Part shown: one piece after another, positions 1 through 64,000 of the stretch
How positions within the stretch are numbered: the stretch's first letter is position 1
Layout of the letters: each line of letters opens with the position of its first letter
Origin: Escherichia phage vB_EcoM_ASO1B
Sequence record: MZ726792.1
Direction: 5' to 3' (one strand)
DNA: 64,000 bases
Program-made: the position numbers and the translations under genes
Notes under the pieces: generated by a model
Told to the model about the DNA's origin: nothing
Database searches by the model: none
The model's input: only the letters and a program-made list of their open reading frames with translations

Positions 1-2292
1 ATGACACCTGAGATGTTCAGCCTTTTGAGTTCTGGTGTATATACCTTTAAAGAAAGGGCAGTGATTCGTGAACTGTCATGTAACGCAGTAGATGCTCAGA
101 AAGAAGCTGGAAAAGAGAACATCCCATTCCATGTGCATTTACCTACTCGTTTTGAGCCTTACTTCGAAGTTCGTGATTTTGGAACTGGATTGACTCATGA
201 TAAAGTTATGAGTTTGTACCTAAACTATGGAGCTTCTACGAAGAATGACTCTAATGACTACATTGGTGCAATGGGTATCGGCTCAAAGTCACCATTTGCA
301 ATTGCTCAGTCATTCACAGTATCTAGCTATGTTGATGGTGTTGTTAATAAGTACTCTGTTTATCTTGAGAATGGTATCCCTCAAGTAACTAAGCTGACAA
401 CTAACCCAACAAAAGAACCTAATGGTTTAGCTGTACGTGTGGCGGTTGCTGACCACCGTATCTCAAAGTTCTTTGAAGAAGCTGGGAATGTGTACTCATA
501 CTTCACTGTAAAACCAGAAAGTAATATTGAGTACGACGATGTATTAGCAGATATGAACGTCATTGCCCGTGAAGAAGGTGTTTATGATGCCATGATTCAT
601 AAGCACAGCTGGCGTTCTAGTGATAACAGGACAGAGTTTAATGTGGTGATGGGTAACATTGCCTACCCTGTTAACATGGAAGCATTACTTGGTGATGATT
701 TCTTCAAAGTATTGCCAGAATTTTTCCGTAGGAGCGTAGACCTTGTAAACATCTACATGCCTATTGGTTCAGTCGCTATTGCAGCTTCTCGTGAAGCATT
801 GCAGATGAATGACACGACAAAAAATGTTATCATTGAGGCTACTAAAAAGATAACTGAAGCAATTACAAAGGATGTTATCAAGAAAGTTAACAGTCAACCT
901 ACACTCATGGATGCTGCACAGGCTTATGCTGAGTTACGTTTGAACTCACGAGAGATGTTTAATGCTGTGTGTCCAAAGTTAGAGTGGGGAGGCGTTAAGC
1001 TTGATTCTCTGGAAGAAGAATTACTAAACATTCGTCGTGGAATTATCTACGCAGAAGACGGCTCAGTCATTTATGAACGTGACGGTAAAGGTAATATTAA
1101 GGTTGATAGGAACGGAAACAACATCCCTAAAGTAGATTATCTTTATGACCCAGTTGCTTATGTCAAGTTCAACTCTTTAGAGAGTAAGATTCGTGCAACA
1201 GCACTTTCCTACACTCAAGAGGCAAGTATGTTCAATATCTTTGGCGCAATGCGTAAAAGCCAAATTGAACAGTTTTTGTTTGTTATAAATGACCGTCGCA
1301 ATAAAAATGGTACTGAGAAGACTGTAGGACGCAACCAAATCTTGCGTGGTGCATGTCGAGACTATGCCAGTGAGTCAAGTCTGTTTCACAGATACAATGG
1401 TATTGTGTTTGTATTCTCGACTGAAAAAGAGTTAGATGATTTAATCAATCTACATAAACTTGATAAAAGCTTGTTAAAGATTGTGAAAATGTCTGATAAG
1501 GAGCACCATTACCAGCGCAAAGAAGCTGTAAGGGGTGTTGTAAAACTCTGGAAAGCTGTTCCAGCAGAAGGTGTAGCTTCCTATAAAGAGGTTTCAGAGG
1601 ACTTTGATACAATTGAAGAACCTCAGCTTTACATTAAGGCAGTTGGTGACACAGTTGATGGCGAATGTTTTTGCTCATCTCCAGAAGATGTAGCCAAGTC
1701 AGTTGCTAATGTTACAGGGAAGACAGTCTATGTTTTCCGAAAAGCAAATTGGAAAAAGATACCAGAAGACTGGATTGAAGTAGATGAGAAACTCTTGAAC
1801 GACAGCTTAACTGATGTTCATTGGATTAATCATAACAGGTATATGACACGTATCTATATGAATGGTGTCCTTGACCTTACAAGCAGTTGGATTATTGCCA
1901 GAAACTTTACGTTCAATAACAGGAAGATTTCTCGTGGCTATTGCTATTCACGGGATACAAACAAAACTATCTTCCTAGAAGGAAATGAAGATGCTGTAGA
2001 GGCAATGTTCGGTAAAATCCAATACGTTGCTGCACCATTTGCATACACTTATACTATTAGTGTATTGAAAACTTTGAAAGACTGTCTTGACAATGATACA
2101 AAGCTTTACAAGAAAATTAAGAAAGCTGGTGACCGTATGGTCATTAAGGTGACAAACTACCTTTCAAAAAGAAAACAAGAAAACTTCTTGCTTTCTCATT
2201 TAGATTGGAATAAAGTGTCACCCATCGAAGTGAGTAAGTTCTTAGGTTTTGATGTGAAGTGTGTTCCAGAAGGAACTACAGTTTACGATTAA
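1..2292 (+). CDS. rIIA: rIIA-like protein with N-terminal GHKL-type ATPase motifs
   Basis: 763-aa ORF; N-terminal motifs ELSCNAVDA, EVRDFGTGL, GAMGIGSKS resemble GHKL ATPase boxes; lies directly upstream of an rIIB homolog; may start upstream of window. Confidence 0.75.
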   Translation: MTPEMFSLLSSGVYTFKERAVIRELSCNAVDAQKEAGKENIPFHVHLPTRFEPYFEVRDFGTGLTHDKVMSLYLNYGASTKNDSNDYIGAMGIGSKSPFAIAQSFTVSSYVDGVVNKYSVYLENGIPQVTKLTTNPTKEPNGLAVRVAVADHRISKFFEEAGNVYSYFTVKPESNIEYDDVLADMNVIAREEGVYDAMIHKHSWRSSDNRTEFNVVMGNIAYPVNMEALLGDDFFKVLPEFFRRSVDLVNIYMPIGSVAIAASREALQMNDTTKNVIIEATKKITEAITKDVIKKVNSQPTLMDAAQAYAELRLNSREMFNAVCPKLEWGGVKLDSLEEELLNIRRGIIYAEDGSVIYERDGKGNIKVDRNGNNIPKVDYLYDPVAYVKFNSLESKIRATALSYTQEASMFNIFGAMRKSQIEQFLFVINDRRNKNGTEKTVGRNQILRGACRDYASESSLFHRYNGIVFVFSTEKELDDLINLHKLDKSLLKIVKMSDKEHHYQRKEAVRGVVKLWKAVPAEGVASYKEVSEDFDTIEEPQLYIKAVGDTVDGECFCSSPEDVAKSVANVTGKTVYVFRKANWKKIPEDWIEVDEKLLNDSLTDVHWINHNRYMTRIYMNGVLDLTSSWIIARNFTFNNRKISRGYCYSRDTNKTIFLEGNEDAVEAMFGKIQYVAAPFAYTYTISVLKTLKDCLDNDTKLYKKIKKAGDRMVIKVTNYLSKRKQENFLLSHLDWNKVSPIEVSKFLGFDVKCVPEGTTVYD

Positions 2293-2371
2293 AGTGTTTG
2301 ACAAGGGGCTTCAAAGCCCCTTAGAATATCCTCACAAAATGATTTATTAACTAACAAGAGAGAGTAATAAG

Positions 2372-3481
2372 ATGACTACTAAAACTAAAGCACAGATTGA
2401 CGCAGAAATTTACAAACTGGTTAAAGAAGGTAAGCTGACTAAAACAGCTATTGCACAGAAATTTAATACTTCAACCCGTTCAGTCGGTCGTGCTGTAGAG
2501 CGTCATGAAGCAACCTTAAAAGGTAAGAAAAAGGTAGCTTCTAAACCAGCTACGAAGACTTTGAAGCAAGTTGCTAAGACCTTTAAAAAGAAAGCTGACA
2601 AGCCAGTTAAAAAGGTTGTTAAAGATTCTGTACAGAAAGCTCCAGTAAATAAACTGCACGAAGCTATGCAGAAAGATGACAAGATTGAGTACATGATTAC
2701 TGGCGACTCTGTAATTATGACTTACGGTTCAGAATCTGAAATTGTTGAGTCTACTCATCCGAACTATCAAGAGATTGTAGTTCATGTTGTGAAAGGTGAG
2801 TTCAAGAAAGCCTTTGAACTGATGAACATTCGTAAGTCTATCGAAAACTTCACGCAGGGAGCTATCACAATCAAAGGTGATAAGCTATTCTACGGTGCTG
2901 TTGAGATGCGTTCTACTCTGGTTGACCGTATACTTCACATGATGAAGACTGGTGATAAAGGTTTTGAACGACTTGTAATGTTCTTCGAAAAACTGATGGA
3001 AAACCCATCTAAAGATTCTGTAGAACAACTTTGGGGATTCATATCTCACCTTGATGTTGAAATTGATGAAGAAGGCTACATCATTGGTTGGAAGAAAGTC
3101 TCTACTCGTGAAGGCAAGCTGGTTGACTCCCGCACCTGCAAAGTACCTAATGATTTGGGTAACATTGTAGAAATGCCACGTTGGATGGTTGATAATAACC
3201 GTAACGTGACTTGCTCTCAAGGTCTTCACGTTGGTGCTTGGGATTATGTTCGTTACTTCTCAGGTGATACAATTCTGAAGGTTCGTGTCCATCCACGAGA
3301 CGTTGTATCCGTACCAACTGATTACAACGATATGAAGATGCGCTCGTCTCGTTATGAAGTTGCAGCAATCGTTGATAATCAACGTAAAGTACTGAAAGCA
3401 TGGGATGGCAAGACTGAAGCTTTGCATGTCATCGTTGGCACTGCTGGTGAACTTATCTCTCAGCGTAAACGTGAAATCTAA
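2372..3481 (+). CDS. rIIB: rIIB-like protein
   Basis: 369 aa; blocks recalled from T4 rIIB (EMRSTLVDRIL, NPSKDSVEQLW, CSQGLHV, VRVHPRDVVSVPTDYNDMKMR); ATG with purine-rich RBS. Confidence 0.85.
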   Translation: MTTKTKAQIDAEIYKLVKEGKLTKTAIAQKFNTSTRSVGRAVERHEATLKGKKKVASKPATKTLKQVAKTFKKKADKPVKKVVKDSVQKAPVNKLHEAMQKDDKIEYMITGDSVIMTYGSESEIVESTHPNYQEIVVHVVKGEFKKAFELMNIRKSIENFTQGAITIKGDKLFYGAVEMRSTLVDRILHMMKTGDKGFERLVMFFEKLMENPSKDSVEQLWGFISHLDVEIDEEGYIIGWKKVSTREGKLVDSRTCKVPNDLGNIVEMPRWMVDNNRNVTCSQGLHVGAWDYVRYFSGDTILKVRVHPRDVVSVPTDYNDMKMRSSRYEVAAIVDNQRKVLKAWDGKTEALHVIVGTAGELISQRKREI

Positions 3482-3498
3482 TAAGTAATTTCTTAAAA

Positions 3499-3521
3499 GG
3501 CTGCTTCGGCGGCCTTTTTTT
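3499..3521 (+). terminator. rho-independent terminator after rIIB
   Basis: GGCTGC-TTCG-GCGGCC hairpin followed by T7 run. Confidence 0.7.
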
Positions 3522-3582
3522 ATTTGTATTTTGTGCAGAGTGCTGTATAATTGTTGTCACGATAAACTAAACAGGAGAACCA

Positions 3583-4131
3583 ATGAAGAAATTGATTCTA
3601 GGTTTGTGCTTAATGCTTACAGCACACTTATCTTATGCAGTTGACTGCCCAGAGCTATCAATTAGCCAAAAAGTAAACATGTTAAAAGCTTACCAGTATG
3701 GTGAGAACAACATGGGTAAAGGTTGGGGTATCACTCTAGCTGCTATAGCCTTACAAGAGTCAGAGTTAGGTCTGAAGGTAGAGAATAAAAAGACACATGA
3801 TTATGGTATTTTCCAGAATCACTTGAAGACTGTTGTAAAGCGTAACAAAATTAGTCCTAATGTGGCTAAAAAGAAACTCTTAAAAGACTTTAACTATGCT
3901 GCGAAGGAAACTCACAAAGAGCTTGAGTTTTGGACAAAGGTGCATGGTCAGCCAAAGTCAAAGAAGACTTTACAAAAAGTTTTAGCATCATATAATGCTG
4001 GGTATTCGTACAAAATCCCTAAAGCTAAGAAATATTCTCAAGATGTCTATAACAACATGAAAGTCATTGCTCAATGTGAATTTGCAACAAACATTTCTAA
4101 GGTAAACCATGAAAAAATTAAAAAAGTCTGA
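3583..4131 (+). CDS. secreted lytic transglycosylase (SLT-domain) protein
   Basis: N-terminal signal peptide MKKLILGLCLMLTAHLSYA; SLT-like motifs ALQESELG, GIFQ, YNAGY; RBS AGGAG. Confidence 0.55.
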   Translation: MKKLILGLCLMLTAHLSYAVDCPELSISQKVNMLKAYQYGENNMGKGWGITLAAIALQESELGLKVENKKTHDYGIFQNHLKTVVKRNKISPNVAKKKLLKDFNYAAKETHKELEFWTKVHGQPKSKKTLQKVLASYNAGYSYKIPKAKKYSQDVYNNMKVIAQCEFATNISKVNHEKIKKV

Positions 4132-4804
4132 TGAAGTGCTGTGTCATGCTTACGACTTACATCCTCATGAGTTAGGTCTTGATTCCTGTGTATGGACTCC
4201 AGAACAGTGTAGGGATTTTGAAGACACTGCAAGAGAAGTTGTATGTTCACTCGAAGAGTTCCACACATCAGAGCCAATTGTGAATGTTGTAGATAAAGAG
4301 ACTGGACAAACTATAGGTGTAAGTCGTGATAGCTTAGTCATAGTCAATAAAGACCTTGTAGAAAAAGGTAACCTCATCTTAGCAGATATTGATGGTGTTC
4401 TTACAAATTTTAATCACGAAGATTGCTCAACGGAATTGACTGATGGGTCATTCTCACAGTACACTAATCTTCTTGACTCTGTAAGAGCAAAACCAACGTA
4501 TGTCTTTAGTATTATTGATGCAATTGCTAATCATGCTGCCATTGGACTCTTGACAGCGAGAGGTGAATCTCAGAGAATACCTACTGAGATGTTTTTAAGG
4601 CACAATATAGAGCATGATTACTTGCTTTTTATGCGTGGTTTTGGAACTAACTCTATAAGTGTAGAAAGTTTGAAAGTGAGGATGATTCAGTCTTGCATCC
4701 TGCCTTACTTTAATATAGTATGTTTTATAGAAGACACAGAGAAGAATGTGCAGAAGGTGAACAGAATCCTTCCACACATTAAAACCATGTTAGTTAAACA
4801 TTGA
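4109..4804 (+). CDS. HAD-like hydrolase (putative phosphatase or nucleotidase)
   Basis: 231 aa; motif LILADIDGVLTNF fits HAD motif I (DxDG[TV]L); overlaps previous stop by 23 nt. Confidence 0.35.
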   Translation: MKKLKKSDEVLCHAYDLHPHELGLDSCVWTPEQCRDFEDTAREVVCSLEEFHTSEPIVNVVDKETGQTIGVSRDSLVIVNKDLVEKGNLILADIDGVLTNFNHEDCSTELTDGSFSQYTNLLDSVRAKPTYVFSIIDAIANHAAIGLLTARGESQRIPTEMFLRHNIEHDYLLFMRGFGTNSISVESLKVRMIQSCILPYFNIVCFIEDTEKNVQKVNRILPHIKTMLVKH

Positions 4805-4814
4805 GAGAAAACTT

Positions 4815-5279
4815 ATGAACAATATCATTACGGTAGCACTGGACGATACGGTAAACAAATCTGCAATAGTTCGTAAAATGATTCAAGGTAACTTTGAAGG
4901 TAAAATTTTTCGTGCTGTTAATGTAAAAGCTGATGGCAGCATTCGTGAATATCGTGCATTATTGAATGTTAAAAAACACGTAAAAGGTGCTGGTTCAACT
5001 ACTGCACACAAAGAAAACCTGATGACTATCTATGATATGGGCAAGGCTTCAGAGTTAGGTGCTGAAGGTATCGTTAAAGAAGGTGCTCCGTATCGCTCTT
5101 TCAATCTGGAAACTACTCTTATGCTTTCCTTTACAAGTGGTTCTAAAACAATCACTTATCTCTTTACTGATGCTGCAACGGTATCTGCTATTAAGGATAG
5201 CACTGTCAAAGCTGGCGTAGTTGCTGCTGCAAAAGCTTCTTCGATGGCTGCGAATATCCTTGCTAAAGTCCTCGGTTAA
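4815..5279 (+). CDS. hypothetical protein
   Basis: 154-aa ORF, ATG start, followed by strong terminator. Confidence 0.55.
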   Translation: MNNIITVALDDTVNKSAIVRKMIQGNFEGKIFRAVNVKADGSIREYRALLNVKKHVKGAGSTTAHKENLMTIYDMGKASELGAEGIVKEGAPYRSFNLETTLMLSFTSGSKTITYLFTDAATVSAIKDSTVKAGVVAAAKASSMAANILAKVLG

Positions 5280-5291
5280 GGTTAAGATACA

Positions 5292-5312
5292 GGCTCCTTC
5301 GGGAGCCTTTTT
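5292..5312 (+). terminator. rho-independent terminator
   Basis: GGCTCC-TTCG-GGAGCC hairpin followed by T-run. Confidence 0.7.
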
Positions 5313-5331
5313 CATTTTAGGAGATTGTTAA

Positions 5332-5679
5332 ATGACATTTAAAGAGTTCTGTCAAGCTACTTTCATAATTGTTTTCTTAGTTGGTGCAGGTGTCTGGGGA
5401 GGATACTCTTACAGAGACTATCAAGTTGCTGAAACTGAGCTAAATAATGAGAAACTAATAAGTGTTGCTAAAGATGCTTATCAGGAAGGTTTAGCCACAC
5501 TCAGCACCAATTACAAAAATGATTTGAAAGATGTGCTTGCTAAGAATAAGCATACAAAAGAGGTACTAACATATGAAAAAACTAAGCCAGAGTTTTATAA
5601 TGTTTGTGTTACTGATAACTATGTCAGGGTGTTCAACGAACAAAGTGAGCAGTACATTCAAAAACTCCCAAGTAAGTGA
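5332..5679 (+). CDS. putative i-spanin (N-terminal TM helix, periplasmic coiled-coil)
   Basis: 115 aa; hydrophobic FIIVFLVGAGVWGG near N-terminus then charged helical region; RBS AGGAG; overlapped by lipoprotein ORF in another frame. Confidence 0.4.
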   Translation: MTFKEFCQATFIIVFLVGAGVWGGYSYRDYQVAETELNNEKLISVAKDAYQEGLATLSTNYKNDLKDVLAKNKHTKEVLTYEKTKPEFYNVCVTDNYVRVFNEQSEQYIQKLPSK

Positions 5680-5842
5680 GGGTGATAAGTACACCCAAGA
5701 AGAATCACGGTATATCATCAAAGGCAACACAGGCAGCGATGTAGCAGCAGCCCTTGAGTTCTATCGTGACGGCTTTTACCAGTGCACAATCAAAGCTAAC
5801 AACCTTATTGACATGATTTTATTAGGGAATAAGCAGCAATGA
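5573..5842 (+). CDS. putative o-spanin lipoprotein (overlapped architecture)
   Basis: 89 aa; signal plus lipobox-like ITMSGC; starts inside 3' end of preceding ORF in +1 frame; RBS AAAGAGG. Confidence 0.4.
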   Translation: MKKLSQSFIMFVLLITMSGCSTNKVSSTFKNSQVSEGDKYTQEESRYIIKGNTGSDVAAALEFYRDGFYQCTIKANNLIDMILLGNKQQ

Positions 5843-6108
5843 CAGAGAATCAAGATACTTTTTACGTAGAAGGGTACTTACTGTTACCACGACCAAAAGA
5901 GACTTATATGCGAATTGATTTCTCACCAACCATTATGGATAATGTGATGTGCCATATCTTTATGCAAGGTGTCACAGCACAGCTTAAACATGTTGGTAAA
6001 GAGTGCAAAATAAAGGTTGACACTCATCCAGAAATCAAAGAGAATCACTACACATGGTTCTTACCAGATTCTAAAGAAATCTTAGCAGTTCTTAAAACGA
6101 GGAAGTAG
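5839..6108 (+). CDS. hypothetical protein
   Basis: 89-aa ORF, ATG overlapping upstream stop (translational coupling). Confidence 0.5.
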   Translation: MTENQDTFYVEGYLLLPRPKETYMRIDFSPTIMDNVMCHIFMQGVTAQLKHVGKECKIKVDTHPEIKENHYTWFLPDSKEILAVLKTRK

Positions 6109-6110
6109 CT

Positions 6111-6437
6111 ATGCAGATTAATGGAAGAGACTTTGTAGCCGTTTACTATGATAACAATAAAGAAGTTGGTGTAGCACAGGTAACCTATGGCAATGGTAAG
6201 TGGCTATATGGAACAATCGCAGTAGTAGGAACAAGAAGTGATACAAAAACTTTTAAAGATTGTGTTGACCTTCTTGAAGAATCCATCCACAATCATTGGT
6301 GTCTGATATGGATGACTGATAACGAAGTGATGGAGCGTTTCAAAAAGATTGATATCAACATTGACAGTATTGAGCATGTTGATTTATATGAACTAACTGA
6401 GAAGGTAAACTATGAAAGTAATACTAGCCAGAGATAA
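6111..6437 (+). CDS. hypothetical protein
   Basis: 108-aa ORF, tightly packed after previous gene. Confidence 0.5.
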   Translation: MQINGRDFVAVYYDNNKEVGVAQVTYGNGKWLYGTIAVVGTRSDTKTFKDCVDLLEESIHNHWCLIWMTDNEVMERFKKIDINIDSIEHVDLYELTEKVNYESNTSQR

Positions 6438-6639
6438 AAAGACACGAAAACTTATAAGGTCAGCAGTATTCATTGGACGAAATGAGGTCATCCCATTTAC
6501 AGCAAATGATGTGATAGCTTACAGGAAGAACTTAGTATTCACTGACTGCTTACGTGGCTTCATCTCTGAACCATTGGAAGACTTTAAAAGTCGTTGTGGT
6601 AAAGGTATCATCATTCAAGAGGCAATTATTCATGGCTGA
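6412..6639 (+). CDS. hypothetical protein
   Basis: 75-aa ORF overlapping neighbours. Confidence 0.45.
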   Translation: MKVILARDKKTRKLIRSAVFIGRNEVIPFTANDVIAYRKNLVFTDCLRGFISEPLEDFKSRCGKGIIIQEAIIHG

Positions 6640-6832
6640 CTTCTGTAAAGACTGTTCTATCGAAATGTTCGGACGTGATACAGGTGACTTAAAAGGTCTT
6701 ATCACTGAAGATGATTTTAAAGCTGGTTATGCAATGCCAGTAATCTGTGAAGGTTGTGGGTGCATCTGGGTAGACCATGAGGGGCAACGTGTAAAACCTT
6801 CAGAAGATAAAGAATCTTGGGAGAGATGCTAA
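6632..6832 (+). CDS. small Cys-rich (zinc-ribbon-like) protein
   Basis: CKDCS...CEGCGC pattern; ORF track begins at 6554 but ATG at 6632 abuts upstream stop. Confidence 0.45.
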   Translation: MADFCKDCSIEMFGRDTGDLKGLITEDDFKAGYAMPVICEGCGCIWVDHEGQRVKPSEDKESWERC

Positions 6833-7618
6833 ATGGGTATTGTAAAAATCATCAATGGTGATATCTTTGCTGCATTTGATAAAGGTAAGTTTGACATCAT
6901 TGGTCATGGTTGTAACTGCATGAACCTAATGGGCGCAGGTATCGCTGACAAGATTTCTAAACTTTACCCAAAAGCATATGAGACCGATACAGAAGTTTAT
7001 CTCTATGCAGGTGGTATAGGTCACAAACCCTGTGAGAATTTACTAGGTAATTTCTCTGTAGCACGCTTAAAACAAGGTCGTATAGCTAACCTTTACACTC
7101 AGCTTAAGACTGGTAAAGATGCCCGATACAGTGCTTTAGAGTCATCTTTGAAGCAACTTAACAGATACTGTGAAGTTAATCAGTTGAAGAAAGTTGGTTT
7201 ACCTATGATTGGTGCAGGTATCGGTGAACTTGACCCTCAAGCCGTCACAGTTATCATCAATCAGGTGATGAAGAGTGTAGATGTTTATCTATATGTCTAT
7301 GAAGGAGAGATGTACCACAAGTTACTCTCAGGTTGGAAGAACTACTGTGAACCAGAATACTTTGCAGGTGTAGCAGTGTTCACAGATAACGCAGTTACCC
7401 TCTTCAGACGAAGAAAAGGTAAGATACATCAAAGTAACCCTCCGGTTGAAAAGATGTCTCTAAGTAACGCTCTAGTTACCCACCTGTCAAAGAGCAATCA
7501 CAGAATTGCTGTAACATTTGGTAGTGATGCAGAAGCTTATATCTATGCAAGAACTGATGAGGATATTGAGGCAATCTTCTCTTCACCAGAAGTTACCTTC
7601 TTAGACGCAAAGAACTAA
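6833..7618 (+). CDS. macro-domain protein (putative ADP-ribose processing enzyme)
   Basis: 261 aa; N-terminal GDIF...DIIGHGCNCMNLMGAGIA and later GLPMIGAGIGELDP resemble macro-domain glycine-rich boxes. Confidence 0.55.
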   Translation: MGIVKIINGDIFAAFDKGKFDIIGHGCNCMNLMGAGIADKISKLYPKAYETDTEVYLYAGGIGHKPCENLLGNFSVARLKQGRIANLYTQLKTGKDARYSALESSLKQLNRYCEVNQLKKVGLPMIGAGIGELDPQAVTVIINQVMKSVDVYLYVYEGEMYHKLLSGWKNYCEPEYFAGVAVFTDNAVTLFRRRKGKIHQSNPPVEKMSLSNALVTHLSKSNHRIAVTFGSDAEAYIYARTDEDIEAIFSSPEVTFLDAKN

Positions 7619-7686
7619 GAAACTCTGTAGGATATTCACAATAGCCTAAGCCTTTCTTATCTGGTAAATTTTTCAGGTAAGGAGGG

Positions 7687-7873
7687 CTTTTTCATTTCAG
7701 ATTTGTGCAGGTAGAGTTCTGTAGAGAAATCTATAGAGAAAATTTTGAACTCCAAAGAGAAAATTCATTTTCAAACTGTGCAGGTAATCTCCAAAGAGCT
7801 TTTTCATTTTCAAAACGTGCAGACCCCGCTCAGGTCGGGCAAGAAAAATCATTTTAGAATTGTGCAGGTAGGT
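7687..7873. repeat. four direct repeats of ~25 bp (TTTCATTTyCArAwyTGTGCAGGTA)
   Basis: copies near 7687, 7765, 7798, 7848 in a non-coding stretch. Confidence 0.7.
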
Positions 7874-7885
7874 TTTTATAGACAG

Positions 7886-7927
7886 CCAGCCCAACCCCTC
7901 TCCCCCTCTTACTCCCCCTCTCCCAAA
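7886..7927. repeat. C-rich tract (G-rich on minus strand, G-quadruplex-capable)
   Basis: CCAGCCCAACCCCTCTCCCCCTCTTACTCCCCCTCTCCC in an AT-rich genome. Confidence 0.6.
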
Positions 7928-8046
7928 AAGTCAAGAGAAAAATTTGTAGCGGATTGAAAAATAATTCTTGATTTGCGTTCTGTTTTGTGGTAGTCGTGCG
8001 CACCCGTTTCATTACAGTTTTGCCAAAAATATTTTTAAAATTTTTA

Positions 8047-8138
8047 TTGACTCTTTGAACGTGGTTATCTAATATTTACATCAACGGGGAGGGAATGACC
8101 TTCCCCACTAAATAAAATCCTAAACTGGAGATTCAAAA
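8047..8138 (+). promoter_or_regulatory. PeSL-like cassette: sigma70-like promoter (TTGACT-17-TAATAT) + 5' leader hairpin + SD
   Basis: -35 8047-8052, -10 8070-8075; hairpin GGGGAGGG-AATGA-CCTTCCCC 8086-8106; SD GGAG before ATG 8139. Confidence 0.65.
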
Positions 8139-8327
8139 ATGGCATCAAGAAAAATTAAAGTTGGCGATGAGGTTAACATTAAGCACGAATACTCTTACAA
8201 AATGCTAACTATACGCTCTTATAAGGTTTATCAGGTGGAAGCTATCCACAAAGATAATACTTTTTCCTTAAAAGGGTATAGCGAACGTTTCCCTGCTGAA
8301 CTCTTTGAGAAATGGAGCGCGAAATAA
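8139..8327 (+). CDS. hypothetical small protein
   Basis: 62-aa ORF immediately after PeSL-like cassette. Confidence 0.5.
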   Translation: MASRKIKVGDEVNIKHEYSYKMLTIRSYKVYQVEAIHKDNTFSLKGYSERFPAELFEKWSAK

Positions 8328-8533
8328 TGCTTTACAGTCGTGAATTGATGGTTACAACTAACGTTAACACAAAGGTAAAACGTTTTTACATGCAAATTTG
8401 TGGCGTATGGTCTAGAATATCAGAAGCTGACTATTGCAACTATGTAGAAACAGCTATAAACTCTAATTGCTACCTTACAAGAAATACTAAGAATTTTACA
8501 AGGCAAACAGCGATTTACTATTACGATAAATAA
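8312..8533 (+). CDS. hypothetical small protein
   Basis: 73-aa ORF overlapping previous stop; alternative start at internal Met possible. Confidence 0.4.
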   Translation: MEREIMLYSRELMVTTNVNTKVKRFYMQICGVWSRISEADYCNYVETAINSNCYLTRNTKNFTRQTAIYYYDK

Positions 8534-8620
8534 AAGTACTTTACAAGGGGCTTATAGTTCGATAAAGTAAGCCTCAGATAAAGAGCTTTACCACTCAATC
8601 CTAAATTGGAGAACTTAAAA
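8531..8620 (+). promoter_or_regulatory. type-II intergenic cassette (CTTTACA + conserved hairpin + AGATAAAGAGCTTTAC + SD)
   Basis: hairpin GGGGCTTA...TAAGCCTC 8547-8575; one of six related copies. Confidence 0.6.
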
Positions 8621-8914
8621 ATGGCTATTATCAAAAACGTTGTAATTACTGCAAAGACTCGTGATGACGCTCGCGTTATGGCTAAAAAGTTATGCGGGAA
8701 AGTGGTTGACAATGGAAAACAATCTGCTGTAAGGTGGGGCGTGAAGGTTGATAAACAGTTGAAGTTAAAAAATTCACCGATAAACCTTTTTACATGTGTA
8801 AACACTATCGGGAAGACAAATGTATACACGAAAAAGGCATACATTAGACGCGTAGCATTAACATCCCCCATTCGTACAATGAGAAGTTATGCAAAGCTGA
8901 AAATTAACAAATAA
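8621..8914 (+). CDS. hypothetical protein
   Basis: ORF-track start 8606 is TTG; ATG at 8621 has SD TGGAG. Confidence 0.5.
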   Translation: MAIIKNVVITAKTRDDARVMAKKLCGKVVDNGKQSAVRWGVKVDKQLKLKNSPINLFTCVNTIGKTNVYTKKAYIRRVALTSPIRTMRSYAKLKINK

Positions 8915-8999
8915 AGTACTTTACAGGGGGCTTAAAAGCTGATACCTTAAGCCCCAGATAAAGAGCTTTACCACTAAATCCTAAACTGGAGATTCAAAA
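8913..8999 (+). promoter_or_regulatory. type-II intergenic cassette
   Basis: hairpin GGGGGCTTAA...TTAAGCCCC 8926-8955 with covarying stem; SD before ATG 9000. Confidence 0.6.
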
Positions 9000-9512
9000 A
9001 TGAAAACTGTAGACGCTACCTTTGAAGTTGTAAAAGAAAAATTCACTATTATTTATGAAGCTGTCAATTGCTTTGAAGCAAGCCATAATCTTGATAATTG
9101 GGAATTTACAGATGACCATCAAGGCGGTGTGACGATTAAAAATCCTAACTGTCAGCGTAATGAATTTAAATATGCAATCCCTTTACATTACAGCCTTAAA
9201 CAGCTTTCAAGTGACTATGCAAAACAAGGCCGGGCAAATCCATCAAAAGAGGCTTACATCAGCTTACAGAAAGAACTAGAAAGAGATTTAGAGGCTTCAG
9301 AATATAACATTGCCGCGAAAGTTGTAGATGCAAATGGCAGCACTGTTTTAGAAAGTTTTTATATTGGTTACGCTTTCGATTGGTGCTACAGTGACGGCGA
9401 TGATTTAGAGGATAGACTAAAAGAAGAGGTGAACAACGCAGACGCAGAATCTGAAGTATTAGAACGTTTGGAATCGTTGAAAGACTCAGTGATGAATATC
9501 TTTAAGAACTAA
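9000..9512 (+). CDS. hypothetical protein
   Basis: 170-aa ORF after type-II cassette. Confidence 0.55.
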   Translation: MKTVDATFEVVKEKFTIIYEAVNCFEASHNLDNWEFTDDHQGGVTIKNPNCQRNEFKYAIPLHYSLKQLSSDYAKQGRANPSKEAYISLQKELERDLEASEYNIAAKVVDANGSTVLESFYIGYAFDWCYSDGDDLEDRLKEEVNNADAESEVLERLESLKDSVMNIFKN

Positions 9513-9604
9513 ATAGATTCCTTTACACGGGGTTATCAAGCTGGTAGGATAGCCCCAGATAAAGAGATTTATCAAATAAAGCCCTTAAACTAGGAGATTC
9601 TAAA
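9513..9604 (+). promoter_or_regulatory. type-II intergenic cassette (divergent copy)
   Basis: hairpin GGGGTTATC...GATAGCCCC 9529-9556; SD AGGAG. Confidence 0.5.
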
Positions 9605-9901
9605 ATGAAATTATCAAATAAAGTTAGGGAAAACCTTAGTAAATTACTCAATAAAATTGATTTTATCGAGACATCAAGAAATAGTCATGATGTTATGGAA
9701 TGGTTACATGGCAAAATAAAAGGCCGTCGTGTAGTAATTTGCTTATGGAATAGTTGCAGGGAGTATAAAAAACCTGTATTGCAAGTTAATATATACGATG
9801 ATACTTTTAAAAGTCCTGTAAAGTCTAAAAGCGATTTATTAGAATCTTATGAGATATCTGTAAGTGGCAAAGTATCACGTAAAGAGGAAACACCATGTTA
9901 A
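9605..9901 (+). CDS. hypothetical protein
   Basis: 98-aa ORF. Confidence 0.5.
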   Translation: MKLSNKVRENLSKLLNKIDFIETSRNSHDVMEWLHGKIKGRRVVICLWNSCREYKKPVLQVNIYDDTFKSPVKSKSDLLESYEISVSGKVSRKEETPC

Positions 9902-10227
9902 TGACTGGTATCACTGCAATCATTGCCATTTTCGCTCTATATAAGGCATATAAAGCCTATAATCTAGCAAATAAGGCAACCACCCAGCAGGTTAGCAATA
10001 GCCTTGTAGAAAGCTTTCTAGGGCGTTTAAGTGATGAGCAAATAAAGCGGCTAGAGATGAGCTTCAGATATAAAGCGAAAACCTATCAGATAAGTGACAT
10101 CTTCAAAGATAATTTTCAGTTAGTTGATGATTATAATTCTCTGATAAATGCTTTAAATGTCAGTGACTTAAAAGACTACTACGTTGTAATTGTTCAAGAA
10201 TTGAGCAAACGAAAACAAAACTGTTGA
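9895..10227 (+). CDS. hypothetical small membrane protein
   Basis: 110 aa; hydrophobic N-terminus ITAIIAIFALY; start overlaps previous stop. Confidence 0.5.
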   Translation: MLMTGITAIIAIFALYKAYKAYNLANKATTQQVSNSLVESFLGRLSDEQIKRLEMSFRYKAKTYQISDIFKDNFQLVDDYNSLINALNVSDLKDYYVVIVQELSKRKQNC

Positions 10228-10316
10228 CACTGGTTTTTAGATAGATTAAATTACACATCAACGGGGAGGGAATGACCTTCCCCACTAAATAAAGTCCTAA
10301 ACTGGAGATTCTGAAA
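10224..10316 (+). promoter_or_regulatory. PeSL-like cassette (TTGACA-17-TAAATT + hairpin + SD)
   Basis: -35 10224-10229, -10 10247-10252, hairpin 10263-10283. Confidence 0.65.
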
Positions 10317-10475
10317 ATGTTTTGTGCAGGTGATAAAGTTGTCTGGAATGATATAGATGACGGTTTATGTACGAAAGTTGTTGTTATCCTAGAAATTGAT
10401 TATATCACTGGTGTTGCAACTGTAGCAGATAATGATATAATCTTTGATGTCTTAATTAGTGAACTGTCAAAATAA
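10317..10475 (+). CDS. hypothetical small protein (52 aa, absent from >=60-aa ORF track)
   Basis: ATG 7 nt after SD of PeSL cassette; in-frame stop TAA at 10473. Confidence 0.4.
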   Translation: MFCAGDKVVWNDIDDGLCTKVVVILEIDYITGVATVADNDIIFDVLISELSK

Positions 10476-10500
10476 AACCCTTAAACTAGGAGCTTTTAAA

Positions 10501-10773
10501 ATGTACACTACTAACAATGGTCGCACCTTAAATGTCACCTTGCGTCACTATGTAGACGGTGTGATGTGCTTTGAAGATTTACGGGCTGAGCAACACATCT
10601 TAAATTGGCAAGTTGCAGGACTCCAAAAAACTGCTACAGGATACGGGAAAAAGATTCCAACCAGTTGGAAAGTATACTACGAAGGACGTTTACGCAGAAT
10701 TTATCAAGATGTGCAAAGAAATAGCGCATCGAGTTACATTATAGTAAAAGGCAAAAAACTGCATTTAATGTAA
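10501..10773 (+). CDS. hypothetical protein
   Basis: ORF-track start 10459 is GTG; ATG 10501 has SD AGGAG. Confidence 0.5.
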   Translation: MYTTNNGRTLNVTLRHYVDGVMCFEDLRAEQHILNWQVAGLQKTATGYGKKIPTSWKVYYEGRLRRIYQDVQRNSASSYIIVKGKKLHLM

Positions 10774-10859
10774 AGTACTTTACAAGGGGCTTATAGTTCG
10801 ATAAAGTAAGCCCCAGATAAAGAGCTTTACTACTCAATCCTAAATTGGAGAACTTAAAA
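10774..10859 (+). promoter_or_regulatory. type-II intergenic cassette
   Basis: hairpin 10786-10814, near-identical to copy at 8547. Confidence 0.6.
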
Positions 10860-11264
10860 ATGGCTATTAATAACCGTGAATTATCAATTTTAAAAGCACG
10901 TTTGACCGTTAACCGGATTAATGTTATCACGTCATCAGCACCAGATGAAACACTGCAAAACATTATTGGGAAGATTCAAAGTGTTATCTTAGACGTTGAA
11001 AGCGTAAAAAACTCATTGACTGACGTTGCAGCAGGTATCACGCTAGACGGTGCACAACATGAAATGGCCGACATGTTAGGCAAATCTAAGGTAATGAATA
11101 AAGAGTTAGATTTGAAAATGTTCCGATTTGCTGTTAAAGTGTGGTTATCTGTCGAGTATGATGCTAACTTTGCAATCGCTGACTTTTTCGCCACTTGGTT
11201 GCAGCGTAATTTGGCAAATCACGATTTCCGTAATATCTGCGATGCAATTTATGCAGAACTATAA
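10860..11264 (+). CDS. hypothetical protein
   Basis: ORF-track start 10845 is TTG; ATG 10860 with SD. Confidence 0.5.
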   Translation: MAINNRELSILKARLTVNRINVITSSAPDETLQNIIGKIQSVILDVESVKNSLTDVAAGITLDGAQHEMADMLGKSKVMNKELDLKMFRFAVKVWLSVEYDANFAIADFFATWLQRNLANHDFRNICDAIYAEL

Positions 11265-11274
11265 AAAATTTTTG

Positions 11275-11367
11275 TTGACACTGGTTTTTAGATAGATTAA
11301 ATTACACATCAACGGGGAGGGAATGACCTTCCCCACTAAATAAAGTCCTAAACTGGAGATTCTGAAA
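11275..11367 (+). promoter_or_regulatory. PeSL-like cassette
   Basis: -35 TTGACA 11275-11280, -10 TAAATT 11298-11303, hairpin 11314-11334; near-identical to 10224 copy. Confidence 0.65.
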
Positions 11368-11571
11368 ATGGCTATTATTAATGGTTTAACCATTGAAACT
11401 ACACACATCAAAGATATCAAAGTTGGTGATATAGTCCTTTCCCACGGCGTAGAAAAAACTGTCACTGCAAAGGATATCAAAGAGGATTCTTTCATGGGTA
11501 GGACTCTCTTCGGTGATTCTTATTGCTTAGGCTATCTTGCAGTTTTAAAAGTTGTCAAAAATAACAAATAA
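11368..11571 (+). CDS. hypothetical small protein
   Basis: 67-aa ORF after PeSL cassette. Confidence 0.5.
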   Translation: MAIINGLTIETTHIKDIKVGDIVLSHGVEKTVTAKDIKEDSFMGRTLFGDSYCLGYLAVLKVVKNNK

Positions 11572-11657
11572 AGTACTTTACAAGGGGCTTAAAAGTTGAT
11601 AACTTAAGCCTCAGATAAAGAGCTTTACTACTAAATCCTAAACTGGAGATTCTAAAA
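11571..11657 (+). promoter_or_regulatory. type-II intergenic cassette
   Basis: hairpin GGGGCTTAA...TTAAGCCTC 11584-11612. Confidence 0.6.
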
Positions 11658-11906
11658 ATGATGAACTACTTTAACATTCCCGATACCTGTAGATTATTGA
11701 CACAAGAAGAAAATTTGGGTAAACCTTTCATTTACCACATGCCAGATAACACGGCAAAAACTTATAGTTACAATGTTAACCGTTTCACCGCATACGCTGC
11801 AAAGAACGGCTATAGGTTGGTTACTCAAAAAGTAATGCTGGTTACAACTGCTGGCGAGATTCCTACAGTTGCAGTCAAACTAGTTTTCTCAAAGAAAGTT
11901 AAATAA
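11658..11906 (+). CDS. hypothetical protein
   Basis: 82-aa ORF. Confidence 0.5.
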   Translation: MMNYFNIPDTCRLLTQEENLGKPFIYHMPDNTAKTYSYNVNRFTAYAAKNGYRLVTQKVMLVTTAGEIPTVAVKLVFSKKVK

Positions 11907-11991
11907 AGCACTTTACAAGGGGCTTATAGTTCGATAAAGTAAGCCCCAGATAAAGAGCTTTACTACTCAATCCTAAACTGGAGATTCAAAA
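11907..11991 (+). promoter_or_regulatory. type-II intergenic cassette
   Basis: hairpin 11929-11947 region; SD before ATG 11992. Confidence 0.6.
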
Positions 11992-12534
11992 ATGAAATGT
12001 TATCACGGAACTACTCAAGAAAATTTCCTCAACCTGATTAATAACGGTGATAAACCATCAGGCGCATGGAATTGTTCGGATATGGACGGCAATTTTTACG
12101 TGTATCCAGAAAATAAAATCTATGGCGACGATGATGAAGAGATAACATCGGAGGGCATTCAGCAAGCTCTAGGGAACGCCACTATTACGGCGGCCTTCCA
12201 GATGAAAACCCAAAATATTGTTATCTTAGAACTCGATATTCCAGATGATGAGCTAAATGATGATTATTCTTGTGATAATATGTCGAGTGTAGCAAGTTTT
12301 ACAGAGTACTTTGATGTAAACTGGATTAAAAAGGTCTATACAACAGAGTTTAACGCTATGTATTCGCCTTTTTGTCTTCCTTCACTGGATAACCCAAATA
12401 TGAACTATCTTGATGAGACATTAGAACTACTTGCTAAAAGTGTTCAACAGTCGGACAGTATTCAGGTTTTTTGTGACATCATAGATACACTGACAGGAAA
12501 CATTGCAGAAGAGGATTTAAAGAGCTTTTTCTAA
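11992..12534 (+). CDS. hypothetical acidic protein
   Basis: 180-aa ORF. Confidence 0.55.
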   Translation: MKCYHGTTQENFLNLINNGDKPSGAWNCSDMDGNFYVYPENKIYGDDDEEITSEGIQQALGNATITAAFQMKTQNIVILELDIPDDELNDDYSCDNMSSVASFTEYFDVNWIKKVYTTEFNAMYSPFCLPSLDNPNMNYLDETLELLAKSVQQSDSIQVFCDIIDTLTGNIAEEDLKSFF

Positions 12535-12565
12535 AAACCTATGCAATCACCTTATAAACACTAAT

Positions 12566-12590
12566 CAGCCCCCTTGTAGGGGCTTTTAGA
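12566..12590 (+). terminator. putative intrinsic terminator
   Basis: AGCCCCC-TTGTA-GGGGCT hairpin then TTT. Confidence 0.45.
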
Positions 12591-12601
12591 GGGCTTAAAT
12601 C

Positions 12602-12835
12602 ATGCTTACAACCGTTTATCTCATCCTCTCAATTTGTAATGGCCATTCATGTGACTTTAAAGGGCTTGAAGAGTTTACAGGAAGTAAAGAAAATGCTATT
12701 CAAGTTTGCCAGATAGCAAGGCAAGACTATCCCGCCAGTGATGATATACAATGTTACTTTAAGACAGAAGATGACGACGGAATTTATTTCGACAGTGTTG
12801 ACGGTCAATATGAAATTATCATTGAAAAAGACTAG
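12602..12835 (+). CDS. hypothetical small protein
   Basis: 77-aa ORF. Confidence 0.45.
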   Translation: MLTTVYLILSICNGHSCDFKGLEEFTGSKENAIQVCQIARQDYPASDDIQCYFKTEDDDGIYFDSVDGQYEIIIEKD

Positions 12836-12927
12836 ACAAGCCTGATAAAAGTCTGTAAATTGTCAATCAACGGGGAGGGAATGACCTTCCCCACTAAGTA
12901 AAGTCCTTAAACTAGGAGATTCTAAAA
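12833..12927 (+). promoter_or_regulatory. PeSL-like cassette (-10 TAAATT + hairpin + SD)
   Basis: -10 12856-12861; hairpin 12872-12892; SD AGGAG. Confidence 0.55.
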
Positions 12928-13269
12928 ATGGCTTATGTAACCATAATTACCGATAAAGCTGGCGCATCTTGGTCAACTCAGGTTAGTGATAAGATGTCAC
13001 CTATGCAGTGCCTAAAATACTTTGAACAGTGGAACAAAGGCGAGGACACAAGCCCCTTTCAAGTGATGCAGATTATCCATGTAGACAACGAAGGGAATAA
13101 AACGACCTTGAACAGTGAATACTACGCAAGCCGTTTTGAAACGAGAAGTAAAACAATGAAGCTTTTACGTGAATCCGGTTATGCCCATATCGCCGCGTTA
13201 ATCTGGGATGACCTGCTAAAAAGTCAGCGTATTAGCTATGTAAAGCCTGAAAAAATATTCATCAGTTAA
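12928..13269 (+). CDS. hypothetical protein
   Basis: 113-aa ORF. Confidence 0.55.
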   Translation: MAYVTIITDKAGASWSTQVSDKMSPMQCLKYFEQWNKGEDTSPFQVMQIIHVDNEGNKTTLNSEYYASRFETRSKTMKLLRESGYAHIAALIWDDLLKSQRISYVKPEKIFIS

Positions 13270-13301
13270 TCAATAACTTACAAAAAACTTTTAAAAAAGT
13301 G

Positions 13302-13330
13302 TTGACAATACCCCTTGACATTGGTAACTT
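13302..13330 (+). promoter_or_regulatory. sigma70-like promoter (TTGACA-17-TAACTT), tandem TTGACA boxes
   Basis: TTGACA at 13302 and 13316. Confidence 0.4.
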
Positions 13331-13421
13331 TGTTCGAGGGGGTTTATCTAAAAGGGATTCACTTAAAAGATTCTTTATAGATAAGCTCAAAAAATTACTT
13401 GCAATCAACTATCAAAACAAG

Positions 13422-13489
13422 TAAATTACTAATCAACGGGAAGGCAATAACCTCCCCACTAAATAAAGTCCTAAACTGGAGATTCTAAA
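13422..13489 (+). promoter_or_regulatory. PeSL-like cassette with covarying hairpin
   Basis: -10 TAAATT 13422-13427; hairpin GGGAAGG-CAATAA-CCTCCCC 13438-13457. Confidence 0.55.
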
Positions 13490-14020
13490 ATGAACAAATT
13501 TCAAGCTATCAACTTCATTCGTTCAAATACTGTAATGTCTAAGCCTGTAAAAGATACATACGAATTCCGTTGTAATGGGGTACATTTCGCAACAATCACC
13601 AAATCAGAAAACGGGACTTATTACGTTCATCGTCGTAATGTTTACACTGTTGTAGTCTCTCACTTTATGCAAGCTGTAGCGGAATTATTACCGTTATTCT
13701 TAGAGATTTACTTAGATGAGTGTAAAAACGTTCACAACCACGTTAAAAACCTTTTAAACGGTTATAAAATGGCTTATGAACGTTCTATCAAGTCCTTAAA
13801 CAAGTTCTATAAAGCCCCTGAAAACTCTGTTGCTTCAGCCTATGGCGTAGGCGGTTGGACTGTTAGTCTCTTCGAAGTGGAAGAAATCGAGCTTTACGAC
13901 CATCGACCTAACGGTTACTCTAAGACTCTCGGTGAAGGTTTAACGTTCAATATCAAGAACTTAGAAAAAACTTTAAAAGATATTGAAAAAGATATTGACG
14001 AGACAATAAAAAGTCTGTAA
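13490..14020 (+). CDS. hypothetical protein
   Basis: 176-aa ORF. Confidence 0.55.
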   Translation: MNKFQAINFIRSNTVMSKPVKDTYEFRCNGVHFATITKSENGTYYVHRRNVYTVVVSHFMQAVAELLPLFLEIYLDECKNVHNHVKNLLNGYKMAYERSIKSLNKFYKAPENSVASAYGVGGWTVSLFEVEEIELYDHRPNGYSKTLGEGLTFNIKNLEKTLKDIEKDIDETIKSL

Positions 14021-14086
14021 ATTGTCAATCAACGGGGAGGGAATGACCTTCCCCACTAAATAAAGTCCTAAACTGGAGTTATCAAG
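13995..14086 (+). promoter_or_regulatory. PeSL-like cassette (TTGACG-17-TAAATT + hairpin)
   Basis: -35 13995-14000, -10 14018-14023, hairpin 14034-14054; promoter lies in 3' end of upstream gene. Confidence 0.55.
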
Positions 14087-14350
14087 ATGGAAAACGTAGA
14101 ATTAACCACACTTTTACAAATTGCAACTGACAAAGAAGATGTAGCACTGTTTCACCGTATCGAAAGCGATTTATTCAATGGTGAAATCATCAAAGAATCT
14201 TATGAAGTTGTCGGATTCAAAGATGGTAAAGCGTTTGGCTTTTTTGACCTCGACAAAGGCAACGCTGTCACAAAGTATGATGTTGTATCTTGTGAGATTC
14301 TTACAAAATACAACGAAAAAAGGCTTGCAACATACGCCAATATACAGTAA
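14087..14350 (+). CDS. hypothetical protein
   Basis: 87-aa ORF. Confidence 0.5.
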   Translation: MENVELTTLLQIATDKEDVALFHRIESDLFNGEIIKESYEVVGFKDGKAFGFFDLDKGNAVTKYDVVSCEILTKYNEKRLATYANIQ

Positions 14351-14416
14351 ATTACTAATCAACGGGAGGCGATAACCTCCCCACTAAATAAAACCCTTAA
14401 ACTAGGAGATTCAAAA
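14348..14416 (+). promoter_or_regulatory. PeSL-like cassette with covarying hairpin
   Basis: -10 TAAATT 14348-14353; hairpin GGGAGG-CGATAA-CCTCCC 14364-14381. Confidence 0.55.
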
Positions 14417-14665
14417 ATGGCAACTATCCGCGCTACTGTCAATGCCTATGGCTGTTATACTCTGGACGTTAAATTTGATATTGGTGGAACTGATGAGTGT
14501 TTTTCATTAGTGAAGACAGTTATCAAACAAGTTATTCCAGATTATAACCCTACTGATGACTTCTGGAAAGATGCTGTAAAAGAGGCATTAAACGACGAGC
14601 ATCACTATCATTACTGGGGTGACTTGATTGTTTCCCTGTACTACAATAAACAAGGTTACAACTAA
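14417..14665 (+). CDS. hypothetical protein
   Basis: 82-aa ORF, last gene of rightward array. Confidence 0.5.
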   Translation: MATIRATVNAYGCYTLDVKFDIGGTDECFSLVKTVIKQVIPDYNPTDDFWKDAVKEALNDEHHYHYWGDLIVSLYYNKQGYN

Positions 14666-14704
14666 TCGACGCAACGGGGCTAAATAGCCCCAGATACCTC
14701 AACA

Positions 14705-14728
14705 GCCCCTATTTAAAGGGGCTTTTTT
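14705..14728 (+). terminator. rho-independent terminator ending rightward early array
   Basis: GCCCCT-ATTTAA-AGGGGC hairpin plus T6; second hairpin GGGGCT-AAAT-AGCCCC at 14676-14691. Confidence 0.65.
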
Positions 14729-14739
14729 ACGTCTATTGA

Positions 14740-16265
14740 ATCCTTATACAATCCCTTTCCAGAATCTTATCAGACCTTAAAAGCAATAACTCTATAGTCT
14801 ACTCTATAACCTCTTATCAAATCAACTTAAATAAAAGCCAATAACCCCCAGAAAGGGGATGGCCCATTTAAACGCTCTATAAAGCTCTATAACAGCCTTA
14901 TCAACCTAACTTAAGGGATTGCATTAACCAACCTTAAAAAGCTCTTTACAGGGCTTTATAGAGACTTAAAAGAATCTTATAAGGGTGTAAGCTTTATCAT
15001 CTCGTTAGTATCTTGTGAATAACTAAAAAGGGCTTGTTAGTGTCTTAAAAGTATGTTATAGGGGCTTAAAAGTTACTTCAAAGTTACGTAAAAGGGGCTA
15101 TAAAGTTACGTAAATGCTAGCCCCCTTAACATTTTCTTAACAATTTCTTAACAATCCCTACATAGTTATGCTTTTAAGGCACTTGTTAGCAACTTGTTAG
15201 CCCCTTGTTAAATCTCTGTTAAGACCACGTAAAAGCCTTGTAAGAACCTTTGACATAGCCTTAAAAGCCCCTGTAAAGCCCTATAAAGAGGTATCTGTAC
15301 AGTTGGGGGGTAAATACTAGGAAGAGATTTAAAAGAGGCTATAAAGAGCTATAGAGGGCTTTTAAGAGGTATGTTTAAGGAATCACTAAGAAAGGAAAGG
15401 GAACGATAAGAAAAGAGTAGTGACCTTGTTAATAGCTTGTTAAAAAGATTAAACACTTGTTAGAGACTTGTTAATTATCTTAACAAAATAACTCTTAAAA
15501 ATTAACTTGTTAGCTATTGTTAGTCATCTGTTAAGATTCTGTAAAGTCCATGTATCAACTGTTAAGAAACTGTTAAGCCCTTGTTAGTTCTTTTAAGAAT
15601 CTGTTAAGACCTATGAAGAGTTGTTAAGAAGGTGTTAGAACTGTTAAGAGATTGTTAAGGATATTTTAAAATTTTGCAAAGTACTTGTAAGGGAGCTGTT
15701 AAGGGCTACCAAGCAGATATACATCCTATTCAGATATTTTTGAGTTCCTTCAAAGACCCTAAAAAATGACTTGATAACCCTATTTTATAAAAATTTTAAA
15801 ATTCTGAATAATTACCTATACAGTCTTCTAAAAATACAGGCATAAACAGGCTTATAAGATACCTTGTTAGTACCGTGTTAGACCTTGTGAGATAAGGCCT
15901 GTAAAGATATTCCTGTTAAGTTTGTTAAAACAGTCTATATAGAGGCTTAGTAATACCTAGTGAACACCTATAGAGGGTATCATAGCTTACCTAGAGATTA
16001 AGAGGTGTATAGGAGCTTCTAAGAGGGTGTAGAGAGATGGTTAAGGTGATTGTATAGGCTGTTAAGAAGGCTTGTTAGAAGAGTGTTTAGAAGGCTTGTT
16101 AGAAGGGCTATACAGAGGGCTATTAAGACCACTAGATAGTTACTAAGATACTATATAGTACTATATAACTATATATAGAGAGTAAGATTAAGAAGGTTGT
16201 TAAGAAGGGTAGATATTTTGTTCACATATGATGGTGACCCAGAGGTTGGGACAACCGATAAAATT
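14740..16265. repeat. ORF-free repeat-dense zone (iteron-like yTGTTArG arrays, direct repeats, TATA-rich micro-repeats)
   Basis: no ORF >=60 aa on either strand; >20 copies of CTTGTTAG/CTGTTAAG-like motif within 15130-15680 and 16060-16110; 15-bp direct repeat AAGGCTTGTTAGAAG x2; ACTATATA x3 near 16150. Confidence 0.7.
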
Positions 16266-16275
16266 TTATAAAAAT

Positions 16276-16300
16276 TAAAAAGCCCCCAATTAAGGAGGCT
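16276..16300 (-). terminator. rho-independent terminator of leftward block
   Basis: on minus strand GCCTCC-TTAATT-GGGGGC followed by T5. Confidence 0.55.
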
Positions 16301-16311
16301 CTTAAGATATT

Positions 16312-16905
16312 TTAAATCAGTGTTTCCAGAACTGTTTTTAATGATGACTTGGTTGTCTGATAAAAATGAGTAAATCCATTGTTGTTATCGAATATCTGCA
16401 TCATAACAGCATCTCCCTTGATTGGGTACACTCGGATATCATAGTGAAACCCATTAAAGACACAAGAACCACTACAGAATGCTCTAAAGTCATCCACTGA
16501 GATGTACTCTTCATGACCTGTGATTTTTATACAAACACCTTTACTCGGTCTCTTAGGGTTGATATCTTCCATCACAGACATACTCTGTCCACCAAGAGAT
16601 ACCATAGTGACCACTTTACGGTTCTTCTGTTTAAAGTACATCTTAACTTTCTGCAAAGTGTCTTCATAGAACGGATAAGACCTTTCTACAAAGATTCCTT
16701 CAAGTGGCTCTTTACCATTTTCAACTTCTCTGTTATGCCGTACTGCAAAGATAATTTGTTCGAACCAGTCAAGATTTTCTTCGGAGAGTGCTTCCCGAAT
16801 ATCACTCCAATCAAGAACTAGATAGTTACCTTCAACTTCTTTTAAGTTATCTTTTTCCATATCTATCACACCATTATCGTAAAACTTGGTAAGCTGGAAC
16901 TGCAA
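16312..16905 (-). CDS. hypothetical protein
   Basis: 197-aa ORF. Confidence 0.5.
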   Translation of the reverse strand: MQFQLTKFYDNGVIDMEKDNLKEVEGNYLVLDWSDIREALSEENLDWFEQIIFAVRHNREVENGKEPLEGIFVERSYPFYEDTLQKVKMYFKQKNRKVVTMVSLGGQSMSVMEDINPKRPSKGVCIKITGHEEYISVDDFRAFCSGSCVFNGFHYDIRVYPIKGDAVMMQIFDNNNGFTHFYQTTKSSLKTVLETLI

Positions 16906-17338
16906 ACTTGTTGCCGTTGTTCTTAATGAGGTCTTCTTCTGTTACTAAGAATGTAATCCCACACAAGTGTGTGTATTGGCTATCATACTCAAATATTTTA
17001 AGTAAGTATTTACCATCGTGATAAACAGATTCTACTACACCTTTTGCAACAATCTTTCCAGTCTTGAAATCTTTAAGAGGGTATACATTACCAACTTTAG
17101 GGGCTGTTTTCATCTCAGGTTCTTTTAGTTTCTCACTAACTTCTACATCACCTAGTAAGTGAGAACTCTCAAACGCTACATATTGCATATAAGCTTCTGA
17201 GCATTCCCAGATAAAACAATGTACAAGAATCTTAGCAGCATGTCTTGAGCAATTCAACTTATCACAAATTTCTTTGTACATTTCATCTTTAGTTGAGTTG
17301 TCAAGCATTGCTTTTCGAACTGTTTCTTTAACTTTCAT
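16874..17338 (-). CDS. hypothetical protein
   Basis: 154-aa ORF. Confidence 0.5.
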   Translation of the reverse strand: MKVKETVRKAMLDNSTKDEMYKEICDKLNCSRHAAKILVHCFIWECSEAYMQYVAFESSHLLGDVEVSEKLKEPEMKTAPKVGNVYPLKDFKTGKIVAKGVVESVYHDGKYLLKIFEYDSQYTHLCGITFLVTEEDLIKNNGNKFAVPAYQVLR

Positions 17339-17756
17339 AAGCTCTCCGAATAACTCTATTAAGCATCTCTAAAGTCAGCTTTCCAGATTCTAAATGTGGC
17401 ATAACAAGCTTTAAAGCTTTTTCAACATCATGCACAACATCTATTATACCTTCTTCATAGGCTTCTACAAGGATATCTTTTACGTTTTGTGATTTACCTT
17501 TTTGTGGTATCACTAGACGCATATCAAACTCATTTGCTTGAGGATGGTTCTTACCACGCCAGAAACCGTCCTTATCAAAGCTTATAAAATTATCCTCATT
17601 AAAATTAATACCACAAACAACAAACTTATCTAGCACTATGCAGTTGAGAGGGTAATCATCACTTGCATCATTCATTCCAAGAAACTTAACAGTAGCTATA
17701 TACCTCTGTGTCTTTGCATCTACAATGTCAAGTTCTTTACCTATGTACTCTTTCAT
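17328..17756 (-). CDS. hypothetical protein
   Basis: 142-aa ORF. Confidence 0.5.
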   Translation of the reverse strand: MKEYIGKELDIVDAKTQRYIATVKFLGMNDASDDYPLNCIVLDKFVVCGINFNEDNFISFDKDGFWRGKNHPQANEFDMRLVIPQKGKSQNVKDILVEAYEEGIIDVVHDVEKALKLVMPHLESGKLTLEMLNRVIRRAYES

Positions 17757-17759
17757 CTC

Positions 17760-18032
17760 TTAAATCCTATCAATTTGAAACTCTTCAGGTAACTCAGCCA
17801 CCACTTTTAAATAGTAAGCATCAGAGATTGTATGCTTTGTCTCATAGCTACCATTCTTAATCCAGTTATAATTTTCTGGTATTCCATCATCATTACAAAA
17901 ACCTGAGTACATAATTGCTCTGTGGATTATATTTTTATTAGAGTATGCAACATCTACAATATAGTATGTTTTTTCTTTCCAACCACCTTCAGGTTTACAA
18001 ATACCTGAGATACCCTCTAATTCTGGTGTCAT
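17760..18032 (-). CDS. hypothetical protein
   Basis: 90-aa ORF. Confidence 0.5.
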   Translation of the reverse strand: MTPELEGISGICKPEGGWKEKTYYIVDVAYSNKNIIHRAIMYSGFCNDDGIPENYNWIKNGSYETKHTISDAYYLKVVAELPEEFQIDRI

Positions 18033-18085
18033 TTCACTACCTTCTAAGTTTCTACAAAGGGGCTATCAAGTAACCCCTCAAGTTA

Positions 18086-18310
18086 TTACTCAGACTTTTC
18101 AGTCTTCTTGTCGGATTTCTTACTAGTCTTCTTCTCAGCTTTCTGCTCAGGCTCCTTCTCAGAAGTTGCCTTAATAACCATATCAAGAAGCTCTGATAAG
18201 TCACTCTTCAGTAAAGTAACAGGCTGCTCATTGTAGAAGTTTTTGTCAAGATAGACTTTGAACTCTTCAATAGAAGGAAATCCAAAAATTGGTACAGGTG
18301 TCTTAATCAT
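18086..18310 (-). CDS. hypothetical protein with Lys/Glu-rich tail
   Basis: 74-aa ORF. Confidence 0.45.
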   Translation of the reverse strand: MIKTPVPIFGFPSIEEFKVYLDKNFYNEQPVTLLKSDLSELLDMVIKATSEKEPEQKAEKKTSKKSDKKTEKSE

Positions 18311-18386
18311 TACTTAGTTTCTCCATAAGCATCTTTCAAGATTGCCTTGTTAATCATTTCAGCGATTGCAAAACGAATACATACAG

Positions 18387-18920
18387 CTATAATTGTAGGT
18401 TGCATTCTTTACTTACCTCTTCAAGTTTAACCTCAGAGTCCTTAAGTCGTTTCTTATGAACTCTGAATCTCATTAGTGAGATGATGATACCAACTAAAGG
18501 GACAGCATACAAGTACCAAACATCATATACCTTTGCAGTAATCTGTGCAATGGTCAAATCTTGAGCTATGGAACTGATTGCTGATACTGCCAGTAATGTT
18601 GCTAAGAAAAATGCCAGTACCATTACTGTACTCAAACAACCTCTGGCATGGTGTTCATGCTTAATACACTTATTCTTTTCGTCAACAACCCTGTTGTAGT
18701 CGTTTGTAAAGTCTCTGTAGAAAGCTTTCAAGTATTCTTTATTGTATCCTTCAAAGCAACCTGTACCGTACCAATAATCACCACCAAAATGTGCTATGAT
18801 ACCAGTATCTCCATTTGGTTTGGTTACTCTCAAAGAAGTGTGATGACGAGTATCTTGATAGTCTATTTTGTATCTTTCTTCGTAAATCATTTTCCAATCC
18901 CTCTCAATCGTTTGTTCCAC
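18387..18920 (-). CDS. hypothetical membrane protein
   Basis: 177 aa; two hydrophobic segments (VMVLAFFLATLLAV, VPLVGIIISLM). Confidence 0.5.
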   Translation of the reverse strand: MEQTIERDWKMIYEERYKIDYQDTRHHTSLRVTKPNGDTGIIAHFGGDYWYGTGCFEGYNKEYLKAFYRDFTNDYNRVVDEKNKCIKHEHHARGCLSTVMVLAFFLATLLAVSAISSIAQDLTIAQITAKVYDVWYLYAVPLVGIIISLMRFRVHKKRLKDSEVKLEEVSKECNLQL

Positions 18921-19120
18921 TCAAGGTCAACAAGTCTTTGCAGGACTTTCCCTCTAGGTGTTACACCTTTTAAATCTGCATCATAGCAACGGTAAAAGTC
19001 ACCTTCAGCGTGTTTACCATAGCATTTTCTGATATTCTGGCTTCTACGGTATTGTTCTAATAGAGACAGTCTGTAGTAATCTTCAACTGTAGTTAGTTTT
19101 TTCATTCTTTCACCACGCAT
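18887..19120 (-). CDS. hypothetical protein
   Basis: 77-aa ORF. Confidence 0.4.
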   Translation of the reverse strand: MRGERMKKLTTVEDYYRLSLLEQYRRSQNIRKCYGKHAEGDFYRCYDADLKGVTPRGKVLQRLVDLEWNKRLRGIGK

Positions 19121-19188
19121 CTTCTTAAGAAACTAAAAAGGGAACTACCTCTCGATAGCTCCCATCATAGTTAACATTGTATATTCGG

Positions 19189-19770
19189 TCAAGAGTATTT
19201 TTTAGGCAGTAATGCGCTACGTTTGTTACTCTCTTCACTCAATAGTGCAATGAAGTCATCCCCTTTGCCTTTCCACGGGCTGAATGAAGGGATATGTTCA
19301 CGAATAGCCTCAATAACCGTCTTAAGTGCTGTATTTTTCATCCACCAATCAGAATCTGCTGATGCTACAACATAGTACCCGCCATCATCAGTAAGGATTG
19401 GCTCTGAGATACATGGTGAAATCAGAGTGGTGATGATTGAACCATTATTCATGTAGTATGTGCGCTTCATAACCTTTTCAAGAAGCTTGTGAAGGTCACC
19501 AAACAGTGTTACAAGCTCCTTATGGTCAATGTCTTTTTCGAGGTTTGCTCGATACTTCAATAGTGCGGCATCAACCTCTCTGTCATTGAACTTGAAATAT
19601 TGAACTTCTTCAACAAGGCAAACACTGATGTTGTTAACATTCATAGTCAACTTACAAACTTTTACAGGAGAGTTGATATTTGGTTGAAAAAGTGCAATAC
19701 ACCCTTCAATATTTCCAAAATGTTGTACTAATGTCACTTGTGGAGTGATACTCTGTTGCTCTTCGGACAT
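19189..19770 (-). CDS. hypothetical protein
   Basis: 193-aa ORF. Confidence 0.5.
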   Translation of the reverse strand: MSEEQQSITPQVTLVQHFGNIEGCIALFQPNINSPVKVCKLTMNVNNISVCLVEEVQYFKFNDREVDAALLKYRANLEKDIDHKELVTLFGDLHKLLEKVMKRTYYMNNGSIITTLISPCISEPILTDDGGYYVVASADSDWWMKNTALKTVIEAIREHIPSFSPWKGKGDDFIALLSEESNKRSALLPKKYS

Positions 19771-20114
19771 TACAGTTTCCTCATTAAATACTTTTTAAGT
19801 TGTGTGTTAGGTTTCTCAAAAACTTCTATAGAAGATATCTTGACAGATTCACCACGCATACCTGTATGTTTGAATATATAGTATTCTAACATCCCTATAT
19901 ACTTTGCTGGTAAGTCATGTTTGACATACACCGTTACAGAATCTTCAAATTCAACAACCTTTGTACCATCTTTGTAGTTAAACTCTTTAGGATGGTTATA
20001 GTTGTCAATATCGTACATTAAAAAGAGTCTTTTCCGTTGCATATCAAGCTTATTGGTTAAAGACTCTTTGATATCTGAGAAGTTTTTGTACACTGTGACA
20101 TGGAGCTTACTCAT
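19770..20114 (-). CDS. hypothetical protein
   Basis: 114-aa ORF, start/stop overlap with neighbours. Confidence 0.5.
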   Translation of the reverse strand: MSKLHVTVYKNFSDIKESLTNKLDMQRKRLFLMYDIDNYNHPKEFNYKDGTKVVEFEDSVTVYVKHDLPAKYIGMLEYYIFKHTGMRGESVKISSIEVFEKPNTQLKKYLMRKL

Positions 20115-20400
20115 CGTTAAACTCTCTGACGAAGAAATAGTTGACTTTGTTATTACCTACCATAAGGTCAAAGCAGGTATTTTCAAAAGGTTTGTTATAG
20201 GCATCATATGAAACGTATGTATCAGCTACTTGCTTAGTGCTTAACTTCTTACTTGATGGGTTTAAGAGGCCACCATACAGCTTCTTGATAGCCTCTTCTA
20301 CAACAGACCAGATAATTTCGTCAGTAATTTCTTCGTACAGGTCAAGTTCACGCTCTAGTGAGAAGTCACAAATAGGGAAAACAACCTGTACTTTACTCAT
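20107..20400 (-). CDS. hypothetical protein
   Basis: 97-aa ORF. Confidence 0.5.
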   Translation of the reverse strand: MSKVQVVFPICDFSLERELDLYEEITDEIIWSVVEEAIKKLYGGLLNPSSKKLSTKQVADTYVSYDAYNKPFENTCFDLMVGNNKVNYFFVREFNDE

Positions 20401-20789
20401 TAACGAATAACCTGTGAGACTTGAATTGCTTCAGTTACAGACAAATCACCAACTTTCTCTTCTTTGATAAAAGTGAATGTGAGTTCAACAGGCTCTTGCT
20501 CTTCTTGCTCAACTGGAATGCCATTAAGCTCATCGCGGATTGATTGAGTTGTCCAGTCTTCTCCACCATCTGGATAATGGATGGCGTAAAGAGGAAACTC
20601 CATGTCATACCAGCCAAATACAGGGCAACCATCTGCATCATCTCGCATTCTGCGAAGGGTGCTACCTGAGCCTGTAAAGCGAAGACTAATATTTCCATTA
20701 CACTCAAAAATCACTGCGTCAGCAAGTCCAGCATCTTCTCGACCATCATGGCCAAAGGTGTCAACTTTTACTTGAATCTCTTTATTCAT
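20400..20789 (-). CDS. hypothetical protein
   Basis: 129-aa ORF. Confidence 0.5.
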   Translation of the reverse strand: MNKEIQVKVDTFGHDGREDAGLADAVIFECNGNISLRFTGSGSTLRRMRDDADGCPVFGWYDMEFPLYAIHYPDGGEDWTTQSIRDELNGIPVEQEEQEPVELTFTFIKEEKVGDLSVTEAIQVSQVIR

Positions 20790-21180
20790 AAAAACCTCTC
20801 TCTGCTTGTTCTATTTTTGCTCTTAAAGCTTCGCAATGTTGTAAATGATAGTTAGCTTCTTGTTCATGTGTTGCTAACTGCCTTTCCAGAGCAGTTTTAT
20901 AATAACTTGCGAGTTGCTCTTTTGTCAATGGGTGCTCTGAAATAATATCAAGTCCACTTTCACCAAGAGGGTTGAATTGTCCATGTTCGTTGACATTGTA
21001 AGTCTCAAACTTAAACAGGCCATTGTTCACAGACTCAATAGGTGACAGCTCAACAAGCTCTACAGTAAACCGTGTATATACCTTGTCACCTCTTGAAACC
21101 ACATTGTTCCCGACAATGCGTACAAGCGAGCCATTACGAGTGTACTTAAAAGTTCCAAAGTCACTAGCCCAAAGTTTCAT
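20782..21180 (-). CDS. hypothetical protein
   Basis: 132-aa ORF. Confidence 0.5.
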   Translation of the reverse strand: MKLWASDFGTFKYTRNGSLVRIVGNNVVSRGDKVYTRFTVELVELSPIESVNNGLFKFETYNVNEHGQFNPLGESGLDIISEHPLTKEQLASYYKTALERQLATHEQEANYHLQHCEALRAKIEQAERGFYE

Positions 21181-21195
21181 AGTTTTCTCCTTAGA

Positions 21196-21222
21196 AAATA
21201 AAAAAGGCTCCCGAAGGAGCCT
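21196..21222 (-). terminator. rho-independent terminator downstream of endolysin gene
   Basis: minus-strand GGCTCC-TTCG-GGAGCC hairpin followed by T-run. Confidence 0.65.
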
Positions 21223-21231
21223 ATGAAGATA

Positions 21232-21696
21232 TTACTTTGGATATACACTGTCAAGATAAATGTTAGCTTCCATTCTACGTCTGTTTTTCAGTCCGTTTGA
21301 AGTAACCTTCTCACCTTTGACTGTAATCTTGTTCCACCACTGCATAGCTTCTGCACAACCTACCTTATTACCAGCATTGTGGCGCTTGATAAATGTAGAG
21401 TCCTGCATAGCTGTGATACCGATGTTGTATGTTTCACTTACAAGTGCGTCGAACTCATTCTGAGAAGTGGGAACCTTGATAGCTTTGTTCACTGCTGCAA
21501 CAAACTTTTCAACATCTGTGAGAAGATACTGTTCAGCTTGTGCAGCCGTGATTTTCATACCCATCTTAACAGGTTTTCCGTCAATACGGATTGTACCATA
21601 CCCGATTGTTGGGATTCCGGCAGAATCTTTGTAAGCCTCTAACTTCAGACCTTCAAAGAACTTAATGGCTTCTAAGCCTTTTCTTGAGAGTTGCAT
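21232..21696 (-). CDS. endolysin, T4-lysozyme-like muramidase (GH24)
   Basis: 154 aa; EGLKLEAYKDSAGIPTIGYGT matches the catalytic block of phage lysozymes (Glu, Asp, Thr triad region). Confidence 0.8.
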   Translation of the reverse strand: MQLSRKGLEAIKFFEGLKLEAYKDSAGIPTIGYGTIRIDGKPVKMGMKITAAQAEQYLLTDVEKFVAAVNKAIKVPTSQNEFDALVSETYNIGITAMQDSTFIKRHNAGNKVGCAEAMQWWNKITVKGEKVTSNGLKNRRRMEANIYLDSVYPK

Positions 21697-22829
21697 TATA
21701 CCTCCCCTGCTGGGTTAACTGTGACTGTTGCTGCATTAGATGTTACAGAACCACCTGCACCAGTAACTACACAGGTGTAGCTTCCTGAATCAGTAGCGGT
21801 TGCACCTTCTTTGGTGTAAGTTGCAGTAGTTGCATCGAGGATGTCTTCCTCACCTTTCTTCCACTGATAACCTGTCGCACCTGTTGCCACAACATTCAGT
21901 GTTAAGGTCTCACCTTCAGTGATTTCTTGATTGGTTGGTTGCTGAGTGATTACCGGAAGTGCATTCACAGTTACTACAGCAGCATTAGATTCCACTGCAC
22001 CACCTGCACCTGTTACAACGCAAGTGTATGAACCAGCATCTGCTGGCAGCGCACCAGACTTGCTATAGGTAGCCTCTGTAGCCGAAGGAATGTCAGAGCC
22101 ATCTTTCTTCCACTGGTAACCCGTTGCACCCGTTGCAGTCACTTCCAAGCTGATGTTTCCACCCTCATTGATGGTCTGGCTAGAAGGTTGCTGTGTAATC
22201 ACAGGCAGTGCGTTGACAGTAACTGTTGCCGCATCTGAGGTAACACTTGTACCAGCCTCTCCAGACACAACACAAGTATAAGAACCAGCATCAGAAGGTG
22301 CTACAGACTGTTTTGTGTAAGTTGCAGAATTGGCACTAGGGATATCCTCACCATCCTTCTTCCACTGATATCCAGTGGCGTTAGTTGCTAGAATGCTTAG
22401 AGTAAGTGTGCCACCCTCATTGACTGTTTGACCTGTTGGTTGCTGAGTAATTGCTGGTGGCTTAATAGCATCCTTCAACTTAGCATTCAACATTGAGAAC
22501 GGCTTAACTCTTGCCAACCATTCGCAGTAAATTGTGTCAACATCTTTACCATTGATGATTGCATACTGCAAATCCATGAAGAAATCAGCAGTTCTCATCT
22601 GTGCACCAACACTGTAAAGGAGTTCATCACTAAAAGGAACTTTGTAGTCTGGTTTGTAATCAAACTTCTCAACTTCTGCAATATCAGCTTCAGGCCAATA
22701 TGAACTATAGGTAAGTGGTAAAATAGCCTCTTGATATGTTCTAAAATCATATCTCTTACCAGCCTTTACATTTGCAACGAAACCTTTTACAAATTCTTTG
22801 AAGTCTGGGTAAGTCTTTGCTTTAATCAT
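21696..22829 (-). CDS. Ig-like repeat protein (Hoc-like surface/decoration candidate)
   Basis: 377 aa; three tandem ~90-aa repeats (ITQQP...GYQWKKDG...GSYTCVV...TVTVN) typical of Ig-like domains; N-terminal domain paralogous to next gene. Confidence 0.5.
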   Translation of the reverse strand: MIKAKTYPDFKEFVKGFVANVKAGKRYDFRTYQEAILPLTYSSYWPEADIAEVEKFDYKPDYKVPFSDELLYSVGAQMRTADFFMDLQYAIINGKDVDTIYCEWLARVKPFSMLNAKLKDAIKPPAITQQPTGQTVNEGGTLTLSILATNATGYQWKKDGEDIPSANSATYTKQSVAPSDAGSYTCVVSGEAGTSVTSDAATVTVNALPVITQQPSSQTINEGGNISLEVTATGATGYQWKKDGSDIPSATEATYSKSGALPADAGSYTCVVTGAGGAVESNAAVVTVNALPVITQQPTNQEITEGETLTLNVVATGATGYQWKKGEEDILDATTATYTKEGATATDSGSYTCVVTGAGGSVTSNAATVTVNPAGEV

Positions 22830-23197
22830 TTCTTTTTAGCCTCTAAACGTGCGTTTAATCTAAAATAGCCTTTATGTTGTGGAGACACATCACTAACAAC
22901 AATACCTTCAACTTTATAGCCCTTACCAATTACATACTGGATATCCATAAGAAACGTACCAAGCCCAACAATGTGGAACATTGGGTATAGTAACTTATCT
23001 GAATCTGGGAGTTTAATTTCTGGTTTATAGGTAGGTTGTTCGGCAGTTGGTGTAATATCTTCTTCAGGCCATTTGCTAAGTCTCCATGTTAAAGGTGATG
23101 CAATAACATCGTTAAGATTATATCTCTCACCTTTCTCCACGGAATTAATATAGGATTGTAGGAAGCAATAAAAGTCTTTTGCACTCTTAGCCTTCAT
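22826..23197 (-). CDS. paralog of N-terminal domain of the Ig-repeat protein
   Basis: 123 aa; shares SYWPE/KWPEED, YKP, FLMDIQYVI-like blocks with 21696-22829 N-terminus. Confidence 0.5.
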   Translation of the reverse strand: MKAKSAKDFYCFLQSYINSVEKGERYNLNDVIASPLTWRLSKWPEEDITPTAEQPTYKPEIKLPDSDKLLYPMFHIVGLGTFLMDIQYVIGKGYKVEGIVVSDVSPQHKGYFRLNARLEAKKK

Positions 23198-23244
23198 TAA
23201 ATATCCTTATAAATAGATAAAGGGGCATTAGCCCCTGTTTATAC

Positions 23245-23835
23245 TTAAGCTTTGGTCTTAAGTAGGTTCTTAAGTTTTTTGAGATTCATGCTCTCGTCAA
23301 ACTTAAAACCAAATCCATTGACATAATCAATGAACTCGGATTTCTTACTGAGTGACAATGCGTAACTCATATCAAAGTTCTTACTTGTTTCTGCGTCTGG
23401 ACTAGAGTTCACATCAAATGAAATTTCTGTAGGCTCTTGCTTACTTTTTCTCATATTATCAACCAACAAACATGTATAGTTTGCTGGATAGAAGTTTACA
23501 CTACCATCAACGTAGCTGTACTTATTATTATGGATAAGGTTGGAAAATACCTTAAGAAATGTTTCTGAGTCGTGGCAAACAAGTTTGAATTGGCTGCTCT
23601 CTCCAAGCGCAACTAATGAGTACGGGCTTTCACTATCAAAGTCATAATTTGGATTCGATGCCGTCACTGTTACACGCATCAAGTTATTAGCAATAGTCTT
23701 CTGTTTAAAAGAATTTTGGACATAGTGAAGACCTCTATCACACTGATTAACTAATTCTTTCAATAGGTCATTTGCATATGGTGAGTTAATTGATACAGAG
23801 CCATCACTATTGTAATTAAAACTTACTGTTAACAT
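23245..23835 (-). CDS. hypothetical protein
   Basis: 196-aa ORF. Confidence 0.5.
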   Translation of the reverse strand: MLTVSFNYNSDGSVSINSPYANDLLKELVNQCDRGLHYVQNSFKQKTIANNLMRVTVTASNPNYDFDSESPYSLVALGESSQFKLVCHDSETFLKVFSNLIHNNKYSYVDGSVNFYPANYTCLLVDNMRKSKQEPTEISFDVNSSPDAETSKNFDMSYALSLSKKSEFIDYVNGFGFKFDESMNLKKLKNLLKTKA

Positions 23836-24062
23836 TTTTCAGTTCTCCTGCGATTTATGATTTTGCTGCAATAGAGAAACGAAGTAAACTCACTGGAAGA
23901 AACCATTAAGTGTTGTTCACTAGATTGAGCCATTGCCCTGAAATACATTCCAGTCAAAGCATCGTAGTGACTATTCTTTCCAATTGAGGTTATATAGCCA
24001 TGACTCTTTGCAGTTTTATATAAATCTATAATATCTGCGATTTCTAATTGGGAACTACACAT
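23829..24062 (-). CDS. hypothetical protein
   Basis: 77-aa ORF. Confidence 0.4.
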   Translation of the reverse strand: MCSSQLEIADIIDLYKTAKSHGYITSIGKNSHYDALTGMYFRAMAQSSEQHLMVSSSEFTSFLYCSKIINRRRTEKC

Positions 24063-24454
24063 AGATAATCCTCTTGTCTTCTGTAATTTTGAAAGAACAG
24101 GTACAGACCAATTTCAGAGGATGAATAGTAGAGTAACTCTACCCTTTTTGATTCCTTACAGTGATTGGTATTTTTACCTTTCTTCGGGTTATTTGATTTT
24201 CTCATTAAGTCTCCTTTGTAGAACAAGGCAGACCTACAGCTTTAAGTAAGATGGTACAGTAATCCATACAACAAGTCAAGAACTATTGCAAGTTAAAAAA
24301 GTTGTTGACAAAGTACTTGACAAGGTGTAGGCTTATAAATACTTAGAAGATAACTTAAAAGGTTCCTCTAAAAAGGCTATTTAAACAGATATCTTTCTGG
24401 ATATCTATCTTTTATCTTAAAAGCCTTTTAAGAGGTCTTATAAGAGGCATACCA

Positions 24455-24826
24455 ATGAAAAACAGAACAAACAAAGGCCAGTTTAAAAAAGGCCAATCTG
24501 GAAACCCATCTGGAAGACCAAAAGGCTCTCGCAACAAAAGCTCACTTGTAAAAGCTCAACTGACCATTGATAATTCTGCTGAGTTTGCTGCAAAGTTGTT
24601 TGAGGCGATTGTTACAAGGGACGCTGCTAAGCTTGCAGAGTTCGGGTTAAACACAGATGATGTAACCATCAAGAGTATGATTGAGGTCGGTAAAACTATC
24701 TTTACTCACTCAGCAGGTGAGATGAAAGCACTTGCAGCAGACACTAAGAAGACTCCTGATAATGGTGGTCAACCACAGACAGATAACAAACCAACGTTCT
24801 CTGCTGTAGCGACTCTTAAAAAATAA
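24455..24826 (+). CDS. hypothetical protein with basic N-terminus (GNPSGRPKGSRNK)
   Basis: 123-aa ORF. Confidence 0.5.
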   Translation: MKNRTNKGQFKKGQSGNPSGRPKGSRNKSSLVKAQLTIDNSAEFAAKLFEAIVTRDAAKLAEFGLNTDDVTIKSMIEVGKTIFTHSAGEMKALAADTKKTPDNGGQPQTDNKPTFSAVATLKK

Positions 24827-24907
24827 TTTTAAAAGGTGTTGACAGACTCTATAAAGTTGCTCTAAAGTCTGTCACATCAAACAACAAATGAGAGAAGAGA
24901 GTAAAAT

Positions 24908-26323
24908 ATGAGCGAATTATTTAAACATGCGCACCTTCATGCAGGTCGAACTGAAAATGGTGCTGTAAACCATACTTCATCAATGTCTGCTCTTGTAGAC
25001 TTTTACAAAGCTGCTGGTTCTAGCCGTAGCAATGTAGAAATCTTACCAGACTTGTTCTACAAAGCTTTGCATGAGGATGTTGATGTTGCAGTTCGTATTT
25101 TACTGCATATGCGAGATGTACGAGAAGGTATGGGTGAGCGTAAAGCTTTCCGAACTGTTTTACTTCAAGCGATTGAAGATAAAGTTTTAGAGCCTACGCA
25201 GGTTCTTCGCATTATGGATAAGATTGCAGAGCTTGGTCGCTTTGATGACTTCAAAATCTTTGTAGGTACTCGTTTCGAGACAGATGCCTTCAAACATTTA
25301 GAAGCAGCTTTACTAGACCCTGCAACAGCAGGTTTAGCAGCTAAGTGGTTACCACGAGTAAAACCACGTCACAAACAGTTTGTAAAACGTTTCTGCAAGT
25401 TTGCAAACTTGAGTGAGAAAGAGTATCGCACACTGTTGTCTGCACTATCTGATACAGTTGAGCAAAAAATCTCTGCTAATGAGTTTGGTAAGATTGACTA
25501 CAGTAAGATTCCTTCACTTGCTGCTGCACGTTACCAAAAACTGTTTAACCGTAAAGATGGAGAACGCTACAAAGCTTACATCGAGTCATTATCAAAGGGT
25601 GAGACTAAGATTAATGCTGGTGCTGTTTACCCATACGATGTGATTAAATCTGTTAAGTATGGTAATGCAGATGTTGCTAATGAGCAGTGGAAAGCACTAC
25701 CAAACTGGATGGCAGAAGGTGAAAACATCTTGTGTATGACTGATGTTTCAAGCTCAATGTCTTGGGTGAATTTTGGTTCAATCACTGCACTTGATATTGG
25801 TGTATCACTTGCCTTGTATGTAGCAGAACGCAATACAGGTTGCTTTAAGAACGAGTTAATGGTTTATTCAACAAACCCTCATTTCATCGAACTGAGTGGT
25901 GATTTACGAAACCGTCATCGTCAGGTGATGCGACACGTTGAATATGGCTCAACTAACTTACAAGCAGCCTTTGACCGCATTCTTGAGACAGGTAAAAGAA
26001 ATAACTTGACTCAGAAAGATATGCCAAGTAAGCTTATCATCTTCTCCGATATGGAGTTCAATCAGGTTGATGGAGCTAACGGTCGTACAAACTTTGAAGC
26101 AATTCAGAGTAAGTACAAAAAAGCTGGATATGAGATGCCACAACTGGTATTCTGGTACTTAGCAAACCGTAATGGCACTTGCGAAGTGTCTGTTAAGGAT
26201 AACGGTGTAGCAATGGTATCTGGTTTTTCTCCAGCTACTTTAAAAGCTCTGCTTGGTGGTGAGAAGTTTGACCCAATCAGCGTAATGCTCAAAGCAGTAA
26301 TGATTGACCGTTATATCTGGTAA
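24908..26323 (+). CDS. vWA-domain protein with MIDAS motif; N-terminal helical domain possibly TROVE/Ro60-like
   Basis: 471 aa; DVSSSMS (DxSxS MIDAS) near residue 280 followed by vWA-like C-terminus; N-terminal TENGAV...LVDFY block; positioned immediately 5' of tRNA array. Confidence 0.45.
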   Translation: MSELFKHAHLHAGRTENGAVNHTSSMSALVDFYKAAGSSRSNVEILPDLFYKALHEDVDVAVRILLHMRDVREGMGERKAFRTVLLQAIEDKVLEPTQVLRIMDKIAELGRFDDFKIFVGTRFETDAFKHLEAALLDPATAGLAAKWLPRVKPRHKQFVKRFCKFANLSEKEYRTLLSALSDTVEQKISANEFGKIDYSKIPSLAAARYQKLFNRKDGERYKAYIESLSKGETKINAGAVYPYDVIKSVKYGNADVANEQWKALPNWMAEGENILCMTDVSSSMSWVNFGSITALDIGVSLALYVAERNTGCFKNELMVYSTNPHFIELSGDLRNRHRQVMRHVEYGSTNLQAAFDRILETGKRNNLTQKDMPSKLIIFSDMEFNQVDGANGRTNFEAIQSKYKKAGYEMPQLVFWYLANRNGTCEVSVKDNGVAMVSGFSPATLKALLGGEKFDPISVMLKAVMIDRYIW

Positions 26324-26341
26324 AAAGTTTTAAAAAGGGTA

Positions 26342-26370
26342 TTGACAATGTGTTTGATACCCTTTAATAT
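26342..26370 (+). promoter_or_regulatory. sigma70-like promoter (TTGACA-17-TAATAT) ahead of tRNA array
   Basis: -35 26342-26347, -10 26365-26370; a second TTGACA at ~26432. Confidence 0.55.
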
Positions 26371-26488
26371 GTTCTACATAGAAACGAAACGAGAGCTTTT
26401 CTAAGATACTGAAAAATATTTTAAAAAAGTTCTTGACAATCACTAAAAAATAATGTTAAAGTGGTTACATAGAGTTTGAAAAGTTTAT

Positions 26489-26565
26489 CTCTGTTTAGCT
26501 CAGCTTGGTAGAGCGTTCCGTTTGGGGCGGTAAGGCCGGAGGTTCAAGTCCTCCAACAGAGACCA
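26489..26565 (+). tRNA. tRNA-Pro (anticodon TGG)
   Basis: 7-bp acceptor CTCTGTT/AACAGAG, T-arm GGAGG-TTCAAGT-CCTCC, anticodon loop TTTGGGG, encoded CCA. Confidence 0.7.
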
Positions 26566-26572
26566 AATTAAT

Positions 26573-26650
26573 GTTCCAGTAGACAAAATGGTAAAGTCAC
26601 CACTCTTTCAAAGTGGATATCTGAGGGTTCAAATCCCTTCTGGAACGCCA
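26573..26650 (+). tRNA. tRNA-Glu (anticodon TTC)
   Basis: acceptor GTTCCAG/CTGGAAC, anticodon stem CCACT/AGTGG loop CTTTCAA, T-loop TTCAAAT, CCA. Confidence 0.7.
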
Positions 26651-26657
26651 GTTTTGA

Positions 26658-26729
26658 CAGAAGACCAATTACAGCAAACTTAATCTACTCATCTGACACG
26701 AAATCGGACAAAGAAGATATTTGGTCTGG
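26658..26729 (+). ncRNA. stem-closed module 1 (5' CAGAAGACCAA ... TTGGTCTGG 3')
   Basis: conserved 5' motif CAGAAGACC-N4-ACAGCAA and complementary 3' GGTCTGG; between tRNAs. Confidence 0.35.
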
Positions 26730-26740
26730 TCATTGAGAAT

Positions 26741-26817
26741 TGCGGGTATAGAGAAAGGGCGTCTCACATGTCTCATTAGCATGGTATCGGCAGGTTCGAC
26801 TCCTGCACCCGCCTCCA
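26741..26817 (+). tRNA. tRNA with CAT anticodon (Met or Ile2), U1-C72 mismatch
   Basis: acceptor TGCGGGT/ACCCGCC, D-stem GAGA/TCTC, anticodon stem CATGT/GCATG loop CTCATTA, T-arm GCAGG-TTCGACT-CCTGC, CCA. Confidence 0.55.
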
Positions 26818-26823
26818 ATTTTG

Positions 26824-26883
26824 CAGAAGACCGTATTCAGCAACAAAATACTTTTTGCGGATAAAAGAAAAAACACGGTCTGG
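26824..26883 (+). ncRNA. stem-closed module 2 (CAGAAGACCGT ... ACGGTCTGG)
   Basis: same terminal motifs as module 1 with compensatory change in closing stem. Confidence 0.35.
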
Positions 26884-26894
26884 CAATGTATTAA

Positions 26895-26971
26895 GGTTAG
26901 GAAGCACATAAGGTATGTGCGGTCGCCTGTTAAGCGAATGGCACAGGGTTCGAATCCCTGACTAACCGCCA
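26895..26971 (+). tRNA. tRNA-Asn (anticodon GTT)
   Basis: acceptor GGTTAGG/ACTAACC, anticodon loop CTGTTAA, T-arm CAGGG-TTCGAAT-CCCTG, CCA. Confidence 0.7.
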
Positions 26972-26980
26972 AATTTAAAT

Positions 26981-27068
26981 GTGTCGTTATCCCGTAGATG
27001 GTAGCGGTGGGGACTGTAAATCCCTTGTCATTGAGACTCGGTAGGTTCGACTCCTACACGGCACACCA
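26981..27068 (+). tRNA. tRNA-Tyr (anticodon GTA), long variable arm
   Basis: acceptor GTGTCGT/ACGGCAC, anticodon stem GGGGA/TCCCT loop CTGTAAA, 88 nt, CCA. Confidence 0.7.
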
Positions 27069-27073
27069 ATAAA

Positions 27074-27151
27074 GGTTATGTAGTTTAATTTGGTTAAAAT
27101 ACTCCCCTGTCACGGGAGATGATGAGGGTTCAAATCCCTTCGTAACCGCCA
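27074..27151 (+). tRNA. tRNA-Asp (anticodon GTC)
   Basis: acceptor GGTTATG/CGTAACC, anticodon stem CTCCC/GGGAG loop CTGTCAC, CCA. Confidence 0.7.
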
Positions 27152-27213
27152 ATTTTGAGAGGGCTATTTAGCCCCTCCCTTAAAGGGTTCTTACGAGTAT
27201 CCTTTAAAGGAGC

Positions 27214-27285
27214 AGAAGACCAAATACAGCAAGAACGTATGAAATTTCAAGCCAATTTAATTTTGAAAATTTAAACTTGGTCTGG
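27214..27285 (+). ncRNA. stem-closed module 3 (CAGAAGACCAA ... TTGGTCTGG)
   Basis: same conserved termini; internal AT-rich palindrome. Confidence 0.35.
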
Positions 27286-27298
27286 CTCAACAAATTTA

Positions 27299-33702: not shown

Positions 33703-35169
33703 ATGGCAGATATTACAGAAACACAAGAAAGCTTACCACCATTTAGAATGGGTGAAGTAGGTTCTTTGGGTCTGAAGGTTAAGAATGGAAGAATCTATGA
33801 AGAACCTCGTCAGGCACTAAGGTTCCCTGAAAGTATTAAAACTTTCCAATTAATGATGCGTGACCCTGCTGTAGCAGCATCTGTAAATATTATTAAGATG
33901 TTTGTCAGAAAAGTCAACTGGAGATTCGTACCTCCAAAGGGAAAAGAGCAAGACCCTAAAATGCTTGAAAGAGCAGACTTCTTTAATTCTTTAATGGATG
34001 ACATGGAGCATGATTGGGCAGATTTTATTAATTCTGTAATGTCATTCTGCACTTATGGGTTTTGTGTTAACGAGAAAGTTTATAAGAAGCGACAGGGTAA
34101 AAAAGGAAAGTACCAGTCAAAATTTGATGATGGTCTAATTGGATGGGCTAAATTACCAATCAGAAACCAATCAACACTTGATAAGTGGTATTTTGACGAA
34201 GACTTTAGAAAAGTTACTGGTGTTAGACAGAATCTGAGAAATGTTTCACATATTGCTGGAGCAATTAATCTTGGAGAAAGACCACTAACAAGAAAACTTC
34301 CACGAGCTAAATTCATGCTGTTTAAGTATGATGATGAATATGGAAACCCAGAAGGTCGTTCACCATTACTTAATGCCTATGTACCGTGGAAGTATAAAGT
34401 TCAGATTGAAGAGTACGAAGCCGTTGGTGTTTCAAGAGACTTGGTAGGTATGCCAAAGATTGGTTTACCACCAGATTATCTGGATGAAAATGCAGAACCT
34501 GAAAAGAAAGCTTTCGTACAATACTGCAAAACTGTTGTTAACGATATGATTGCTAATGATAGAGCAGGTTTAATCTGGCCTAGATATATCGACCCAGATA
34601 CTAAAGAGGATATTTTCGAGTTCTCATTAGTTTCTAGACAGGGTGCTAAAGCATACGATACAGGTTCTATTATTGACAGATATTCCAAGCAGATTATGAT
34701 GGCATTTATGTCAGATGTTCTTGCTATGGGTCAGTCAAAATATGGTTCATTCTCTCTTGCAGATTCTAAGACAAGCTTACTAGCAATGTCAGTGGATATT
34801 CTGCTGAAGCAAATTAAGAACGTAATTAACCGTGATTTAGTTGCACAGACTTATGCTCTTAATATGTGGGACGATGAAGAACATGTACAAATCACTTATG
34901 ATGATATCGAAACTCCAGACCTTGAAGCAATTGGTTCTTATATCCAGAAGACTGTTGCAGTAGGTGCTTTGGAAGTTGACAAAGAGCTATCTAACAAGCT
35001 TAGAGAGCATATTGGTCTTCCTCCTGCTGATGAGTCTCAACCAGTATCTGAAAAGCTTTCTCCAAATAGTCAAAGCCGTTCAGGAGATGGTTATAAGACC
35101 GCTGGAGAAGGTACTGCAAAGACACCTTCAGCGAAAGACCCAAGCACAGCAAATAAGGCAAATAAATAA
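33703..35169 (+). CDS. portal protein (by position and size)
   Basis: ~490 aa directly after terminase; acidic C-terminus; ORF-track start 33694 is GTG, ATG at 33703. Confidence 0.55.
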   Translation: MADITETQESLPPFRMGEVGSLGLKVKNGRIYEEPRQALRFPESIKTFQLMMRDPAVAASVNIIKMFVRKVNWRFVPPKGKEQDPKMLERADFFNSLMDDMEHDWADFINSVMSFCTYGFCVNEKVYKKRQGKKGKYQSKFDDGLIGWAKLPIRNQSTLDKWYFDEDFRKVTGVRQNLRNVSHIAGAINLGERPLTRKLPRAKFMLFKYDDEYGNPEGRSPLLNAYVPWKYKVQIEEYEAVGVSRDLVGMPKIGLPPDYLDENAEPEKKAFVQYCKTVVNDMIANDRAGLIWPRYIDPDTKEDIFEFSLVSRQGAKAYDTGSIIDRYSKQIMMAFMSDVLAMGQSKYGSFSLADSKTSLLAMSVDILLKQIKNVINRDLVAQTYALNMWDDEEHVQITYDDIETPDLEAIGSYIQKTVAVGALEVDKELSNKLREHIGLPPADESQPVSEKLSPNSQSRSGDGYKTAGEGTAKTPSAKDPSTANKANK

Positions 35170-35669
35170 TGGCTGAAGTTATCTCTATTTCAAATGCTAC
35201 ACGAGTGCATTCGTATAGAGGTGTTCTTATTATCACTGACAAATTATCTGTAGGGGCTGGCTCAAGGGTCAGCCTTTCAGGTTATGTAAGTGATGGTGGA
35301 ACCTCTGACGTTTTCACTATTTGTAGGTTACTTGATGCTCCAATGAGTGGAAAACCGTTTATTTCAGGAAATTGTAGTGAAATTGTTAAAATTCCATTTG
35401 ACAGTTCATGCCTTTTGGGTGTAAAGTTATATAACTGCGAGAATAAACGTATCAATGTTAATAGCATTGAAGTCGCTTTCATTACCCTCGACACTGCATT
35501 TCAATCTCCAATGACAGTTAATAAAGAAACAAACAGACTTGAATACATTTTTTCACAAAATGATTACAAAGTACTTGTCAAAGGCAAAGTATATGATATG
35601 ATTGTAAATGTGGTAGATGAATCTGGTAACCATTCAACAGTCCTTAAACAAAAAGTAAGGTTTAATTAA
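35169..35669 (+). CDS. hypothetical structural-module protein
   Basis: 166-aa ORF, start overlaps portal stop. Confidence 0.45.
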   Translation: MAEVISISNATRVHSYRGVLIITDKLSVGAGSRVSLSGYVSDGGTSDVFTICRLLDAPMSGKPFISGNCSEIVKIPFDSSCLLGVKLYNCENKRINVNSIEVAFITLDTAFQSPMTVNKETNRLEYIFSQNDYKVLVKGKVYDMIVNVVDESGNHSTVLKQKVRFN

Positions 35670-36001
35670 TGGGAACATTAACTATTGATGGTAAGAATAA
35701 AATCCTCGCCACGCTAACCCCAACGACTATTATTTTACACAATGTAGACCCAACGGCAGACCCTACAGCAAATAAGGTTACTCAGCCAGTGGCTATTTAT
35801 TTTTCTGAACCGGATAATGGCTTAATTGCCTCAGAAGATACAGTTAATATTACTGTCCCAGCTTCTGCAACGGTCTCACACTATAGCTTGTGGGATGCTA
35901 ACGATAAATGCGTGGCAACTGGTGCTCTTAGCAAACCTCAATTCTTTGCTGAAGAAGGTATCTATGTTATCTCTTCAGTCTCTGTAGATTTAAACAAATA
36001 G
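35669..36001 (+). CDS. hypothetical structural-module protein
   Basis: 110-aa ORF. Confidence 0.45.
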   Translation: MGTLTIDGKNKILATLTPTTIILHNVDPTADPTANKVTQPVAIYFSEPDNGLIASEDTVNITVPASATVSHYSLWDANDKCVATGALSKPQFFAEEGIYVISSVSVDLNK

Positions 36002-36012
36002 GGTGAGTAAAA

Positions 36013-37359
36013 ATGAGTTCGAATATCTTCAGACTTGCTGATAGATTATTCAACCAACCTTTACTAGCCACTGAATCATTAGCTCACTCAGCAGCAACTT
36101 ATGTGAATAACAGATTGCTGGGTGATGTCCAAGCAGCAGTAAACTTTGATAAACCCAAAGGTGAAGCAAGAAGTCTTTTAAAAGTAAAAGATGACATTGC
36201 TATTATTCCTATTATGGGTGGTTTAACCCATCGTATGACATTCATTGATGCAATGTGTACAGGTGGATTAAGCTCTTATGAAGGTTTGCGTAGAGGCTTT
36301 GACGAAGCTTTAGCAGATGAGTCAATCAAGACTATTGTTCTGCACATCGATTCTGGTGGTGGTGAAGCTTCAGGTTGCTTTGAATTAGCACGTCACATTA
36401 TGGCTTCAAGAGGCCAAAAGAAAATTATTGCTTATGTAGATGAGTTCGCTTGTTCCGCTGCATACGCTCTTGCATCTTCTGCTGAAGAAATTATTGCATC
36501 ACCAGATGCAGATGTTGGTTCTATTGGTGTAATTATGGTTCATCAGGAATTAACTAAGGCATTTGAAAAGAATGGCGTAACAATTAACGTCATTAAAGCT
36601 GGTGAATTTAAAGGGATGGGTTCACCATTCCAAGCACTCTCAGAAGAAAGCAAAGAAAGACTTCAAAAGAGAATTAATGATACCTACGCAACCTTTACAG
36701 GTTTTGTAGCCGAATCTCGTAATCTCTCTGAAGAAGCTGTAAAGAATACTGAGGCGAATGTTTATTCTGCTCAGGAAGCTCTTGAACTTGGTTTAATTAA
36801 CTCAATCATGTCTCAAGATGATTTCTTAAATTACTTACAAGGTTCTGAAGAGGCTCCTGTAAGTTTAAACGTTAACAATTCAGGTGAAGAAATGACTGAA
36901 CAAGAAAAGCAAGAACTAGAAGCTTTGCGTCTTCAGGTTGCTCAAATGAAAGCTAAAGAACAGGAAGCTGCTTTGTCAGATTTGACTAATAAGATTTCTG
37001 CTTCTGCTGAAGCTTTTGGGTTTGATGCAAAAGAAGCTGCAACGACTATTTTAGGTGCTGGTCTTGATAACCCTCTGAGCGTTCTGTTTATGAATGCTAT
37101 GGAAGGTGCTAACCAGAAACTTAATGAAACTATCGCGTCCCATGCTTCTGCAATGGAAGAAAAAGAATCAGAAATTACCAAGCTGAAAGAAACTGCTGGT
37201 GCTGTTCTTGAACATTCCAACGCTATGGAAGAAATGGGTAATGACGGCGAAGCTGATTTGGTTGAAGAAGAAAAAGAACCAGCTAAGAATGCTTCCGAAG
37301 ACACCGCTAAACAACGCAAACTGGCTCTCCAGAATGCTCTAAAATCTCTTATCAAATAA
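36013..37359 (+). CDS. prohead protease (S49/ClpP-like) with C-terminal scaffold-like coiled-coil
   Basis: HIDSGGGEASG and FACSAAYALASSA motifs resemble S49 peptidase; C-terminal third Ala/Glu/Lys-rich helical. Confidence 0.65.
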   Translation: MSSNIFRLADRLFNQPLLATESLAHSAATYVNNRLLGDVQAAVNFDKPKGEARSLLKVKDDIAIIPIMGGLTHRMTFIDAMCTGGLSSYEGLRRGFDEALADESIKTIVLHIDSGGGEASGCFELARHIMASRGQKKIIAYVDEFACSAAYALASSAEEIIASPDADVGSIGVIMVHQELTKAFEKNGVTINVIKAGEFKGMGSPFQALSEESKERLQKRINDTYATFTGFVAESRNLSEEAVKNTEANVYSAQEALELGLINSIMSQDDFLNYLQGSEEAPVSLNVNNSGEEMTEQEKQELEALRLQVAQMKAKEQEAALSDLTNKISASAEAFGFDAKEAATTILGAGLDNPLSVLFMNAMEGANQKLNETIASHASAMEEKESEITKLKETAGAVLEHSNAMEEMGNDGEADLVEEEKEPAKNASEDTAKQRKLALQNALKSLIK

Positions 37360-37370
37360 GGAACACAATA

Positions 37371-37748
37371 ATGGCATATCAAGGTTTTACTAAGTTAGGT
37401 AACAGAGAACCTCTGAATGATATCATTCTTTGGGAACAGATTACCCCAACAGGCCACTCTCGTAAAGAGTACACCCCACAGGCATCTACAGAGTATCGTG
37501 TAGGTGAAGTTCTGAAAGCAGATGGTACTAAGGTACAAGCTGGAGAAGAAGCCCAAGCAGACTCTGTATGTATCGTTAATTTCTACGCAGACCTGCAACT
37601 GTCTTACCACGGTCAGTTGAAAGTGGTTGGTATTTACCGCGACGCAGAACTGAAAGACATGCTTACTCTTGAGTCAGATGTTAATGCTGATGAAGTCAAG
37701 AAAGCACTGGCTGCTAAAGGTATTGATTTCGTACCAACTGGCCTGTAA
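37371..37748 (+). CDS. putative head decoration/minor capsid protein
   Basis: 125 aa between protease and capsid gene. Confidence 0.4.
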   Translation: MAYQGFTKLGNREPLNDIILWEQITPTGHSRKEYTPQASTEYRVGEVLKADGTKVQAGEEAQADSVCIVNFYADLQLSYHGQLKVVGIYRDAELKDMLTLESDVNADEVKKALAAKGIDFVPTGL

Positions 37749-37781
37749 TAACAATAATAAGACATTCTGGAGAATTTTACA

Positions 37782-38885
37782 ATGTTGACTAATTCTGAAA
37801 AAAGCAGATTTTTCCTTGCTGACCTGACTGGTGAAGTCCAGTCTATCCCAAATACTTATGGGTATATTTCCAACTTAGGTCTGTTCCGTTCAGCACCAAT
37901 CACCCAAACTACTTTCCTTATGGACTTGACTGATTGGGATGTTAGCTTGCTTGATGCGGTAGACCGTGATAGCCGTAAAGCAGAGACTAGCGCACCTGAG
38001 CGTGTTCGTCAAATCAGCTTCCCAATGATGTACTTCAAAGAAGTTGAAAGCATCACTCCTGATGAAATTCAGGGTGTACGTCAGCCAGGCACTGCAAACG
38101 AACTGACTACTGAAGCTGTAGTACGTGCTAAGAAGCTGATGAAGATTCGTACCAAGTTCGATATTACTCGTGAGTTCCTGTTTATGCAAGCTCTGAAGGG
38201 TAAAGTTGTTGATGCTCGTGGTACGCTGTATGCTGACCTGTACAAGCAGTTCGACGTTGAGAAGAAGACTGTTCACTTCGACCTTGACAACCCTAATGCT
38301 GACATCGACGCTTCTATTGAAGAACTGCGTATGCACATGGAAGACGAAGCTAAGACTGGCACTGTAATCAACGGTGAAGAAATTCACGTAGTTGTTGACC
38401 GTGTATTCTTCAGCAAACTGGTTAAGCATCCTAAGATTCGTGACGCTTATCTTGCACAGCAGACTCCGCTGGCTTGGCAACAGATTACTGGTTCTCTGAG
38501 AACTGGTGGTACTGACGGCGTTCAGGCTCACATGAACACCTTCTACTACGGTGGTGTTAAGTTTGTCCAGTACAACGGTAAGTTCAAAGACAAGCGTGGT
38601 AAGGTTCATACTCTGGTGAGCATTGATGGTGCTGGTGCAGAGGTTGGTGTAGGACACGCTTTCCCTAACGTTTCTATGCTTGGTGAAGCAAACAACATCT
38701 TCGAAGTGGCTTATGGTCCATGTCCTAAGATGGGTTACGCAAATACACTTGGTCAGGAACTGTACGTATTCGAATATGAAAAAGACCGTGACGAAGGTAT
38801 TGACTTCGAAGCTCACTCTTACATGCTGCCATACTGTACTCGTCCTCAGTTGCTGGTAGATGTTCGTGCTGACGCTAAAGACTAA
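37782..38885 (+). CDS. major capsid protein (by synteny and codon bias)
   Basis: 367 aa following protease/decoration genes; strong SD; highly-expressed-like codon usage (CGT, CTG, GGT). Confidence 0.6.
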   Translation: MLTNSEKSRFFLADLTGEVQSIPNTYGYISNLGLFRSAPITQTTFLMDLTDWDVSLLDAVDRDSRKAETSAPERVRQISFPMMYFKEVESITPDEIQGVRQPGTANELTTEAVVRAKKLMKIRTKFDITREFLFMQALKGKVVDARGTLYADLYKQFDVEKKTVHFDLDNPNADIDASIEELRMHMEDEAKTGTVINGEEIHVVVDRVFFSKLVKHPKIRDAYLAQQTPLAWQQITGSLRTGGTDGVQAHMNTFYYGGVKFVQYNGKFKDKRGKVHTLVSIDGAGAEVGVGHAFPNVSMLGEANNIFEVAYGPCPKMGYANTLGQELYVFEYEKDRDEGIDFEAHSYMLPYCTRPQLLVDVRADAKD

Positions 38886-38906
38886 TATTCTTAAGGAGGG
38901 TTATGA

Positions 38907-39356
38907 ATGTGTTATACAGGCGACCCAGCCAATAACCCTCTTGATAGAGTAAGAATCCTCTGCACAGACACCAATAATGATGAAATTCTTATTGAACAGT
39001 CTGTGCTAGAGTGGTTCTATCTAGAATCTGGAAAGGATGAAAAGAAAGCAGCCATCAAAGCTCTTAAATATTTACTCTTTCAAGTAGCCAAGATGGGAGA
39101 TGAGAAGGTTGGTGGTGTTTATTTACGTAACTCTTCCAGATTCAAATCTCTGAAAGCTGTTTATGACGACCTTGTTAAAAGCTCTGTTTCAGGACTACCC
39201 TATGCAGGTGGTATTAATCAGTGTGACATTGATATGCGTCGTCAGAATCCTTGCTCTGTCAAGAAATACACAGAATATGGTGATGCTGCCAGATACGAAG
39301 GCAGAGATTACTGCAACCGTGTTAATGGCGTATTTATTATCGAGCGAGATGAATAA
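38907..39356 (+). CDS. head-tail joining region protein
   Basis: 149-aa ORF, SD AGGAGG. Confidence 0.4.
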   Translation: MCYTGDPANNPLDRVRILCTDTNNDEILIEQSVLEWFYLESGKDEKKAAIKALKYLLFQVAKMGDEKVGGVYLRNSSRFKSLKAVYDDLVKSSVSGLPYAGGINQCDIDMRRQNPCSVKKYTEYGDAARYEGRDYCNRVNGVFIIERDE

Positions 39357-39838
39357 TGGTTAAAAGGGTTATTCACCCCGCTAGAGCAAAATTAGTCGGG
39401 GCTATGAAGAACTTGCAAACGGCTAATGCTCAAGTTGGGTATTTTCAAGAACAAGGTCAACATAGCTCTGGTTTTTCTTATCCTGCTTTAATGTATTTAC
39501 AAGAAGTTATTGGGGTTCCTTCAGCTTCTGGTAAAGTATATCGTAGGTTGTTTGAAATCACTATGATGCTAAACAAACAGACCTTGTTAGAGCAGACTAA
39601 GAAGAATCTATATAAGCAACTTAGCAGTCTCAACACAGACCCTTCAAATACCTTAGAAGCATTTGCAAAGAATGCTCAAAAGGCAATTAAAAGGGGTTTT
39701 GGTAATTCTGCTATCCTCCCTCCTAACGCACCTTCCACAGTCAAGAAAAAAGGCTTTAATGCACCTCTTGTTGAGACAGGTGACTTAAGAGATAACCTTG
39801 CTTATAAAATTTCTACTAAGAAGGGTATTAAGAAATGA
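39356..39838 (+). CDS. head-tail joining region protein
   Basis: 160-aa ORF. Confidence 0.4.
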   Translation: MVKRVIHPARAKLVGAMKNLQTANAQVGYFQEQGQHSSGFSYPALMYLQEVIGVPSASGKVYRRLFEITMMLNKQTLLEQTKKNLYKQLSSLNTDPSNTLEAFAKNAQKAIKRGFGNSAILPPNAPSTVKKKGFNAPLVETGDLRDNLAYKISTKKGIKK

Positions 39839-40236
39839 GACTCTTAAACAGACACAGCTTTGTAGTAAAGCGTAAAGTCTCTGAAGACGGTTATTATAAT
39901 GATGATGGTGATTGGGTAGCTTCACAAGATGTTGTAGAGGTTAACTGTAAAGGTAATATCCAGCCATATATCAAAGGTTCTGTAAAGAATGGTACACAGA
40001 TTGCTTTACCGGAAGGTATTAGGCTTACCGATACAAGAATCCTGTATACCACATATAAACTTAGAACTTCAGATGATGTAGAGTGGAATGAGTCTGACAT
40101 TGTTATGATTGATGGTCATGAGTATGAAGTATTTATGACTATGGATTGGTCACAGCAATTAGCCCATACGTCCCATTATGAATATATCATTATTAGAAGG
40201 GATAAAATGAATGCAGTTAGAAACAGCAGAACTTGA
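39835..40236 (+). CDS. head-tail joining region protein
   Basis: 133-aa ORF. Confidence 0.4.
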   Translation: MRLLNRHSFVVKRKVSEDGYYNDDGDWVASQDVVEVNCKGNIQPYIKGSVKNGTQIALPEGIRLTDTRILYTTYKLRTSDDVEWNESDIVMIDGHEYEVFMTMDWSQQLAHTSHYEYIIIRRDKMNAVRNSRT

Positions 40237-40810
40237 AAAAGGTCTAGTTAGAACCTTAGTGGATGTTATTGGTCACAGACTAGCTCGTGATAAGAATAAT
40301 AGACCAAATGTAATTAGAGCTTACCCTTCTGATAACTCAAATGACAAAGGTTTAAAACCTGACCAGCCATTTATTACCGTATATTGTCAAGATGCTGCAA
40401 CACCTTATGGTTGGGTTCTTGATAAGTTTGTTGAGGATGATGTAGTTTGCTACAGAATTGCTTTTCAGATTCCTGTATTAATTACGGTGAATGGTAAAGG
40501 TGCTCACAGTATTATGCTTGAGCTTAAACAACGATTAGAGATGAGTTCAGTCAGAGATTTAATCCTTGAAGAAACAGGAGCTACAGTACTGGACACTGGA
40601 GCTATCCCGAATGACTATACTTATCTCAATACAGATTTCGAAAATTCTGCACCTCTTGTTGTAACTCTTGTAAAAAACTCAGTCCTGAAGGATGAACGTG
40701 GAAGTATTATTGAGCGTGTCATTGTTGATGGTGAGTTGGTTTATGAAGAAGGACAAGAGCCACCAGAATATACTATCCATCTAGATGTAGACTCCAAAGG
40801 GGTAAAATAA
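40211..40810 (+). CDS. head-tail joining / tail terminator region protein
   Basis: 199-aa ORF. Confidence 0.4.
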   Translation: MQLETAELEKGLVRTLVDVIGHRLARDKNNRPNVIRAYPSDNSNDKGLKPDQPFITVYCQDAATPYGWVLDKFVEDDVVCYRIAFQIPVLITVNGKGAHSIMLELKQRLEMSSVRDLILEETGATVLDTGAIPNDYTYLNTDFENSAPLVVTLVKNSVLKDERGSIIERVIVDGELVYEEGQEPPEYTIHLDVDSKGVK

Positions 40811-42163
40811 ATGTGGAATCCAATTGTTAATGTAGATATTACATTGAACACCGCAGGAACTACAAGAGAAGGTTTTGGTTTGCCACTATTCTTAGCTTCA
40901 ACAGATAATTTTGAAGAAAGAGTACGTGGTTACACTTCCTTAACTGAAGTTGCTGAAGATTTCGATGAAAACTCTGCTGCATATAAGGCTGCTAAACAAC
41001 TTTGGAGTCAGACTCCTAAAGTAACTCAGCTTTATATTGGTAGACGTGCTATGCAGTACACTGTATCAATTCCTGATGCCGTTACCGAAAGTACAGACTA
41101 CTCAATTACTGTAGCTGCTGGCGGTGGAATTTCTCAACCATACCAGTACACAGCACAAGATTCAGACACTGCTGAGGTAGTGTTGCAACAGTTTAAAACA
41201 CAGATTGAAGCTGACCCAACAATCAAAGATAAGGTTTCTGTGAATGTAACTGGTAGCAATGGCTCTGCCACAATGATTATTACCAAAGCTGGTGATAATG
41301 ACTTTGTGAAAGTAACAACCACAGCACAGACTGTATACATTGCAAGTACAACTGCCGATACAGCATCAACTGCTCTGGCAGCTATCGAAGCTTATTCTAC
41401 CGACTGGTATTTCATTGCAGCAGAAGACAGAACTCAACAGTTTGTCTTAGCAATGGCTTCTGAGATTCAGGCTCGTAAGAAAATCTTCTTTACGGCTAAC
41501 TCCGATGTAACAGCCCTACAAGGTACAGAATTAGCCAGTGCAAATGATGTTCCAGCACAGCTTGCTAAGAATATGTACACTCGTACAGTTTGCTTGTGGC
41601 ATCACGCAGCAGCAGAAGATTATCCAGAGATGGCATACATTGCTTATGGTGCTCCATATGATGCAGGCTCAATTGCTTGGGGTAATGCTCAGCTAACTGG
41701 CGTAGCAGCTTCTCTACAACCATCTAATCAGAGACCTCTGACAAGTATTCAGAAGTCTGCTTTAGATGCACGTCACTGTAACTTTATTGACCTTGATGGT
41801 GGTGTTCCAGTGGTTCGTAGAGGGATTACCTCTGGTGGGGAATGGATTGATATCATCCGTGGTGTTGACTGGTTAGAATCAGACCTGAAAACTTCTCTGA
41901 GAGACTTGCTAATTAACCAGAAGGGTGGTAAGATTACTTATGATGATACTGGTATTACTCGTATTCGTCAAGTCATTGAAACCTCTCTGCAAAGAGCAGT
42001 CAACAGAAACTTCCTGTCATCTTACACAGTTAATGTTCCTAAAGCCTCTCAAGTTGCTTTGGCAGACAAGAAAGCTCGTATCCTGAAAGATGTTACCTTC
42101 GCAGGTATCTTAGCAGGGGCTATCTTGGATGTTGACTTGAAAGGTACAGTGGCTTACGAATAA
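40811..42163 (+). CDS. tail sheath protein (by size and position)
   Basis: 450 aa immediately before a ~150-aa tube-like gene, chaperone pair and tape measure. Confidence 0.5.
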   Translation: MWNPIVNVDITLNTAGTTREGFGLPLFLASTDNFEERVRGYTSLTEVAEDFDENSAAYKAAKQLWSQTPKVTQLYIGRRAMQYTVSIPDAVTESTDYSITVAAGGGISQPYQYTAQDSDTAEVVLQQFKTQIEADPTIKDKVSVNVTGSNGSATMIITKAGDNDFVKVTTTAQTVYIASTTADTASTALAAIEAYSTDWYFIAAEDRTQQFVLAMASEIQARKKIFFTANSDVTALQGTELASANDVPAQLAKNMYTRTVCLWHHAAAEDYPEMAYIAYGAPYDAGSIAWGNAQLTGVAASLQPSNQRPLTSIQKSALDARHCNFIDLDGGVPVVRRGITSGGEWIDIIRGVDWLESDLKTSLRDLLINQKGGKITYDDTGITRIRQVIETSLQRAVNRNFLSSYTVNVPKASQVALADKKARILKDVTFAGILAGAILDVDLKGTVAYE

Positions 42164-42178
42164 TAGAGGTAAATTGGA

Positions 42179-42625
42179 ATGGCTATGTATCAGCAATATT
42201 CCCCTAAAGACGTTGTATGTAGCTGGAATGGTATTGCCATTGAAGGCTTTGCCCCAGACTCATTTTTACGTCTACAGAGAACATCACCACTTATCACACC
42301 AGTTGTAGGTGCAGGTGGTCAGGTTGCTCTGACAAGAAATGCAGACAAGACAGGTACTATTGAGATTGAGCTAATGCAGACTTCTCTCTCTAACCAGATG
42401 CTTTCTGCAATTCAAGCTAAACAAGACAACATGGAACTTGAAGAAGATATCTCTTCTAACTTCGTAATCTACGACCCATCAGGCTCTGTTCTGGCAACTG
42501 GTATTAATGCTTGGTTGCAGGAATTACCACAGATTGAACTTGGGCGTGACCAGAACTCTAAAACTTGGATTTTTGGTTGTGAGAAGCTAGACTATACTTC
42601 AACAATTCCAGCGTCAAGTGTTTAA
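42179..42625 (+). CDS. tail tube protein
   Basis: 148 aa following sheath; followed by terminator. Confidence 0.5.
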   Translation: MAMYQQYSPKDVVCSWNGIAIEGFAPDSFLRLQRTSPLITPVVGAGGQVALTRNADKTGTIEIELMQTSLSNQMLSAIQAKQDNMELEEDISSNFVIYDPSGSVLATGINAWLQELPQIELGRDQNSKTWIFGCEKLDYTSTIPASSV

Positions 42626-42636
42626 TAAATCCTATA

Positions 42637-42670
42637 AGGGGGAGACTTTAAAAGGTCTTCCCCTTTTTTG
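42637..42670 (+). terminator. intrinsic terminator after sheath-tube genes
   Basis: GGGGGAGAC...GGTCTTCCCC hairpin followed by T6. Confidence 0.6.
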
Positions 42671-42697
42671 TTTCTTTTAAAGTATTAAGGAATCACA

Positions 42698-43096
42698 ATG
42701 AAAACAGAATCTAGAGTAATTAATGGTAAGAAAGTAAATATCGTTCTGCTTGGGGCAAGAGATGGTATTAAGATGTCTATGAAGTTGGGTAAAATTGTTG
42801 TTCCAACCTTTGCACAGATGCTATCAAGTCTGACTGATAAAGATAAGAAAGAAGCTCCAATGGTTCCATTTAAAGACCTTGTTGAAGCTTGTTTTGACAG
42901 AATTGAAGAAATTAACCTTGAAGAGATGGCTACCTTATTATTTCAAGGGGCAACTGTTGACGACTTCCCACTTAATATTGATACGTACTTCCAAGCAAAC
43001 TACGGTGAGTTTATTGATTACTTAGCATTTGCGCTGGAGGCAAACTTCGGAAGTTTTTTCGAAGCAAGCATTTTCAAAAGCCTAACTTCTCAGTAA
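42698..43096 (+). CDS. tail assembly chaperone
   Basis: 132 aa between tube and tape measure. Confidence 0.45.
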   Translation: MKTESRVINGKKVNIVLLGARDGIKMSMKLGKIVVPTFAQMLSSLTDKDKKEAPMVPFKDLVEACFDRIEEINLEEMATLLFQGATVDDFPLNIDTYFQANYGEFIDYLAFALEANFGSFFEASIFKSLTSQ

Positions 43097-43098
43097 AC

Positions 43099-43337
43099 AT
43101 GGGTAACACTCTACAGACACCACTAACTGATGCTGCTGTAGAGGCAACCTATGAAGAAGCAGACGAGATGAAATTTGTGCTTGCTATTTATGGTATGGAA
43201 GGGTGTAAAGAAACACTTGACCAACTCTTTGCTATGACATTCTCTGATTTATTATCATTGAGACAATTTCTTGAGATTCAGAGGTCGTATAAAGAGGAAA
43301 TTGCTTACAACGAACTTAGAAGAGCAGGAAAAATGTA

Positions 43338-43338
<1 letters not shown>
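43099..43338 (+). CDS. second tail assembly chaperone-like protein
   Basis: 79 aa directly upstream of tape measure. Confidence 0.4.
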
Positions 43339-51354
<8,016 letters not shown>

Positions 51355-51356
51355 TA

Positions 51357-52544
51357 ATGGCAGTAGGTGAAATTCAAATTAGTGCCTTGCCTCAAGCAGC
51401 CTTACCAATTGACCTTAGTGATATCTTCCATCTTAAACAAGGTATTGAGGATAAGAGATGCACTCTTGAGCAATTACTTGCTCCACACTCAAGCCTAAGA
51501 AATAACCCTCATGGTGTTACTAAAACACAAATTGGTTTAGATAACGTTATCAATGCTCTTCAGTTAGTTGCTGCAAATAACTTATCAGACGTTACTAATG
51601 TAGCTGAGGCAAGAGCAAATCTACAGATTATGTCTTCAGAAGAGGTTAATAACCTTGTCCAGCAACATATCAAGGACAAGAGTAACCCACACAATACAAC
51701 TAAGGCACAGGTTGGTTTAAGTAATGTTCAGAACTGGACAACATCTAATCTGTATAACGAAGATGCAGATAAGTATGCTACAGCAAGAGCAGTAAATAAC
51801 TTGTACAAGGCTGTTCAGGCTTCTTATCCAGTAGGTACTATCCATCTTTCTATGAACTCTGCAAACCCTTCTACATACTTAATTTGTGGAGGTACTTGGG
51901 AGTTAGTTTCAAAAGGTAGAGCATTGGTTGGTTATGACTCTGACACAAGACCAGCAGGTTCTGTATTTGGTGCTTCAACTGTCACTTTGTCAGTTAATAA
52001 CATGCCTCAACACTCTCACTCTGTGTCTCTTAGTGGTGGTGGTCATACTCATAATGCAACGGTGTCAATTTCAGCTTTTGACTATGGGACTAAGACTACC
52101 AACTCTTTTGACTATGGAACTAAGACCACTAACACAACTGGTAACCACAACCATGTTGGTAGTGGGTCAACAAGTTCTGCTGGTGCTCATAACCACAGAT
52201 TGACCTATGAATCAGGTGGTGGTTTATCGGAAAGACCTGCAATGGTTTGGTCTTCAAGGAATGACCAATCATGGTACTCAGCAGATGCTGTCTGTGAAGT
52301 AGCTGGTGCACACACTCACTCTTTCAGTGTTACCACTAACACAACTGGTAACCACAACCATACGGTTGGTATTGGTGCTCATAGCCACACAGTTGGTATT
52401 GGTTCGCATACACATAATGGTACTGTAACAGTTTCTTCTTCTGAACATACGCATAGCGGGAACACTAATAGTGTTGGTGGAGGACAAGCTTTCAACATTG
52501 AGCAGCCATCCTTCGTACTGTATGTATGGCAGAGAACAGCTTAA
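51357..52544 (+). CDS. tail fiber protein with HxH (His-box) repeats
   Basis: 395 aa; repeated GNHNH, GAHTHS, GSHTHNG motifs; C-terminus QPSFVLYVWQRTA shared with next fiber. Confidence 0.6.
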   Translation: MAVGEIQISALPQAALPIDLSDIFHLKQGIEDKRCTLEQLLAPHSSLRNNPHGVTKTQIGLDNVINALQLVAANNLSDVTNVAEARANLQIMSSEEVNNLVQQHIKDKSNPHNTTKAQVGLSNVQNWTTSNLYNEDADKYATARAVNNLYKAVQASYPVGTIHLSMNSANPSTYLICGGTWELVSKGRALVGYDSDTRPAGSVFGASTVTLSVNNMPQHSHSVSLSGGGHTHNATVSISAFDYGTKTTNSFDYGTKTTNTTGNHNHVGSGSTSSAGAHNHRLTYESGGGLSERPAMVWSSRNDQSWYSADAVCEVAGAHTHSFSVTTNTTGNHNHTVGIGAHSHTVGIGSHTHNGTVTVSSSEHTHSGNTNSVGGGQAFNIEQPSFVLYVWQRTA

Positions 52545-52590
52545 TTTCTTTACAGGGGCTTGATAGCCCCTTTTAAGAGGAAAATTTATA

Positions 52591-54981
52591 ATGGCAGATT
52601 ACAAGTTGAGTGAATTAAACTCAATCGATACAATCCGTTCAGATGACCTTCTTCATGTCAGGGTTAAAAAGAGACCTGAAATGCTAGGTGATGAAGACCG
52701 TCGAATGACCTATCAAGATTTCTTAGCATCTTTTAAACTTGAAAGATTTGTTCAGATTGCTGGTAGTACTATGACGGGTGACTTAGGGATTGTTAAGTTA
52801 CTCTATGGTGGCAAGGCAGTATTTGACCCAACAGGTTCTTCTGAGATTACTATTGGGGATGTTTTAAAGACTTTTAAAATCAACGCAAATGGCCTTAAAC
52901 TAACTATCGCAGATGCTTCAAGGTCAGCAACTGTTTATCATACTCTGAATAAACCAAGCCCTAATGAACTTGGTATGAGAACTAATAAAGAGAATGATGC
53001 AAGATACTCAAAATTAGCTGTAAATAATACCTTTAGAGGTACTCAAGCTATCCTCTCTGACAATGAAGCGCTCATTATTAAAAATATCACTCAAGGTGCC
53101 CCACTCTATCTTCGTGGTCAAGATGCAGATGGTACTAACAGATGGTATCTAGGTAATGATAATAGGGGCACAAATAATCTTGTATTGAAGAATGTAAAGT
53201 CTGACGTTTCAATTGCTATTTTAGAGAATTTGGTGACAGTCAACAGAACTCTTCAAATTGCTGGCCAAGTTCAGCCTTCAAGTTTTGCTAACTTAGATGC
53301 TAGGTATTTTACCCAGACAGCAGCTAATCAGAGATTTGCGCAGTTAGCTGGTAATAACACTTTTACTGGTACTAACACTTTCTCTAATTTTGTTGCTAAG
53401 AAGAATGCTGAAGCCATCACTCTACAAAATGTGGACACTGCCCCCTCTTTATATATTCGAGCAAGAAAGTCAGATGGGAATTATAAGTGGTACATTGGTA
53501 ATGACGGTGATGAGAACATTTTAAAAATCTATAACTATCTAACAAAAACACAAGTCTCACTAGGTAACACTATTGCCATGAGCAAAACAGTTCAAATTGA
53601 TGGTCAAGTACAACCTTCTGATTGGACTAACATTGATTCTAGATATATTCCGGCAGCCACTTTGAGTAATCTCCCTAAACTTAATGTGTCTAATACTTTC
53701 ACAAATGTGCAAACTATTGTATCTAACAACGAGGGTTTGGTATTAAGGAACTTGACACAGGGGCGGCCACTATATATCCGTGGTGTTGATACTGAGAATG
53801 TTTCTAGATGGTGGTTAGGTGTAGGTGGTTCAAACTCTAATGTGGTAACACTTAACAACAACTATTCTAACACTAAAATCGCACTTGGTGGCTCATCAGT
53901 AATGACTAACAAGAGCTTAGCTATTACTGGTCAAGTACAACCTTCTGACTTCTCTAACTTAGATGCTAGATACTATACCCAAGCTGCCGCAAACGCAAGA
54001 TATATGCTTGCAAGCATCACTGGTTCGGCTTCTGAAGCAGATGGTGGTGGTGGTGTTGCATGGGATGCAAAAACAGGTCTTTATAAGGTTACTAACACCA
54101 CTGGACGGTATTCTTCACTTGTATATCACATGTTTTTAGGGACTGGTTCTACACCGTCTGCACAATTAAAGTTTTCGTTTAAAAATGGTGGGATGTGGTA
54201 TAGAGCATCAAGAGATGCCTATGGCTTCGAAGTTAATTGGTCTAAAGTTTACACGGAAGCACAAAAACCAACCCCTTCAGAGATTGGTGCATACACTAAA
54301 GCTGAAACTGACCAGAAAATTGCAACAGCAATTAGTGACTCTACAGACCTTAATAAAATCTATCCAGTAGGTATTGTGACATGGTTTAACAGCAATGTTG
54401 ACCCTAATACAGCACTTCCTGGTCTAACTTGGACGTACCTGAACAATGGTGTTGGTAGAACTATCAGAATTGCAGCAGCAAACGGTTCAGATGTTGCTAC
54501 AACTGGTGGTTCAGATTCTGTGACGTTAGCTGTTGGTAACTTACCATCACACACCCATAGTTTCTCTGCTACCACTTCATCTTTTGATTATGGTACGAAG
54601 AACACTAATAGCACTGGTGGTCATACTCACTCTGTAAGTGGTACAACAAGTGCTGCTGGTAACCACGCTCACCACTTAGGTCTGTTATTGGTTAATGGTG
54701 GTGATGCTCAGTATGGTTACACAACTGTTAGCAACAGCAAGACAAGAACTCTTGACTGGCTTGATAGAAAAGATAACAAATTCCCTAACACTAACACAAC
54801 TGGTAACCATACACACACATGGTCTGGTACTACAAGTAACACTGGTGCTCACACCCACTCTGTAGGTATCGGTGCTCACACTCATACAGTTAGTGGTAAC
54901 ACTGGTGGTACAGGTTCTGGTTCAGCATTCAGTGTTACTAACCAGTTCTACAAGTTAATGGCTTGGGTAAGAACTGCTTAA
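52591..54981 (+). CDS. long tail fiber protein with internal domain repeats and C-terminal HxH repeats
   Basis: 796 aa; three repeats of ~110 aa (LQIAGQVQPSxFxNLDARYxTQ); C-terminal HTHS, GNHAHH, GAHTHSVGIGAHTH; ends NQFYKLMAWVRTA. Confidence 0.6.
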   Translation: MADYKLSELNSIDTIRSDDLLHVRVKKRPEMLGDEDRRMTYQDFLASFKLERFVQIAGSTMTGDLGIVKLLYGGKAVFDPTGSSEITIGDVLKTFKINANGLKLTIADASRSATVYHTLNKPSPNELGMRTNKENDARYSKLAVNNTFRGTQAILSDNEALIIKNITQGAPLYLRGQDADGTNRWYLGNDNRGTNNLVLKNVKSDVSIAILENLVTVNRTLQIAGQVQPSSFANLDARYFTQTAANQRFAQLAGNNTFTGTNTFSNFVAKKNAEAITLQNVDTAPSLYIRARKSDGNYKWYIGNDGDENILKIYNYLTKTQVSLGNTIAMSKTVQIDGQVQPSDWTNIDSRYIPAATLSNLPKLNVSNTFTNVQTIVSNNEGLVLRNLTQGRPLYIRGVDTENVSRWWLGVGGSNSNVVTLNNNYSNTKIALGGSSVMTNKSLAITGQVQPSDFSNLDARYYTQAAANARYMLASITGSASEADGGGGVAWDAKTGLYKVTNTTGRYSSLVYHMFLGTGSTPSAQLKFSFKNGGMWYRASRDAYGFEVNWSKVYTEAQKPTPSEIGAYTKAETDQKIATAISDSTDLNKIYPVGIVTWFNSNVDPNTALPGLTWTYLNNGVGRTIRIAAANGSDVATTGGSDSVTLAVGNLPSHTHSFSATTSSFDYGTKNTNSTGGHTHSVSGTTSAAGNHAHHLGLLLVNGGDAQYGYTTVSNSKTRTLDWLDRKDNKFPNTNTTGNHTHTWSGTTSNTGAHTHSVGIGAHTHTVSGNTGGTGSGSAFSVTNQFYKLMAWVRTA

Positions 54982-55060
54982 TCCCTTGTTGACTGATTGT
55001 TAAGATGGTGTTAATATTCTTTATGGGTATTCTCACCATCTTGGCTGATGAGGTGATTAA

Positions 55061-55258
55061 ATGCCTACAATCCTAGCAATTCTTCTAAAAAATCTAGGTA
55101 GCTTCTTCTGGAAACTCATTTTATCCCTTCTAAGTGAATACATGATTGAGAAAGTGTTCTTTAGGCTTGCAAGATACCTTGCGAGTAAAACAGACACACC
55201 TATTGATGATGAGTTCGTAGATAACTTAGAAAAAGCTTTTAAGGGGGAGAATAAATGA
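55061..55258 (+). CDS. small membrane protein (holin candidate)
   Basis: 65 aa, hydrophobic N-terminus, charged C-terminus; follows tail fibers. Confidence 0.35.
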   Translation: MPTILAILLKNLGSFFWKLILSLLSEYMIEKVFFRLARYLASKTDTPIDDEFVDNLEKAFKGENK

Positions 55259-55626
55259 AGTGGCTAGAGGAAGCTTTTAAAAATAATATTGGTGCAATTG
55301 TTGTTGGTATTTTTAGTGTTATTGGGATGTATACCACTATGCAAGTTTCAAGTGGTAAGCAAGAAGTGTCTGTCACAACAAAGTTACAGCAGCTAGATAA
55401 TTATTCCAAAAGTAACTATTCAGCTATTCGTGATTTACAGTCTGACATGAGACTGATTCAGCTAGGGATGGAGAACCAGAAAGTTCAGTTAGAGAACGTT
55501 AAGGGTGAGAATGCAAAACTTACCAAAACTCTTGATAAATTCTCTGACAGTGTGAATAATCTGGCTCAATCAGTATCAGCCTTGCAAGCTATTACTGAAA
55601 AGAACACAAAGAATACTGAAAAATAA
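55255..55626 (+). CDS. membrane-anchored coiled-coil protein
   Basis: 123 aa; TM segment IGAIVVGIFSVIGMYTT. Confidence 0.4.
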   Translation: MKWLEEAFKNNIGAIVVGIFSVIGMYTTMQVSSGKQEVSVTTKLQQLDNYSKSNYSAIRDLQSDMRLIQLGMENQKVQLENVKGENAKLTKTLDKFSDSVNNLAQSVSALQAITEKNTKNTEK

Positions 55627-55633
55627 AGTTTAA

Positions 55634-55659
55634 GGCTCCTTTTTACGGGAGCCTTTTTT
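55634..55659. terminator. bidirectional intrinsic terminator between convergent genes
   Basis: GGCTCC-TTTTTAC-GGGAGCC hairpin flanked by A/T runs on both sides. Confidence 0.6.
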
Positions 55660-55662
55660 GTT

Positions 55663-56562
55663 TTACTTGCCTACTGACAGAGGTGCTTCAATCTTCCCTG
55701 CATGTTGGTAGTTGTTAATTCCACCAATAAAGTCACTTGCAGTAAGATGTTTTAAGTCACTTAAAGTGTTAAGCTGTACACCAATCTCAAAAGTAGGTGC
55801 ATGGAACTCTTCATTGTTCATCAGTTCATAAACCTGCTTCATATGGTTCTGATAAATCTGAGTATCTCCAAAGACACCTATCAAGTACCGTGGAGTGTAT
55901 CCAGTCATCTTGCAAAGAACTTCCAGAATAAAACCATAAGACGCAATATTAAATGGAAGTCCTAAAAAGGTGTCTACAGAACGTTGATACCATTGTAAGT
56001 CAACTTCACCTTCATTAGTGATATAAATCTGAAACAGAACATGACAAGGTGCTAAAGCCATTGAGTTTGCTGCAATATCTGCTGCATTCCAAGCATTAAC
56101 AAGCATGTAACGGTCTGTGATATCACCCTTCATCTTCGTTACTAAGGCCTCTAACTGGTCTACAACACAACCATTATGACCTTCGAAGTTTCTCCACTGA
56201 ACCCCGTAGATTCTCCCACCTGCATCTTCTAACCAGTCTTGCTCAGAAGAATAGTTAGAGCTTAACCAACGTTTAAAATCATCTGACCAGATGGTCCAAC
56301 GTTCTCCATCATTTTCACCCCAAGTGCGATAACGGAGTTCACCAAGTTTATTCTCACCATTCAGGAACCATAAAGCTTCCCCAATAACTTGCCGTGTAAA
56401 CACCTGTTTAGATGTTAAGAGTGGGAAACCAGTTCTCATATCAAAACGAAACTGTGGTGGAGCAAATGCAGAGATAACATCCCCAGTTCGTGTAGTACGC
56501 AGTTCACCAACGGATAAAACATGGTTCAGGATATTTTTGTAACTCAAATCAGCTTGTGACAT
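55663..56562 (-). CDS. td: thymidylate synthase (ThyA-type)
   Basis: 299 aa; active-site block LAPCHVLFQ and ThyA-like N-terminal region; no intron apparent. Confidence 0.85.
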   Translation of the reverse strand: MSQADLSYKNILNHVLSVGELRTTRTGDVISAFAPPQFRFDMRTGFPLLTSKQVFTRQVIGEALWFLNGENKLGELRYRTWGENDGERWTIWSDDFKRWLSSNYSSEQDWLEDAGGRIYGVQWRNFEGHNGCVVDQLEALVTKMKGDITDRYMLVNAWNAADIAANSMALAPCHVLFQIYITNEGEVDLQWYQRSVDTFLGLPFNIASYGFILEVLCKMTGYTPRYLIGVFGDTQIYQNHMKQVYELMNNEEFHAPTFEIGVQLNTLSDLKHLTASDFIGGINNYQHAGKIEAPLSVGK

Positions 56563-56563
56563 A

Positions 56564-57109
56564 TCAAAAGTGTCCTTTTACTTGTGGAACATAAATTTCA
56601 AAAGTTGCTTTACCATCCTCTGATGGTTTTGACTGTACCTTTGTAAATACACGGTTATCATACAGCTTCTCAAAGAAGTTTTCAAAAGGTAAATGCACAG
56701 TGGCCTCTTCAGTAACTTTATGGAAGACTGTATGGAACACCACACCAGCATACGGTAAAGCATTGACAAGGACACCTGCACCACCAATTACAAAGACATC
56801 TTCATCAATAGAACTATCAAGATACTTCAAAAATGCTCCAAAGGATTCTTTGTTGGCCTTAGCATACATTACATCATCTTTGCCAAAATCTATGCCTAAG
56901 TATGGTACAGAATTTGTTAAGATGAGATTTGCACGTTCTGGTAAAGGTTTACTCCCCAGAGTCTTGAAAGTCTCATTACCCATCACTACTAAGTTATTTT
57001 TAGTGAGTCTCTTAAACTCTTGCATGTCCTGTTTATGTCGAGGCCACGGCATACCAGTTGGAGTACCAAACTCTCCATTTTCACCACTTGCAAAGATTAA
57101 TTTAATCAT
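56564..57109 (-). CDS. frd: dihydrofolate reductase
   Basis: 181 aa; GMPWP, VVMGNETFKTLG motifs; adjacent to td. Confidence 0.8.
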   Translation of the reverse strand: MIKLIFASGENGEFGTPTGMPWPRHKQDMQEFKRLTKNNLVVMGNETFKTLGSKPLPERANLILTNSVPYLGIDFGKDDVMYAKANKESFGAFLKYLDSSIDEDVFVIGGAGVLVNALPYAGVVFHTVFHKVTEEATVHLPFENFFEKLYDNRVFTKVQSKPSEDGKATFEIYVPQVKGHF

Positions 57110-57366
57110 TTTGTAAACCCTCTCTTAATGAACCAGTTGATAACATTCTTCACAGCTTTATTGCTATGGTAGATTAAGTGCGGTGTAGGTTGGTATGAAC
57201 CATAAGCCCAGAAAGCAATGATTTCACTACACCCTGTACACCTTGTGCTCTCTTCAGCAATATGACCGTTGACTATTTCACTCACCTCACCTTGCAAGTC
57301 TGTACACCCACAATGTGGACAACGTATAGGTGTTCCATCAGACTCATAGCAGTATTCAATTTTCAT
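57106..57366 (-). CDS. small zinc-ribbon-like protein
   Basis: 86 aa; CPHCGC ... CTGC. Confidence 0.45.
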   Translation of the reverse strand: MKIEYCYESDGTPIRCPHCGCTDLQGEVSEIVNGHIAEESTRCTGCSEIIAFWAYGSYQPTPHLIYHSNKAVKNVINWFIKRGFTK

Positions 57367-57888
57367 CTATTTAACCTCAAAAACTGGCTCAAGAACCAAT
57401 ATAAAGTCTACACAGTCATCTTCTTCATCCAGAATACCATCAAAGTTCTTAGGAACGAAGTCGAAGAGGCTCATAACAAAACAGTCAGAAGTGACCTTGA
57501 TAGTTCCTCCCATGTTCTCTACAGTCAACACTGTACGACTTTCTTTTACCTCCCTCAGAAGATTACCCACAAAGTCATCTAAGAAGTACTTCATCAGTGA
57601 CTTAAAACCTTTAGGGTAATCTGTACCAGAGTATGTTTCAATCTGAGGCACAAGCTTAACATTTATACTAGTCTTTGTTAAGAACGTGTTAGAGAACATG
57701 CTATCAGGTAACTTACAAACAGTCTTTCCAGTACCTTCATGCTCAATCTCAACAAAACCAGCTTCATCGCCACATGTAACTATTTTAAAAGATGCTTCAT
57801 TCTCATACTGTGAAGCCATAAACTTTTTAAGCATCTCTTTAAGGAAATCTGCATGAGCATCTTGTAAGTAGATATCAATCATAATCAA
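57367..57888 (-). CDS. hypothetical protein
   Basis: 173-aa ORF. Confidence 0.5.
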   Translation of the reverse strand: MIMIDIYLQDAHADFLKEMLKKFMASQYENEASFKIVTCGDEAGFVEIEHEGTGKTVCKLPDSMFSNTFLTKTSINVKLVPQIETYSGTDYPKGFKSLMKYFLDDFVGNLLREVKESRTVLTVENMGGTIKVTSDCFVMSLFDFVPKNFDGILDEEDDCVDFILVLEPVFEVK

Positions 57889-57895
57889 TCACCTA

Positions 57896-58255
57896 TTATG
57901 GGAACAGACACTTAATGTCGTCGTTTTTGAAAACGAAACTTGTGTAGTTGTGACCATCAACATCTAGCCAAACAGCCTGAACATCTACACCATCAAGATT
58001 CTGGTAAAGCTCTTTGATGAAGTGGTCTTTCACAATCTGGCTGCTAGTTGTCTCCAGCTTAATGTTCGAGATTGCTGAACCTACAGCCATATAACCCATG
58101 ACACGTTTCTTCTCAGTATGCTTAATCTTACCATCTTTGTAAGCCATAATGAGATTGGAAAGAATCTTTACACCATAATACTTCTCAAGGTGAGTAGGTA
58201 CACCATAAAAGCCTAGTGCGAAATTTTCAGAGTGGATAATGTTTTCACGTTTCAT
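57896..58255 (-). CDS. hypothetical protein
   Basis: 119-aa ORF. Confidence 0.5.
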   Translation of the reverse strand: MKRENIIHSENFALGFYGVPTHLEKYYGVKILSNLIMAYKDGKIKHTEKKRVMGYMAVGSAISNIKLETTSSQIVKDHFIKELYQNLDGVDVQAVWLDVDGHNYTSFVFKNDDIKCLFP

Positions 58256-58256
58256 A

Positions 58257-58586
58257 TTAGTCTGCCAACCTTAAATTAAAATTAACACCAAATTTTTCAC
58301 ATACTTCCAACATATACTCAAGAGAGACATTCCCAGTGAGGTGGATTATGTTGGATACACGAGCTTGAGAGATGCCACAAATTTTAGCGACTTGCTCTTG
58401 AGAAAGACCTCTGGATTTAATCTCTCTCTTAAAACGATGTGCAACGAAGTCTCTCATTTCGTCTACATCCATTGGACAAATATAACTCTCCATTTCAGCC
58501 TCTCTATTAGCCTCCCAATCATCTTGTGGGGCATAAGGGTCAAAAACCTCATTCATCTTTCTTCTTCCGTTTGCGTGAAGTGTCAA
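58257..58586 (-). CDS. helix-turn-helix DNA-binding protein
   Basis: 109 aa; LSQEQVAKICGISQARVSNI resembles XRE-type HTH. Confidence 0.5.
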   Translation of the reverse strand: MTLHANGRRKMNEVFDPYAPQDDWEANREAEMESYICPMDVDEMRDFVAHRFKREIKSRGLSQEQVAKICGISQARVSNIIHLTGNVSLEYMLEVCEKFGVNFNLRLAD

Positions 58587-58761
58587 TCAATGAATCTATG
58601 TTTGTAGCCCTAACCTTTTCACGTTCATCATTAAGATAATCATCAAGAGCCTTTTCAATCTGTGAATCATCTTGACAGATGACTGTAAAGACTGTAAAGC
58701 CGTCTGTATCGTCAATTATCTTACCATAACCGCTTCTGGGATGTAACTTTTTAAGAGCCAT
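58549..58761 (-). CDS. hypothetical protein
   Basis: 70-aa ORF. Confidence 0.4.
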   Translation of the reverse strand: MALKKLHPRSGYGKIIDDTDGFTVFTVICQDDSQIEKALDDYLNDEREKVRATNIDSLIDTSRKRKKKDE

Positions 58762-58762
58762 A

Positions 58763-59152
58763 TCAAATACCTGTGCAGCTTCTGTTTTCTAAGAAATACT
58801 CCACACCATACATAGCTTTTTGCATCAAATCTTCTTTAAACTGGATACGGTGGTTGAGCATCGCCTGTACATCAATATCATCACGGTGTTTCTCTTTAAT
58901 GTTTGCAGATTGCAGGAAATACTCTGCAAGAACACGATACTGGTAGTCAGTTACCTTATCAGTCATCTCTGTTAAAGACTCTTCAGAGATTGGTTTAAGT
59001 AGTTCACCATTAGCTAGAGCAACACCTTTTACAATCTGGCAAGTATCCTCTGGGACACCTGATAAGTTCACATTTGGCAGTTCTGTTGCATTAACTGGTA
59101 AACTCATTGCCATAACCATTGCAGCAGCTAATAAAATCTTTTTCATAAACAC
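58763..59152 (-). CDS. secreted hypothetical protein
   Basis: 129 aa; signal peptide MFMKKILLAAAMVMAMSLPVNA. Confidence 0.5.
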   Translation of the reverse strand: MFMKKILLAAAMVMAMSLPVNATELPNVNLSGVPEDTCQIVKGVALANGELLKPISEESLTEMTDKVTDYQYRVLAEYFLQSANIKEKHRDDIDVQAMLNHRIQFKEDLMQKAMYGVEYFLENRSCTGI

Positions 59153-59229
59153 CTCAAAGTTATATTAAATTTTGTATGACGTTGAGTATAAAAATAAGCT
59201 ATAACACCTGAACTGTCAACAGATTTTAT

Positions 59230-59470
59230 AGCTTATTTGGCAGATTTTTTATAAGGCTACTGCCATCCTTCCATACATCACCTTACCTTACCTCACCTGA
59301 CCTGACCTGACCCTACCTAACATTACCGTGCCACACCTCACTTAAAAACCCTCTTAAAAGACTCTTAAGTGATGTAATCGAATTTTAATGTAGCTCCGAT
59401 TAACTACCCATACCTTACTCCGCCTCACCTTACCTAACCGTACCGTACCATACCTGACATAACCGTGCCT
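59230..59470. repeat. pentamer-repeat tract (minus strand AGGTN x ~10) plus ~45-bp blocks shared with 60660-60960
   Basis: CACCTTACCTTACCTCACCTGACCTGACCTGACCCTACCT on plus strand. Confidence 0.65.
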
Positions 59471-59502
59471 TACCTTATTAAAAGACCCTCTTTAAAGACC
59501 TT

Positions 59503-59527
59503 TTAAAAAGGAGCCTCCGAAGAGGCT
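59503..59527 (-). terminator. intrinsic terminator downstream of 59539-59979
   Basis: minus-strand AGCCTC-TTCG-GAGGCT hairpin followed by T-run. Confidence 0.55.
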
Positions 59528-59538
59528 ACCTAGTCAAC

Positions 59539-59979
59539 TTAGAAAGGTTTTCTGCGTTGCTTGTTAATATTAGCTTTCATAGCAGCTAAGTGATTTTGCT
59601 GTTCAATCAGTCGTGAACGTTCTTGATGACTAAGTGCCATAGTGTTCACATTCTCAATCGCTTGAGTGGCTTGCTTTAAAGCACGACCAATCTTACCAGA
59701 CATTTTGCGTTTTGCAATAGTTGCTTGATGCTTAGGTTCAACCACACGATAACCAACACCCATTGAAGCAACCAGATAAATCTTCTCTTCTTTAAGAAGT
59801 TTTTCAATAAACTTTTCAAGTCGGTTTAGACGTGTAAGCGCATAAGCCTTCATTTCATCTTCGTACTTAACAATGTCACCTTGATAAGTTGGCTTCACAA
59901 TACCTAAGAAGGTGTCCATCTCAGAATGTGATACAGTGTCACCGTAACTAAACTTTGCTGCTAATGCTTTTGTATTCAT
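59539..59979 (-). CDS. hypothetical protein
   Basis: 146-aa ORF. Confidence 0.5.
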   Translation of the reverse strand: MNTKALAAKFSYGDTVSHSEMDTFLGIVKPTYQGDIVKYEDEMKAYALTRLNRLEKFIEKLLKEEKIYLVASMGVGYRVVEPKHQATIAKRKMSGKIGRALKQATQAIENVNTMALSHQERSRLIEQQNHLAAMKANINKQRRKPF

Positions 59980-59981
59980 AA

Positions 59982-60587
<606 letters not shown>

Positions 60588-60659
60588 TTAGTTGATTGTT
60601 AAGTTGTTTGTAAAGAACCCTCAACAGAAGACTCTTTAGAAACTTGGTAGATTTTTAAC

Positions 60660-60960
60660 GTGGCTACTACCATCCACCCATACCTCACCTCACTTAACCT
60701 CACCCTACCACACCAGACATCACCTTACCATACAGCACCTTATTAAAAGACCCTCTTAAAGACCTTTTAAAAAGGTAAGTCTCATTTTAATGTAGCTGAG
60801 ACTAACTACCCGCACTTTACCGCACCGGACCTTACCGGACCGCACATCACCGCACTAAACCAGACATCACATTACCTGACCACACCAAACCAAACATCAC
60901 ATTACTTAAAAACCCTCTTAGAAGACTCTTAAGTGATGTTGGTGAGTACCCGTTGGTTTA
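60660..60960. repeat. second copy of composite intergenic repeat (ACC-rich short repeats, shared 33- and 45-bp blocks)
   Basis: shares ACTTAAAAACCCTCTTAGAAGACTCTTAAGTGATG and TTATTAAAAGACCCTCTTAAAGACCTTTTAAAAAGG with 59340-59520. Confidence 0.65.
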
Positions 60961-61002
60961 TGCTGCTCAGTATACTCACCAAATTTTCTATGTCAACAAC
61001 TT

Positions 61003-62106
61003 TTATTCATAATCTCGTATAACTAACCCAACAGGGAACTGTAAAGACCCCTTACGAGTCATCTTCTGGAACTGAACCGTTAAAGGTTTCCCGATAAACT
61101 CTTCAGGATGTTCAGCAAGATACTGTTTCTTCTCGTGTGTAGTTTTCCATGAAACATCTACAAAGACGTTAGGAAGAGTCTCTACAACGAACTTACCATG
61201 ACCACGTTTATCAGTCTTTACACCAGTCACTTTAAACTCTTCAGTGTGCATCTTCTTGTGCTTAATCAAGAAGTATGAACGGTGACAACACTCATAGAAA
61301 GATTCTTCAGAGATTGAACGGTACATTGCACCTTCAAACTGAGCTTCAACCCACTTATCATGGGCTTCATCAAACTCTTCCCAAGAATTTACACGACGAG
61401 ACTTAACAGGAACAACTTTACAGCCGTCTCTGAAGTCATTCAATGGTGAAGTCTCAATAATATCTCTACGCTCAGGCCACGTCTTAGTACTGTCACAGAT
61501 ATCATACCAGTAAAACTTGAGTAGATGTCGGTCAGGATTGTCTTCATTTTTAATCATGGAGACAATATCTTCTAAGTCCAACCCATGAGCATAGATTTCA
61601 CCATCAAATTCATCAACGTCTTTATGGAGCCTCAACATTGCCATAATGTCAGGTATTAGCTCAGTAGGAATTTTATAAATAGTGTTCTCACGAGAATATG
61701 CTGTAAATACACTACCAATACTTAAGTGTCTTGAAATTCTACAACGTACACCATCCAGTTTTGGTTGAGCATCAGCAGGGAACTTCAGATACTTTGCATG
61801 ACTAACCTTTGCAGCATCATGAGCAAGCTGTACACCTACCTTCTCAGTATTCTGTGCAGACTCTTTTGTGTAAGCATAACCTTTACGGTCAACTTGCTTT
61901 TTATACTTTGCAGCAACTTCAAAGAGAGCTTGCTGTTCAGCGTTACGCTCATTCTTTTTACCGATGTTTTTAGGTTCTGCTGTATACTCTTCAAACATCA
62001 TCTTGCCATTTTCTTTACCATAGGTTGTAATAACTTTGTCACCTACAGCAACACATGACCAGATGTTAAAAGAGCCATCTTTATTTTGTTTGTACAGTAT
62101 TGTCAT
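61003..62106 (-). CDS. ATP-dependent DNA ligase
   Basis: 367 aa; nucleotidyltransferase motif I KLDGVRC. Confidence 0.7.
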   Translation of the reverse strand: MTILYKQNKDGSFNIWSCVAVGDKVITTYGKENGKMMFEEYTAEPKNIGKKNERNAEQQALFEVAAKYKKQVDRKGYAYTKESAQNTEKVGVQLAHDAAKVSHAKYLKFPADAQPKLDGVRCRISRHLSIGSVFTAYSRENTIYKIPTELIPDIMAMLRLHKDVDEFDGEIYAHGLDLEDIVSMIKNEDNPDRHLLKFYWYDICDSTKTWPERRDIIETSPLNDFRDGCKVVPVKSRRVNSWEEFDEAHDKWVEAQFEGAMYRSISEESFYECCHRSYFLIKHKKMHTEEFKVTGVKTDKRGHGKFVVETLPNVFVDVSWKTTHEKKQYLAEHPEEFIGKPLTVQFQKMTRKGSLQFPVGLVIRDYE

Positions 62107-62107
62107 T

Positions 62108-62299
62108 TTATTCCTCTGAGTGATACCAAGTATTGCAAGTATTACATGCGTAAAGCTCTAAGTCGTTTTTATCTGGTTTATGAAAACAGTTCGCTCCGCA
62201 GTGGCAACGAAACGGCTTTCCACCAACTGTCAGGATGAAGGATTGAACCTTTCCATCAGGAGTTCGTACAGCATTTTTATGCTTATCTTCTTTGTTCAT
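62108..62299 (-). CDS. small zinc-finger-like protein
   Basis: 63 aa; CHCGANC...CNTCNTWYH. Confidence 0.45.
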   Translation of the reverse strand: MNKEDKHKNAVRTPDGKVQSFILTVGGKPFRCHCGANCFHKPDKNDLELYACNTCNTWYHSEE

Positions 62300-62454
62300 T
62301 TATCTCTTGCCTTTGTCAGATTTCATATATGACATATTACTACGCCTTTTAATGAAATGCACAACGCATTTTGGTGTATCTTTTGCATCTTTGATGTGCA
62401 ACCTTTCGAAACTGCGCACTGTGAAGGTTGCATCTGTCATTGTTTGCTTAGGTT

Positions 62455-62661
62455 TCATTTTCTCTTACCACCAATCTCTACGTCGATAACTTGAACATCA
62501 CCAGCAACATCAAACTTATGAATGATGCTCTCAACAGTATAAGTCCAACCATCAATGCGAACCAACTCACCTTCTCGTGGGACGATTGGATTACGTTGAG
62601 CTATTGTTGTAGTGGAGTGAACAACATCATAACGATAGGTATAGTTTACTAATACTTCCAT
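62455..62661 (-). CDS. hypothetical protein (start trimmed to internal Met)
   Basis: ORF-track 62455-62760 overlaps lipoprotein gene by 89 nt; internal Met at ~62661 reduces overlap. Confidence 0.35.
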   Translation of the reverse strand: MEVLVNYTYRYDVVHSTTTIAQRNPIVPREGELVRIDGWTYTVESIIHKFDVAGDVQVIDVEIGGKRK

Positions 62662-62671
62662 CGTGAAAACC

Positions 62672-62929
62672 TCACTCAATAACCGTAGTATGTGATTGAC
62701 CATTTTTGCCATAGCTATAAGATGTTGTTGTTTGAGAGTTTTGGCATCTGACAACAACAATATCTCTGCTTATAGCATCACCATTGAGTTTGTAGATTTT
62801 GCAGTCTTGCATCTCTGGAGGGAGGCTGTAAGAAGCATCTTTGTTTTCATAAGATGGGTTGCAGCCAGCCAGAAAAATTACTCCAAGTGCAACCATTGCT
62901 TTCACACAACTCTTAACCTTATTGTTCAC
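62672..62929 (-). CDS. lipoprotein
   Basis: 85 aa; signal with lipobox LAGC. Confidence 0.5.
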   Translation of the reverse strand: MNNKVKSCVKAMVALGVIFLAGCNPSYENKDASYSLPPEMQDCKIYKLNGDAISRDIVVVRCQNSQTTTSYSYGKNGQSHTTVIE

Positions 62930-63061
62930 GATAGTCTACCTCTCTGTATGTTTTTAAATAGTGAGTGATGAGTTCTGGTAAGTCACTACGTTTAACGTTT
63001 GAACGAAGAAGTGTCCAGTCAAAACCTTTACCAACCCTTCCCCAGAGACTGTACATTTTCT

Positions 63062-63295
63062 TCATAGCAACTCCAGAATATCAATACGTTCACCTTTGAG
63101 TACTCCAGTACGGTCTTTTGCAATCTTACCGTCAACGATAAGGATGTGTGTAGACCTTAAAGCGTCGTTGTTAAAGGTTTTTACGAACTTGCTAGGCATG
63201 ACTACAATGGACATCTCCTGAATTAACTCTGGAGTGTAGCAGTTATCATGAAGTTGCTGAATAACGTCTGCAAGTGTCATTTTTGATGTCTCCAA
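63062..63295 (-). CDS. hypothetical protein
   Basis: 77-aa ORF. Confidence 0.45.
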   Translation of the reverse strand: METSKMTLADVIQQLHDNCYTPELIQEMSIVVMPSKFVKTFNNDALRSTHILIVDGKIAKDRTGVLKGERIDILELL

Positions 63296-63486
63296 TATTC
63301 AATATCTACAAGTTCTTGTGCAATGCTTTTAAGGTTACTTTTAAGGAAAACTTTCTCACCACCAGACAGGGAAGTGTTATCAATGAGTCTATTCATTTTC
63401 TCAAACAACTTCTGCTTACGGTTCTTGATAGTTTCCTTTGAAGCACCTTTCATCATCGCTGCATGGGTTCTTCCACGATGGCTCAT
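63277..63486 (-). CDS. hypothetical basic protein
   Basis: 69-aa ORF. Confidence 0.45.
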   Translation of the reverse strand: MSHRGRTHAAMMKGASKETIKNRKQKLFEKMNRLIDNTSLSGGEKVFLKSNLKSIAQELVDIEYWRHQK

Positions 63487-63537
63487 AAGCCCTCCTATAC
63501 AAGATGTAGTATAAGGTACTCTTCCATGAGCACCTTG

Positions 63538-63945
63538 TCAACTTAGTTTTGCAAACTCTCCGTGGAGTTTAATAGCAGCTTCACAGTAAGCTTTATGGGC
63601 TTCTTCTTCTGTTGTGTACGTCCCTATATGTATAGTCTTACCATTATGGTTAATCTGGGCTATCCACTTACCAGACTTGCTTCTACTTGTACCTTTTAAG
63701 TTTTTTGATGTTCTGGGTTGTCTCCTATTAGACATGTTCTGCTCTTTTGTGGCCTCTCTTAGATTGTCCCAAGCGTTATTCAAACCATCCCCATCTTTGT
63801 GGTCAATGTGTTTATCAGGCCACTTACCTGTCATCCAGAACCAAGCAATTCGGTGATTACCTGTCCTGTATCCTAAAATCTGTGTGTGCATATACACACC
63901 AGACCTTGTGCGCTTAATTGCTCCGGCTTGGCTTCCAATGACCAC
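63538..63945 (-). mobile_element. HNH homing endonuclease with AP2-like DNA-binding domain
   Basis: HIDHKDGDGLNNAWDNL (HNH) and KWIAQINHNGKTIHIGTYTTEEEAHKAY (AP2-like); N-terminus may extend toward window edge. Confidence 0.65.
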
Positions 63946-64000
63946 CCTACTACTATGTGGAGGTCTGCCAATCCATGTTAAGACCCCTGTTTCGGGGTCA

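Follow-up and report, generated by a model that had tools for sequence, protein, structure and literature searches.

The 64,000-nucleotide stretch of Escherichia phage vB_EcoM_ASO1B (sequence record MZ726792.1; hereafter the window) is from a Felixounavirus, and it raises the question of what a protein with three immunoglobulin-like (Ig) repeats is doing in a leftwards-transcribed block beside the endolysin gene, and why a second, shorter gene next to it codes for a relative of its N-terminal domain only. The first-pass annotation, made from the sequence alone, had likened these products to accessory capsid or tail decoration proteins.

The three genes are arranged in the order short paralog (22826-23197, 123 aa, phrog_4463), Ig-repeat gene (21696-22829, phrog_3995) and endolysin (a GH24 lysozyme; 21232-21696; Pfam Phage_lysozyme, E 8e-41), all on the minus strand, and the endolysin gene, which the first-pass annotation had noted as a neighbour, lies directly downstream of the Ig-repeat gene. 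A terminator-like hairpin is located immediately upstream of the block (23221-23236, minus strand) and another closes it after the endolysin (21205-21222, minus strand); both are annotated as terminators in related records, the upstream one in those of XTG1, wV8 and AYO145A. The XTG1 GenBank record leaves the paralog and the Ig-repeat gene unannotated. The genes are compactly organized, with a 1-nt overlap between the stop codon of the Ig-repeat gene and the endolysin start (TAATG), and a stop/start overlap, ATGA, read directly at 22826-22829 (minus strand) between the paralog and the Ig-repeat gene, with a GAGG Shine-Dalgarno sequence 11 nt upstream. This ATGA and GAGG arrangement, which suggests that the two genes are translationally coupled, is kept in wV8, AYO145A, Felix O1, Sf14, Mordin, Bas63 and the distant contig L008, and the identical three-gene order is also found on a contig where the copies are only 46-57% identical.

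Three further candidate features of this region were set aside. The sequence CTATTTATAAG upstream of the block was considered as a late promoter, but matches occur 38 times in the window against 36.6 expected, with no enrichment; a -1 frameshift fusing the paralog to the Ig-repeat protein at AAAAAG before the overlap would use a site that is not conserved in wV8, Sf14, Mordin or L008; and a neighbourhood like T4 hoc-inh was hinted at by a faint Pfam Phage_Inh_N match to the upstream 185-196-aa gene, which was not reproduced with four homologs at E up to 10.

Some 15 kb separate the block from the gene for the major capsid protein (37782-38885, plus strand; phmmer against 9NCF_A, E 9e-246), with 25 tRNA genes between them. 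The position outside the structural module, to which the first-pass annotation drew attention, is thus real and had been noted before for Bas63, where the gene is 'more than 10 kb' outside; the endolysin-adjacent position is ancestral for the Ounavirinae.

The 377-aa product of the Ig-repeat gene consists of a ~120-residue N-terminal domain followed by three I-set Ig repeats, confirming the domain arrangement first described. The N-terminal part corresponds, by residue-by-residue alignment, to the solved capsid-binding domain (CapBD) of PDB chains 9NCF_S and 9C2D_S, and spans residues 1-122 (22464-22829, minus strand), with the codons for Arg79 and Arg107 at 22593-22595 and 22509-22511, respectively. 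The repeats occupy residues 123-207 (22209-22463; Pfam Ig_3, residues 124-189, E 5e-33), 208-290 (21960-22208; I-set, residues 209-285, E 1e-25) and 291-373 (21711-21959; Ig_2, residues 292-371, E 7e-26), all on the minus strand. As proteins they are pairwise 66-69% identical (repeat 1 is 66-67% identical to repeats 2 and 3), but Tandem Repeats Finder detects no tandem array in the DNA of the Ig units, and the repeats have therefore diverged in nucleotide sequence.

The relatives with solved structures indicate what the protein does. In phmmer searches of the PDB it aligns from residue 1 with Hex-Dec of Bas63 (Escherichia phage JohannRWettstein; 9NCF_S, E 2.5e-286) and with Sf14 gp20 (9C2D_S, E 3.9e-169), and these matches identify it as the hexamer decoration protein of Felixounavirus, orthologous to both. 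In cryo-EM structures of the T=9 capsids, Hex-Dec and gp20 monomers plug the centres of the 60 pentamer-adjacent hexamers and leave the 20 hexamers on the true 3-fold axes empty (PMC12609058, PMC11821841). Salt bridges are formed in Sf14 between gp20 Arg79 and Arg107 and Asp221 of the capsid protein (PMC11821841); both arginines are present in the window protein, and Asp221 is kept in its capsid protein (codon 38442-38444, plus strand; conserved against 9NCF_A by phmmer). Mass spectrometry has detected Felix O1 gp36 in purified virions (44% coverage) and Sf14 gp20 in virions (PMC11821841). On three hosts Bas63 can do without g124, which it needs more on S17-1 (PhageMaP preprint).

Many GenBank, UniRef and PHROG records name the Ig protein a 'tail protein' or 'major tail protein', but this label derives from the similarity of its Ig domains to tail proteins of other phages, and the orthologs sit on capsid hexamers in two independent cryo-EM structures, as capsid chains of 9NCF and 9C2D. 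A tail location is thus barely credible, and the many records that carry the label are in error. The earlier suggestion of an accessory capsid or tail decoration protein accordingly stands for the capsid and falls for the tail; the solved capsid-bound orthologs, the virion mass spectrometry and the conserved Arg79, Arg107 and Asp221 together show the capsid-decoration reading to be right. Orthologs are found in Felix O1 and Sf14 virions, and the N-terminal domain is capsid-binding and no enzyme, contrary to the outcome under which that suggestion would have been dropped. We find no evidence that contradicts the Hex-Dec assignment.

From the near-identity to its orthologs, we infer that the Hex-Dec of this phage is located at the centres of the facet-edge hexamers. 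In the T=9 head, each of the 60 hexamers next to a pentamer (facet-edge, quasi-3-fold) would hold one monomer in its central depression, the ~120-residue CapBD being anchored through the Arg79 and Arg107 salt bridges to Asp221 of three capsid-protein subunits, and the three acidic I-set Ig domains would form a flexible fibre pointing away from the head. If T4 Hoc is a guide, the fibre probably aids adherence to surfaces or host cells, and capsid integrity would be independent of it. The Hex-Dec gene is the middle one of a late-expressed three-gene block with overlapping stop and start codons.

The short paralog is more puzzling. It was proposed at the outset to match the N-terminal domain alone, and this is borne out: the 123-aa protein aligns end-to-end with Hex-Dec residues 2-119 (BLASTP, 36% identity, E 9e-19) and with residues 3-119 of 9NCF_S (phmmer, E 7e-14). 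It ends 3-4 residues past the CapBD, has no Ig display domains, and no Pfam domains are found in it. Equivalents are Felix O1 ORF37, Sf14 gp021, Bas63 gp125 and VpaE1 ORF40c. An AlphaFold2 model from a 12-sequence alignment reaches a pLDDT of 59 and gives meaningless Foldseek matches; with seven divergent members added the pLDDT is 76, and the model matches 9C2D_S and 9NCF_S with TM scores of 0.73 and 0.72 (probability 1.00). The paralog is thus predicted to share the CapBD fold. The two solved CapBDs are the only Foldseek matches in the PDB and Ounavirinae proteins the only ones in BFVD, and no match to another family is found in Pfam, the PDB or BFVD. In a whole-library HMM search, no more than 12 representatives of clusters at 50% identity are recovered; the family is therefore small, with no wider context to mine. 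Two simpler clues to the role of the paralog do not hold up: its basic charge (pI 8.9 here) is not a signature, as the family pI spans 5.2 to 9.1, and a holin or membrane role is opposed by the lack of a hydrophobic segment (maximum Kyte-Doolittle 19-residue window 1.34).

In a tree, the short copies form one clade and the Hex-Dec copies another, each with 100% bootstrap. The paralog is an ancient tandem duplicate of the CapBD alone. Might it be a functionless, decaying remnant of that duplication? In ~20 of 252 phage genomes (~8%) the gene is absent, survives as a 190-bp remnant or has been joined to Hex-Dec, as decay would have it, and SP3_SHan-2021 has a natural chimera of paralog lobe 1 with lobe 2 and the Ig part of Hex-Dec. 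An intact ORF of 122-124 aa is nevertheless present in ~232 of the 252 and also in a lineage that is only 46% identical, and its dN/dS of 0.07-0.2 (at dS up to 1.5) is close to that of the endolysin. The protein also has an invariant motif of its own, and its transcript is detected in Felix O1, where the ORF36 and ORF37 transcripts both peak late (RT-PCR). Decay is thus very improbable, and the paralog is evidently a real gene under purifying selection. We regard it as probable that the best overall explanation of the locus is a Hex-Dec gene accompanied by an ancient CapBD duplicate.

The replaced residues bear on whether the paralog also binds capsids. The position of Arg79 is Gly (Gly78) and that of Arg107 is Gln or His in all short paralogs, and the Arg79 loop of Hex-Dec is substituted by the invariant paralog-specific motif PMFHIVGLG, which is the most conserved part of the protein. 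As Arg79 is not universal in the distant single-copy CapBD proteins, its loss alone does not exclude capsid binding. The published virion data are negative, if not decisive: neither the Felix O1 virion list (cut at 25% coverage) nor that of VpaE1 includes the paralog, and a mass-spectrometry entry for gp021 was not found in the Sf14 supplement, the VpaE1 and Sf14 tables being possibly incomplete for detected proteins. Bas63 and Sf14 both carry the paralog gene, yet no additional density on their hexamers is described from the cryo-EM maps, in which icosahedral averaging would blur any monomer located on a true 3-fold axis. Neither cryo-EM paper mentions the paralog, and its role is undescribed in the literature that could be searched; for essentiality, the PhageMaP preprint text treats Bas63 g124 and not g125, and two further essentiality preprints do not include this genus.

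One reading of these data is a 'bald plug', in which the paralog is a fibre-less capsid ligand, either filling the 20 true-3-fold hexamers or competing for the 60 Hex-Dec sites and so tuning fibre density. Its predicted CapBD fold, its expression late alongside the structural genes, its probable co-translation with Hex-Dec and the 20 hexamers that Hex-Dec leaves unoccupied all fit, and in the lineage of P0059 the sole CapBD protein has no Ig domain, so that Ig-less CapBD proteins can stand alone. Both arginine anchors are replaced, however, the Felix O1 and VpaE1 virion proteomes do not list the protein, and paralog-encoding Bas63 and Sf14 have no reported density on other hexamers; we consider this reading unlikely.

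Alternatively, the paralog could have been re-purposed to a non-capsid target, a host or phage protein, possibly linked to the neighbouring lysis genes. That the former capsid-contact loop, with its altered chemistry, is the most conserved part of the protein agrees with this, as do its absence from the virion data and the block it shares with the endolysin. But it has neither a transmembrane segment nor a match to another family in Pfam, the PDB or BFVD, its tight and conserved coupling is to Hex-Dec, and the CapBD gene of phage phiEa21-4 adjoins the endolysin where there is no short paralog, so the lysis neighbourhood is older than, or independent of, the paralog. Re-purposing seems distinctly improbable.

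The reading we tentatively prefer, at somewhat short of an even chance, is that the paralog is no stable stoichiometric virion component but an accessory made together with Hex-Dec, transient in head maturation and dispensable in the laboratory. It would act transiently on Hex-Dec or on the capsid hexamers while the head matures. It is also conceivable, if doubtful, that the paralog is a functional partner controlling decoration, as a fibre-less plug, a competitor or placeholder that sets fibre number, or a chaperone preventing Hex-Dec from binding to procapsids before they expand. If so, it would to our knowledge be without precedent, as no Hoc-type decoration protein is known to have a dedicated regulator or a paralogous partner.

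Both the decoration role of Hex-Dec and its position outside the structural module are already published, so the main feature re-finds a decoration protein whose capsid-bound structure appeared in 2025, while correcting the 'tail protein' name that is widespread in databases. What value remains is in the short paralog: a CapBD that is conserved, under selection and apparently co-translated with Hex-Dec, and that has no display module, makes an easy experimental handle. It could reveal what directs Hoc-type decoration to some hexamers and not to others, and whether the density of decoration is under control, which would be useful for engineering phage display on Felix O1-like heads.

Several known systems share parts of this arrangement. 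The single-copy proteins phiEa21-4 gp38 and P0057-P0061 have a homologous CapBD and are likewise encoded upstream of the endolysin, but what they display is a Big_2-like domain, a single Ig domain or a Lys-rich tail, and a second, Ig-less copy is lacking. T5 pb10 has one Ig domain compared to three in the window protein, and the alignments in the PDB matches to it (5LXK and 8ZVI) are limited to the Ig region (query residues 131-207); the binding domains are thus not detectably related. T4 Hoc resembles Hex-Dec in being a non-essential monomer at the hexamer centre, with a projecting string of Ig-like domains and an acidic surface, and the two proteins work alike. Its CapBD, however, is C-terminal, smaller and topologically unrelated, whereas the binding domain of the window protein is N-terminal, and the Hex-Dec binding-domain fold has been described as topologically distinct from that of Hoc (PMC12609058). 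The 'Hoc-like' PHROG matches are confined to residues 120-370, the Ig region, and outside the Ig domains T4 Hoc has no sequence similarity to the window protein. We know of no Ig-less Hoc paralog in T4. The closest systems are Bas63, where the Hex-Dec CapBD is at least 97% identical to that in the window and the capsid protein ~99% identical, and Sf14, where the gp20 CapBD is ~89% identical. In both, as in the window, the domain has Arg79 and Arg107 as anchors and is followed by I-set Ig repeats, the capsid protein is shared, and paralog, Hex-Dec and endolysin genes are neighbours; the only difference is in the number of Ig repeats, with three in the window and Sf14, four in Bas63, and two in Felix O1 and Mordin.

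The region at 21000–24000 matches Enterobacteria phage XTG1 (KT184316; a Felixounavirus of the Ounavirinae) at 100% identity and some 200 further Felix O1-like phages at 93–94%. It contains three leftwards-transcribed genes bounded by terminator-like hairpins at 23221–23236 and 21205–21222: a short gene (22826–23197, minus strand, 123 aa), an Ig gene (21696–22829, minus strand, 377 aa) and, directly downstream, a GH24 endolysin gene (21232–21696, minus strand). The short gene overlaps the Ig gene at ATGA and the Ig gene overlaps the endolysin gene at TAATG, with a Shine-Dalgarno sequence for each downstream gene. The structural module (terminase, portal, capsid protein and tail genes) occupies the opposite strand from roughly 32 kb on, with the major capsid protein gene at 37782–38885, and is separated from the block by 25 tRNA genes. 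The first-pass annotation had described an N-terminal domain with three tandem Ig-like repeats, a neighboring paralog of the N-terminal domain only, and a leftward block with the endolysin away from the structural genes, and this description is confirmed in every respect.

We note that the XTG1 record leaves four clear open reading frames without annotation (20400–21180 and 21696–23197), including both genes studied here, although these are annotated in sister genomes; in the wV8, AYO145A and Felix O1 records the Ig gene is 'hypothetical' or 'tail protein', and the short gene is a 'hypothetical protein'. A DUF5681 gene and a gene for a 471-aa DUF2828/TROVE-like 'RNA-binding protein' (24455–26323) diverge from the block directly ahead of the tRNA array (26489–31640), a synteny also seen in two distant lineages, L015 and L019. 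The sequence CTATTTATAAG (23206–23216, minus strand) lies directly past the terminator and ahead of the short gene, and GTATTTATAAG (24332–24342, minus strand) heads the leftward transcription unit; their motif is not enriched across the window as a whole, and it was rejected as a late promoter for the block on that ground.

The Ig protein is already known and structurally solved. Pfam identifies Ig-type stretches at residues 124–189, 209–285 and 292–371 (Ig_3, E 5e-33; I-set, E 1e-25) and has no match to residues 1–120 or to the short protein. The three repeats are 66–69% identical to each other, but have diverged enough at the DNA level that Tandem Repeats Finder reports none. In the PDB the sequence matches chain S of 9NCF (phage Bas63, entered as 'Immunoglobulin-like domain protein'; E 2.5e-286) and chain S of 9C2D (Shigella phage Sf14, entered as 'tail protein'; E 3.9e-169), both from icosahedral capsid reconstructions. 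The Bas63 ortholog, named Hex-Dec, is bound only at the facet-edge hexamers, its Ig domains reach outward and are unresolved in the map, its gene lies over 10 kb away from the structural module, and members of the genus carry one to four Ig copies (PMC12609058). In Sf14 there is one gp20 per asymmetric unit, the protein is detected in virions by mass spectrometry, and its Arg79 and Arg107 form salt bridges with Asp221 of three capsid-protein subunits (PMC11821841). Both arginines are kept in the window protein, as is Asp221 in the window capsid protein, which shares about 99% identity with its Bas63 counterpart. The Felix O1 ortholog, gp36 (ORF36), was found at 44% coverage in CsCl-purified virions and labelled a tail protein at the time. 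With the solved orthologs, the conserved contact residues and the Felix O1 virion detection, the proposal of an accessory capsid or tail decoration protein is correct for the capsid, where it is already in the literature, and fails for the tail. A Bas63 knockout screen showed that the same gene (g124) is not needed on three E. coli hosts and matters more on strain S17-1.

The full length of the short protein aligns to residues 2–119 of the Ig protein (36% identity, E 9e-19), the capsid-binding domain (CapBD) of Hex-Dec. It has its own PHROG of unknown function (phrog_4463), with equivalents in Felix O1 (ORF37), Sf14 (gp021), Bas63 (gp125) and VpaE1 (ORF40c), and the two cryo-EM papers make no mention of it or of any paralog (PMC12609058, PMC11821841). 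It is predicted to be a complete CapBD without the display module, given a sequence match to the 9NCF_S CapBD (residues 3–119, E 7e-14) and an AlphaFold2 model (19-sequence alignment; pLDDT 76, pTM 0.74) whose Foldseek matches are limited to 9C2D_S (TM 0.73) and 9NCF_S (TM 0.72) in the PDB and to Ounavirinae proteins in BFVD. The fold belongs to a very small family: a family profile run with HMMER against all 1.84 billion representatives retrieved 12 clusters. Intact short genes (at least 60% identity) are present in about 232 of 252 phage genomes carrying Hex-Dec.

The short gene is ancient and under selection. Its dN/dS is 0.07–0.2 (Nei-Gojobori, unsaturated comparisons; XTG1 and wV8 give dN 0.064, dS 0.71, ratio 0.09), similar to the endolysin (0.08–0.15), and contradicts a functionless relic, which we consider extremely improbable; the protein evolves two to three times faster than the Hex-Dec CapBD. 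Short copies and Hex-Dec CapBDs form separate clades in a neighbor-joining tree, each with 100% bootstrap. The same gene order recurs on an 87-kb metagenomic contig from a divergent lineage (L008), where the short protein (122 aa) is 46% identical, the Ig gene encodes 298 aa with a CapBD 57% identical, and a lysozyme gene follows; this Ounavirinae-like contig also has a Gad1-like (anti-Gabija) gene a few kb downstream (11510–12369). The two genes are coupled, the stop/start overlap and a GAGG Shine-Dalgarno sequence being kept in all these phages compared, and RT-PCR in Felix O1 grouped ORF36 and ORF37 as 'late' genes alongside those for portal, sheath, tube and fibre. More distantly, only one CapBD gene is present in phiEa21-4 and in three metagenomic lineages, at the same site upstream of the endolysin and fused to a Big_2-like domain, one Ig domain or a Lys-rich tail; the endolysin-adjacent position is therefore ancestral, and the duplication is derived and has long persisted in the Felixounavirus/Mooglevirus/L008 group. 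In a distant relative the sole CapBD protein (P0059, L015:5001–5462), just upstream of the lysozyme, has a Lys-rich disordered tail and no Ig domain.

The short paralog is naturally dispensable. Tf, fKMPT1, REP6, REP8 and SP116 have Hex-Dec without an intact short gene, as determined by reading the upstream sequence in the first two and by tblastn in the others; Tf and fKMPT1 retain a non-coding remnant of about 190 bp upstream of Hex-Dec (2306–2497 in both L005 and L006) that includes AAAGACTTTTATTGCT. In Salmonella phage SP3_SHan-2021 (L004:2501–3379) one gene replaces two, an in-frame chimera of the first ~50 paralog residues and the rest of Hex-Dec, joined at a WPE(E/A)DI motif common to both. 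Salmonella phage ST11 (L014:2869–3750) has an intact short gene and a Hex-Dec gene broken into three short reading frames, by either pseudogenisation or sequencing error. Felix O1-like DNA with this locus is also present in GU169904 ('Staphylococcus phage SA1', 143190–143558), probably a mixed or mis-assembled record.

The short paralog has lost the arginine anchor, with Arg79 replaced by Gly and Arg107 by Gln or His in every copy, and the counterpart of the Arg79 loop is an invariant, chemically different motif, LLYPMFHIVGLGTFLMDIQYV, its most conserved stretch. A re-purposed protein with a non-capsid target is one reading of these changes, albeit an unlikely one. Neither the Felix O1 virion protein list nor the set of 22 VpaE1 virion proteins includes the paralog, and for Bas63 and Sf14, which both encode it, no density is reported on hexamers beyond those occupied by Hex-Dec (PMC12609058, PMC11821841). 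This negative evidence is weak, because coverage cut-offs were applied to the proteome lists and symmetry averaging would smear a monomer sitting on a true 3-fold axis. A fibre-less plug on the remaining hexamers, or a protein competing with Hex-Dec for its sites, is also doubtful, though somewhat less so than a non-capsid role. Our inference is that the paralog forms no stable part of the virion, and we tentatively favor an assembly-time accessory that would work with Hex-Dec or on capsid hexamers. Other candidates were rejected: a paralog–Hex-Dec frameshift fusion (the slippery site is not conserved), a charge signature (pI varies across the family), a membrane role (no hydrophobic segment) and an Inh-like neighboring gene (the Pfam hint was not reproduced).

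The Ig protein resembles T4 Hoc and T5 pb10 in function alone, with matches confined to the Ig region, and the binding domain of Hoc is C-terminal and topologically different from the Hex-Dec CapBD (PMC12609058).

Follow-up and report, generated by a model that had tools for sequence, protein, structure and literature searches.

We analysed a 64,000-nt stretch of DNA (hereafter the window) from Escherichia phage vB_EcoM_ASO1B, a Felixounavirus that shares 97% DNA identity with phage ASO1A across 91% of the query. Two ORFs previously placed at 51357-52544 and 52591-54981 on the + strand were recovered there and encode proteins of 395 and 796 aa. They had been described as tail fibres, and PHROG assignments agree: both fall into tail-fibre families, with E 1e-137 for the short protein and E 0 (phrog_4277) for the long one. 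The DNA matches 239 phage records, nearly all Felixounavirus and annotated as tail fibre. The short tail fibre (STF) is 99.5% identical to the tail fibre of phage KhF3 and 75% identical (300/401) to Bas63 gp26. The long tail fibre (LTF) is 66% identical (524/800) to Bas63 gp27, and its closest database protein is 93% identical. Coordinates of these genes and their parts are collected in Table 1.

Table 1. Features of the tail-fibre locus and of the central spike gene in the window
Feature	Residues (aa)	Position	Strand	Basis or remarks
Central spike (puncture apparatus)	207 in total	47681..48304	+	Pfam Gp138_N, E 6e-20
LTF-platform protein, baseplate adaptor carrying the long fibre	100 in total	51052..51354	+	PDB 9NDY chain S, phrog_4141
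Short tail fibre (STF)	395 in total	51357..52544	+	Orthologue of Bas63 gp26, Sf14 gp52, Felix O1 gp76
STF N-terminal baseplate-binding region	1-45	51357..51491	+	Motif G-IEDKRCT-LEQLLA
STF shaft, two ~60-aa repeats	46-140	51492..51776	+	Internal alignment, z 9.7
STF collar domain, first part	141-218	51777..52010	+	T4 gp10/gp11 C-terminal-domain fold
STF descending needle arm	219-280	52011..52196	+	HxH 219, 230, 264, 278; T4 alignment
STF head domain	281-318	52197..52310	+	Hypervariable; predicted receptor-contacting distal tip
STF ascending needle arm	319-366	52311..52454	+	HxH 319, 333, 342, 351, 364; T4 alignment
STF collar-closing segment	367-395	52455..52541	+	GNT...AFNIEQPSFVLYVWQRTA; T4 C-terminus alignment
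Stem-loop GGGGCT-TGAT-AGCCCC, then TTTT		52555..52574	+	Read from sequence
Long tail fibre (LTF)	796 in total	52591..54981	+	Orthologue of Bas63 gp27, Sf14 gp53, Felix O1 gp77
LTF N-terminal attachment region	1-137	52591..53001	+	Near-invariant, entropy below 0.2, 32 homologues
LTF three tandem repeats	138-459	53002..53967	+	Pfam gp37_trimer; DNA repeat family D2
LTF repeat R1	138-238	53002-53304	+	
LTF repeat R2	239-350	53305-53640	+	
LTF repeat R3	351-459	53641-53967	+	
LTF domain of Pfam gp37_C / Mu gpS type	460-585	53968..54345	+	Pfam gp37_C, E 9e-18
LTF collar domain, first part	586-653	54346..54549	+	Pfam Gp10_C, weak
LTF descending needle arm	654-695	54550..54675	+	HxH 654, 678, 692 (HAHH); T4 alignment
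LTF head domain	696-739	54676..54807	+	Variable; predicted receptor-contacting tip
LTF ascending needle arm	740-765	54808..54885	+	HxH 740, 754, 763; T4 alignment
LTF collar-closing segment	766-796	54886..54978	+	GNTGGTGSGSAFSVTNQFYKLMAWVRTA; invariant in 32 homologues

The genes directly before the fibre pair encode a 489-aa wedge 2 protein, a 285-aa wedge 1 protein and the LTF platform (100 aa), the last being identical at 99 of 100 positions to PDB 9NDY chain S, 'LTF platform protein (gp025)'. Gene order in the window is that of bas63_0021-0027, and for bas63_0023-0027 ORF sizes are identical as well. Bas63 (Escherichia phage JohannRWettstein), Sf14 and Felix O1 share with the window the series of spike, wedges, 100-aa LTF platform, short fibre and long fibre. 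The 46-nt gap separating the two fibre genes contains a stem-loop, which the terminator scan did not call, as it requires at least five T. The ORFs flanking the fibres encode the LTF platform and two small membrane proteins; among them we found no member of a tail-fibre assembly family and no homologue of the T4 tip chaperone. T4 has the chaperones gp38 and gp57A, whereas no gp38 or gp57A-like gene adjoins the fibre genes here. Unlike in Mu, no U/U' chaperone gene comes after LTF, and the Sf14 paper likewise reports Mu-type chaperone homologues to be absent. Because T4 tip chaperone homologues were not seen beside the fibre genes, folding of these fibres may differ from that in T4.

The STF motif within residues 1-45, a region conserved in the homologue alignment, aligns with LTF residues 33-46 (GDEDRRMTYQDFLA; z 3.7), and this Cys/Met motif pair has also been described in the Sf14 paper. 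Each STF shaft repeat carries NPHxxTKxQxGLxNV, at residues 50 and 110. Three internal LTF repeats of ~110 aa had been noted, and these are well supported (~100-112 aa; pairwise identity 33-48%; z = 21-34 versus shuffles). Each is closed by GQVQPSxxxNxDxRY, and Pfam gp37_trimer matches three stretches of the region (E 2e-59). The repeats would serve as shaft modules; the Bas63 long fibre has been described with five beta-helix repeat domains. Farther along, LTF residues 477-581 match residues 330-430 of the phage Mu tail fibre S (PDB 8JU3; E 2e-21). This Mu S / Pfam gp37_C (PF12604) domain is internal in LTF, with a full T4-type tip after it.

The collars of both fibres match in sequence the C-terminal domain of T4 gp10/gp11 (Pfam Gp10_C, PF21939; PDB 2FKK, 1EL6), the Pfam match of the LTF collar being weak (E 4e-4, 21.7 bits, under the 27-bit cutoff). 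In gp10/gp11 this domain forms a compact head at the end of the protein, whereas in the fibres a long hairpin of needle and head is inserted before its last strand. The LTF collar is 37% identical to the STF collar plus needle (E 5e-22) and nearly invariant among homologues.

HxH motifs and homology to the T4 gp37 tip

STF contains nine HxH motifs and LTF six (residues in Table 1). Shuffled versions of the two proteins averaged 1.4 and 0.3 motifs, respectively, and none of 20,000 shuffles of either reached the observed number. No other ORF of 150 aa or more in the window exceeds two. Every motif quoted in the preliminary description is present, but its list was incomplete, omitting STF 219, 230, 333 and 342 and LTF 740. 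It had also placed the motifs at the fibre ends. They are indeed clustered, but in two blocks that flank an internal variable segment (STF 281-318, LTF 696-739). Sequence variability peaks exactly between the two blocks, both in homologue alignments and in the DNA comparison with ASO1A.

Searches of the PDB with phmmer matched STF residues 146-367 to residues 18-228 of 2XGF, the T4 gp37 tip (E 2.3e-26), and LTF residues 647-775 to its residues 92-218 (E 2.2e-19); a profile search also found 2XGF (E 5.3e-27). In this structure, seven iron ions are held by HxH motifs of an interdigitated trimer (PMC12609058, PMC11705849). Motif correspondence was taken from a three-way MAFFT alignment of STF, LTF and T4 gp37. 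All seven iron-binding motifs of T4 align with STF motifs, 883, 915 and 929 on the descending arm and 966, 980, 989 and 998 on the ascending arm. The additional STF motifs lie within insertions, that at 230 in one of 13 aa and that at 364 in another. LTF matches six of the seven (883, 915, 929; 966, 980, 989), the equivalent of 998 being deleted, and a Pfam Phage_fiber repeat was found at LTF 759-771.

The likeness extends beyond the histidines. Both fibres share with the T4 tip the order collar, needle, head, the SFDYGTK and GxHxH motifs, the VGIGAHxHTV repeat and a related C-terminal strand. The two arms also co-vary in length: descending and ascending HxH blocks span 62/48 residues in STF, 49/35 in T4, 48/34 in P0027 and 41/26 in LTF, the descending block being longer by 14-15 residues in every case. 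Within the short-fibre family, HxH levels number 6-11 among homologues and would change by matched insertions or losses on both arms; it is doubtful, if conceivable, that the length of the needle or its metal load can be tuned in this way. There are also differences from T4. T4 has seven metal sites, whereas nine are predicted in STF and six in LTF, and needle lengths differ. The head sequences of both fibres are unrelated to that of T4 gp37. T4 uses OmpC or LPS as its receptor. Its long fibre is made of four proteins, whereas the tip in the window belongs to a one-protein fibre on a simple Mu-like baseplate.

Predicted architecture of the fibre tips

Taken together, we consider it highly probable that the two genes of this Felix O1-like myovirus encode its homotrimeric short and long fibres, with receptor-binding tips of the T4 gp37 type. 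The N-terminus of each fibre would attach to the baseplate, with the receptor-binding tip at the other end. There, the chain would first make most of the collar, adopting the fold of the T4 gp10/gp11 C-terminal domain, then descend a thin needle and form a small hypervariable head, the true distal end, which presumably touches the LPS core. It would then climb back along the needle as the ascending arm, its last strand ('...W.RTA') entering the collar. Once three chains have come together, the paired histidines of each HxH would face the trimer's three-fold axis, and the six would make up an octahedral metal site, occupied by Fe2+ in T4. One such site per HxH level predicts nine stacked sites in STF and six in LTF, which would rivet the six-stranded needle together.

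Judged by homology, the internal variable segment is the putative physical distal tip of each fibre. The C-terminal ends would fold back into the collar, and the 'distal domains' of the preliminary description would be the internal head cassettes. An AlphaFold2 monomer model of STF (mean pLDDT 64, pTM 0.26) has low confidence in needle and head, with pLDDT below 50 in the head, and a Foldseek search with this low-confidence monomer gave no significant match. Arm lengths, the position of the variability peak and the C-terminal strand, through its homology and its confident modelling in the collar, indirectly support a chain that runs down and back, turning at the variable head and ending in the collar. 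The homology supports the idea of metal-coordinating His tips, and we infer from it on-axis clustering of the histidines and metal occupancy in both fibres; the geometry of the trimer, the identity of the metal and contact of the head with a receptor are likewise predictions.

Closely related fibres have been characterized. Similarity of the Felix O1 fibres to gp37 was noted in 2010, tips with collar, needle, head and HxH have been described for the orthologous fibres of Bas63 (cryo-EM/AlphaFold), and in 2025 the architecture was reported for the fibres of Bas63 and Sf14. Both follow the domain plan found here: N-terminal baseplate-binding domain, shaft, then T4 gp37-like collar, needle and head. 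The Bas63 receptor is the LPS core, and density of its fibres was too poor for side-chain modelling. The finding is thus real but ordinary, as the architecture was already published for close relatives. The LTF collar and C-terminus are identical between Bas63 and the window, but both head cassettes differ, and an extra histidine lies near the LTF head (HAHH at 692-695, versus HHNH in Bas63). STF has nine HxH levels (four descending, five ascending), whereas the Bas63 protein has seven (two and five). This count, together with the recombinant origin of LTF described below, is a small addition to the published work. The two descending motifs missing from Bas63 STF, and the range among homologues, suggest that HxH levels may be dispensable to some degree.

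Head cassettes and recombination

Entropy in the STF head is about 2.9 bits, versus about 1 elsewhere, and head length ranges from 7 to 67 aa (45 homologues). In LTF, head entropy reaches 1.4 inside a tip that is otherwise invariant (32 homologues). DNA identity to ASO1A falls to 37-53% at 52200-52349, versus 83-90% in the flanks, and to 20-50% at 54660-54839. STF divergence from ASO1A is confined to 52140-52349 and that of LTF to 54630-54869; on either side of each block lies conserved sequence that codes for HxH. A 21-mer, CACTAACACAACTGGTAACCA (TNTTGNH in translation), flanks the STF cassette in exact copies at 52127 and 52334 and recurs exactly in LTF at 54789. LTF itself is a natural recombinant of KhF3-like and ASO1A-like lineages. 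Its whole shaft, including the gp37_C/Mu-S-like domain (aa 460-585), is ASO1A-like, whereas N-terminus, collar and head are KhF3-like.

The bounded blocks, the 21-mer and the visibly recombinant LTF favour the possibility that the His-box segments are mainly linkers for exchange of head cassettes by recombination, with metal binding secondary or absent. Tetart, Desplats and Krisch (1998) reportedly proposed exchange mediated by His boxes for gene 37/38 of T-even phages. Yet the histidines are kept in the protein despite diverged DNA, as in homologues from Erwinia and Pectobacterium phages (40-50% identity), and they match the crystallographic iron ligands of T4 one to one. Moreover, the second copy of the 21-mer is missing in ASO1A, Bas63 has none, and the LTF shaft breakpoints fall in conserved non-His regions. 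We therefore regard a mainly recombinational role as somewhat unlikely. It would complement metal-binding tips without excluding them.

Among homologues, the most variable LTF segment is the gp37_C-like shaft domain, not the head (entropy 1.3-1.9; 32 homologues), so the head may not be the sole determinant of specificity. That shaft and head come from different lineages hints at a second, lateral receptor-binding site in the gp37_C/Mu-S-like domain, selected apart from the head. It is doubtful, if conceivable, that the fibres carry a larger number of modules for specificity or stability, each exchangeable on its own, than the picture of a tip that decides host range would have it.

Predicted metal ligands, C-terminal strand and central spike

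We think it improbable that the HxH ladders are structural elements with another metal, such as zinc, or with none, histidine stacking or hydrogen bonding stabilizing the needle. In T4 gp12, histidines of a related collar/head domain bind zinc. In addition, homologues carry between 6 and 11 motifs, and Bas63 has non-His residues at two of them. But the seven T4 iron-site motifs and those aligned with them share GxHxH context and spacing, e.g. VGIGAH(T/S)HTV, and the octahedral six-histidine sites of T4 gp37 are assigned as iron.

The C-termini of the two fibres had been called near-identical. A motif is clearly shared (last 30 residues, z = 12.4; none of 2000 shuffles equalled the alignment score), but 'near-identical' overstates the case, with only 5 of the last 10 residues identical. 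In the STF family, EQPSxVxYVWxRTA is conserved at the C-terminus. Both ends align with the C-termini of T4 gp10 (...QPYITVYRWIRIA), gp11 (...FYHFERTA) and gp37 (...AFNYIVRLA), and a C-terminal strand '...Y.W.R(I/T)A' is common to T4 gp10/gp11 and both fibres. Because of these matches, the shared '...W.RTA' end is most simply read as the strand that closes the collar, not as a separate functional tag. Its presence in both fibres, its invariance among LTF homologues and the lack of a separate chaperone gene among the fibre-flanking ORFs would suit a signal of its own, such as the junction of an autoproteolytic intramolecular chaperone or a site where a common assembly chaperone docks, outside the mature fold; but this is most improbable, as the aligned T4 C-termini are ends of full-length products, STF residues 385-393 form the most confidently modelled collar strand (AlphaFold2 monomer, pLDDT about 91), and the ORF holds nothing downstream as a cleavable chaperone domain.

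The central spike, identical at 205 of 207 positions to PDB 9NDY chain G ('Puncture apparatus (gp021)', Bas63), carries one HxH, H188-T-H190, encoded at 48242-48250. The protein was said to end in HTHHYYW. This motif is present at residues 188-194, but 13 of the 207 residues follow, so it is not at the very end. A lone HxH in the spike is not statistically unusual (3701 of 20,000 shuffles), and its significance thus rests on homology. The iron-loaded spikes P2 gpV, phi92 gp138 and Mu gp45 have, like the spike in the window, a Gp138_N domain and an HxH near the C-terminal apex; phi92 gp138 itself shows weak sequence similarity (E 0.015). The spike fits the plan of this class, a gp138/gpV OB-like domain at the N-terminus, then a beta-helix and an apex that bears a conserved HxH. 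In the Bas63 paper, H188 and H190 are modelled into the trimer interior as likely iron ligands, and the Sf14 paper also reads the motif as an iron site. In the window, H188/H190 would likewise make up one metal site, at the apex of the needle that pierces the membrane.

Fibre genes and their HxH motifs

Both fibre ORFs named in the preliminary description are present on the plus strand, exactly as it placed them, and follow a run of baseplate genes (see the table). PHROGs assigned the short fibre (STF; E 1e-137) and the long fibre (LTF; E 0) to tail-fibre families. The 3.6-kb fibre region matched 239 phage records in which these genes are annotated as tail fibres, nearly all of them from Felixounavirus, the Felix O1-like myoviruses that infect Escherichia, Salmonella and Shigella. 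The closest DNA match was phage ASO1A (97% over 91% of the query). The fibre tips are a textbook-type feature of a well-sampled genus.

Features of the fibre locus
Feature	Coordinates	Strand	Remarks
Short tail fibre (STF)	51357-52544	+	395-aa ORF
STF shaft repeat motif, copy 1	51504-51548		STF residues 50-64
STF shaft repeat motif, copy 2	51684-51728		STF residues 110-124
21-mer, copies 1 and 2	52127-52147, 52334-52354		either side of STF head cassette
Long tail fibre (LTF)	52591-54981	+	796-aa ORF, adjoins STF
21-mer, copy 3	54789-54809		in LTF
Small ORF 1	55061-55258		65 aa, directly 3' of LTF
Small ORF 2	55255-55626		123 aa, overlaps small ORF 1

STF carries nine HxH motifs, at residues 219, 230, 264 and 278 and, in a second block, 319, 333, 342, 351 and 364; LTF carries six (654, 678 and 692; 740, 754 and 763). 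Neither count was reached in 20,000 shuffles of the respective sequence (means 1.4 and 0.3), and the window's other ORFs of 150 aa or more have two at most. Every motif quoted earlier was found, although that list was incomplete. A nuclease or metalloprotease meaning of the HNH and HTH strings was rejected, since the searches matched neither kind of family and the strings sit within a GxHxH fibre repeat. The three internal repeats proposed for LTF were recovered at residues 138-238, 239-350 and 351-459 (33-48% identical, z 21-34, from segment alignments and shuffles; self-BLASTP gave the identity match alone), and they correspond to three Pfam gp37_trimer matches. The fibre C-termini had been called near-identical; their last 30 residues do align (z 12.4), but just 5 of the last 10 are identical. 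HTHHYYW is present in the central spike, or puncture apparatus (47681-48304), yet at residues 188-194 of 207 rather than at the end, and this lone HxH is statistically unremarkable on its own in a shuffle test.

Within the STF shaft, a segment of ~60 aa bearing NPHxxTKxQxGLxNV is repeated (z 9.7). In PDB 9ZD7, the chain named 'short tail fiber gp92' is matched by related repeats of the form LSDVxNxAxARxNL.

Relationship of the tips to T4 gp37

The C-terminal regions of both fibres match the crystallised receptor-binding tip of T4 gp37 (PDB 2XGF), with E 2.3e-26 for STF and 2.2e-19 for LTF; a profile built from 45 short-fibre homologues gave E 5e-27. When T4 gp37 and the two tips were aligned, all seven T4 HxH motifs (883, 915 and 929; 966, 980, 989 and 998) fell on STF motifs, and six of the seven on LTF motifs, the last having no LTF counterpart. 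STF motifs 230 and 364 are extra relative to T4; each sits in an insertion at the needle's collar end, of 13 aa in the first arm for 230 and in the second arm for 364. The T4 motifs are reported to coordinate seven iron ions (PMC12609058, PMC11705849, later papers describing the 2010 Bartual structure).

The stretch preceding the first HxH matches the C-terminal domain of T4 gp10 (Pfam Gp10_C and the gp10 structure in PDB), and the chain ends also align: gp10 ...QPYITVYRWIRIA, gp11 ...TVFYHFERTA, gp37 ...AFNYIVRLA, STF ...QPSFVLYVWQRTA and LTF ...NQFYKLMAWVRTA. Because it aligns with the gp10, gp11 and gp37 ends, we read the shared C-terminal motif as the closing strand of a common collar domain. 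A cleavable C-terminal intramolecular chaperone was rejected on the ORF, the alignment of T4 C-termini and the AlphaFold2 model. Judged from the alignments, the needle and head of the tip are an insertion into the common collar domain.

A needle chain that runs down and back would require any lengthening or shortening of one HxH block to be matched in the other, and the observed spans fit this. The descending and ascending blocks span 62 and 48 residues in STF, 49 and 35 in T4 gp37, 48 and 34 in homologue P0027, and 41 and 26 in LTF, a difference of 14-15 residues in each case. Variability among homologues points the same way. Across 45 short-fibre homologues, entropy peaks at ~2.9 bits in STF residues 281-318, between the HxH blocks, versus ~1 elsewhere; EQPSxVxYVWxRTA at the C-terminus is conserved. 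The 32 long-fibre homologues hardly vary in the N-terminus (1-140), collar and C-terminus; the variable parts are the head (~696-739) and a shaft domain (461-560). An AlphaFold2 monomer of STF from the 45-sequence alignment (mean pLDDT 64, pTM 0.26) was confident in the collar only, and a Foldseek search of PDB with this model returned nothing at E ≤ 0.001. The top-ranked long beta-hairpins of pore-forming toxins, above that threshold, were judged meaningless.

The fibres most likely work as follows. Each would be a homotrimer attached to the baseplate through its N-terminus; the STF and LTF N-termini share a weak motif, G-x-ED-(K/R)-R-(C/M)-T (z 3.7). At the distal end, three chains would interdigitate into a six-stranded needle, in which each HxH triplet would surround one metal ion on the axis with six imidazoles, predicting nine metal levels in STF and six in LTF. 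A small head at the chain turn would contact the receptor. What the sequences themselves show is the homology, the matching of ligand motifs, the topology signature and the pattern of variability; the arrangement of the trimer, which metal it holds and at what occupancy, and contact with the receptor are inferred from the T4 and Bas63 work. Among the ORFs adjoining the fibre genes, none belongs to a known chaperone family, and the fibres may therefore fold differently from those of T4.

Comparison with published relatives

Papers on Bas63 and Sf14 (2025) have already reported the overall architecture, the presence of HxH motifs in the two fibres and in the spike, and the resemblance of the fibres to T4 gp37. 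The cryo-EM paper on Bas63 (PMC12609058) describes the short fibre gp26, the long fibre gp27 and the LTF-platform protein gp25. It gives both fibres a T4 gp37-like tip of collar, needle and head whose conserved HxH motifs number seven in the short fibre and six in the long one, the latter with an extra histidine near 692-695, and a chain that turns back at the head. In the puncture apparatus of Bas63, H188 and H190 point inwards and are likely iron ligands; across the genus, receptor-binding tips and beta-helix repeats are the variable parts (PMC12609058). Against the Bas63 chains of PDB 9NDY, the spike in the window is identical at 205 of 207 residues and a 100-aa ORF at 51052-51354 at 99 of 100; STF and LTF are 75% and 66% identical to gp26 and gp27, respectively. 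With its nine HxH motifs (4 + 5), STF resembles most homologues (range 6-11); the Bas63 short fibre, having lost two from the distal part of the descending arm, is left with seven (2 + 5).

The Sf14 paper, on a sister genus, gives the same fibre picture and reports that Mu-type chaperones are absent. As early as 2010, the Felix O1 genome paper noted that the C-termini of gp76 and gp77 resemble T4 gp37. What had been observed in the sequence is confirmed, and the proposed metal-coordinating, interdigitated trimer is supported by homology and by the published structures of orthologues. Bas63 requires an intact LPS core; a PhageMaP essentiality preprint on this phage holds nothing on the fibre genes.

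Fibre annotation across the genus shows minor inconsistencies. In GenBank, the Bas63 short fibre (bas63_0026; MZ501086, 19499-20647) bears the label 'long tail fiber protein', and its long fibre appears as 'tail fiber protein'. For ASO1A, the annotated long-fibre CDS starts further upstream and overlaps the short fibre; in translation from that start, MADYK begins at codon 24.

Mosaicism and neighbouring elements

The window is ~100% identical to phage KhF3 over the baseplate, the short fibre, and the long-fibre N-terminus and tip. The LTF shaft (52757-54356), however, is 100% identical to ASO1A and just 34-83% to KhF3. The locus is mosaic, and the LTF gene is a natural recombinant. Divergence from ASO1A is limited to two head cassettes, 52140-52349 and 54630-54869 (20-67% identity), both bordered by conserved HxH-encoding sequence. 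An exact 21-mer, CACTAACACAACTGGTAACCA, encoding TNTTGNH, occurs three times in the window; all three copies are shared with KhF3, while in ASO1A it is present once, with one mismatch, and in Bas63 it is absent. It is a possible recombination junction. That His boxes double as recombination junctions is an old idea, and the conserved cassette borders and the 21-mer fit it; a literature search on 'His box' recombination found no paper employing that term. Such a role complements the structural one and does not replace it.

LTF residues 477-581 (54019-54333) match phage Mu tail fibre S (PDB 8JU3, E 2e-21). Across homologues no part of LTF varies more than this domain, which equals or exceeds the head in variability and may be a second, lateral specificity determinant.

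As discovery, these findings carry little weight; their practical value lies in annotation and engineering. Host-range swaps should target the internal head cassettes rather than the C-terminal ends, and possibly also the LTF shaft domain (53968-54345) as a host-range determinant, with the conserved HxH-flanked borders as natural chimera junctions. Natural variation between 6 and 11 HxH levels provides a straightforward series in which to probe what the metal sites contribute to fibre stability.

The 46-nt gap between STF and LTF contains a GC-rich stem-loop (GGGGCT-TGAT-AGCCCC, then TTTT; 52555-52574), immediately 5' of the LTF ribosome-binding site. It was not called by a terminator scan and could be a weak attenuator. 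The two small ORFs 3' of LTF have hydrophobic N-terminal segments, belong to phrog_402 and phrog_4038 (families without assigned function) and match no known fibre chaperone family. In the Sf14 paper, that phage's gp55, detected in virions, is entered as 'Holin or lysozyme'. After them lies a bidirectional terminator-like hairpin (55632-55655). A 265-aa ORF following the tape-measure gene (45566-46363) belongs to phrog_3721, also without assigned function, with weaker matches to endolysin- and tail fibre-labelled families (E 1e-22 and 4e-16). Genes for thymidylate synthase and dihydrofolate reductase (55663-57109, minus strand) run towards the end of the structural module. GC skew changes sign in this region, which marks where the late structural operon gives way to a nucleotide-metabolism block transcribed in the opposite direction.
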